This document shows positions 1-64,000 of a DNA stretch of 64,000 nucleotides, one piece after another. The stretch lies in assembly GCF_024502345.1 (NCBI RefSeq), contig NZ_JALDNN010000001.1; one strand, written 5' to 3'. This DNA comes from Escherichia coli. GTDB taxonomy: Bacteria > Pseudomonadota > Gammaproteobacteria > Enterobacterales > Enterobacteriaceae. A model generated the notes under the pieces. That model was not told where the DNA came from and did no database searches. It saw only the letters and a list, made by a program, of their open reading frames with translations. Both the position numbers and the translations under genes were made by a program. Each line of letters starts with the position of its first letter. Positions within the stretch are counted from its first letter, which is position 1.

Positions 1-27
1 TAGATCAGCGCCTGAACCAGCGTATGA

Positions 28-558
28 CTATCCATGATGGGCCTCCTGCCATTCCAGCAGACGTTGCTTATAGTGACGCGCCTGCCCTTCGAGGGTTTCG
101 TCGTCACAAATAAAGGTGCAGTGCATGGCAAACGGTGGCAGCCAGTTCAGCCCGCAGTAGATTGCCGTCGCCTGTAGCGGCTGCGACAGCACATCAAAGC
201 CCGGATGCGCACCAATTTCAAAATGGCTTTCCCCGCCGCCGGTCGTCACCGCCCACAGCAAATGTTTGCCATGCAGCGCCGTGCCGCCGTGACCGTAAGC
301 CCAGCCGTGCGAGAAGACTTTATCGATCCAAAGTTTAAGGAGCGGAGGAATGCTGTACCACTGCATCGGGTGCTGCCAGACGATCAGATCGGCGCGAGAC
401 AGCGCCTCCTGCTCGGCGGCAATATCGATATTGAAGTCAGGATAGAGTTGATAAAGAGAGCGAATTTCGACGCCATCCAGCGTCCTTGCCTGTTCAAGCA
501 TCCGTTTATTCGCATGGGAATGATGCGGATACGGATGCGCATAAATGATGAGGATCAT
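28..558 (-). CDS. kefF: KefF, flavoprotein regulatory subunit of KefC potassium efflux system (176 aa)
   Basis: Full-length ORF in track; translated sequence recognised as E. coli KefF; synteny with yaaU and fix genes. Confidence 0.9.
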   Translation of the reverse strand: MILIIYAHPYPHHSHANKRMLEQARTLDGVEIRSLYQLYPDFNIDIAAEQEALSRADLIVWQHPMQWYSIPPLLKLWIDKVFSHGWAYGHGGTALHGKHLLWAVTTGGGESHFEIGAHPGFDVLSQPLQATAIYCGLNWLPPFAMHCTFICDDETLEGQARHYKQRLLEWQEAHHG

Positions 559-668
559 AGTTATTAGCCCGCGTGTTTACGCCTTTGTTTTCCCACAAAG
601 TGTAGTCATATATTCACGCGGCTTATAGTCAATAATATTGATTCAGAAAAGAGAGAAATCTGAACAAA

Positions 669-2000
669 TTACCCCATTCTCTGCCCGCGGATCGTCATAT
701 TGCTGGTCTGCGCCAGTGACATCCCTCGAGTCTCCGGGGCAAACGCTACGGAAATCAACAAGCCAAACAGCGAGATACCCGCCCCCATTAGCATCGTGTT
801 ACTGATACCGTAATTATTGATAAAGATCGGTAGTGCCCAGGTCGAAACAATGGTGCCAATACGACTTAAGGACATAATCACGCCCACGGCAGAGGCGCGG
901 ATATCTGTCGGGAAGAGTTCATTAGGATAGAGCCACTGCAAATTACCCGGCCCGCCAGAGAAAAAGGCATACACCGCAAAGGCCATCACTACCAGCCAGA
1001 TCCCCATATCCGGGATTAGCCCCAAAACCGCCAGCGCCAGCGTCATCATGGCAAAGCTGCCAATCAACAATGGACGCCGTCCGGCAGTGTTTAACCACAG
1101 CATCGGCGGAATACAGCCGAGCATAAAGAACAGGCTAATCACCACATTCCCTAGTGCCGCGTTTTTGCCAACCCCCAATCCCAACAAACCAACGATTTGC
1201 GGGCCAAAGGTGTAAATGGCGAACATTGGGATCACCTGGCAGGTCCAGATGGCGGCAACAAACAGAACAAAAGGAAAATGGCGGCGATTAAACAGATCGC
1301 GAAAACGGGTTTGCTGCGGCTGCTCTTCATCGAAAGCCACCGGTTCGCCAAACAGTTTTATCATCATCTCTTCGCACTCTTTTACTCGCCCTTTGCGTAA
1401 TAACCAGCGGGGAGATTCAGGCAGTTCGAATCGACCAATCAAAATCAACAAACAGGGGATCGCCGCGCTACCCAGCATCCAGCGCCAGCCGCATTCCACA
1501 TCATAAAGCCAGTAGCCGACCAGATCGGCGCAGGTCGCGCCGACATACCACATGGCGGCGATAAAGCTGATGGAAAATGCCCGCTGACGGGTACTGGAGA
1601 ACTCGGTGATCATTGAGGTGGCGATGGGATAATCTGCACCGATGACAATGCCGATAAGTACCCGCATCACCAACAGTTCGACGGGGGATGAAACAAACAT
1701 CGTCGCCACCGATATCACGCCGATGGCGATGATATCAATGAGGAACATTTTGCGCCGTCCGACTTTATCGGAAATATAGCCAAACAGCGATGTGCCAACG
1801 AACAGCCCGGCGAGCGTTCCCGCGCCCAACAAGCCAATCCAGTCAGCGTCCAGTTTTAGCGCCGGAGTCAGTTGCTCCAGCGCCACGCCAATCATTACCA
1901 GTACATAACCATCCAGAAACGGACCACCGCTTCCCCACAGCAAAATGCGGCGGTGAATTGAGGAGAATTTGAGATCGTCAAAGTTTCTGGACGGTTGCAT
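669..2000 (-). CDS. yaaU: Putative MFS transporter YaaU (443 aa)
   Basis: Full-length ORF; multi-TM hydrophobic protein; position between kefF and fixX. Confidence 0.9.
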   Translation of the reverse strand: MQPSRNFDDLKFSSIHRRILLWGSGGPFLDGYVLVMIGVALEQLTPALKLDADWIGLLGAGTLAGLFVGTSLFGYISDKVGRRKMFLIDIIAIGVISVATMFVSSPVELLVMRVLIGIVIGADYPIATSMITEFSSTRQRAFSISFIAAMWYVGATCADLVGYWLYDVECGWRWMLGSAAIPCLLILIGRFELPESPRWLLRKGRVKECEEMMIKLFGEPVAFDEEQPQQTRFRDLFNRRHFPFVLFVAAIWTCQVIPMFAIYTFGPQIVGLLGLGVGKNAALGNVVISLFFMLGCIPPMLWLNTAGRRPLLIGSFAMMTLALAVLGLIPDMGIWLVVMAFAVYAFFSGGPGNLQWLYPNELFPTDIRASAVGVIMSLSRIGTIVSTWALPIFINNYGISNTMLMGAGISLFGLLISVAFAPETRGMSLAQTSNMTIRGQRMG

Positions 2001-2057
2001 GGGTTATTCCTGTTTTTTGCAATGAGAGTCAGTGCGGCGTTACGTATCAAACCAACA

Positions 2058-2345
2058 TCAGCCGTAACGGAACTCCACACCAAAGGTGCCGCGCGGGTAT
2101 TCCCACTGTTCCAGCGCCGACCCCAGCCCCAGAATGCGACAGGTGCCGCACTCCAGACATCCGGCGTAATCGAAGCGCACACTGCCGTCATCCTGCTTCT
2201 TGTACAGACCTGCGGGGCACGCTTTCACCAGCAGCTCCAGGGCCTGTTTATCGGCATCGGCCTTCACAACAATGTGCGGATGCTCTTCATCGACATTGAA
2301 TTTATTGACGCCCAGTTTGACGTCCACATTGACGGGAGAAGTCAT
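2058..2345 (-). CDS. fixX: Ferredoxin-like protein FixX (95 aa)
   Basis: ORF with CxxCxxC ferredoxin-like motif; start overlaps fixC stop (ATGA). Confidence 0.9.
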   Translation of the reverse strand: MTSPVNVDVKLGVNKFNVDEEHPHIVVKADADKQALELLVKACPAGLYKKQDDGSVRFDYAGCLECGTCRILGLGSALEQWEYPRGTFGVEFRYG

Positions 2346-3628
2346 AAAACGGTCACTCCTTTCATGCCATCCTTGATCAGATTGATGAAGCCCACTTTCT
2401 TGCCGTGGCGGAGGATTTTCTTGCGCATCAGTTCCGGCGCACTGCCGTCAATGGTGAACAGGTCACGCGCCACGCCCACCGCCAGTTCCGGGTAGCCGCT
2501 AAACATGCGTGGGTTATCAAGGAAGGCCGGTAGTTTCTGGTACATACGCATATCGCGCAGCGGGCCACTCTCAAGATGCTGACGATATTCCGCGAGTTTT
2601 TGCTTACTGAAATCGTCGCTTTTCATCGCTGAAAGCACGGTTTTTGCTGCGGCTTCCCCGGCGGCAATCGCCAGATCCATACCGCGAATGGTAAAACCGA
2701 GGTTCATACACATTCCGGCGGCATCACCGGCAATCAATACGCCGTCACCAACCAACTCCGGCAGCATGTTGATGCCTGCTTCCGGCACTACGTGAGCGGA
2801 ATATTCCACCAGCTTGCCGCCCGCGATCAGCGGTGCCACTGCCGGATGCTGTTTGAAATCTTCCAGCATTTGCGGCACCGATTTTTTTGCGTCATGCAGA
2901 TGATGCAGACCACAAACCAGCCCCAGCGACAGGGTATTTTCATTGGTATAAAGGAAGCCGCCGCCCATCAGGCCATCGGTGGGTGATCCCGCAAACAGAC
3001 AAGCCGCGCCCTGATTACCCTGCAACTGAAAACGGTCTTCGATTACCGACTTCGGTAACTCGATCAGTTCCTTCACGCCAACCGCCACATCCGTCGGTTT
3101 AACGCGTTTTGCCATCCCCAACTTTTCGGCAAGGATGGAGTTCACCCCATCAGCAAGGATCACCGTTTTCGCTTCAATCACATCACCATCGGCTTCTACA
3201 CCGACGACTTTGCCATCGCGCTGTACGAGGTTATCGACGCGGATCCCGGTAATTAACTGCGCGCCCGCTTCTTCGGCCTGCTCCATCAACCAGGCATCAA
3301 ATTTACTGCGCAAAACGGAGTAAGAACGCTGGGATGGCGAGGTTTCGTCACCGTTGCAGTAGTCCATAGTCATCGCTGACTTTTCCGTCATAAACGCGAG
3401 TTTTTCATGGGTGATCAGGCGTTCTACGGGGGCGGATTCGGCGAAACCTGGAATAATGTGTTCCAGACTGTGGGCATAGAGACGCCCGCCAGTAACGTTC
3501 TTGGCACCTGCGGAATTGCCACGCTCGATAACTAACACTTGCGCCCCTTCGCGGGCGAGCACCAGTGCGGCAACCGAACCGGCAAGCCCTGCACCGACGA
3601 TGATGGCGTCAAAGATATCTTCGGACAT
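2342..3628 (-). CDS. fixC: FAD-dependent oxidoreductase FixC (428 aa)
   Basis: N-terminal GxGxxG dinucleotide-binding motif (IVGAGLAGS); operon context fixABCX. Confidence 0.92.
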   Translation of the reverse strand: MSEDIFDAIIVGAGLAGSVAALVLAREGAQVLVIERGNSAGAKNVTGGRLYAHSLEHIIPGFAESAPVERLITHEKLAFMTEKSAMTMDYCNGDETSPSQRSYSVLRSKFDAWLMEQAEEAGAQLITGIRVDNLVQRDGKVVGVEADGDVIEAKTVILADGVNSILAEKLGMAKRVKPTDVAVGVKELIELPKSVIEDRFQLQGNQGAACLFAGSPTDGLMGGGFLYTNENTLSLGLVCGLHHLHDAKKSVPQMLEDFKQHPAVAPLIAGGKLVEYSAHVVPEAGINMLPELVGDGVLIAGDAAGMCMNLGFTIRGMDLAIAAGEAAAKTVLSAMKSDDFSKQKLAEYRQHLESGPLRDMRMYQKLPAFLDNPRMFSGYPELAVGVARDLFTIDGSAPELMRKKILRHGKKVGFINLIKDGMKGVTVL

Positions 3629-3678
3629 AAGAGCTCCCTGTCAGCGGCAGAGCCGTAATGCAGCCCTGCCAGAGTGGA

Positions 3679-4620
3679 TCAACGCGCTAAAGCTGCGGTC
3701 AGTGCCGGAAGGATCTTCACGGCATCGCCAACAATGCCGTAATCCGCGTACTGGAAGATCGGCGCATTTTTATCTTTATTGATGGCGAAAATGGTTTGCG
3801 ATGCATTAGCACCAACCATGTGCTGGATCTGCCCGGAGATCCCCACAGCCAGATACAATTCAGGTTTCAGCATCAGGTTGGAGATACCGACATAGCGTTC
3901 GTGCTCCATCCATTTTTCGTTTTCCGCCACCGGACGAGAACAGGCCAACTCCGCACCTATCGCCTTGCAAAGCTGTTCTGCCAGCGCAATGTTCTCTTTG
4001 CTTCCAATGCCGCGACCGACGCTGACCACCAGACGGGCTTTGTCGAGATCGACGCTGTTGCTCTGGCGCGCCTGGGTTGCCGTGCGGGTAATCGCCACAG
4101 CCGGAGCCTGCCACTCCACGGTGTGCGTTTCACCAGTGCGTGACGCGTCTGGCTGAGCCGCATCGAACGTGCCGCTGCTGATGGTCAGTACCGCATACGG
4201 CGTGGCAATGCGTTCTTCGCCAATCGCCAGACCGCCGTAAACCATGTGTTTCACTGTCGCTTTACCGTCCTGTACGCTGACGGTGCTGGCATCGTTAGAC
4301 ACCGCCGCTTTAAGGCGATAACCCAGTTTTGCCGCCAGTAATTTGCCGCGACGGGTGTTTGGCAACAGCACCAGACCGTCTGCGCCGTGCTGGCGAATAG
4401 TGTCAGCCATGACACCGGCGTAATCTTCGATCATCCGATCGTCCGGTTTGCCGTTTAATTTCCAGACATGATTAGCGCCGAGCTGGATTGCCTGTGCGCC
4501 GTCGGCATCATTGAGGACAAAGGCATTGATTTGATTAGCTAAAGCCTGCGCACCGTTCATCAGTTCCGGCAGACGAGAAGGGGTATCGCTGAATACCCAG
4601 ACTTGAGAAAACGTGTTCAT
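3679..4620 (-). CDS. fixB: Electron-transfer-flavoprotein alpha-subunit-like FixB (313 aa)
   Basis: Full-length ORF; operon context. Confidence 0.92.
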
Positions 4621-4634
4621 AGCATCCCCTGTAA

Positions 4635-5405
4635 TTAAATGACTTTGCGAAGATTTTCAGCAAATGCGGCGATCTGTTCTTCGCCGTCGCCTTCAATCAC
4701 GATGCGCTGACGCTCGCGCTGTTTCGGCGCGGCAACCTGTTGTTCAGACCAGACGTCCACGGCGTTAAAACCAATATCCGCCGCCGACCATACCTGGACT
4801 GGCTTTTTCGCCGCGCCGAGAATGGCTTTCATCGAAGGAATTTGTGGGGAGTTGATATCAGTGGAAACAGCAACAACCGCAGGCAGCGGAATGCTTAACG
4901 TTTCTGTTTCATCTTCCAGTTCGCGCTCAACGGTGAGGGTATCTGCCGTCAGGGAGATAATTTTGCTGACGCCGTTAACTGCCGGAATATTGAGGATTTC
5001 GCCTACCAGCAAACCAACCTGCTGGGCATAAAGGTCGGAAGAACCATCGCCACAGAGGATCAAATCAAAGCCTGCTTTCTGGGCGGCTGCAGCCAGTGCG
5101 CTCGCCGTTTGTTGCGGCAGTGCCTGCTCGAACTGGTCATCAATTACCACAATCAGTTCATCCGGGCCGCGCGATAACACATCTTTACGCCCTTTGGCGT
5201 TGGTCAGGGCTTTACCGCCCACACTTAAGGCTGTCACCTGCGCCTCTGCTGCCTGTTGCTTTAGCTGGCAAGCCGCTTCAATAGCGTTGAGATCGTATTG
5301 GCTTATTTTGGCATCGGCTTTGCTGAAGTCTAATGAACCATCAGCATTATTGACCGCAATATCCCGTTCATCAGGCACGCACTTATAGCAAGTAATAATC
5401 TTCAT
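4635..5405 (-). CDS. fixA: Electron-transfer-flavoprotein beta-subunit-like FixA (256 aa)
   Basis: Track ORF (4635..5468) trimmed to internal Met MKIITCYK, the FixA N-terminus as I recall it. Confidence 0.88.
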
Positions 5406-5500
5406 TGCATCTCCAGAAATCATGAAGGAAACGTCGTTCATATCGGTGGTGTTAATTACAGATATCACGCCCTTTAATTTGGAAATAAAACTTTAATCAC

Positions 5501-5511
5501 CAATATTGAAA
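5501..5511. promoter_or_regulatory. Extra copy of the CAATATTGAAA half-site in the cai/fix divergent control region
   Basis: Exact motif match upstream of the two complete inverted-repeat sites. Confidence 0.4.
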
Positions 5512-5535
5512 ATGTCACACGCAGATAAATCCAAC

Positions 5536-5570
5536 TTTCAATATTGTTAAGTTCCTCACCAATATTGAAA
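5536..5570. promoter_or_regulatory. Putative CaiF operator: TTTCAATATTG-N13-CAATATTGAAA
   Basis: Perfect 11-bp inverted repeat with 13-bp spacer, in the fixA-caiT intergenic region. Confidence 0.6.
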
Positions 5571-5592
5571 ACATGGCGTAGCAAAAAGAAAT

Positions 5593-5627
5593 TTTCAATA
5601 TTGTTTTATGGATCACCAATATTGAAA
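5593..5627. promoter_or_regulatory. Second putative CaiF operator: TTTCAATATTG-N13-CAATATTGAAA
   Basis: Second perfect copy of the same 11-N13-11 inverted repeat. Confidence 0.6.
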
Positions 5628-5720
5628 GTCAGATGCTATTTTTTCACTCACAACATAACATAACAAACTGATTAATAATCAAAATTAACGAGAAAAGCGC
5701 CCTCTATTCACCCGAAACAA

Positions 5721-5742
5721 AAATGTGATAACAATCACAGAA
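5721..5742. promoter_or_regulatory. CRP binding site (TGTGA-N6-TCACA)
   Basis: Perfect match to both CRP consensus half-sites, TGTGAtaacaaTCACA, in the cai/fix intergenic region. Confidence 0.6.
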
Positions 5743-5875
5743 TGCAGCTTATTGAATACCCATTATGAGTTAGCCATTAACGCGTCCACGAGGTTAATAA
5801 TAATTATATTAAATGTTAACAAAAATAAAACAAACGGGAACGCAAAATAAATATTCGTTTTCACAGTGGAATTAA

Positions 5876-7393
<1,518 letters not shown>

Positions 7394-7423
7394 TTAACCC
7401 CCAAAATATCAAGAGGTTGAAAG

Positions 7424-8566
7424 ATGGATTTTAATTTAAATGATGAGCAGGAACTGTTTGTCGCCGGTATCCGCGAACTGATGGCCAGCGAAAACTGGGA
7501 GGCCTATTTTGCCGAGTGCGACCTTGACAGCGTCTACCCGGAACGTTTTGTCAAAGCACTGGCGGATATGGGTATCGACAGTCTGCTGATCCCTGAAGAG
7601 CACGGTGGTCTGGACGCGGGGTTTGTTACTCTCGCCGCCGTGTGGATGGAGCTGGGACGTCTGGGGGCACCAACCTATGTGCTGTACCAGTTGCCGGGCG
7701 GGTTCAACACCTTCCTGCGCGAAGGCACACAAGAGCAGATCGACAAGATTATGGCTTTCCGCGGCACCGGTAAGCAGATGTGGAACTCAGCGATTACCGA
7801 ACCGGGCGCGGGCTCCGACGTGGGTAGCCTGAAAACGACTTATACCCGTAGAAATGGTAAGATTTATCTTAATGGTAGTAAGTGTTTTATTACCAGCAGC
7901 GCCTACACCCCATACATCGTGGTGATGGCGCGCGACGGGGCTTCTCCGGACAAACCTGTCTACACCGAATGGTTTGTTGATATGAGCAAACCGGGCATCA
8001 AAGTGACCAAACTTGAAAAGCTCGGTCTGCGTATGGATAGCTGCTGTGAAATCACCTTTGACGACGTGGAACTGGACGAGAAAGACATGTTCGGTCGGGA
8101 AGGTAACGGCTTTAACCGCGTCAAAGAAGAGTTCGATCATGAACGTTTCCTGGTAGCTCTCACCAACTACGGTACGGCGATGTGCGCCTTTGAAGATGCG
8201 GCGCGCTACGCCAACCAGCGCGTGCAGTTTGGCGAGGCTATTGGCCGTTTCCAGTTGATTCAGGAAAAATTCGCCCACATGGCGATCAAATTAAACTCCA
8301 TGAAAAACATGCTGTATGAAGCAGCGTGGAAAGCAGACAACGGCACCATCACCTCTGGCGATGCAGCGATGTGCAAATACTTCTGCGCCAATGCGGCATT
8401 TGAAGTGGTGGATAGCGCAATGCAGGTGCTGGGCGGTGTCGGGATTGCGGGCAACCACCGCATCAGCCGCTTCTGGCGTGACCTGCGTGTAGACCGCGTC
8501 TCCGGGGGATCTGACGAAATGCAGATCCTGACGCTGGGTCGCGCGGTGCTGAAGCAATACCGCTAA
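7424..8566 (+). CDS. caiA: Crotonobetainyl-CoA reductase, acyl-CoA dehydrogenase family (380 aa)
   Basis: Full-length ORF; operon position. Confidence 0.93.
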
Positions 8567-8574
8567 GTCCGTGC

Positions 8575-8662
8575 GCTGCCTGATGCGACGCTAATGCGTC
8601 TTATCAGGCCTACGGGAGCACGAATGTAGGCCGGATAAAGCGTTTACGCCGCATCCGGCAGT
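8575..8662. repeat. REP/BIME palindromic element cluster
   Basis: Paired GCCTGATGCGACGC...GTAGGCCGGATAAG palindromic units between caiA and caiB. Confidence 0.75.
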
Positions 8663-8676
8663 CATGCGCTACATAA

Positions 8677-9912
<1,236 letters not shown>

Positions 9913-9985
9913 ACGCGTGGCGTCAGTCGGCTTGCCTGACTAGCGCCCGCCCAATAACAAACGAACAAAAATGGATAGAGGTGCA

Positions 9986-11539
9986 ATGGATATCATTGGC
10001 GGACAACATCTACGTCAAATGTGGGACGATCTTGCGGACGTTTACGGTCATAAAACGGCGCTGATTTGTGAATCCAGCGGCGGAGTCGTTAACCGGTATA
10101 GTTATCTTGAGTTAAATCAGGAGATTAACCGCACGGCAAACCTGTTTTATACGCTGGGGATTCGCAAAGGCGACAAGGTTGCACTACATCTCGACAACTG
10201 CCCGGAATTTATCTTTTGCTGGTTCGGGCTGGCAAAAATTGGCGCGATTATGGTGCCGATTAACGCCCGCCTGTTACGCGAGGAAAGCGCGTGGATCCTG
10301 CAAAATAGCCAGGCGTGCCTGCTGGTGACCAGTGCGCAATTCTATCCTATGTATCAACAGATTCAGCAGGAAGATGCCACTCAATTGCGGCACATTTGCC
10401 TGACAGATGTGGCACTTCCCGCTGATGATGGCGTGAGTTCGTTTACTCAACTGAAAAATCAACAACCTGCCACCTTGTGCTATGCACCGCCGCTATCGAC
10501 TGACGATACGGCGGAAATTCTCTTCACCTCCGGCACCACCTCCCGACCGAAAGGTGTGGTGATTACCCATTACAACCTGCGCTTCGCTGGATATTACTCC
10601 GCCTGGCAGTGTGCACTGCGTGACGATGACGTCTACCTGACGGTAATGCCTGCGTTTCATATCGATTGCCAGTGTACTGCGGCGATGGCGGCGTTTTCTG
10701 CCGGGGCCACCTTTGTGCTGGTCGAGAAATACAGCGCCCGCGCCTTCTGGGGACAGGTACAGAAGTACCGCGCCACCGTTACCGAATGTATTCCGATGAT
10801 GATCCGTACCTTGATGGTGCAGCCGCCTTCAGCGAACGATCGGCAACACCGCCTGCGGGAAGTGATGTTTTATCTCAACTTGTCGGAGCAGGAAAAAGAC
10901 GCATTTTGTGAACGCTTCGGCGTTCGCTTGCTGACGTCTTATGGGATGACGGAAACCATTGTGGGCATTATCGGCGATCGCCCTGGCGATAAACGACGCT
11001 GGCCGTCGATTGGTCGGGCGGGGTTTTGCTACGAAGCGGAGATCCGCGACGATCACAATCGCCCGCTCCCGGCAGGTGAGATCGGTGAAATCTGTATTAA
11101 AGGCGTACCAGGGAAAACCATCTTCAAAGAGTATTTTCTCAACCCGAAAGCCACTGCGAAAGTACTGGAAGCCGATGGCTGGTTACATACCGGCGATACC
11201 GGATACCGAGACGAAGAGGGCTTTTTTTATTTCGTCGATCGCCGCTGCAATATGATCAAACGCGGTGGCGAGAATGTCTCCTGCGTGGAGCTGGAAAATA
11301 TCATCGCCACCCATCCGAAAATTCAGGACATCGTGGTTGTGGGTATTAAAGATTCGATTCGCGATGAAGCCATCAAAGCATTTGTGGTGCTGAATGAAGG
11401 TGAAACATTGAGCGAAGAGGAATTTTTTCGCTTCTGCGAACAAAATATGGCGAAATTTAAAGTGCCCTCTTATCTGGAGATCAGAAAAGATCTGCCACGT
11501 AATTGCTCGGGGAAAATAATTAGAAAGAATCTGAAATAA
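9986..11539 (+). CDS. caiC: Crotonobetaine/carnitine-CoA ligase, adenylate-forming family (517 aa)
   Basis: Contains the AMP-binding signature [10 protein letters not shown]; track ORF starts 5 codons earlier, start chosen at MDIIGG. Confidence 0.88.
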
Positions 11540-11647
11540 ATGAAACGGCAGGGAACTACCCTGCCAGCTAATAATCATGCTCTAAAACAATATGCATTTT
11601 TTGCAGGGATGTTGTCGTCCCTGAAAAAGCAAAAATGGAGAAAAGGA

Positions 11648-12433
11648 ATGAGTGAATCATTACATCTGACCCGCAATGGATCAATTCTGGAAATTACCCT
11701 TGATCGCCCAAAAGCGAATGCTATTGATGCAAAAACCAGCTTTGAAATGGGCGAAGTATTTCTAAATTTCCGTGACGATCCGCAATTACGTGTCGCCATT
11801 ATTACCGGTGCCGGAGAGAAATTCTTTTCCGCGGGCTGGGATTTAAAAGCGGCAGCAGAAGGCGAAGCACCGGATGCTGACTTTGGCCCGGGTGGTTTTG
11901 CGGGATTAACCGAAATTTTCAATCTCGACAAACCGGTTATCGCAGCTGTGAACGGCTACGCCTTTGGCGGCGGTTTCGAACTGGCGCTGGCGGCAGATTT
12001 TATTGTTTGTGCCGATAACGCCAGCTTCGCCCTGCCGGAAGCCAAACTGGGCATCGTTCCTGACAGCGGCGGTGTGCTGCGTCTGCCGAAGATCCTGCCG
12101 CCTGCCATCGTCAATGAAATGGTGATGACCGGCAGACGAATGGGCGCAGAAGAGGCGCTGCGTTGGGGGATAGTCAACCGCGTGGTTAGCCAGGCGGAAC
12201 TGATGGATAACGCCCGCGAACTGGCTCAGCAGCTGGTTAACAGCGCCCCGCTGGCGATTGCGGCGCTGAAAGAGATCTACCGCACCACCAGCGAAATGCC
12301 GGTAGAAGAAGCGTATCGCTATATTCGCAGCGGCGTGTTGAAACACTATCCATCGGTTCTGCATTCGGAAGATGCCATTGAAGGGCCGCTGGCGTTTGCC
12401 GAGAAGCGCGATCCGGTGTGGAAAGGACGTTAA
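11648..12433 (+). CDS. caiD: Carnitinyl-CoA dehydratase, enoyl-CoA hydratase family (261 aa)
   Basis: Track ORF trimmed to internal Met MSESLHL; the longer ORF would overlap the caiC 3' end. Confidence 0.88.
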
Positions 12434-12438
12434 CAACC

Positions 12439-13029
12439 GTGAGCTATTACGCCTTTGAGGGGTTAATTCCGGTGGTTCACCCGACGGCGTTTGTCCATCC
12501 CAGTGCCGTCTTGATTGGCGATGTGATTGTGGGAGCCGGTGTCTACATCGGCCCACTCGCCTCACTGCGTGGTGACTACGGGCGGTTGATCGTGCAAGCG
12601 GGAGCCAATATTCAGGATGGCTGCATTATGCATGGCTACTGCGACACTGACACCATCGTTGGGGAAAACGGCCATATCGGGCACGGAGCGATCCTGCATG
12701 GTTGTGTGATTGGTCGCGATGCATTGGTCGGGATGAACAGCGTGATTATGGATGGCGCGGTCATTGGCGAAGAGAGCATTGTTGCCGCCATGAGCTTTGT
12801 CAAAGCAGGCTTTCACGGCGAGAAACGCCAGTTGTTGATGGGTACGCCAGCCCGCGCTGTACGCACTGTTAGTGACGACGAGTTACACTGGAAACGGTTG
12901 AATACCAAAGAGTATCAGGATCTTGTCGGGCGCTGTCATGCATCGTTACATGAAACACAGCCACTGAGGCAAATGGAGGAAAATCGCCCCCGTTTGCAGG
13001 GGACGACGGATGTGACGCCTAAACGGTGA
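12439..13029 (+). CDS. caiE: Carnitine operon protein CaiE, hexapeptide-repeat family (196 aa)
   Basis: GTG codon at 12439 gives the [10 protein letters not shown]-terminus; track ORF starts 7 codons upstream. Confidence 0.85.
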
Positions 13030-13033
13030 TCTT

Positions 13034-13116
13034 GCCGGATGCGGCGTAAACGCCTTATCCAACTCTGCTGGAGAGCAACCGTAGGCCGGATAAGATGCGC
13101 CAGCATCGCATCCGGC
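13034..13116. repeat. REP/BIME palindromic element cluster
   Basis: GCCGGATGCGGCGTAAACGCCTTATCC and inverted partner between caiE and caiF. Confidence 0.75.
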
Positions 13117-13147
13117 GACCAGGTCGCACGGTATCATCGAAATGACA

Positions 13148-13543
13148 TTAACGACGCATACTCTTTGACAACATCATCTGCCACTTCTGCTCGCGGTTAA
13201 GTTCCGTGAGCGGAACGGCAGGAATACGCGGTGTCTTTCTTACGCCGACTAATTTTTCCCGACTGTTATTGCGCAGGCGCGCGTAAATTTGCTCATCGAT
13301 ATCGACCACTTTAACCAGTCGCTGACACTGGCATCCCCGCCCTTCCAGCTTATTAGGGATCATCTCAACTTCGCAGCTTATTTCTGTGACTTCCGACAGA
13401 ATATAAGTCAGGGTATTAACCGCCTTGCTGTGTTCAATATCGAAATGAATAGAGATCTCTCTTGCTATCACCCACCGATTTTCAGCCATCATCCATTCGG
13501 CGATTAACAAGTAGAGTGGTTTTTCAACATATCCTTCACACAT
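13148..13543 (-). CDS. caiF: CaiF, transcriptional activator of the cai and fix operons (131 aa)
   Basis: Track ORF (166 aa) trimmed to MCEGYVEK; divergent from the cai operon. Confidence 0.85.
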   Translation of the reverse strand: MCEGYVEKPLYLLIAEWMMAENRWVIAREISIHFDIEHSKAVNTLTYILSEVTEISCEVEMIPNKLEGRGCQCQRLVKVVDIDEQIYARLRNNSREKLVGVRKTPRIPAVPLTELNREQKWQMMLSKSMRR

Positions 13544-13803
13544 ACGAACTCCAGTTTCACAAATTAAAAGTCTGGCTATGACTCGTTTTGAAGCAATTAA
13601 ACAAGGCCATATTAAAATTGTGGATATATCGATAGTATGCAACTTCACCGTCGATAAGTGTGAGCTAAATCCTGCTTATGTCATCAAAAATATCGATTCC
13701 CCAAAAGATTTACTTAATGGGCAAAAAAAACGGTCCTCATCAGAGAACCGTATTAGTTATTCGATCAAATTAGCGGATGAAAAATATCCGCCATGACACG
13801 CTA

Positions 13804-17025
<3,222 letters not shown>

Positions 17026-17042
17026 GGCTCTTTTACTCCTGA

Positions 17043-39792: not shown

Positions 39793-40506
39793 ATGAATGT
39801 TAATTACCTGAATGATTCAGATCTGGATTTTCTCCAGCATTGCAGTGAGGAACAGTTGGCAAATTTCGCCCGATTGCTCACCCATAATGAAAAAGGCAAA
39901 ACTCGCCTCTCCAGCGTACTGATGCGCAACGAACTGTTTAAATCGATGGAAGGGCATCCCGAGCAACATCGCCGCAACTGGCAGCTGATTGCTGGAGAAT
40001 TACAGCATTTTGGTGGCGATAGTATCGCCAACAAACTGCGCGGACACGGTAAATTGTATCGGGCCATTTTGCTCGATGTTTCAAAACGATTGAAGCTGAA
40101 AGCCGACAAAGAGATGTCTACGTTTGAGATTGAGCAACAGTTACTGGAACAATTTCTGCGTAACACCTGGAAGAATATGGACGAGGAACATAAACAGGAG
40201 TTTCTGCACGCGGTCGATGCGAGGGTGAATGAGCTGGAAGAGCTGCTGCCGCTGCTGATGAAAGACAAATTATTGGCAAAAGGCGTGTCGCATTTGCTTT
40301 CCAGCCAACTGACCCGCATTTTACGCACCCACGCAGCAATGAGCGTACTTGGGCATGGTTTGCTGCGCGGCGCGGGGCTGGGAGGCCCTGTAGGTGCGGC
40401 ACTAAATGGGGTTAAAGCGGTCAGCGGCAGCGCCTATCGCGTGACGATTCCAGCCGTACTGCAAATCGCCTGCCTGCGCCGGATGGTTAGCGCCACTCAG
40501 GTCTGA
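39793..40506 (+). CDS. yaaW: Uncharacterised protein YaaW (237 aa)
   Basis: Full-length ORF between yaaI and satP. Confidence 0.88.
   Translation: MNVNYLNDSDLDFLQHCSEEQLANFARLLTHNEKGKTRLSSVLMRNELFKSMEGHPEQHRRNWQLIAGELQHFGGDSIANKLRGHGKLYRAILLDVSKRLKLKADKEMSTFEIEQQLLEQFLRNTWKNMDEEHKQEFLHAVDARVNELEELLPLLMKDKLLAKGVSHLLSSQLTRILRTHAAMSVLGHGLLRGAGLGGPVGAALNGVKAVSGSAYRVTIPAVLQIACLRRMVSATQV
39804..40319 (-). CDS. mbiA: Antisense overlapping ORF within yaaW (mbiA/htgA-like), doubtful coding status
   Basis: Open frame wholly inside yaaW on the opposite strand; start set at the MRVSWLES Met; Ser/Cys-rich low-complexity product. Confidence 0.3.
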   Translation of the reverse strand: MRVSWLESKCDTPFANNLSFISSGSSSSSSFTLASTACRNSCLCSSSIFFQVLRRNCSSNCCSISNVDISLSAFSFNRFETSSKMARYNLPCPRSLLAILSPPKCCNSPAISCQLRRCCSGCPSIDLNSSLRISTLERRVLPFSLWVSNRAKFANCSSLQCWRKSRSESFR

Positions 40507-40654
40507 TACCGGAAACCGGGGAAAATTTTCATTTTCCCCTCAAAAGATCGTAGACACTGCCCCACTGGCTGATTATTATGCCGCGCCCTGAAAACACTAC
40601 AGTTATTCAGGGAAATTATTTCACCATTCATTCGATGATGATTTTTGAGGAATT

Positions 40655-41221
40655 ATGGGCAACACTAAGTTGGCTAATCCGGCACCGCTGGGCCTGATGG
40701 GCTTCGGCATGACCACCATTCTGCTTAACCTGCACAACGTGGGTTATTTCGCTCTGGACGGTATTATTCTTGCCATGGGCATTTTCTACGGCGGCATCGC
40801 GCAAATTTTTGCTGGTCTGCTGGAGTACAAAAAAGGCAACACTTTCGGTTTAACCGCATTCACCTCTTACGGTTCTTTCTGGCTGACGCTGGTTGCGATT
40901 CTGCTGATGCCGAAACTGGGTCTGACCGATGCGCCAAATGCACAGTTCCTTGGTGTCTACCTGGGTCTGTGGGGCGTATTTACGCTGTTTATGTTCTTCG
41001 GCACGCTGAAAGGCGCACGCGTTCTGCAATTCGTTTTCTTTAGCCTGACCGTGCTGTTTGCCCTGCTGGCGATCGGTAACATTGCCGGTAACGCCGCAAT
41101 CATCCACTTTGCCGGCTGGATTGGGCTGATCTGCGGTGCCAGCGCAATCTATCTGGCGATGGGTGAAGTACTGAACGAGCAGTTTGGTCGCACCGTTCTG
41201 CCGATTGGTGAATCCCACTAA
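40655..41221 (+). CDS. satP: Succinate-acetate/proton symporter SatP (YaaH) (188 aa)
   Basis: Full-length 6-TM ORF. Confidence 0.93.
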   Translation: MGNTKLANPAPLGLMGFGMTTILLNLHNVGYFALDGIILAMGIFYGGIAQIFAGLLEYKKGNTFGLTAFTSYGSFWLTLVAILLMPKLGLTDAPNAQFLGVYLGLWGVFTLFMFFGTLKGARVLQFVFFSLTVLFALLAIGNIAGNAAIIHFAGWIGLICGASAIYLAMGEVLNEQFGRTVLPIGESH

Positions 41222-41229
41222 TTGTTTTG

Positions 41230-41258
41230 AGATCCCCCCGCTCGGGGGGATTTTTTTA
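41230..41258. terminator. Bidirectional intrinsic terminator between satP and mog
   Basis: Hairpin TCCCCCCG-CTC-GGGGGGA flanked by T run on + strand and A run equivalent on - strand. Confidence 0.7.
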
Positions 41259-41843
41259 TTCGCTAACGTCGCGTCTTGCACTCTTCGGTCTGAATGCTGC
41301 AACCACTTCCGGTGCCGTTTCAACGTATGGCCCTTCCAGCAACTGAATGCAGTACGGTACGCTGGCAAAAATACCGTGTACCACAACGTTACCCGCAGCG
41401 TCCTTCACACCTTCCAGCGTCTCTTTAATAGACTTCGGCTGACCGGGTAAGTTAAGGATCAGCGCCTGTTTGCGAATCACACCAACCTGACGCGAAAGGA
41501 TCGCAGTTGGTACAAAATGCAGGCTTATCTGGCGCATCTGTTCACCAAAGCCAGGCATCTCGCGGTCCGCTACTGCCAGCGTCGCATCGGGCGTTACGTC
41601 ACGACGCGCCGGGCCAGTTCCGCCCGTGGTGAGCACCAGATGGCAACTCATTTCATCCACTAGCTCACACAACGTTTGCTCGATGATCGCCTGCTCATCG
41701 GGGATTAAGCGGGTTTCCAGTTCAAACGGCGTGGTTAGCGCCGATGTCAGCCATTCTTCCAGCGCAGGGATGCCTTTATCCTGATAAACGCCGCTGGATG
41801 CGCGATCAGAGATGGAAACTAAGCCAATACGTAAAGTATTCAT
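41256..41843 (-). CDS. mog: Molybdopterin adenylyltransferase Mog (195 aa)
   Basis: Track ORF trimmed by one codon to MNTLRIGLVSISDRAS. Confidence 0.93.
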   Translation of the reverse strand: MNTLRIGLVSISDRASSGVYQDKGIPALEEWLTSALTTPFELETRLIPDEQAIIEQTLCELVDEMSCHLVLTTGGTGPARRDVTPDATLAVADREMPGFGEQMRQISLHFVPTAILSRQVGVIRKQALILNLPGQPKSIKETLEGVKDAAGNVVVHGIFASVPYCIQLLEGPYVETAPEVVAAFRPKSARRDVSE

Positions 41844-41957
41844 CAAGATTTTTCCGTTTAAACAGTCTCGTTAAACAGAATGATACACTGCGAAGGGAGT
41901 GACAGACAGGCTTCAGAAGAGGTAGCGTGACCGACTTCCCGGTCACGCTAAGAATGA

Positions 41958-42911
41958 TTACAGCAGATCGCCGATCATTTTTTCCAGTTTTTCCTGGTCA
42001 ATAGCAAACTTACGGATACCTTCCGCCAGTTTATCTACTGCCATTGGATCCTGGTTGTGCTGCCACAGGAACTCGGACTCAGTGATACGCGCCGGACGCG
42101 CTTTCACTTCGCCGGTGTAAGACAGTTTACGTTCGATAGCCCCTTCGCTCTCAGCCAGCTCTTTCAGCAGTGTAGGTGCGATGGTAAGACGGTCGCAGCC
42201 TGCCAGTTCCAGAATTTCGCCGATGTTACGGAAGCTTGCGCCCATAACCACGGTTTCATAACCGTGCTCTTTGTAGTACTGGTAGATTTCAGATACAGAA
42301 ACCACGCCCGGATCTTCTGCCGGAGCGTACTCTTTCTTATCAGTATTCGCTTTGTACCAGTCAAGAATACGGCCAACAAATGGCGAGATCAGGAACACGC
42401 CTGCTTCCGCACAAGCACGAGCCTGAGCGAAGGAGAACAGCAGGGTCAGGTTACAGTTGATGCCTTCTTTTTCCAGCTGTTCTGCAGCACGGATACCCTG
42501 CCAGGTAGAAGCCAGTTTGATCAGAATACGATCGTTGCTAATACCAGCATCGTTGTAGAGTTTGATCAGGCGTTTTGCTTTCGCAATTGACGCTTCGGTG
42601 TCATAGGAAAGACGCGCATCAACTTCAGTTGAGATACGACCCGGAACCAGTTTCAGGATTTCCAGACCAATATTTACTGCCAGTTTGTCGGTCGCGTCCA
42701 CGATCTGCTGCGCGCGATCGTTGCTCTGCTGTTTCGCCCAGGCGACAGCATCATCAATCAACTTACGGTATTCCGGAATCTGCGCTGCGTTAAGAATGAG
42801 AGAAGGGTTGGTTGTGGCATCCTGCGGTTGATACAGCTTCATTGCCGCGATGTCCCCAGTGTCGGCCACTACGGTGGTGTACTGACGAAGGGAGGTCAAT
42901 TTGTCCGTCAT
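41958..42911 (-). CDS. talB: Transaldolase B (317 aa)
   Basis: Track ORF trimmed to [20 protein letters not shown]. Confidence 0.95.
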
Positions 42912-43189
42912 GATAGTATTTCTCTTTAAACAGCTTGTTAGGGGGATGTAACCGGTCTGCCCTGATGATATCACGACGCAACGTCAGCGCAACCGCCGAC
43001 AAGACGGTTATCGCCAGGCGAGACTGTTTCGGATTTCTGACACTGCGTTGATATCGCCCGCCATTTTTATACAAAACCTCATGTATGCTACGCAGAAGTT
43101 ATCAAGTACCTCGTAGCGTATATACTTCTTAAACAATTGGTAACGTTTACACAGGAAAGTCATCGCGACCGGCAATAAGAGGGATATGC

Positions 43190-44620
43190 ATGCCAGATTT
43201 TTTCTCCTTTATTAACAGCGTCCTTTGGGGATCGGTAATGATTTACCTGCTCTTCGGCGCAGGTTGTTGGTTCACTTTTCGCACCGGATTTGTGCAGTTT
43301 CGCTACATCCGCCAGTTTGGCAAAAGTCTTAAAAATAGCATTCATCCACAGCCAGGCGGTTTAACCTCATTTCAGTCATTGTGTACCAGTCTTGCGGCGC
43401 GCGTGGGTAGCGGCAACCTGGCCGGCGTTGCGCTGGCAATTACCGCCGGTGGACCTGGAGCCGTCTTTTGGATGTGGGTTGCCGCGTTTATCGGCATGGC
43501 GACCTCGTTTGCCGAATGTTCTCTGGCACAACTTTATAAAGAACGTGACGTCAATGGGCAGTTTCGTGGCGGACCGGCATGGTATATGGCGCGCGGGCTG
43601 GGGATGCGCTGGATGGGCGTTCTGTTCGCCGTCTTTTTGCTCATCGCCTACGGCATAATTTTCAGCGGAGTTCAGGCAAACGCTGTTGCCCGAGCCCTGA
43701 GTTTTTCTTTTGATTTTCCCCCGCTGGTGACAGGCATTATTCTCGCTGTCTTTGCTCTGCTGGCAATCACTCGCGGTCTTCATGGCGTCGCCCGGCTCAT
43801 GCAGGGGTTTGTCCCGTTGATGGCGATAATCTGGGTACTGACCAGCCTGGTGATTTGCGTAATAAATATCGGGCAACTTCCCCACGTCATTTGGTCTATT
43901 TTTGAGAGTGCTTTTGGCTGGCAGGAAGCGGCAGGCGGCGCGGCGGGATATACCTTAAGCCAGGCGATTACTAACGGTTTTCAGCGCAGTATGTTTTCCA
44001 ATGAGGCGGGAATGGGTTCGACGCCAAACGCGGCAGCGGCAGCGGCGTCCTGGCCTCCGCATCCGGCAGCGCAAGGAATTGTCCAGATGATTGGCATTTT
44101 TATCGACACCCTGGTCATCTGTACGGCAAGCGCCATGCTGATATTACTGGCGGGTAACGGCACAACCTACATGCCGCTGGAAGGTATTCAGCTTATCCAG
44201 AAGGCGATGCGGGTGCTAATGGGTTCCTGGGGTGCTGAGTTTGTTACCCTCGTGGTTATTCTGTTTGCCTTCAGCTCCATCGTTGCCAACTACATTTATG
44301 CCGAAAACAATCTCTTCTTTTTACGCCTGAACAACCCTAAAGCGATCTGGTGTTTGCGGATCTGCACCTTCGCAACGGTCATCGGCGGCACCTTGCTAAG
44401 CCTTCCGCTGATGTGGCAACTGGCAGATATCATAATGGCCTGCATGGCTATTACCAATTTGACCGCCATTTTACTGCTCTCGCCTGTGGTTCATACCATT
44501 GCCAGTGATTATCTACGCCAGCGTAAACTCGGCGTGCGCCCGGTGTTTGATCCGTTGCGTTATCCGGATATCGGTCGCCAGCTTTCTCGGGACGCGTGGG
44601 ATGATGTTTCGCAGGAGTAA
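43190..44620 (+). CDS. yaaJ: Alanine/glycine:cation symporter family transporter (476 aa)
   Basis: Full-length multi-TM ORF. Confidence 0.92.
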   Translation: MPDFFSFINSVLWGSVMIYLLFGAGCWFTFRTGFVQFRYIRQFGKSLKNSIHPQPGGLTSFQSLCTSLAARVGSGNLAGVALAITAGGPGAVFWMWVAAFIGMATSFAECSLAQLYKERDVNGQFRGGPAWYMARGLGMRWMGVLFAVFLLIAYGIIFSGVQANAVARALSFSFDFPPLVTGIILAVFALLAITRGLHGVARLMQGFVPLMAIIWVLTSLVICVINIGQLPHVIWSIFESAFGWQEAAGGAAGYTLSQAITNGFQRSMFSNEAGMGSTPNAAAAAASWPPHPAAQGIVQMIGIFIDTLVICTASAMLILLAGNGTTYMPLEGIQLIQKAMRVLMGSWGAEFVTLVVILFAFSSIVANYIYAENNLFFLRLNNPKAIWCLRICTFATVIGGTLLSLPLMWQLADIIMACMAITNLTAILLLSPVVHTIASDYLRQRKLGVRPVFDPLRYPDIGRQLSRDAWDDVSQE

Positions 44621-44689
44621 TCACAACTATCGATCAACTCATTCTCGTTTTTTGCTAAAGTCGGCATAAATTTCCTGCAAGGACTGGAT

Positions 44690-45466
44690 ATGCTGATTCT
44701 TATTTCACCTGCGAAAACGCTTGATTACCAAAGCCCGTTGACCACCACGCGATATACACTGCCGGAGCTGTTAGACAATTCCCAGCAGTTGATCCATGAA
44801 GTGCGGAAACTGACGCCTCCGCAGATTAGCACGCTGATGCGTATCAGCGACAAACTGGCAGGTATCAACGCCGCTCGCTTTCATGACTGGCAGCCAGATT
44901 TCACGCCGGAGAATGCCCGCCAGGCGATTCTGGCGTTTAAAGGTGATGTCTACACCGGCTTGCAGGCCGAAACCTTCAGCGAAGACGATTTCGATTTTGC
45001 CCAACAGCATTTGCGAATGCTTTCCGGCTTGTATGGCGTACTGCGCCCACTCGATTTAATGCAGCCTTATCGTCTGGAAATGGGGATCCGTCTTGAGAAT
45101 GCCCGAGGGAAAGATCTGTATCAATTCTGGGGAGATATCATCACCAACAAGCTGAACGAGGCGCTCGCAGCACAAGGCGATAATGTGGTGATTAATCTGG
45201 CGTCAGATGAGTATTTTAAATCGGTGAAGCCGAAGAAATTGAATGCCGAGATTATCAAGCCGGTGTTCCTCGATGAGAAGAACGGCAAATTTAAGATAAT
45301 CAGCTTCTACGCTAAGAAAGCACGCGGTCTGATGAGTCGTTTCATTATTGAAAATCGGCTGACCAAACCAGAGCAACTGACTGGTTTTAATAGCGAAGGT
45401 TACTTCTTTGATGAAGCTTCCTCCAGCAATGGCGAACTGGTGTTTAAACGCTACGAGCAGCGTTAA
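44690..45466 (+). CDS. yaaA: Peroxide stress resistance protein YaaA, DUF328 (258 aa)
   Basis: Full-length ORF. Confidence 0.92.
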
Positions 45467-45478
45467 GTTTGTAGTCAA

Positions 45479-45590
45479 TGCCGGATGCGGCGTGAACGCC
45501 TTATCCGGCCTACAAAAGCATGCAGATTCAATATATTGCAGAATTCACGTAGGCCTGATAAGACGCGCCAGCGTCGCATCAGGCGCTGAA
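45479..45590. repeat. REP/BIME palindromic element cluster
   Basis: GCCGGATGCGGCGTGAACGCCTTATCCGGCCTAC and inverted GTAGGCCTGATAAGACGCGCCAGCGTCGCATCAGGC between yaaA and yaaX. Confidence 0.75.
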
Positions 45591-45618
45591 TGCCGGATTG
45601 TTACCCGGCATTTGTCAT

Positions 45619-45915
45619 TTAGCGGTGATGTTTGCCTGGACCATGACCGCCGTGATGATCATGATGAGCTTTCTTATGGTGACGCGGCGGTGGCGGCGGT
45701 CCGTGTGGGTGCCAGCGATTGCCTCGCCATTCATAATGTTGTTTCCACCAGCCGTGGTCGCGCCAGTGACCGCCATCCCAGTAATAGCCACGATTATCAC
45801 GATCGCCTATCTGTAATTTTACTGACGGGACTAACGTAATTTCCGCAGCCTGCGTTGCCATGGGAGCGACCAGAACCAGGGAAAGTGCGAGTACGATAGA
45901 TTGCATCTTTTTCAC
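45619..45915 (-). CDS. yaaX: Small secreted His/Trp/Gly/Pro-rich protein YaaX (98 aa)
   Basis: Signal peptide [23 protein letters not shown] followed by a low-complexity HWRG-rich mature region. Confidence 0.85.
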
Positions 45916-46072
45916 AGGTTACTCCTTTTATCATTGCCCGTTATGGGTCGATATCCGGAGATTACGCGATGAGAACGGCGGTTGTTATTCTCCGCAATCC
46001 TAATCTCTAAGTTACCGCATTTATTGAGAATTTCTCCTTTTTCCCTGTCGTTTCTCTCCATATTTTCTTCAC

Positions 46073-46110
46073 AAAAAAGCCGGGCTGCATAAAAGCAAAC
46101 CCGGCCTGAT
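46073..46110 (-). terminator. Intrinsic terminator of the thr operon
   Basis: Hairpin GCCGGG...CCCGGC followed by a T run on the thrC strand just after its stop. Confidence 0.7.
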
Positions 46111-46128
46111 TGAGATAATGAATAGATG

Positions 46129-47415
46129 TTACTGATGATTCATCATCAATTTACGCAACGCAGCAAAATCGGCGGGCAGATTATGCGAAAGCAAGGGTAA
46201 ATCGGCACGTTCTGCCAGCTCTTTTGGCAGATCCAACGTTTCACCGAGAATCGCTTCCACGCTCTCTTTAAATTTCGCCGGATGCGCGGTGCCGAGGAAC
46301 AAGCCATATTCGCCTGGATTCAACTGGTCACGCAGCGCACGATACGCTACGGCAGCGTGCGGCTCCGAGGTGTAGCCCAGTTCTTTTAACTCACGCATTG
46401 TCTGTTGCGTGGTTTCATCATCCACGGCTGCATAACCCAGCTCTTTCAGTTGCCAGATTTTGCGGCGGAACAACTCTTCCACACGCGGCCAGTTGTTCGG
46501 CTGACTCACGTCCATCGCGTTGGATAACGTCGCCTGAGTCGCTTTGGGTGACCACTGACCGTCATGCAGGAAACGTGGCACGGTATCGTTCACGTTGGTC
46601 GCAGCAATAAAACGTTTCACCGGCAGACCGAGTGACTTCGCCAGCAGACCCGCCGTCAAATCGCCGAAGTTTCCGCTTGGCACCGAGACAACCAGCTGGT
46701 TGCGCGCCTCCTGCGGCAGCTGCGCAACAGCTTCAAAGTAGTAGCAAATCTGCGCCAGCAAACGGCTGATGTTAATCGAGTTAGCCGAGTTTAACCCCAG
46801 CGCCACTTTCAGCTCTTCATCATCAAACGCCTGCTTCACCAGCGCCTGACAGGCATCGAAATCGCCGTCGATGGCAACAGTTTCGATATTGCCGCCCAAT
46901 GTACAGAACAGTTTTTCTTGCAGTGGACTGATTTTGCCTCGTGGATAGAGGATAACCACTTTCACATTCGGTAAACCGTAGAAAGCATGAGCCACTGCCG
47001 CTCCGGTATCACCGGAGGTCGCGGTCAGAATGGTCACTGGCTTATCGCCCGCAATATGGGTCAGCATTTGTGCCATAAAGCGACCGCCGAAATCTTTAAA
47101 TGCCAGCGTTGGCCCGTGGAACAATTCCAGACAACCGACATCGCTTTCAACATTGGCGACCGGAGCCGGGAAGGCAAACGCCGCGCGCACGCGCTCTTCC
47201 AGGATTTCCTGCGGGATTTCATCACCAATAAACGCCGAGAGGATCTTCGCACTGCGGGTGACAAAATCCAGCTTCAGCATCTCATCAATTTCAGTCAGGC
47301 TGAATTCCGGCAGGTCGTGCGGAAAAAACAGCCCCTGATTTTTGCCCAACCCCTGGGTTACGGCTTGCGCAAAGCTGACCTGCTCATTGTGATCTTTAAG
47401 ATTGTAGAGTTTCAT
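46129..47415 (-). CDS. thrC: Threonine synthase (428 aa)
   Basis: Full-length ORF; last gene of thrLABC. Confidence 0.97.
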   Translation of the reverse strand: MKLYNLKDHNEQVSFAQAVTQGLGKNQGLFFPHDLPEFSLTEIDEMLKLDFVTRSAKILSAFIGDEIPQEILEERVRAAFAFPAPVANVESDVGCLELFHGPTLAFKDFGGRFMAQMLTHIAGDKPVTILTATSGDTGAAVAHAFYGLPNVKVVILYPRGKISPLQEKLFCTLGGNIETVAIDGDFDACQALVKQAFDDEELKVALGLNSANSINISRLLAQICYYFEAVAQLPQEARNQLVVSVPSGNFGDLTAGLLAKSLGLPVKRFIAATNVNDTVPRFLHDGQWSPKATQATLSNAMDVSQPNNWPRVEELFRRKIWQLKELGYAAVDDETTQQTMRELKELGYTSEPHAAVAYRALRDQLNPGEYGLFLGTAHPAKFKESVEAILGETLDLPKELAERADLPLLSHNLPADFAALRKLMMNHQ

Positions 47416-48348
47416 TTAGTTTTCCAGTACTCGTGCGCCCGCCGTATCCAGCCGGCAAATATGAACAAAACCTTCCTGATTTTGCAGGTAGTTCTTACCC
47501 AACCAGTCGGCAACGCGCTGGGCGGTATCCGGCTTGTCACACAGAGCGAACAAGGTCGGGCCGGAGCCGGAGATACCGCTCGCTACCGCGCCGATTTCCG
47601 CGACCGCCTGCCGCGCCTGCCGGAAGCCAGGCAGTAACCGTTCACGGTAGGGTTCTGCGATAACATCTTTCATCAGCTTCGCGGCAAGCTCAGGCTGACG
47701 GGAATAGCAAGCGTGAATGAAGCCTGCCAGATGTCGCCCGTGCGCAATGCAATCCTGGCGGCGATACTGCGCCGGTAAAATAGCCCGGGCTTCTGCCGTC
47801 GAGACTTTAATCCCCGGATACGCCAGCACCCACAGCCACTCATCAAACCCTGGCACTTGCTGGCTGATGATGTCGTTTTCTTCGATCATCAACTGCATAC
47901 CACCAAGAAAACACGGTGCCACGTTGTCGTAATGAATGCTGCCGGAGATTCGTCCTTCCAGCTCGCCCATCAAAGCCAGCAAACGAGTGTCATTAAGCGG
48001 CTTGCCACAGTGTTCATTCATCGCCATCAGCGCCGCGACCACCGAACAGGCGCTGGAGCCTAAGCCCGAACCGATCGGCATATTCTTTTCCAGAGTCATC
48101 GCCACTGGAATTTGCTTCCCAAGCTCCTGGCAAAAACGCTCCCAGCACTGATAAACGATATTTTCCCGTGGTTCTGACGGCAGCTTATCGGCAAAGCGTC
48201 CGAGGTTGTTGAGACTGAATGTCTCTGCCGCCTCAACCGTGACTACATCTCCGAGCAATGCACCATCAACGGGTGTCACCGCCGCCCCGAGCACATCAAA
48301 CCCGACGCTCATATTGGCACTGGAAGCCGGGGCATAAACTTTAACCAT
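47416..48348 (-). CDS. thrB: Homoserine kinase (310 aa)
   Basis: Full-length ORF contiguous with thrA and thrC. Confidence 0.97.
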
Positions 48349-48349
48349 G

Positions 48350-50812
48350 TCAGACTCCTAACTTCCATGAGAGGGTACGTAGCAGATCGGCAAAGACACC
48401 GGCAGCGGTAACGTCATTGCCCGCACCATATCCGCGCAGCACCAACGGCAGCGGCTGATAATAGTGGCTATAGAAGGCCAGGGCGTTTTCGCCATTTTTC
48501 ACTTTGAACAGCGGATCATTACCATCCACTTCGGCAATCTTCACGCGGCAGACGCCATCTTCATCAATATTGCCAACATAGCGCAAAACTTTTCCTTCAT
48601 CACGGGCCTTCGCCACGCGCGCGGCAAAGAGATCGTCGAGCTGTGACAGATTCGCCATAAAAGCGGCAACATCACCCTCGGCGTTAAACTCTGCGGGCAG
48701 CACAGGTTCAATTTCAATATCCGCCAGCTCCAGTTCACGTCCCGTTTCACGAGCGAGAATTAATAGTTTACGCGCTACATCCATACCAGAAAGATCATCT
48801 CGCGGATCCGGTTCGGTATAACCCATTTCCCGCGCCAGCGTAGTCGCCTCGGAGAAACTCATGCCTTCGTCTAACTTGCCGAAGATATAAGAAAGCGAAC
48901 CTGAAAGAATGCCGGAGAACTTCATCAATTCATCACCAGCATTGAGCAGATTTTGCAGGTTCTCAATAACCGGTAATCCAGCCCCAACGTTGGTGTCATA
49001 GAGGAATTTACGCCGCGATTTTTCCGCCGCATGACGCAACAGATGGTAGTAATCCATCGACGAGGTGTTGGCCTTTTTGTTCGGCGTGACAACGTGGAAA
49101 CCTTCGCGCAAGAAGTCGGCATATTGATCCGCCACTGCCTGGCTGGAGGTGCAGTCAACAATGACCGGGTTTAGCAGATGATATTCTTTCACGAGGCGAA
49201 TTAAGCGCCCGAGATTAAACGGCTCTTTGGCTTGCGCCAGTTCTTCCTGCCAGTTTTCCAGATTTAGGCCATGCACATTGGTGAGCAGAGCCTTCGAGTT
49301 AGCAACACCGCAGACACGTAAGTCGATATGTTTATTCTTCAACCAGCTTTGCTGACGCTTCAGTTGCTCCAGCAGCGCACCGCCAACGCCACCGACGCCA
49401 ATCACAAACACTTCGATAACCTGATCGGTATTGAACAGCATCTGATGAGTAACGCGCACGCCAGTGGTCGCATCATCGTTATTTACCACGACAGAGATTG
49501 AGCGTTCAGAAGATCCCTGAGCAATAGCGACAATGTTGATATTGGCGCGGGCCAGCGCGGCAAAGAATTTCGCCGAGATCCCACGCAAGGTACGCATACC
49601 ATCACCTACCACCGAGATAATGGCCAGCCGTTCCGTCACCGCCAGCGGCTCCAGTAAGCCTTCTTTCAGTTCCAGGTAGAACTCTTCCTGCATTGCCCGT
49701 TCAGCTCGCACACAGTCGCTTTGTGGAACGCAGAAACTGATACTGTATTCGGAAGATGATTGCGTAATCAGCACCACGGAAATACGGGCGCGTGACATCG
49801 CTGCAAAGACGCGCGCCGCCATGCCGACCATTCCTTTCATCCCCGGGCCGGAAACGCTGAACATTGCCATGTTATTCAGATTGGAAATGCCCTTGACCGG
49901 TAATTCGTCTTCATCACGACTGGCACCAATGAGCGTACCTGGTGCTTGAGGATTTCCGGTATTTTTAATCAGGCAAGGGATCTGGAACTGGGCGATGGGG
50001 GTAATGGTACGGGGGTGAAGAACTTTAGCGCCGAAGTAAGAAAGCTCCATCGCTTCCTGGTAGGACATCGATTTCAACAACCTCGCATCGGGCACCTGAC
50101 GCGGGTCGCAGGTATATACCCCGTCAACGTCCGTCCAAATCTCGCAACAATCGGCGCGTAAACAGGCAGCCAGCACCGCCGCGGAGTAGTCGGAACCGTT
50201 GCGTCCAAGTACCACCAGTTCGCCTTTTTCATTACCGGCGGTGAAACCTGCCATCAGCACCATGTGATCAGCCGGAATACGACTTGCCGCAATACGGCGG
50301 GTGGACTCAGCAATATCGACGGTAGATTCGAGGTAATGCCCCACTGCCAGCAGTTTTTCGACCGGATCGATAACGGTAACGTTGTGACCACGCGCTTCTA
50401 ACACGCCGGCCATAATGGCGATTGACATTTTCTCGCCACGGCAAATCAGCGCAGCGTTAATGCTATCCGGGCACTGCCCTAACAAACTAATGCCATGCAG
50501 GACATGTTTTATTTGAGCAAATTCCTGGTCGACGAAAGTTTTCAATTGCGCCAGCGGGAATCCCGGCTGGGCGGCGGCGAGTCCCGTCAGAAGTTCGGCA
50601 AAAATACGTTCGGCATCGCTGATATTGGGTAAAGCATCCTGGCCGCTAATGGTTTTTTCAATCATCGCCACCAGGTGGTTGGTGATTTTGGCGGGGGCAG
50701 AGAGGACGGTGGCCACCTGCCCCTGCCTGGCATTGCTTTCCAGAATATCGGCAACCCGCAGAAAACGTTCTGCATTTGCCACTGATGTACCGCCGAACTT
50801 CAACACTCGCAT
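48350..50812 (-). CDS. thrA: Bifunctional aspartokinase I / homoserine dehydrogenase I (820 aa)
   Basis: Track ORF trimmed to [17 protein letters not shown]. Confidence 0.97.
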
Positions 50813-50837
50813 GGTTGTTACCTCGTTACCTTTGGTC

Positions 50838-50878
50838 GAAAAAAAAGCCCGCACTGTCAGGTGCGGGCTTTTTTCTGT
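50838..50878 (-). terminator. thr operon attenuator (leader terminator)
   Basis: A-run, hairpin AGCCCGCACCTGACAGTGCGGGCT, then T-run on the thr strand between thrL and thrA. Confidence 0.85.
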
Positions 50879-50892
50879 GTTTCCTGTACGCG

Positions 50893-50961
<69 letters not shown>

Positions 50962-51171
50962 TGTTGTGTACTCTGTAATTTTTATCTGTCTGTGCGCTAT
51001 GCCTATATTGGTTAAAGTATTTAGTGACCTAAGTCAATAAAATTTTAATTTACTCACGGCAGGTAACCAGTTCAGAAGCTGCTGTCAGAGACTCTTTTTT
51101 TAATCCACACAGAGACATATTGCCCGTTGCAGTCAGAATGAAAAGCTGAAAAATACTTACTAAGGCGTTTT

Positions 51172-51858
51172 TTATTTGGTGATATTTTTTTCAATATCAT
51201 GCAGCAAACGGTGCAACATTGCCGTGTCTCGTTGCTCTAAAAGCCCCAGGCGTTGTTGTAACCAGTCGACCAGTTTTATGTCATCTGCCACTGCCAGAGT
51301 CGTCAGCAATGCCATGGCTCGTTCGCGTAAAGCTTGCAGTTGATGTTGGTCTGCCGTTGTGTCACTTTTCGCCGGTTGTTGTATTAATGTTGCTAATTGA
51401 TAGCAATAGACCATCACCGCCTGCCCCAGATTGAGCGAAGGATAATCCGCCACCATCGGCACACCAGTAAGAACGTCAGCCAACGCTAACTCTTCGTTAG
51501 TCAGCCCGGAATCTTCGCGACCAAACACCAGCGCAGCATGGCTCATCCATGAAGATTTTTCCTCTAACAGCGGCACCAGTTCTACTGGCGTGGCGTAGTA
51601 ATGATATTTCGCCCGACTGCGCGCAGTGGTGGCGACAGTGAAATCGACATCGTGTAACGATTCAGCCAGCGTCGGGAAAACTTTAATATTATCAATAATA
51701 TCACCAGATCCATGTGCGACCCAGCGGGTGGCTGGCTCCAGATGCGCCTGACTATCGACAATCCGCAGTTCGCTAAACCCCATCGTTTTCATTGCCCGCG
51801 CCGCTGCCCCAATATTTTCTGCTCTGGCGGGTGCGACCAGAATAATCGTTATACGCAT
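51172..51858 (-). CDS. lasT: Putative SpoU-family tRNA/rRNA methyltransferase LasT/YjtD (228 aa)
   Basis: Track ORF trimmed to MRITIILVAPARAENIG. Confidence 0.85.
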   Translation of the reverse strand: MRITIILVAPARAENIGAAARAMKTMGFSELRIVDSQAHLEPATRWVAHGSGDIIDNIKVFPTLAESLHDVDFTVATTARSRAKYHYYATPVELVPLLEEKSSWMSHAALVFGREDSGLTNEELALADVLTGVPMVADYPSLNLGQAVMVYCYQLATLIQQPAKSDTTADQHQLQALRERAMALLTTLAVADDIKLVDWLQQRLGLLEQRDTAMLHRLLHDIEKNITK

Positions 51859-52257
51859 ATTGCCACTCTTCTTGACCAAATAACCGCGAACAGGGTGATC
51901 ACTGTCAACTTATTACGCGGTGCGAATTTACAAACTCTTAACGTAAGTCGCAGAAAAAGCCCTTTACTTAGCTTAAAAAAGGCTAAACTATTTCCTGACT
52001 GTACTAACGGTTTAATTGTTAAAAAATGCTACATATCCTTCTGTTTACTTAGGATAATTTTATAAAAAATAAATCTCGACAATTGGATTCACCACGTTTA
52101 TTAGTTGTATGATGCAACTAGTTGGATTATTAAAATAATGTGACGAAAGCTAGCATTTAGATACGATGATTTCATCAAACTGTTAACGTGCTACAATTGA
52201 ACTTGATATATGTCAACGAAGCGTAGTTTTATTGGGTGTCCGGCCCCTCTTAGCCTG

Positions 52258-52398
52258 TTATGTTGCTGTTAAAATGGTTAGGATGACAGCCGTTTTTGAC
52301 ACTGTCGGGTCCTGAGGGAAAGTACCCACGACCAAGCTAATGATGTTGTTGACGTTGATGGAAAGTGCATCAAGAACGCAATTACGTACTTTAGTCAT
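52258..52398 (-). CDS. yjjY: Small protein YjjY (46 aa)
   Basis: ATG..TAA mini-ORF (MTKVRNCVLDALSINVNNIISLVVGTFPQDPTVSKTAVILTILTAT) read manually; below the track size cutoff. Confidence 0.6.
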   Translation of the reverse strand: MTKVRNCVLDALSINVNNIISLVVGTFPQDPTVSKTAVILTILTAT

Positions 52399-52493
52399 GT
52401 TACGCCGATCATGTTAATTTGCAGCATGCATCAGGCAGGTCAGGGACTTTTGTACTTCCTGTTTCGATTTAGTTGGCAATTTAGGTAGCAAAC

Positions 52494-53210
52494 ATGCAGA
52501 CCCCGCACATTCTTATCGTTGAAGACGAGTTGGTAACACGCAACACGTTGAAAAGTATTTTCGAAGCGGAAGGCTATGATGTTTTCGAAGCGACAGATGG
52601 CGCGGAAATGCATCAGATCCTCTCTGAATATGACATCAACCTGGTGATCATGGATATCAATCTGCCGGGTAAGAACGGTCTTCTGTTAGCGCGTGAACTG
52701 CGCGAGCAGGCGAATGTTGCGTTGATGTTCCTGACTGGCCGTGACAACGAAGTCGATAAAATTCTCGGCCTCGAAATCGGTGCAGATGACTACATCACCA
52801 AACCGTTCAACCCGCGTGAACTGACGATTCGTGCACGCAACCTGCTGTCCCGTACCATGAATCTGGGTACTGTCAGCGAAGAACGTCGTAGCGTTGAAAG
52901 CTACAAGTTCAATGGTTGGGAACTGGACATCAACAGCCGTTCATTGATCGGCCCTGATGGCGAGCAGTACAAGCTGCCGCGCAGCGAGTTCCGCGCCATG
53001 CTTCACTTCTGTGAAAACCCAGGCAAAATTCAGTCCCGTGCTGAACTGCTGAAGAAAATGACCGGCCGTGAGCTGAAACCGCACGACCGTACTGTAGACG
53101 TGACGATCCGCCGTATTCGTAAACATTTCGAATCTACGCCGGATACGCCGGAAATCATCGCCACCATTCACGGTGAAGGTTATCGCTTCTGCGGTGATCT
53201 GGAAGATTAA
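52494..53210 (+). CDS. arcA: Aerobic respiration control response regulator ArcA (238 aa)
   Basis: OmpR-family receiver plus winged-helix output domains; [17 protein letters not shown]. Confidence 0.97.
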
Positions 53211-53227
53211 TCGGCTTTACCACCGTC

Positions 53228-53265
53228 AAAAAAAACGGCGCTTTTTAGCGCCGTTTTTATTTTTC
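53228..53265. terminator. Bidirectional intrinsic terminator between arcA and creD
   Basis: Hairpin AACGGCGCT-TTTT-AGCGCCGTT flanked by an A run and a T run. Confidence 0.75.
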
Positions 53266-53269
53266 AACC

Positions 53270-54622
53270 TTATTTCCAGATACGTAATTCATCGTCCGTT
53301 GTAACGTCTTTACTGGCTTTCATTTTCGGCAGTGAAAACGCATACCAGTCGATATTACGGGTCACAAACATCATGCCGGCCAGCGCCACCACCAGCACAC
53401 TGGTTCCCAACAACAGCGCGCTATCGGCAGAGTTGAGCAGTCCCCACATCACACCATCCAGCAACAACAGCGCGAGGGTAAACAACATGCTGTTGCGCCA
53501 ACCTTTCAATACCGCCTGCAAATAAATACCGTTCATTAACGCCCCAATCAGACTGGCGATTATCCATGCCACGGTAAAACCGGTATGTTCAGAAAGCGCC
53601 AGCAAGAGCAAATAAAACATCACCAATGAAAGCCCCACCAGCAAATATTGCATTGGGTGTAAGCGTTGCGCGGTGAGCGTTTCAAAAACAAAGAACGCCA
53701 TAAAAGTCAGCGCAATCAGCAGAATGGCATACTTAGTCGCCCGGTCAGTTAATTGGTATTGATCGGCTGGCGTCGTCACTGCGACGCTAAACGCGGGGAA
53801 GTTTTCCCAGCCGGTATCATTGCCTGAAGCAAAACGATCACCGAGATTATTAGCAAACCAGCTGCTTTGCCATTGCGCCTGAAAACCTGACTCACTAACT
53901 TCCCGTTTGGCTGGTAGAAAATCACCTAAAAAACTGGGATGCGGCCAGTTGCTGGTTAAGGTCATTTCGCTATTACGCCCGGTAGGCACCACAGAAAGAT
54001 CGCCGGTACCGCTTAAATTCAATGCCATATTCAGCTTCAGGTTCTGCTTGCGCCAGTCCCCTTCGGGTAAAGGGATATGCACGCCCTGCCCGCCTTGCTC
54101 TAACCCGGTGCCGGGTTCAATGGTCAGCGCCATTCCGTTAACTTCAGGCGCTTTCACCACACCAATACCACGCGCATCCCCGACGCTAACCACAATAAAT
54201 GGCTTGCCTAAGGTGATATTTGGCGCGTTGAGCTCGCCAAGACGCGAAACATCGAAATCGGCTTTTAGCGTTAAATCACTGTGCCAGACCTGACCGGTAT
54301 AAATCCCTATCTTGCGTTCTTCCACGTTCTGATTGCCATCAACCATCAATGACTCAGGTAACCAAAAATGGATAAAACTTCGTTTCCGCTCCACGGTTTT
54401 ATCCTCTTCCTGCACCGTATAAAGCTCGGTCACAGGAATAGCGATAAGCGGCCCAACGAGTTTTTGCGGCCCGCTGGTACTTTGGCGAATCGCATCTTCC
54501 ACATCGCTACGGTAATCGGCACGTTCGACAATCACCTGCCGAATCAGCATTATCGGAATCAACAACAGCAATACTGCACCAAACAGGGTGGTCATTTTCC
54601 AGAACAGGGGGGATTTCAACAT
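53270..54622 (-). CDS. creD: Inner membrane protein CreD (450 aa)
   Basis: Full-length ORF following creC. Confidence 0.93.
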   Translation of the reverse strand: MLKSPLFWKMTTLFGAVLLLLIPIMLIRQVIVERADYRSDVEDAIRQSTSGPQKLVGPLIAIPVTELYTVQEEDKTVERKRSFIHFWLPESLMVDGNQNVEERKIGIYTGQVWHSDLTLKADFDVSRLGELNAPNITLGKPFIVVSVGDARGIGVVKAPEVNGMALTIEPGTGLEQGGQGVHIPLPEGDWRKQNLKLNMALNLSGTGDLSVVPTGRNSEMTLTSNWPHPSFLGDFLPAKREVSESGFQAQWQSSWFANNLGDRFASGNDTGWENFPAFSVAVTTPADQYQLTDRATKYAILLIALTFMAFFVFETLTAQRLHPMQYLLVGLSLVMFYLLLLALSEHTGFTVAWIIASLIGALMNGIYLQAVLKGWRNSMLFTLALLLLDGVMWGLLNSADSALLLGTSVLVVALAGMMFVTRNIDWYAFSLPKMKASKDVTTDDELRIWK

Positions 54623-54679
54623 AGTCTTCTCCTTTGCAATGGCAGCAGGATACGAAGGCTATGTGGGAAGAATTTGAAG

Positions 54680-56104
54680 CTATGTGAAGTGACGGTGAAG
54701 TCGAAGCGAGGCCAGCACGCCACCTTCCTGCACGTTGCGCAGCGTGACTTCGCCGTTAAACAAACGGGCGACCTCACTGACAAACGCCAACCCCAGACCG
54801 CTGCTTTTTTGCCCATTTGCACGCGGCAAAGAGTAAAAGCGTTCAAAAATACGTGACAGCGCGTAGTCAGGAATACCACTACCGGTATCCAGCACCTTAA
54901 GGGCGACGTGTTCCTGATCCACTTCGGCGCTTAGCGTTATGCGACCGCTCTCGGGGGTAAAATCGATTGCGTTATCCAGTAAATTCCCCAGCGCCTGCTC
55001 CAGTAACGCCGGTTCAGCAGCAACATTAACCTCAGTGGGCATAACATGTAGAGTGATGTTTTTTTCTGCCAACTGCACGGTGCGCGCTTCGCTGACGCGG
55101 CGAAATAATGCCGCCACATCAACAGCAGTCAGAACGACTTCCTGACGATTCTCCAGTCTTGCCTGGCGTAGTAACGTTTCCACCAGCGCCTGCATTCGCG
55201 CATTTTGCGTCAGAATGTTGTCAGTAAAACGAGCTACCACTTCCGGCGGCGGACCTTCGCGTAAAATTTCCGCCGCGCCACGAATCGCCGCCAGTGGGCT
55301 TTTTAGCTCATGGGTTAACGCATAAACATACTGCTCAATATAGTTTTTCCCTTCCAGCTTCACGCGCATACTTTCCAGCGCCTGCGCAAGCTTACGCAAC
55401 TCGCTACTGCCGAGTTCAGGAAGAGGAACGGGCTTATTGTCAGTGACGGAATCGGCATAGCGAGTGAGCCGGGCAATGGAGCGGTTGATCCACCAAACCA
55501 TGCCTGCGCCAATCACCAGTGCAATCCCCAGCAAAATGGCGCTGGCCCATAAAATTCGCCGCTCGCTGCGCTTAATGACCGGAGCCATCGCCGCGTTCGG
55601 TTTGCCTACGCTCAAAACGCCAATAAGCCGCGAGCCGTCCATAATCGGCGCGGCAACATACATCACCGAACTTTCGGGATCGGCAGGATTTTGCAACGTG
55701 CTGCGCGCACCATACTGACCACGCAACGTTAGCCAGACGTCATTCCAGCGCGAATAATCCTGCCCAACGGCTTTATTTGCCGAATCGAACAATACTTTGC
55801 CCTGCGCATCGGTCATATAGACATGATATTCATTGCGCACTTTGTTAATGCCACCGATATTAGCGCGAAACGGGCGATGTTGTAGCTGATTAAACGCCTG
55901 CGCCAGTTGCCCATGCGTTGGGTCCCCAGAGAGCAAATCGGGACGCGCCAGCTCCGCCAGCAACGTTGCGGTGTCGATCAGCGTCCCCTCCGTTGCTCTT
56001 CGCACGCCCGGTTTAACTTCTTTGACAAAAATAGCCAGTACGAACCAGGCCGCCACCGCCACCAGTAAAAAATAGCCCAGCAACAACCGCATGCCGATAC
56101 GCAT
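54680..56104 (-). CDS. creC: Sensor histidine kinase CreC (474 aa)
   Basis: Two TM segments, H-box (ALTHELKSPLAAIRGAAE) and ATPase region; start shares one nucleotide with the creB stop. Confidence 0.95.
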   Translation of the reverse strand: MRIGMRLLLGYFLLVAVAAWFVLAIFVKEVKPGVRRATEGTLIDTATLLAELARPDLLSGDPTHGQLAQAFNQLQHRPFRANIGGINKVRNEYHVYMTDAQGKVLFDSANKAVGQDYSRWNDVWLTLRGQYGARSTLQNPADPESSVMYVAAPIMDGSRLIGVLSVGKPNAAMAPVIKRSERRILWASAILLGIALVIGAGMVWWINRSIARLTRYADSVTDNKPVPLPELGSSELRKLAQALESMRVKLEGKNYIEQYVYALTHELKSPLAAIRGAAEILREGPPPEVVARFTDNILTQNARMQALVETLLRQARLENRQEVVLTAVDVAALFRRVSEARTVQLAEKNITLHVMPTEVNVAAEPALLEQALGNLLDNAIDFTPESGRITLSAEVDQEHVALKVLDTGSGIPDYALSRIFERFYSLPRANGQKSSGLGLAFVSEVARLFNGEVTLRNVQEGGVLASLRLHRHFT

Positions 56105-56793
56105 TACAGGCCCCTCAGGCTATATCCCATGCCGCGATGAGTATTAATCGGTGAAAGATCGGGGTTGATGGCGCGCAGCTTGGCACGCAACGTTTTAATG
56201 TGGGTATCGACGGTGCGATCGTAGGTGTCCTGCGCATCTTCCCACACGCTATCCATTAGTTGCTGGCGTGACCAGACGCGGCCTGGCGACTTGAGTAACG
56301 TCTTCAGCAATAAAAACTCATACCGCGTCAGCGTTAATGGCGTGTCAAACCAGCTGATCTGCGCCGCGGGTTCATTCAATTCAAAATGACCAATACGGAT
56401 GACGGGAGACGGCGACGAGAACTTCTTCATCCGACGCAGTAAGGTGCGCACCCTGGCGCACACTTCGCGGGGTGAAAACGGTTTAGCCACATAGTCGTCA
56501 GCGCCAATTTCCAGCCCAAGCAGGCGATCGACCTCTTCACTTCGGGCCGTCAGGAACAGTACAGGTAACGCCGGATGGAGCGCCAGTAACTGGCGGCACA
56601 ATTCAAAGCCGCTGATATCAGGCAAACCAACGTCGAGAATCATGACGTCGGGAACCAGCTGGCGAGCTTTATCCAGCACCGGCAAGCCTCGCTCAAAGAC
56701 CTCGACGGCAAAACCTTCCTGCTGCAACATGTAGACCAGCGTGTCGGCTATCCCTTGCTCATCTTCCACTAACCAGACCGTTTCCCGTTGCAT
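56104..56793 (-). CDS. creB: Response regulator CreB (229 aa)
   Basis: OmpR-family receiver and winged-helix domains. Confidence 0.95.
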   Translation of the reverse strand: MQRETVWLVEDEQGIADTLVYMLQQEGFAVEVFERGLPVLDKARQLVPDVMILDVGLPDISGFELCRQLLALHPALPVLFLTARSEEVDRLLGLEIGADDYVAKPFSPREVCARVRTLLRRMKKFSSPSPVIRIGHFELNEPAAQISWFDTPLTLTRYEFLLLKTLLKSPGRVWSRQQLMDSVWEDAQDTYDRTVDTHIKTLRAKLRAINPDLSPINTHRGMGYSLRGL

Positions 56794-56805
56794 AAATCGC
56801 CTCTG

Positions 56806-57279
56806 TTATTGCCGCCACGGCATAACAGGAACCGCGCTAATCGCGTTTTTCGGCGAACCTTCTACAACTTTGTCGGAGTAAGCCAGATAAGCGAGCGCGT
56901 TGCGTTTGGCGTCATAAAAGCGCACGACCTGTAACGACTTAAAGACCAGGGACGTGCGTTTTTTGAATACTACCTCGCCCTGAGCTTTGCCGTTTTTAAT
57001 ACGATCCGACAGTTCAATCGGCCCGACTTGCTGACAAGAAATGGCCGCATCGGAGGTATCTTCCGCCAAGCCCAATCCCCCTTTAATACCCCCGGTTTTC
57101 GCCCGGCTCACATAACAGGTGACATTTTTCACATCGGGATCGTCAAAGGCTTCCACAACAATTTTGTGATCCGGGCCGATCATTTTAAATACGGTGTCGA
57201 CCGAACCAATCTCTTCTGCATGAGCCAATGGCCCCAGCATTATCAGGCTTAAAGACAGGATCAAATGCTTGTATTTCAT
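56806..57279 (-). CDS. creA: Uncharacterised periplasmic protein CreA (157 aa)
   Basis: Signal peptide; first gene of creABCD. Confidence 0.9.
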
Positions 57280-57489
57280 ATTGTTACCATTTTTATCTAT
57301 TACACGAGCAATTAGTTCGTCACGGTAAATAACATATTGATTAAGAACAAAATCTCAATACTTTTATTTCCGTCAAGCCCTAAAACATACTCTACTAAGA
57401 AAAAAACACTGAATGCTAAAACAGCAAAAAATGCTATTATCCAATTACCTGATGTCAGGTGCTCGTTGTTGAAAGGATGAGGATATTTT

Positions 57490-58359
57490 ATGGATCAGGC
57501 CGGCATTATTCGCGACCTTTTAATCTGGCTGGAAGGTCATCTGGATCAGCCCCTGTCGCTCGACAATGTAGCGGCGAAAGCAGGTTATTCCAAGTGGCAC
57601 TTACAGAGAATGTTTAAAGATGTCACTGGCCATGCTATTGGCGCGTATATTCGTGCTCGTCGTTTGTCGAAATCGGCGGTCGCACTACGCCTGACTGCGC
57701 GTCCGATTCTGGACATCGCGCTGCAATACCGCTTCGACTCTCAACAGACATTTACCCGCGCATTCAAGAAGCAGTTTGCCCAGACTCCTGCACTTTACCG
57801 CCGTTCTCCTGAATGGAGCGCCTTTGGTATTCGCCCGCCGCTACGTCTGGGTGAATTCACAATGCCAGAGCACAAATTTGTCACCCTGGAAGATACGCCG
57901 CTGATTGGTGTTACCCAGAGCTACTCCTGTTCGCTGGAGCAAATCTCTGATTTCCGCCATGAAATGCGTTATCAGTTCTGGCACGATTTTCTCGGCAACG
58001 CGCCGACCATTCCGCCAGTGCTCTACGGCCTGAATGAAACGCGTCCGAGTCAGGATAAAGACGACGAACAAGAGGTATTCTATACCACCGCGTTAGCCCA
58101 GGATCAGGCAGATGGCTATGTACTGACGGGGCATCCGGTGATGCTGCAGGGCGGCGAATATGTGATGTTTACCTATGAAGGTCTGGGAACCGGCGTGCAG
58201 GAGTTTATCCTGACAGTATACGGAACGTGCATGCCAATGCTCAACCTGACGCGTCGTAAAGGTCAGGATATTGAGCGATACTACCCGGCAGAAGACGCCA
58301 AAGCGGGAGATCGCCCAATTAATCTGCGCTGTGAACTGCTGATTCCTATCCGCCGTTAA
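57490..58359 (+). CDS. rob: AraC/XylS-family regulator Rob, right-origin-binding protein (289 aa)
   Basis: N-terminal AraC-type HTH plus C-terminal effector domain. Confidence 0.95.
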   Translation: MDQAGIIRDLLIWLEGHLDQPLSLDNVAAKAGYSKWHLQRMFKDVTGHAIGAYIRARRLSKSAVALRLTARPILDIALQYRFDSQQTFTRAFKKQFAQTPALYRRSPEWSAFGIRPPLRLGEFTMPEHKFVTLEDTPLIGVTQSYSCSLEQISDFRHEMRYQFWHDFLGNAPTIPPVLYGLNETRPSQDKDDEQEVFYTTALAQDQADGYVLTGHPVMLQGGEYVMFTYEGLGTGVQEFILTVYGTCMPMLNLTRRKGQDIERYYPAEDAKAGDRPINLRCELLIPIRR

Positions 58360-59003
58360 CGCTGCAGCTCATCTAATGCAGGGGCGTCCAGATGCGAGAT
58401 GTCCCCTGCGGTTTCAACGACCCAGCCAGACGCCAGCCACAGGCTTTCCTGATAATCCACGCGCGAAATAGAACAGTTACGCAGACGTAAGCGGCGCTCT
58501 GCCCATGCTGGTAATCCGAGAATCGTACTCACCAGGCATCCCAGTGCAATACCATGACTCACCAGCAGCGGTCGGCTTTCCTGCGGTAAGTCCCGGCAAG
58601 ATTCCAGTGCCGCATTGACGCGATCGCTGAGCTCCTGCATTGACTCACCTTCAGGAATACGCCCGTCAACGGTGCCATTGACCAGCTGCCGACGCCAGTT
58701 CTCTTCTTCTTCGGTCAGAGAATCGATATGTCTTTTTTCCAGCACACCCATGTTTAATTCACGCAGGCGAGAATCAAAGATGATGTCACAGCCGCAGGCC
58801 TGGGCGATGATTTCCGCCGTACGCCGGGTGCGTCCTAAATCGCTACTGATAATATGCGTAATGCCAAGCTCTTTGGCACGGGTTGCCACCTGCATCGCCT
58901 GTTGCTCACCTTTGGCGGTCAGCGGGCTGTCAGACTGGCCCTGAATACGTTGCTCGGCGTTCCACTGCGTTTCACCGTGGCGGACTAGGTATACCTGTAA
59001 CAT
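58356..59003 (-). CDS. gpmB: Histidine-phosphatase-family protein GpmB (215 aa)
   Basis: N-terminal RHGE catalytic motif (LVRHGETQWN); convergent with and overlapping the rob 3' end by 4 nt. Confidence 0.93.
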   Translation of the reverse strand: MLQVYLVRHGETQWNAEQRIQGQSDSPLTAKGEQQAMQVATRAKELGITHIISSDLGRTRRTAEIIAQACGCDIIFDSRLRELNMGVLEKRHIDSLTEEEENWRRQLVNGTVDGRIPEGESMQELSDRVNAALESCRDLPQESRPLLVSHGIALGCLVSTILGLPAWAERRLRLRNCSISRVDYQESLWLASGWVVETAGDISHLDAPALDELQR

Positions 59004-59042
59004 GCTTTTTTTCCGTATACTGCTGTAACGTTAATTTTCTGA

Positions 59043-59567
<525 letters not shown>

Positions 59568-59568
59568 G

Positions 59569-59710
59569 CGCCTGATGCGACGCTGCCGCGTCTTATCATG
59601 CCTACCAAACATATTGAAATTACGGGTATTTGTAGGACGGATAAGGCGTTCACGCCGCATCCGGCATTCGGTGCACGATGCCTGATGCGCCACGTCTTAT
59701 CAGGCCTACA
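59569..59710. repeat. REP/BIME palindromic element cluster
   Basis: Three palindromic units (GCCTGATGCGACGC..., GGACGGATAAGGCGTTCACGCCGCATCCGGCA, GCCTGATGCGCCACGTCTTATCAGGCCTAC) between yjjX and trpR. Confidence 0.75.
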
Positions 59711-59713
59711 AAA

Positions 59714-60055
<342 letters not shown>

Positions 60056-60129
60056 TTAGCGGGGGAAGCAAAATGCCTCCCCCGGTTGTACTCGCTAAAG
60101 AGTACGATAGCATATCATAAACGTGCGGA

Positions 60130-62067
60130 TCAGTAACGACGTCCCCATTCCGTGGCGCTCATCAACGTCGGTTTATCCCCCATGAAATAGCGGTAGTAAG
60201 CGTCATAAGCCAGCACGTTCTTCACATAACCACGCGTCTCGGAGAACGGAATACTCTCGACAAATGCCACTGCGTCGATACGCCCGGCGCTGTTGCCAAG
60301 CCAGGTTCGCACCCGTCCAGGTCCGGCGTTATAAGCCGCTGAGGAGAAAATACGGTTATTACCAAATTGCTGATAAACATATTGCAGGTAACTGGTGCCA
60401 ATGTTGATATTCGTTTCCGGATCCAGCAATTGCCCAGGGCTGCTATAACCAGGAATAGAGAACATCTTCACCGTATGGGTCGCCGTGCCCGGCATAATCT
60501 GCATCAGGCCGCTGGCCCCTACCGGTGATTTCACTTTCGGATTCCAGGCGCTCTCCTGACGGGCAATCGCCATCGCATAGCTTTGCGGGATCTCCTTCCC
60601 ACTGGTGTAACGTTTGAAAAGATCGTTGTAAGCCAGCGGGAATCGCTCTTCCAGATGATCCCACAGCTTCCCGGCGATCGTTGCCTGAACGCTAAGATCC
60701 CACCATTGGTTGTTGAAAGCATACCGCGCCAGTTGAGCCTGCTCTGTTTTTGACTTGCTCTTCACCAGATTGGCCCACTCGCTACGCGCGGTGTTATCGA
60801 GATTCCAGTACATCAACTCGCGCACGCGCGCCATCTCCGGCCCCTGAGTCAGGGCGCTGTCAACATTCTGCGGCGCTTTATCAATCTTCAGCTCATACTC
60901 TTCGCCGATGCGTTGTGCTGCAACCATCGGGTAGAAACCACGCTGTTGCATGAGTTGATGCAAAATCTCTTTTGCTTCAGCTTCACGTCCGCGTTCCAGC
61001 AATAAATCCGCCTGCCAGTAACGCCATTCATCTTTCTCTTTCGCCTCCATCGGCAAACGCGCCAGCCAGGTATTCAGGCCGCGACGATCGCCAGTGCCAA
61101 GCGCCATGCGCACACGGCGTTCAATAAGCGAAGTAGATTGCGAGCGCATAATGGCGTCATCGCGCCATTTCGCCTGCTCGTCGGTGACATCGTTGCCCAT
61201 CAAACGCCAGGCGACGATATCGCGCAGCTCCTGAATCTGATCTTCATTAAGCTGCTGCGCCTGGGCAAGCGATGGGATCATCAGCCGTGCATTCTCAGCA
61301 TCCTGCCGCGCCACACTGGCAAACGCCACCGCCGCCATTTGACGGGTAAAATCGGTCGCGCCAGTTGTACGCGCGAAGGTCAGTACCGTATTAGGGTTGT
61401 TCGCCAGTGAAATGATTGCCGAGGCGATAGTCTGGTAATCGGCAGGCATCTGCCCTGCCAGCACTGTTACCAGGCCTGTGTTACCCGCTTTCATCGCCAG
61501 ACGGATACGCTCTAAATACGCCAGCGGATCTTGTTTACCTGACGCACGCCAGACGCTAAATAACTTGTCACAGGCGTTAGGCTGGCTCTTGCCGGTTAGC
61601 CACAGCTCTTTCGCCCCTTGCCAGGCTTCTTCACTCTGCCCGGTGTTCCATTTCGCATAGTAGTAATTACATTGCGCTTCGGTAGTTCCGGGCTTTTCCG
61701 GGCTAAAGGCTAACAAGCCACGCCAGTCTTCACGCCGCGCCAGTTCATTGACGAAACGAGATTGCAGCGTGCGAGCGGGAGGAAGCGTGGGGTTAGCGCG
61801 AACAAAGTTAGTGACCGTCACCGCCGGTTGATTCATCAGATCATCGGTGATCTGGCGGTATTCCAGGTAGGGATAAAGCGGATAATCCTTCAGTCCAGGC
61901 ATCATTTGTTCGACCACATCCATTTGTCGATTATCCCAGGCCTGCTTGATTTGCGCGTAACGGCTACGCTGCTCATCCAGTGAGTCGGCTCGCGCTACGC
62001 TGCTGACCGTCAGCAGACAGACACCGGTAGCCAACAGCCGCCAGGTAACTTGTTTGGCTTTTTCCAC
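60130..62067 (-). CDS. slt: Soluble lytic murein transglycosylase Slt70 (645 aa)
   Basis: GTG codon at 62065..62067 gives M-EKAKQVTWRLL with signal peptide; track ORF starts 10 codons upstream. Confidence 0.93.
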   Translation of the reverse strand: MEKAKQVTWRLLATGVCLLTVSSVARADSLDEQRSRYAQIKQAWDNRQMDVVEQMMPGLKDYPLYPYLEYRQITDDLMNQPAVTVTNFVRANPTLPPARTLQSRFVNELARREDWRGLLAFSPEKPGTTEAQCNYYYAKWNTGQSEEAWQGAKELWLTGKSQPNACDKLFSVWRASGKQDPLAYLERIRLAMKAGNTGLVTVLAGQMPADYQTIASAIISLANNPNTVLTFARTTGATDFTRQMAAVAFASVARQDAENARLMIPSLAQAQQLNEDQIQELRDIVAWRLMGNDVTDEQAKWRDDAIMRSQSTSLIERRVRMALGTGDRRGLNTWLARLPMEAKEKDEWRYWQADLLLERGREAEAKEILHQLMQQRGFYPMVAAQRIGEEYELKIDKAPQNVDSALTQGPEMARVRELMYWNLDNTARSEWANLVKSKSKTEQAQLARYAFNNQWWDLSVQATIAGKLWDHLEERFPLAYNDLFKRYTSGKEIPQSYAMAIARQESAWNPKVKSPVGASGLMQIMPGTATHTVKMFSIPGYSSPGQLLDPETNINIGTSYLQYVYQQFGNNRIFSSAAYNAGPGRVRTWLGNSAGRIDAVAFVESIPFSETRGYVKNVLAYDAYYRYFMGDKPTLMSATEWGRRY

Positions 62068-62277
62068 AAGCGCATCCTCTAAGTGTAAATACATCAATGC
62101 AGCGTCATGCCGCGTAATAGATTTATGCTAACCAGTCATTGCCGTTTACGCCACGTTACGGACACTTTTTTACTTTTACTGCGAAGGTGATCGACCAACT
62201 GGGATTAGGCGGGGAAAAAGGCTACACTTCGCCTTTGAAAACTCATCATCACGATAAACATAGAGGCGAAGTCCAAC

Positions 62278-64000: not shown

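Follow-up and report, generated by a model that had tools for sequence, protein, structure and literature searches.

A solitary CaiF-type element in the predicted fixA core promoter is conserved across the cai/fix control regions of Enterobacterales

In the window (the whole stretch of 64,000 nucleotides of Escherichia coli DNA that was analysed), fixA (4635..5405, minus strand) and caiT (5879..7393, plus strand) are divergent, and the intergenic region between them is the control region of the fixABCX and caiTABCDE operons. The ATG start of fixA at 5405 (MKIITCYK) follows the K-12 annotation and alignment; the mechanically delimited open reading frame (4635-5468) carries 21 extra codons 5' of this ATG, up to a GTG at 5468 that falls in the inferred 5' untranslated region. 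The cognate regulator CaiF, a predicted winged-helix protein of 131 amino acids from the Pfam family CaiF_GrlA, is encoded at 13148..13543 on the minus strand. Where caiE and caiF converge (13030-13130), REP-type imperfect palindromes rich in GC were seen (gccggatgcggcgtaaacgcc... / ...gcatccggc). The cai-fix intergenic region was found in 5391/5426 complete E. coli genomes, and an Rfam search returned no RNA element in it.

The motif TTTCAATATTG-N13-CAATATTGAAA occurred twice in this region without any mismatch, at 5536..5570 (fix-proximal) and at 5593..5627 (fix-distal), leaving a gap of 22 bp (5571-5592). A preliminary description, made from the window alone, had reported these two perfect 11-N13-11 inverted repeats, and they clearly exceeded the background: no further match was recorded in the 64 kb with up to 3 mismatches allowed, and the expected number was 0 (100 shuffles, none of which matched). 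Its remark that the core is palindromic was also correct (CAATATTG equals its own reverse complement). Five perfect copies of the 11-mer CAATATTGAAA were present in the 64 kb, all of them intergenic: 5501(+), 5536(-), 5560(+), 5593(-) and 5617(+). At no more than one mismatch, 11 matches were counted versus 1.68 expected, a number that no shuffle attained. One near-match with a single mismatch (13435-13445) lies inside the caiF reading frame, on the codons for HFDIEH, and the others in the window were located at 31124, 45340/45343, 46881 and 47145. The right-hand unit extends beyond 11 nt, as ATCACCAATATTGAAA appeared three times (5496, 5555 with one mismatch, and 5612) at spacings of 59 and 57 bp; a repeat finder described this family as 16-nt direct repeats with three copies at 100%, 94% and 100%. 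The same program recognized the two inverted repeats as tandem duplicates with a period of 57 bp, 75% identical over 51 nt, the fix-distal one being the duplicate of the first.

CaiF operators F1 and F2 were mapped in 1999 (Buchet et al. 1999, Mol Microbiol 34:562, as related in the accessible parts of PMC12083890 and PMC3680233), and the site sequence given in these accounts is TTTCAATATTG-N13-CAATATTGAAA. Compared letter for letter, the two repeats of the window are the published operators F1 and F2, each being one member of the pair. They also agree with them in place: caiT and fixA diverge on either side of them, and caiF belongs to the same locus. No difference from the K-12 pair was noted in sequence or position. 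The resemblance to CaiF operators suggested by the preliminary description was thus borne out, and the paired-repeat finding was already known, both repeats being identical to published operators. All five half-sites are identical between K-12, where protection of the paired sites by CaiF in footprinting has been reported, and the window, the two regions differing by two 1-bp deletions and a few substitutions toward caiT. One E. coli strain, SFE8 (NZ_CP051219.1), lacks the fix-proximal half of the control region, and with it all five CaiF half-sites; only the caiT-proximal 250 bp are retained, and the break coincides with a copy of IS26 adjoining bleO and a fragment of a Tn3-family transposase.

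Both N13 spacers enclose a weak CRP-like site, a feature missing from the preliminary description. The first repeat contains TGTTA-N6-TCACC (5545..5560, centre 5552.5) and the second one TGTTT-N6-TCACC (5602..5617, centre 5609.5), 57 bp apart. They scored 8/10 and 7/10 against the CRP consensus, respectively, and a score of 10/10 was reached by TGTGA-N6-TCACA at 5724-5739 (centre 5731.5), inside the segment 5721..5742 where a perfect CRP site had indeed been announced. In the repeats, the CRP-like motif begins in the last two bases of the left half-site and ends in the TCAC that precedes the right half-site. The pattern TG..A-N6-TCAC was found within 88/88 full repeats examined and, with a CRP-like motif nested in every one of them, the operators would be CaiF-CRP-CaiF composites.

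The abstract of Buchet from 1998 reportedly gives CRP positions of -69.5 and -126.5 at fix, and the same study one of -41.5 at cai, with fix and cai starts 289 bp apart; the abstract is also said to mention a 50-bp stretch, overlapping the fix start, that is required for cai transcription. We take the nested site centred at 5609.5 to be the -126.5 CRP position of fixAp, and the strong site centred at 5731.5 to be the -41.5 position of the cai promoter. The 57-bp distance between the nested sites fits the -69.5 / -126.5 pair. With the centre at 5552.5 as putative CRP site at -69.5 of fixAp, the fix start would fall at about 5483; likewise, the strong site taken as -41.5 would place the cai start at about 5773. 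The distance between these starts is 290 bp in the window and 288 bp in K-12 (where 2 bp are missing from the stretch that leads from F2 to the strong CRP site), i.e. within 1 bp of the reported one. According to the accessible text of the RegulonDB v8 paper, fixAp is activated from two CRP sites, of which the proximal is at -69.5; a -41.5 site for the cai promoter is listed in PMC3680233.

The strong CRP site, assigned to the cai promoter as a class II site, keeps its position across genera. The presumed -10 hexamer of this promoter, CATTAT (5761..5766, plus strand), is likewise conserved as CATTAT or CATCAT. Directly 5' of it, a block GAATACC (within TGAATACCCATTAT, 5754-5766) is conserved from Escherichia to Entomohabitans, while the other spacer DNA varies; this block is no CaiF half-site. 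A half-site was also sought in the cai promoter spacer, and the candidate GCTTATTGAAT (5747-5757) was rejected: it lies at a similar distance from the cai start as the fix-side element does from its own, and is a 7/11 match that is not conserved. In genera devoid of full CaiF repeats, the predicted cai promoter displays a conserved TTGATTAAGATCAC about 25 nt upstream of CATTATAA (loci L045, L046, L048, L049, L051, L052, L021, L042 and L050), some 400-480 nt from the fixA ATG. By its letters, TTGATTAAGATCAC is an FNR-like or FNR/CRP hybrid motif that replaces the perfect CRP site of E. coli.

The perfect 11-mer at 5501-5511 belongs to a solitary CaiF-type element, TCACCAATATTGAAA (5497..5511, plus strand), which matches the right-hand CaiF half plus its extension. 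It appears to be a complete copy of the right-hand element, and no decayed operator. That this half-site (5501..5511) has no partner had been stated beforehand and proved right: the corresponding position, 24 nt leftward, displays 7/11 mismatches, so that the 11-N13-11 symmetry of the K-12 operators F1 and F2 fails here. A hidden left partner was looked for in the other loci as well and rejected, with 4-8/11 mismatches in each of the 54/54 loci that carry the element (best match 7/11). Since the partner is absent throughout, the element is classed as solitary and not as an F-type operator. Nor does it include a CRP component, as merely TAAAA stands at the position of the CRP left half.

On the minus strand of the region, the promoter scan returned GTGACA-17-TAAAGT as sole sigma-70-like match, with the -35 hexamer GTGACA at 5513..5518 and the -10 hexamer TAAAGT at 5490..5495. 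The last base of TAAAGT is 7 nt before 5483, the start derived above from the CRP position. The solitary 15-mer (5497-5511) lies within the predicted fixAp spacer (5496-5512), at about -14 to -28. Combining the inferred start and the predicted promoter, it would fill almost the whole 17-bp spacer. A change of CAATATTG to CAGTACTG is a core substitution that preserves the length of this spacer. The preliminary description had also considered a composite site with another regulator at aaTGTCACAc. This idea did not hold, as TGTCAC reads GTGACA on the fix strand and coincides with the -35 hexamer of fixAp; TGTCACA was rejected as a CRP or FNR site joined to the orphan, no second half-site being present.

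The geometry of the fix promoter is less uniform outside E. coli. TAAnGT was kept in the Escherichia/Citrobacter/Salmonella clade only, and GTGACA was likewise not conserved outside the Escherichia clade. In other genera, the fix strand offers a better -10 candidate, TTTTAT or TATTAT, 5 nt further downstream, with which the solitary site would move toward the -35 position. This candidate is carried by a conserved block at 5482..5493 (plus strand gAAATAAAACtt, read on the minus strand), which stands at a fixed distance from the solitary site in an alignment of 27 taxa. A third conserved block (5456-5468, plus strand TTACAGATATCAC, consensus atA.A..TA.CA) was observed in what would be the 5' untranslated region of fixA. 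It keeps a constant distance of 33-45 nt to the solitary site in 27/27 aligned taxa, with a mean identity of 0.58 versus 0.34 for the DNA in between. It reads approximately TG.TA on the fix strand and could be the extended -10 of a second promoter or the site of another protein.

Conservation was assessed in one genome per species carrying CaiT, which provided 80 loci. Among these, 54/80 were Enterobacterales loci with adjacent divergent fixA and caiT; together with the window they formed a set of 55 regions. The solitary site was kept in 54/55 regions (31 perfect, 20 with one mismatch and 3 with two), which answers positively the question of its conservation across cai loci raised by the preliminary description and supports the candidate third site proposed there. 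We therefore regard the solitary element, on the strength of its sequence and of this cross-genus conservation, as probably a third, unpaired CaiF site. The sole locus in which the site is destroyed belongs to Entomohabitans teleogrylli, where the core is replaced by CGACGTCGC at about position 150; the flanks TCACC and TGAAC remain, and one full inverted repeat is found about 60 bp away.

A gap-free alignment of 27 taxa displayed approximately 2 bits per column over ATCACCAATATTGAA. The adjacent block AAATAA(A/T)AC carried near-maximal information too, and no such block occurred immediately right of the element in these taxa. Mean pairwise identity among 22 genus-level lineages was 0.93 for the 15-mer and 0.81 for the adjacent block AAATAAAAC, versus 0.34-0.35 for neighbouring DNA. 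In the same lineages, the first repeat reached 0.94 in its validated right half and 0.77 in its left half. Within E. coli, the 50 bp comprising the fixAp core and the solitary site were 100% identical in 5293/5380 genomes, and a 50-bp stretch just past the second repeat was retrieved by megablast from 56 genomes only, a contrast that is partly technical. Comparison of the region within Escherichia was uninformative because its fix-proximal half is nearly invariant across the genus.

The full repeats were much more variable in number. Two copies were present in 27 loci (e.g. Escherichia, Citrobacter, Salmonella, Phytobacter), one copy in 10 (Yokenella, Pluralibacter, Atlantibacter, Trabulsiella and others), three in 8 (e.g. 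Proteus, with a strict 59-bp periodicity), and none in 10 (Edwardsiella, Hafnia, Limnobaculum, Leminorella, a Serratia sp. and Budvicia). In Edwardsiella, Hafnia and their relatives, the solitary site is consequently the only CaiF motif. In 42 loci, the first repeat lay 59-61 bp away from the solitary site. Some loci displayed particular arrangements. Instead of one solitary site, Budvicia aquatica has a direct repeat of AATACCT..ATCACCAATATTGAAA (intergenic 302-339), with 27 bp from one copy to the other and no inverted partner for either. Leminorella and Limnobaculum (L021, L042, L050; intergenic 25-36) bear an additional perfect TTTCAATATTG that adjoins the ribosome-binding site, about 25 nt 5' of the start codon of fixA, and the Limnobaculum loci (L042, L050) also possess a one-mismatch copy just upstream of caiT, at about 630.

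The distribution of the motif follows that of its presumed regulator. Throughout the 80 loci (about 1.3 Mb), no copy of a 14-mer motif was found outside intergenic regions. In the 10 loci from outside Enterobacterales (9 of them from Shewanella), a search found no solitary site, nor any caiF within the fetched locus. The half-site was thus conserved where CaiF is encoded and missing where caiF was not found in the locus. Salmonella enterica subsp. arizonae and diarizonae (L014 and L043) displayed no caiF homologue within 8 kb downstream of caiT; their five half-sites are all intact, and caiF may be further off or displaced by an insertion.

CaiF matched the Pfam profile CaiF_GrlA (PF07180) with 27.7 bits for a cut-off of 25, and its sole sequence match in the PDB was GrlA (4KT5 chain C). 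The AlphaFold model, built with 19 orthologues, reached a mean pLDDT of 75.6 and exceeded 90 over residues 11-60; it predicts a winged helix with a long beta-hairpin that carries the invariant GRGCQCQR. A fold search with this model placed GrlA on top and also matched MarR-like proteins. According to the accessible part of a published alanine scanning, substitutions at Y11, N43, Y47 and R75 of CaiF impaired the response. These four residues were invariant in 19/19 aligned orthologues, from Escherichia to Hafnia, which fits the invariance of the solitary DNA element.

GrlA, the only characterised relative of CaiF, offers the closest parallel. In EHEC/EPEC (Islam et al. 2011, as recounted in PMC10877973), it is reported to activate the distal LEE1 promoter by binding between its -10 and -35 elements, in a spacer whose 18 bp are suboptimal. 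In this mode of activation, a shortened spacer is said to bypass the activator. In its solved complex with GrlR, GrlA is described as monomeric. The arrangement TTGACA-N18-TACACA was confirmed here in O157:H7 genomes. Like CaiF, GrlA belongs to the CaiF_GrlA family, and the solitary CaiF element likewise stands in a promoter spacer. Yet, the LEE1 spacer is 18 bp long and suboptimal (TTGACA-TTTAATGATAATGTATTT-TACACA) whereas that of fixAp has 17 bp, so that the suboptimal spacing of LEE1 does not extend to fixAp. Neither upstream inverted repeats nor nested CRP sites figure in the accessible descriptions of LEE1, and binding to the spacer is reported for GrlA while it is deduced for CaiF. Our own comparison of the LEE1 spacer with the CaiF element was unconvincing, and a resemblance between them was rejected. 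Given that GrlA is reported inside a promoter spacer, the solitary element is most likely, in our analysis, a functional site for a single CaiF subunit.

The location of a regulator target inside the spacer of the activated promoter is also known from the MerR family. MerR proteins are dimers on palindromes in over-long spacers of 19-20 bp. A MerR-type operator was rejected for fixAp, since the CaiF winged helix is unrelated to MerR, the spacer has 17 bp and the element corresponds to a single subunit. The paired repeats call to mind another class, the composite activator-CRP sites (e.g. MelR-CRP at melAB and CytR-CRP). The half-sites of F1 and F2 flank and partly overlap a weak CRP site, suggesting joint occupancy; they differ from these examples in that both half-sites of a single inverted repeat enclose the CRP site concentrically, and the solitary element differs by having no CRP site at all.

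The explanation that we consider reasonably probable combines F1 and F2 as CaiF-CRP composites with an ancestral solitary site, from which a single CaiF subunit would act on RNA polymerase at fixAp. Its observed part comprises the sequence match to the published operators, the place in the predicted promoter, the conservation and the homology to GrlA; from these we infer occupancy of the solitary site by CaiF and an activating role. Each 11- to 15-bp element would be the site for one winged-helix subunit of CaiF. At F1 and F2, which would lie about 70 and about 127 bp upstream of where fix transcription starts, two such subunits would bracket a CRP dimer; the cai promoter would be served by the strong CRP site (5724-5739). 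A further subunit would bind the fixAp spacer and act directly on RNA polymerase in the manner of GrlA; in E. coli, CaiF and CRP bound 59 bp upstream would help or stabilise it. The solitary site would be the ancestral and universal CaiF target, and the full repeats would be lineage-specific additions, formed when a unit of about 57-59 bp was duplicated in tandem.

Several points weigh against direct action from the spacer. The available summaries of the 1999 footprinting (PMC12083890, PMC3680233) cite two CaiF sites only, F1 and F2, which indicates either that isolated binding to the solitary site is probably weak or that the stretch was outside the probe. The LEE1 spacer does not resemble the CaiF element. 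Between -10 and -35, repression is at least as typical as activation, and the 17-bp spacer of fixAp is optimal while the 18 bp at the GrlA target are suboptimal. The fix start is inferred, and the -10 candidate of other genera lies 5 nt downstream. Finally, Entomohabitans has lost the solitary core. We put forward, more tentatively, a broader generalization: the unpaired half-site would be an ancestral universal operator for a single subunit, the CaiF/GrlA family would act inside spacers, and F1/F2 would be later enhancer modules present in 0-3 copies. An ancestral operator of this kind would explain the reported need for the fix-start stretch in cai transcription.

That same 50-bp stretch, reportedly required over the fix start for a cai promoter located about 270 bp away, can also be read in favour of an architectural role, in which an extra CaiF subunit at the solitary site extends the half-site array so that one higher-order CaiF/CRP nucleoprotein complex activates both promoters; RNA polymerase at fixAp would then not be its main target. 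The array has features that agree with this: half-site orientation strictly alternates (+ - + - +), 24 bp separate the solitary site from the left half of the first repeat and 20-22 bp the right half of the first repeat from the left half of the second, the Proteus array is strictly periodic (four units of 59 bp), and the half-sites add up to an odd number (1, 3, 5 or 7) in the 54 loci with the solitary site, with the exception of Budvicia and its two direct copies. However, the ten loci without an array keep the solitary site and the same neighbouring promoter blocks, and the 59-bp spacing would follow just as well if CRP and CaiF had to stand at a set distance from the fix core promoter; we therefore hold an architectural role to be rather unlikely. 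A negative role, with CaiF between -10 and -35 competing with RNA polymerase and limiting fix expression (e.g. at high CaiF levels or without its coenzyme-A effector), would suit both the classical repressor position of -14 to -28 and the missing CRP partner, which every activating repeat possesses. It is nevertheless improbable, because GrlA activates from a spacer, CaiF is described in the accessible literature as an activator of fix only, and loci endowed with the solitary motif alone would leave CaiF no activating target.

The two remaining explanations dispense with CaiF binding and are poorly compatible with the conservation data. The 15-mer might have been kept as promoter DNA or as the target of another protein, its likeness to CaiF elements being a legacy of duplication. 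In its favour, the footprinting is cited for F1 and F2 only, and the neighbouring core-promoter block AAATAAAAC is conserved too. But a constraint of 2 bits per position is not normal for a sigma-70 spacer, conservation covers precisely the CaiF element with its TCAC extension and stops where the element stops, and the motif is confined to caiF-type loci, all of which makes this reading very improbable. Hardly credible is chance, or a neutral relic of tandem duplication. The repeats did arise by duplication and the region is AT-rich, yet a region this large should hold only about 4e-4 perfect 11-mers (an estimate), and the site was kept in 54/55 loci though the surrounding DNA is at about 35% identity. 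A literature search that covered sources other than the original CaiF papers retrieved no description of the solitary 15-mer, and no ChIP, SELEX or footprint results on this stretch.

The CaiF-type element that is best conserved across Enterobacterales is the solitary one, and it lies in the fixA core promoter. It raises a small and testable question rather than a major surprise. Were it bound by CaiF, the accepted two-site picture of cai/fix control would be incomplete. In published carnitine biosensors, the fix promoter is, as far as their accessible descriptions go, the CaiF-responsive output, and binding would provide these constructs with a defined core element to tune. CaiF would also join GrlA as the second member acting inside a promoter spacer, which would point to a mechanism shared by the whole family.

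Follow-up and report, generated by a model that had tools for sequence, protein, structure and literature searches.

The long open reading frame antisense to yaaW in the window, by which we mean the whole 64,000-nucleotide stretch of Escherichia coli DNA analysed here, is mbiA of E. coli, formerly known as htgA or htpY. It lies wholly inside its host gene; most probably it is a passive by-product of that gene and, at the most, a proto-gene. The mbiA/htgA frame is an already described and already known feature, and a textbook candidate for bacterial gene birth by overprinting. Our analysis adds that the ten "extra" codons of the window are the normal state in E. coli, with K-12 in the minority, that a Tyr73Phe replacement in YaaW is enough to account for the birth of the frame, and that the sites discriminating between the two frames show no detectable protection of the antisense protein.

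The antisense frame is the mbiA locus

The original prediction had described a 174-codon frame on the strand opposite yaaW and named it mbiA/htgA-like. The open reading frame listing of the window gives exactly such a frame, running on the minus strand from GTG at 40328 to TAA at 39804 (Table 1), and the name is confirmed by the K-12 MG1655 record, in which mbiA (b0012, 10830..11315, 161 codons) occupies the same position, strand and phase inside yaaW (b0011, 10643..11356) and encodes a product matching that of the window at 161/161 residues. Synteny is likewise that of K-12: yaaW stands between a DUF2541 gene (yaaI) and a GPR1/FUN34/YaaH-family gene (satP), in the order yaaI-yaaW-satP, with dnaK beyond. 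The host gene differs from its K-12 counterpart at 10 of 714 nucleotides, all of them third codon positions. The K-12 stop TGA is replaced by TGG at codon 165 of the window, through which the frame gains 10 codons before the TAA at 39804-39806, and the remaining 3 of the 174 codons are N-terminal, between the GTG at 40328 and the ATG at 40319 used in K-12. Alignment with K-12 thus shows the K-12 length of 161 codons given in the original prediction and the 10-codon 3' extension to be exact; the count of 174 codons is right for the frame, but three of them come from a GTG that lacks Shine-Dalgarno (SD) support, leaving 171 codons for comparison with K-12.

Table 1. Features of the yaaW-mbiA locus and further embedded antisense frames, in window coordinates.
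Feature	Position	Strand	Details
mbiA/htgA frame, long allele	39804..40328	minus	174 codons plus TAA, GTG start
yaaW, host gene	39793..40506	plus	237 aa; Pfam DUF3944 and Ubiq_cyt_C_chap
GTG, first mechanical start (codon 1)	40326..40328	minus	anti-SD duplex -0.9 kcal/mol
ATG (codon 4), annotated K-12 mbiA start	40317..40319	minus	SD-like GGGTG 40330-40326, -3.9 kcal/mol
Codon 165, TGG (Trp); TGA in K-12	39834..39836	minus	yaaW nt 42 CTC/CTT, YaaW-silent
Codon 149, TGG here; TGA in 248 E. coli genomes and E. albertii	39882..39884	minus	yaaW nt 90 ACC/ACT, YaaW-silent
Codon 107, AAA (Lys)	40008..40010	minus	opposite YaaW Phe73 (TTT, 40009-40011, plus)
TAA stop, long allele	39804..39806	minus	derives from YaaW codons Asn4-Tyr5
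Candidate sigma-32 -10-like CCCCATTT	40404..40411	minus	76 nt upstream of GTG; read by eye
Antisense ORF across whole dnaK (37070-38986, minus)	36992..39028	plus	678 aa; 800 bp from mbiA
Antisense ORF opposite carB	15838..17172	plus	444 aa
Antisense ORF opposite ileS	24225..25436	plus	403 aa
Antisense ORF opposite dnaJ	35917..36633	plus	238 aa

The third codon positions of the yaaW and mbiA frames coincide, and positions 1 and 2 of one frame are positions 2 and 1 of the other. The same phase is given for htgA/yaaW by Delaye et al. 2008 (PMC2268670), who also discuss the pair as a case of overprinting, as the original prediction had stated. In this arrangement an antisense stop is possible only at NNT|CAN or NNY|TAN in yaaW, which requires either a T-ending codon followed by His or Gln, or a codon with T or C in third position followed by Tyr. 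Because positions 1 and 2 swap between the frames, strong constraint on YaaW leaves most of the antisense protein frozen, and the literature cautions that sequence conservation under such an overlap "might be solely an artefact" (PMC4182739).

The naming of the host protein is itself uneven. RefSeq/PGAP calls it "msyB: acidic protein MsyB" in the sampled complete E. coli genomes (41/41 of the intact matches listed), and the NCBIfam model NF007593 (equivalog, 237 positions) bears the MsyB name, while the K-12 record reads "putative enzyme-specific chaperone YaaW". MsyB is a different protein of 124 aa, and its name on NF007593 looks wrong.

Birth of the long frame in Escherichia

We compared 17 yaaW loci from a scan of one genome per species. 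In the mbiA phase, E. albertii has a stop-free run of 183 codons, and E. coli together with two cryptic Escherichia lineages one of 199-209 codons. The phase is interrupted by 5-9 stops in Citrobacter, Salmonella, Kluyvera, Pseudescherichia and two further Enterobacteriaceae, where the longest uninterrupted stretch measures 59-102 codons. Among the loci compared, the long open frame is therefore confined to Escherichia.

The sole stop common to all non-Escherichia relatives with a 714-nt yaaW (7/7) is a TAA at codon 107, which arises from YaaW His72-Tyr73 (CAT TAY). In Escherichia, residue 73 of YaaW is Phe (TTT), and the antisense codon reads AAA. The other stops in the outgroups come from third-position T variants that are scattered and specific to individual lineages. 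A single conservative replacement in YaaW, Tyr73Phe, thus suffices to account for the origin of the long frame, as it did away with the one stop that the seven relatives have in common. On this comparison, the frame became long in the Escherichia lineage with the change of Tyr73 to Phe.

Stop alleles among E. coli strains

Of 5,426 complete E. coli genomes, 5,424 have a yaaW match, with 95-100% identity; the other two genomes gave none, and three of the 5,424 matches lie on records labelled as plasmids, which are probably mislabelled or chimeric replicons. Thirteen E. coli sequences spanning this identity range showed three stop positions for the antisense frame, at codons 149, 165 and 175. 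Alleles were counted with 55-nt queries centred on the variable base, in which every 28-nt seed covers that base, and the totals for the nt-42 and nt-90 pairs (5,399 and 5,420 of 5,424) account for nearly every genome. At yaaW nt 42, C leaves TGG at codon 165 (the long form) in 3,898 genomes and T gives the K-12-type TGA in 1,501; at nt 90, C leaves TGG at codon 149 in 5,172 genomes and T gives TGA in 248. Three of three sampled genomes with T at nt 90 have C at nt 42, and if all 248 do, the long allele with its stop at codon 175 is present in about 3,650 of 5,424 genomes, or about two thirds. The window carries the commonest allele, and the K-12 stop is a minority state.

E. albertii shares the codon-149 stop, and nt 42 is mostly T and sometimes C in the outgroups, which indicates that these YaaW-silent sites toggle repeatedly. 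Just seven YaaW-silent single mutations can place a stop in the frame, namely three transitions (nt 42, 90 and 513) and four transversions, and two of the three transitions are common E. coli alleles. With so few silent mutations able to close it, the frame would stay open passively. Stops in close relatives, raised in the original prediction as evidence against function, are real for the end of the frame, where the last 10 codons are lost in 1,501 E. coli genomes and the last 26 in 248 genomes and in E. albertii, but within the first 148 codons none was seen in 16 Escherichia sequences.

The boundaries of the frame are not conserved in close relatives, the 3' end being variable (three stops) and the start codons kept, which does not fit a functional overprinted gene. 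A different explanation is nevertheless that MbiA is a genuine, very young overprinted gene translated from the ATG at 40319, in which the first ~145 residues are functional, as a modifier of biofilm, and the tail is free in length. We consider this unlikely. In its favour, all stops found fall in the last 26 codons, both candidate starts (GTG and ATG) are kept in 16/16 Escherichia sequences, and the silent stops possible at codon 8 (the third transition, sought on two haplotype backgrounds) and at codon 13 (a transversion) occur in 0/5,426 genomes. However, conservation of the starts and of the surrounding sequence follows from the constraint on YaaW, and Salmonella keeps the peptide VRKMRVSW despite a broken frame. 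We also rejected the missing stops at codons 8 and 13 as evidence of selection: a rough scaling of the polymorphism rates of the 16 sequences gives a neutral expectation of absence of ~0.7 per silent transition and ~0.9 per transversion, making absence likely at each site even under neutrality.

It is improbable, in our view, that MbiA is a real proto-gene with low-level translation and a functional N-terminal core of ~145 residues too young for purifying selection, in which toggling of the stop between codons 149, 165 and 175 would give lineage-specific isoforms that modulate biofilm differently among phylogroups.

One pig isolate, PS2Canimalfeces12 (L032, NZ_CP180600.1 1757414-1759223), has IS1X2 inserted in yaaW after about codon 28, leaving two pseudogene fragments; this strain tolerates the loss of both yaaW and the antisense frame.

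Selection on the two frames

Using 16 Escherichia sequences and their consensus as background, we sorted the observed variants and all possible single mutations in the frame by their effect on each of the two proteins; the counts were made without a tree. Changes silent in both frames were observed at 69 of 162 possible transitions and 9 of 65 possible transversions. Those silent in YaaW and altering MbiA numbered 16 of 30 and 13 of 74, respectively, and those altering YaaW and silent in MbiA 0 of 23 and 5 of 97. Compared to changes silent in both frames, MbiA-only changes showed no depletion in these sequences (pooled odds ratio 1.45, Fisher p = 0.32 and 0.64). Changes affecting only YaaW, which served as a positive control, were depleted (odds ratio 0.13, p = 1e-5 for transitions), showing that the method detects constraint where it is present, in line with the strong constraint on YaaW within Escherichia (dN/dS ~0.02). 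The same pattern was obtained in seven relatives outside Escherichia, whose mbiA frame is interrupted, with MbiA-altering versus silent-in-both changes at 21/27 versus 114/159 for transitions and 28/66 versus 26/76 for transversions.

These comparisons detect no purifying selection on MbiA beyond that imposed by the host gene, which argues against a young gene under selection for its product. Where the frames can be distinguished, the MbiA frame behaves as unselected sequence, with a stop that varies across natural strains (codon 149, 165 or 175); its sequence would look conserved because YaaW (dN/dS ~0.02) freezes the first and second codon positions.

Evolutionary rate of yaaW in the overlap

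Slower evolution of yaaW where htgA overlaps it (nt 1-408) was described by Delaye et al. 2008 (PMC2268670) and counts in favour of a young gene. This argument was not reproduced with closer outgroups. Tajima relative-rate tests on nt 1-408 found no slower Escherichia lineage, the number of changes in Escherichia (m1) being at least that in Salmonella or Citrobacter (m2) in 18/18 triplets. YaaW dN/dS is indeed lower within Escherichia than among other genera (0.013-0.023 versus 0.020-0.072), but the non-overlapped 3' part of yaaW shows the same shift (0.016-0.041 versus 0.043-0.141), and the decrease is not specific to the overlap.

At synonymous sites, measured against three Escherichia lineages, dS is 0.55-0.90 in the overlapped part of yaaW, compared to 0.23-0.72 in yaaI and 0.17-0.30 in satP. 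In the 3' end of yaaW, dS is 0.85-1.02, somewhat above the overlapped part, and this lower dS in the overlap, a comparison over ~48 synonymous sites, is the only trend that favours extra constraint.

In yaaW nt 1-408 (39793-40200), Escherichia also exceeds Citrobacter in first- and second-position changes, for example 18 versus 5 (p = 0.007), and E. albertii compared with Citrobacter gives 23 versus 5 in the same part. The excess is absent relative to Salmonella and in nt 409-711; it may reflect a slow Citrobacter YaaW or a burst on the Escherichia stem that included Tyr73Phe.

Length of the frame relative to chance

The length of the frame was judged against a null model in which YaaW is recoded synonymously with the codon usage of 37 annotated genes from a near-identical strain (503025); this strain is not colinear with the window over 50 kb, and its 37 genes serve as codon-usage and control set only. 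In recoded YaaW, the longest stop-free run in the mbiA phase averages 126 codons, and a run of at least 209 codons, as observed, arises in 5% of codon resamplings and 10% of within-gene permutations. The open fraction of yaaW in this phase is the largest among the 37 control genes, a set in which one or two genes are expected at p <= 0.05. Across the 64-kb window, 11 open reading frames of at least 174 aa are embedded antisense in longer ones, among them those opposite dnaK, carB and ileS (Table 1). The mbiA frame hence exceeds chance only weakly, and its length alone is unremarkable.

The frame across dnaK serves as a control from the same region: an antisense frame can become very long without coding for a protein. 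Like mbiA, it is a long frame opposite a constrained gene, with apparent conservation derived from the host and no negative selection of its own; unlike mbiA, it lies in the codon-for-codon phase, whereas the third positions coincide in mbiA, and mbiA occurs in a single genus and has been the subject of some experimental work. The dnaK antisense frame was once included in Pfam as PF10712, "glutamate dehydrogenase" (bioRxiv 10.1101/724807). The frames opposite carB, ileS and dnaJ are likewise in the codon-for-codon phase, in which stops need rare sense codons.

Expression signals and predicted product

In front of the GTG at 40328 there is essentially no SD sequence, and in front of the ATG at 40319 there is a modest one (GGGTG), near the annotated-gene median in strength, although 18% of random antisense ATG/GTG sites are stronger. 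Annotated starts of the locus vary among strains and include CTG and GTG. Upstream of yaaW itself (39773-39792), SD complementarity is -0.2 kcal/mol, the weakest of 37 genes, though the protein is strongly constrained.

A scan of the minus strand upstream of the frame for the sigma-70 consensus found no promoter. For a sigma-32 promoter (CTTGAAA, a 13-15 nt spacer and CCCCATNT), only the -10-like element listed in Table 1 was found, with no matching -35 element by eye. According to Delaye et al. 2008 (PMC2268670), citing other work, htgA is not induced by sigma 32, and the same authors call its existence controversial; both points weigh against a young gene.

Transcription across the locus raises another explanation, in which the functional unit is a non-coding antisense transcript that tunes yaaW expression by excludon-type interference and the open frame is incidental. 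Among the divergent excludons called from RNA-seq coverage of E. coli, yaaW-mbiA is one listed pair (PMC12288877), a promoter lying within htgA/yaaW was active in vitro (PMC2731890), and the apparent lack of selection on the encoded amino acids would fit such a role. Against it, the region has no Rfam match at E <= 1, the consensus sigma-70 promoter is missing from the scanned minus strand upstream, and YaaW-silent sites in the overlap are not slowed compared to the neighbouring genes, so that they bear no mark of a conserved RNA element. Moreover, pervasive antisense transcription is common and mostly noise. We therefore regard a regulatory antisense RNA as a doubtful explanation, less probable than a young gene.

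The product of the frame contains 23.6% Ser and 9.2% Cys, as expected from the Ser/Cys-rich composition noted in the original prediction, has a pI of 9.6 and lacks His. Neither Pfam nor NCBIfam holds a family for it, and one genuine cluster of MbiA homologues was found among 5.8 billion proteins; three further protein matches were set aside, as they appear to be frameshifted or chimeric versions of this locus. Single-sequence AlphaFold2 gave a mean pLDDT of 27.8 and no confident fold, a weak result, as no alignment is possible. Codon usage of the frame scores -0.62 log2 units per codon, within the range of antisense frames (-0.79 to -0.25) and below that of real genes (+0.07 to +0.78), and is antisense-like. 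Both the codon usage and the lack of a predicted fold speak against a young gene, and the suggestion that the frame is "young or non-functional" agrees with this codon usage, the polymorphic stop and the apparent absence of purifying selection on the antisense frame.

Fellner and colleagues, who in 2014 reportedly renamed the gene mbiA, are said to have seen altered biofilm formation and metabolite levels in strand-specific stop mutants, and this reported phenotype counts for a young gene and against a mere by-product. Under the reading we prefer, in which the frame is a by-product and no more than a proto-gene, the region may be transcribed antisense, perhaps with low-level translation from the ATG at 40319. 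Translation, if it occurs, would yield a basic polypeptide rich in Ser and Cys, lacking structure and probably not maintained by selection.

Relation to other overlapping genes

Embedded antisense frames proposed to have arisen by overprinting are also known from E. coli O157:H7, where they include nog1/citC, laoB, ano, asa and pop. The htgA/yaaW pair is listed beside these overlapping genes (PMC4683798, PMC5960689), among the few pairs described in E. coli. The O157:H7 genes rest on RNA-seq, ribosome profiling and competitive growth, whereas the mbiA frame of the window is known from its sequence, and its comparative signal is neutral.

The gene status of mbiA bears on how seriously annotation takes long antisense frames. 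Our result favours a cautious reading and leaves existing knowledge unchanged. It also illustrates a general trap: in the phase occupied by mbiA, constraint on the host gene mimics conservation of the frame embedded within it.

Follow-up and report, generated by a model that had tools for sequence, protein, structure and literature searches.

The locus considered here raises two linked questions: what does a small exported protein, built largely of His, Trp, Gly, Arg and Pro, do for Escherichia coli, and which part of it does the work? A sequence-only reading of the window, by which we mean the whole 64,000-nucleotide stretch of E. coli DNA analysed here, had named the gene yaaX and, from the composition of the mature protein as a whole, had suggested either periplasmic metal binding or intrinsic disorder.

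The yaaX gene and its translation

The ORF list and its translation place a frame of 98 codons plus a TAA stop on the minus strand at 45619-45915. It opens with GTG, and a Shine-Dalgarno sequence, AAGGAG (45922-45927, minus strand), lies 6 nt 5' of this start codon, as the same string does in most yaaX orthologues. The DNA is 100% identical to several E. coli chromosomes, where it is annotated as yaaX, 'DUF2502 domain-containing protein', and the product shares 95 of its 98 residues (97%) with K-12 YaaX (b0005, NP_414546.1), the three substitutions being A21T, in the signal peptide, L70P and P84H. Residues 25-96 align with positions 1-89 of the 90 in the Pfam DUF2502 profile (PF10697) with a score of 52.3 bits, the cut-off being 27 (E = 6.7e-14), and all invariant columns of the module that follows the signal peptide (IGDRDxxGxYWDGxxWRDxxWW) are found in the window protein; NCBIfam and PADLOC hold no family model for YaaX. 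In the window the gene lies between thrC (46129-47415, minus strand) and yaaA (44690-45466, plus strand), the position of yaaX orthologues and not of the paralogue YpeC, and the YaaX-type N-terminus and tail likewise assign the protein to the YaaX orthologue group. The ORF is the known E. coli gene yaaX, correctly named from the sequence, and the 50-residue string quoted in that reading matches residues 49-98 exactly. Gene and family are already catalogued; function is not established, as had been remarked, and we found none in the literature searched.

Of 5426 complete E. coli genomes, 5424 hold the coding sequence as a single copy, and at least 5421 keep it intact. About a quarter of the copies (1388 of 5424) stand at 90-95% nucleotide identity to it, and this group is probably a second, more divergent tail allele such as ...PRHNKHHDQRNDHRGDHRPGPDKHHR, exemplified by locus L001 and protein P0007. 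When one genome per species was scanned across 100,044 species, 246 related stretches were obtained, the best 80 of which all belong to Enterobacteriaceae; the order thrC-yaaX-yaaA is kept in 70 of these 80 loci, and the remaining 10 are the YpeC-type paralogue. All 70 syntenic orthologues, from many genera, are intact ORFs whose indels preserve the frame. For the 45 codons that open the mature part, pN averages 0.12 and pS 0.69, giving pN/pS of 0.18 (2415 pairs). yaaX is a genuine core gene under purifying selection.

These observations bear directly on the possibility that the ORF is a chance or decaying frame with no functional protein, for which the low-complexity composition and the non-ATG start might be cited. 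The frame is nonetheless intact across E. coli and the 70 syntenic genomes, the substitution pattern is constrained, the Shine-Dalgarno sequence is strong and the Pfam family is matched. Moreover, according to a review, ribosome profiling and nascent-chain profiling (iNP) both reveal a proline-related pause within yaaX (PMC13410324), from which it follows that the ORF is translated; that it might not be was one of the refutations which the sequence-only reading had named for itself. The published pause fits the five consecutive proline codons of residues 73-77 (45685-45699, minus strand), a stretch of five prolines in E. coli, whose counterparts of three or more prolines are limited to Escherichia and Kluyvera-like orthologues. 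Conservation and published profiling together refute the chance-frame reading, which we regard as having practically no chance of being right.

The predicted exported protein: a Trp-rich module and a His-rich tail

Residues 1-23 (45847-45915, minus strand) have the sequence features of a Sec-type signal peptide, with MKK as n-region, a 17-residue h-region and TQA as c-region, and a predicted signal peptidase I cut before AEIT. A cleavage motif of the form small-x-A↓(A/S/E)E, with the arrow marking the cut, is kept in 70 of 70 orthologues (VQA↓AE, AQA↓AE, VHA↓AE and others), which bears out the description of a small protein with a classic signal peptide. Neither a lipobox Cys nor a twin-arginine motif occurs in YaaX, and since it has no Cys it is not a lipoprotein. 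We infer that YaaX is exported via Sec and predict a periplasmic location.

With the cut placed after TQA (residue 23), the mature part has 75 residues, of which 46 (61%) are accounted for by 14 His, 11 Gly, eight Pro, seven Arg and six Trp. His and Trp together make up 26.7% of it, against a maximum of 16% for other 75-residue stretches from ORFs of at least 200 residues in the 64-kb window, so that the mature protein is an outlier in composition within the window, as extreme as had been noted. It contains no Cys and few Met, and it is strongly hydrophilic, with GRAVY at -1.78 over the whole mature part and at -2.36 over its tail.

This composition is not spread over one uniform stretch. When 20 proteins from different genera were aligned, 19-21 positions were invariant, all of them within mature residues 1-45: E25, L28, P30, V32, L34, Q35, I36, G37, D40 and G43 are among them, as are W46, D47, G48, W51, R52, D53, W57, Y61 and W68. 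By this alignment the conserved unit of YaaX is the N-terminal DUF2502 module (mature residues 1-47; residues 24-70 of the precursor, 45706-45846, minus strand), a segment of about 47 residues rich in Trp, Arg, Asp and Gly, and not the His-rich stretch. An EF-hand-like DxDxxG reading of GDRDxxG within it was set aside, as its fifth position is variable.

AlphaFold2 assigns residues 31-70 a pLDDT of 87-95. The model has short bridges at residues 39, 45-46 and 51-52, then a helix (54-60) and a hairpin formed by 61-64 and 67-70; confidence is low for the invariant N-terminal strand (residues 24-30). The models were built on shallow alignments of 20 and 25 sequences, with pTM of 0.41-0.46. On their basis the module is probably a compact folded unit, and a search of the PDB for a structural relative of the module returned no match. 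Pairs of Trp residues flank two tight turns, W46-DGGH-W51 and W63-RGNR-W68. Tryptophan zippers are beta-hairpins of designed peptides, and YaaX likewise has Trp pairs around Gly/Asn turns; compared with the zippers, only W-RGNR-W is predicted as a hairpin (61-64/67-70), whereas W-DGGH-W is modelled as short paired strands, and the likeness is an analogy drawn from the sequence pattern of YaaX and its DSSP string.

The remaining residues, 71-98 (45622-45705, minus strand), form a low-complexity tail of His, Gly, Pro, Lys and Arg, with 10 His in 28 residues, that is predicted to be disordered from its low pLDDT (67, 49 and 46 for the last three 10-residue blocks in AlphaFold2). The earlier suggestion of disorder thus agrees with the prediction for these last ~28 residues, where pLDDT falls from 67 to below 50, and disagrees with that for residues 31-70, so that YaaX as a whole is predicted to be partly folded and partly disordered. 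Among the 70 orthologues the tails range from 23 to 51 residues and are not reliably alignable from about residue 71 on; their pooled composition is 28% His, 20% Asp, 14% Arg, 11% Pro and 10% Gly, with aliphatic residues nearly absent. Two consecutive His lie among the last four residues in 49 of the 70, often preceded by a motif of the PGP or GPD type. The tail, judged from these sequences, evolves fast in sequence and length while its composition is retained. Its calculated net charge in the window protein is about +4 at pH 7 and climbs to about +12 at pH 5, which makes responsiveness to protons as plausible as metal binding.

A tail of this kind invites the idea that YaaX is a largely disordered, hydrophilic stress protectant, similar to a hydrophilin or a chaperone, that acts by bulk physicochemical means. 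The hydropathy of the mature protein and the predicted disorder of the tail agree with it, as does a tail that seems to tolerate any sequence so long as composition is kept, and expression of the gene is stress-induced, with the annotation 'RpoS stress induced' in one study (PMC5105897). The core of the protein, with 19 invariant positions including five Trp and the low pN/pS given above, is not what a purely compositional function would lead one to expect, and it is predicted to be folded, with pLDDT above 87. We thus consider a protectant role of the whole protein rather improbable.

The wider family separates the two parts further. A profile of the module matched only 107 proteins among 1.84 billion cluster representatives, with Brenneria, Jeongeupia and a gammaproteobacterial MAG among the named distant members. 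Many of the distant relatives, from other Enterobacterales and a few other Proteobacteria, carry the module twice, in a pattern of the form IGDRDxRGxYWDGYDWRxPxWWxxHxGxxxGERNxRGxYWDGxRWRD..WW, with a signal peptide first and a low-complexity tail last; in the model of one two-module protein the bridge-then-helix pattern is likewise repeated twice (pLDDT 79-91). These proteins resemble YaaX in having a signal peptide, a PGVSxxIGDRD strand, a GxYWDGxxWRxxxWWxxH module and a hydrophilic low-complexity tail, and they differ from it in two respects. YaaX has one full module followed by a short remnant, YEWRGNRW, and its tail is His-rich, whereas theirs may be rich in Gln, Gly and Asn or may end in CPPGQAKKGxC; among the distant tails as a whole, some are Gln/Gly-rich, some are Asn/Thr/Lys-rich and some have the CPPGQAKKGxC ending. 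Since the distant members do not all have a His-rich tail, what the whole family shares is the Trp module; by these comparisons, the His-rich tail belongs to one lineage, the YaaX and YpeC proteins of Enterobacteriaceae. Jeongeupia is presumably a betaproteobacterium; it and the gammaproteobacterial MAG lie outside Enterobacterales, in lineages that to our knowledge lack Rcs; the existence of such rare members speaks against the account of YaaX that we favour below. The gene neighbourhoods of distant homologues (a ypeC-type gene beside mntH, a pheST-ihfA-btuCED setting and a lipoprotein cluster that adjoins a bufferin operon) are uninformative or at best suggestive.

The closest relative within E. 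coli is the paralogue ypeC (b2390), whose product is 59% identical to YaaX over 68 residues spanning the signal peptide and the module; 5425 of 5426 E. coli genomes carry ypeC. YpeC shares with YaaX the signal peptide and the same module, and its expression is strongly Rcs-dependent (PMC5343319, PMC5105897). It differs in its longer tail, rich in Gly, Arg, Trp and Tyr and ending in GHGHGHHH, and in its locus, yfeO-ypeC-mntH-nupC, where mntH is convergent with ypeC and not part of the same operon. The two promoters differ as well: a conserved MarA/SoxS box, which matches the MarA site of PMC5684230, lies 5' of ypeC loci and is absent at yaaX.

Upstream DNA and the Rcs response

The DNA 5' of yaaX contains a block that spans roughly positions -165 to -65 relative to the start codon (45980-46075, minus strand). 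In an alignment of 70 genomes its columns reach an identity of 0.8-0.95, above that of the coding sequence. It holds GnAG(A/G)AA repeats in phase, one about every 11 bp, together with the element GGAGAAATTCTCAA at 46024-46037, the near-invariant strings AATAAATGCGG, TAGGATTGC and GAGAATAAC, and a TAGGAT at 45997-46002. A 49-residue upstream ORF (45912-46061, minus strand) that overlaps the yaaX start was rejected as a candidate, not being conserved in other genera. RNAalifold returned 0 pairs for the block, and Rfam gave no match in it. With neither a conserved upstream ORF nor a consensus RNA structure, we read the block as candidate promoter DNA that may bind protein. That some 100 bp are more conserved than the coding sequence itself indicates dedicated regulation.

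The canonical RcsB box, TN(G/A)GAN4TC(T/C)NA (PMC7913699), does not occur within 2 mismatches anywhere in the 213-bp thrC-yaaX spacer. The block does contain the conserved GGAGA-AAT-TCTCA, RcsB-like half-sites with a 3-nt spacer, one base short; the same search 5' of ypeC loci gave scattered 1-mismatch hits only. A scan of the yaaX strand of the spacer for sigma-70 promoters and terminators returned neither a promoter-like site nor a terminator, and by eye there are two weak promoter candidates, TAGGAT with an inverted repeat centred about 41 nt upstream and ATAACA-18-TAATCT. The scan missed the thr operon terminator, a GCCGGG...CCCGGC hairpin with a T-run between thrC and yaaX (about 46073-46107, minus strand) that is recognised by eye and conserved in the orthologue alignment, and just downstream of which the conserved block begins; the miss is apparently due to a loop that exceeds the 3-8 nt limit of the search. 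On the other side of the gene, the convergent yaaX/yaaA intergenic region 3' of yaaX (45467-45618, unstranded) carries REP/BIME palindromes, identified as inverted repeats at 45480-45509 and 45553-45584 and through Rfam, with ES036 above its gathering score at 45514-45556 and naRNA4 matches below threshold; such sequence occurs in tens of copies per E. coli genome.

Published transcriptomes place both yaaX and ypeC in the Rcs envelope-stress regulon. Overproduction of RcsB raised yaaX 1.9-fold according to the RcsB regulon table of PMC2731931, the supplement of which is without a yaaX entry, and colicin M raised it by a log2 value of 4.12 at the later time point, where it is listed among Rcs-regulated genes (PMC3599342). 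A LolCDE inhibitor induced yaaX 8-12-fold and ypeC 42-60-fold (PMC5105897), and ypeC fell 23.7-fold in an rcsB-disrupted O157:H7 strain (PMC5343319). In a Serratia gumB (igaA) mutant, the promoter of a yaaX-like DUF2502 gene rose by several orders of magnitude in a manner that required rcsB (PMC8470065); the Serratia DUF2502 protein described as yaaX-like is SMDB11_2817. As yaaX has no canonical RcsB box, RcsB may act on it by an indirect route, for instance through RpoS, to which the annotation in PMC5105897 points, or at a non-canonical site.

This regulation brings forward another possibility, that YaaX and YpeC modulate envelope-stress signalling by feedback, binding RcsF, IgaA or another sensor in the way that CpxP acts on CpxA. 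Both paralogues are among the strongly Rcs-induced predicted periplasmic proteins, and one may imagine the invariant N-terminal beta-strand joining the sheet of a partner. Rcs occurs in Enterobacterales, and it is there that the family is concentrated. A few family members, however, come from bacteria for which no Rcs system is known, and we found no interaction data in the literature searched. A role in feedback on the Rcs pathway or a related sensor is, in our judgement, very unlikely.

Possible metal binding and the proposed role of YaaX

Is YaaX, then, primarily a periplasmic metal protein, a buffer, chaperone or sensor of Zn, Ni, Cu or Co whose His-rich tail is the functional site? The His content of the tail speaks for it, as does the persistence of 28% His and 20% Asp on average in orthologue tails despite their turnover, together with the C-terminal His pair in 49 of 70 orthologues and the GHGHGHHH ending of YpeC tails. 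So, too, does some genomic and expression context: mntH is the neighbour of ypeC both in E. coli and in a distant relative, a bufferin operon adjoins one distant homologue, and yaaX is among the genes changed in cusS gain-of-function mutants. Bufferins are linked to copper stress.

Other observations speak against it. Conservation in YaaX is lowest in the His-rich region, and some distant DUF2502 tails are rich in Gln, Gly, Asn or Thr with few His; the sequence-only reading, which had derived a metal function from the whole His/Trp/Gly/Arg/Pro composition, is in this respect not upheld, since the conserved part is the Trp module. The absence of Cys and the scarcity of Met in the mature protein point in the same direction, as does the convergent arrangement of mntH and ypeC, which are not co-transcribed. 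The cusS result is ambiguous. In LB, yaaX is listed together with zraP, cusCFBA and hiuH among the genes changed in all four mutants (PMC10920338); the supplement gives gene names without the direction of change, and the adjacent thrLABC genes are in the same lists, so that read-through from thrC could account for the yaaX entry and is the simpler explanation. The control known for yaaX is that by Rcs, and we found no report, in the literature searched, of control by a metal-sensing regulator such as Zur, CueR, NikR or RcnR.

Comparison with established periplasmic proteins adds a likeness of type and no relationship. RcnB/YohN, ZraP and Spy are, like YaaX, small, exported and stress-induced, and by analogy with them its His-rich segments could bind divalent metals; there is, however, no sequence or profile relationship of YaaX to RcnB, ZraP or Spy. 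For RcnB, hhalign returned a probability of 1.3% over 4 columns and BLASTP an E-value of 0.39; the NCBIfam model of Spy gave 11.1 bits against a cut-off of 174 (E = 0.36), confined to residues 1-28, that is, to the signal peptide, and the Pfam LTXXQ family had no match in YaaX. Membership in the RcnB and CpxP/Spy/ZraP families was rejected on these grounds. The regulators differ as well, being RcnR, ZraSR, Cpx and Bae for RcnB, ZraP and Spy, as against Rcs for yaaX. On balance we hold a primary metal role to be unlikely, and unlikely, too, that the tail is a specific metal site. We note that any peptide with 14 His would take up Ni, Zn or Cu in vitro, independently of its function, and the metal-binding assay on the purified peptide that had been suggested earlier is therefore not discriminating.

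The explanation that we favour, as a tentative one whose parts are taken jointly, is that YaaX is a stress-induced periplasmic binder in which the Trp module is the working part and the tail an accessory that binds cations or protons or serves as a solubiliser. After export, YaaX would act in the periplasm as a stress-induced binding protein through a module composed of the aromatic-clamped hairpins (W46-DGGH-W51 and W63-RGNR-W68) and the short helix, with the invariant amphipathic strand EITLVPxVKLQIG in front of them. The module might dock on a component of the envelope, either a glycan (peptidoglycan, LPS or colanic acid) or a protein, the latter perhaps by strand addition. The tail would then loosely bind protons or divalent transition metals, and such binding might tune solubility, localisation or local cation buffering. 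Two observations pull against this account: its fold comes from AlphaFold models of shallow alignments, and there is no canonical RcsB box upstream of the gene. A further one concerns the accessory status of the tail, as the steady presence of His and Asp in the tails of Enterobacteriaceae and the GHGHGHHH of YpeC could mean that the tail is more than an accessory.

One may go further and suppose that the DUF2502 module is an unrecognised, very small, Trp-clamped periplasmic fold, that it is a dedicated Rcs effector docking on a specific envelope target (peptidoglycan, LPS, colanic acid or a protein) and that the His-rich tail makes this docking respond to pH or metal. We regard this bolder proposal as doubtful. 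If it were true, YaaX and YpeC would form a redundant pair, and their double deletion would give an envelope phenotype.

The result is a modest step forward for a gene that is known and still uncharacterised, and no new kind of system. On the E. coli K-12 map yaaX is gene number five, and together YaaX and YpeC are strongly induced by envelope stress, conserved across Enterobacteriaceae and without a structural relative. The experimental focus shifts from the conspicuous His-rich tail to the 47-residue Trp module, with the two paralogues to be considered together, and what stands to be gained is a better account of the role of the Rcs regulon in the periplasm.

Conserved block and other features upstream of yaaX

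On the minus strand, a conserved block of ~100 bp lies upstream of yaaX (window 45980-46075), with a column identity between genera of 0.8-0.95, higher than the conservation of the yaaX coding sequence itself. The block carries GnAG(A/G)AA repeats phased at ~11 bp, RcsB-like half-sites in GGAGAAATTCTCAA with a 3-nt spacer instead of a 4-nt one, and the further elements AATAAATGCGG, TAGGATTGC and GAGAATAAC.

Closer to the gene, a 49-codon ORF on the same strand (45912-46061) ends in an overlap with the yaaX start codon (GTGA). Because neither its frame nor its sequence is kept outside Escherichia, a role as a coding uORF is unlikely. Some 20-35 nt ahead of the start codon (45935-45950 region; columns ~135-155 of our alignment A4) lies a short GCCC-loop-GGGC hairpin, which could be a 5'-UTR stem of yaaX. 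In some genera changes on both sides seem to preserve the pairing, such as GCCT...AGGC in the DUF2502 locus L077, and RNAalifold made no call for this hairpin upstream of yaaX.

Terminators and the 3' end of the yaaX mRNA

The thr operon terminator, GCCGGG...CCCGGC followed by a T-run (46073-46107, minus strand), was not picked up by our terminator scan, apparently because its loop exceeds the 3-8 nt limit of the scan. On the 3' side of yaaX, the convergent yaaA/yaaX spacer is occupied by REP/BIME palindromes (45467-45618, arms at 45480-45509 and 45553-45584). Since there is no intrinsic terminator past the yaaX stop codon, the REP hairpins may set the 3' end of the mRNA. Among Rfam families, ES036 (CssrF) passed its gathering score of 37.6 with a match of 38.8 bits at 45514-45556, and the two naRNA4 matches in the spacer were both below threshold.

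Proline codons and distant DUF2502 genes

In E. coli, YaaX is probably a client of EF-P. This follows from five consecutive Pro codons within the gene (45685-45699, minus strand) taken together with a proline-related ribosome pause in yaaX cited by a review (PMC13410324). Because most other genera lack the five-proline run, it is not essential to the DUF2502 family.

In a gammaproteobacterial MAG (L088, 3537-5375), three genes for predicted lipoproteins, one of them BamE-like (E 2e-4), precede the DUF2502 gene on the same strand and form a four-gene cluster with it. This cluster, found also in L089, is oriented divergently to an ECF sigma/anti-sigma pair, beyond which lies a bufferin-type operon (BufA1, MbnB, HvfC, DoxX). 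The metagenomic contig L081 holds a tandem pair of 115-aa genes (258-605 and 710-1057); the second encodes a two-module DUF2502 protein, and the first, without a Pfam match, may be a diverged duplicate.

Promoters of the two paralogues

In ypeC-type loci (L055, L060, L061, L067, L069, L072-L074, L079, L080 and L090), a TTTAGCAAAAAATGC marbox is conserved at 2880-2900, some 110 nt ahead of the start codon, in agreement with a published MarA ChIP site (PMC5684230). The DUF2502 paralogues yaaX and ypeC thus differ in promoter architecture, though both are Rcs-induced.
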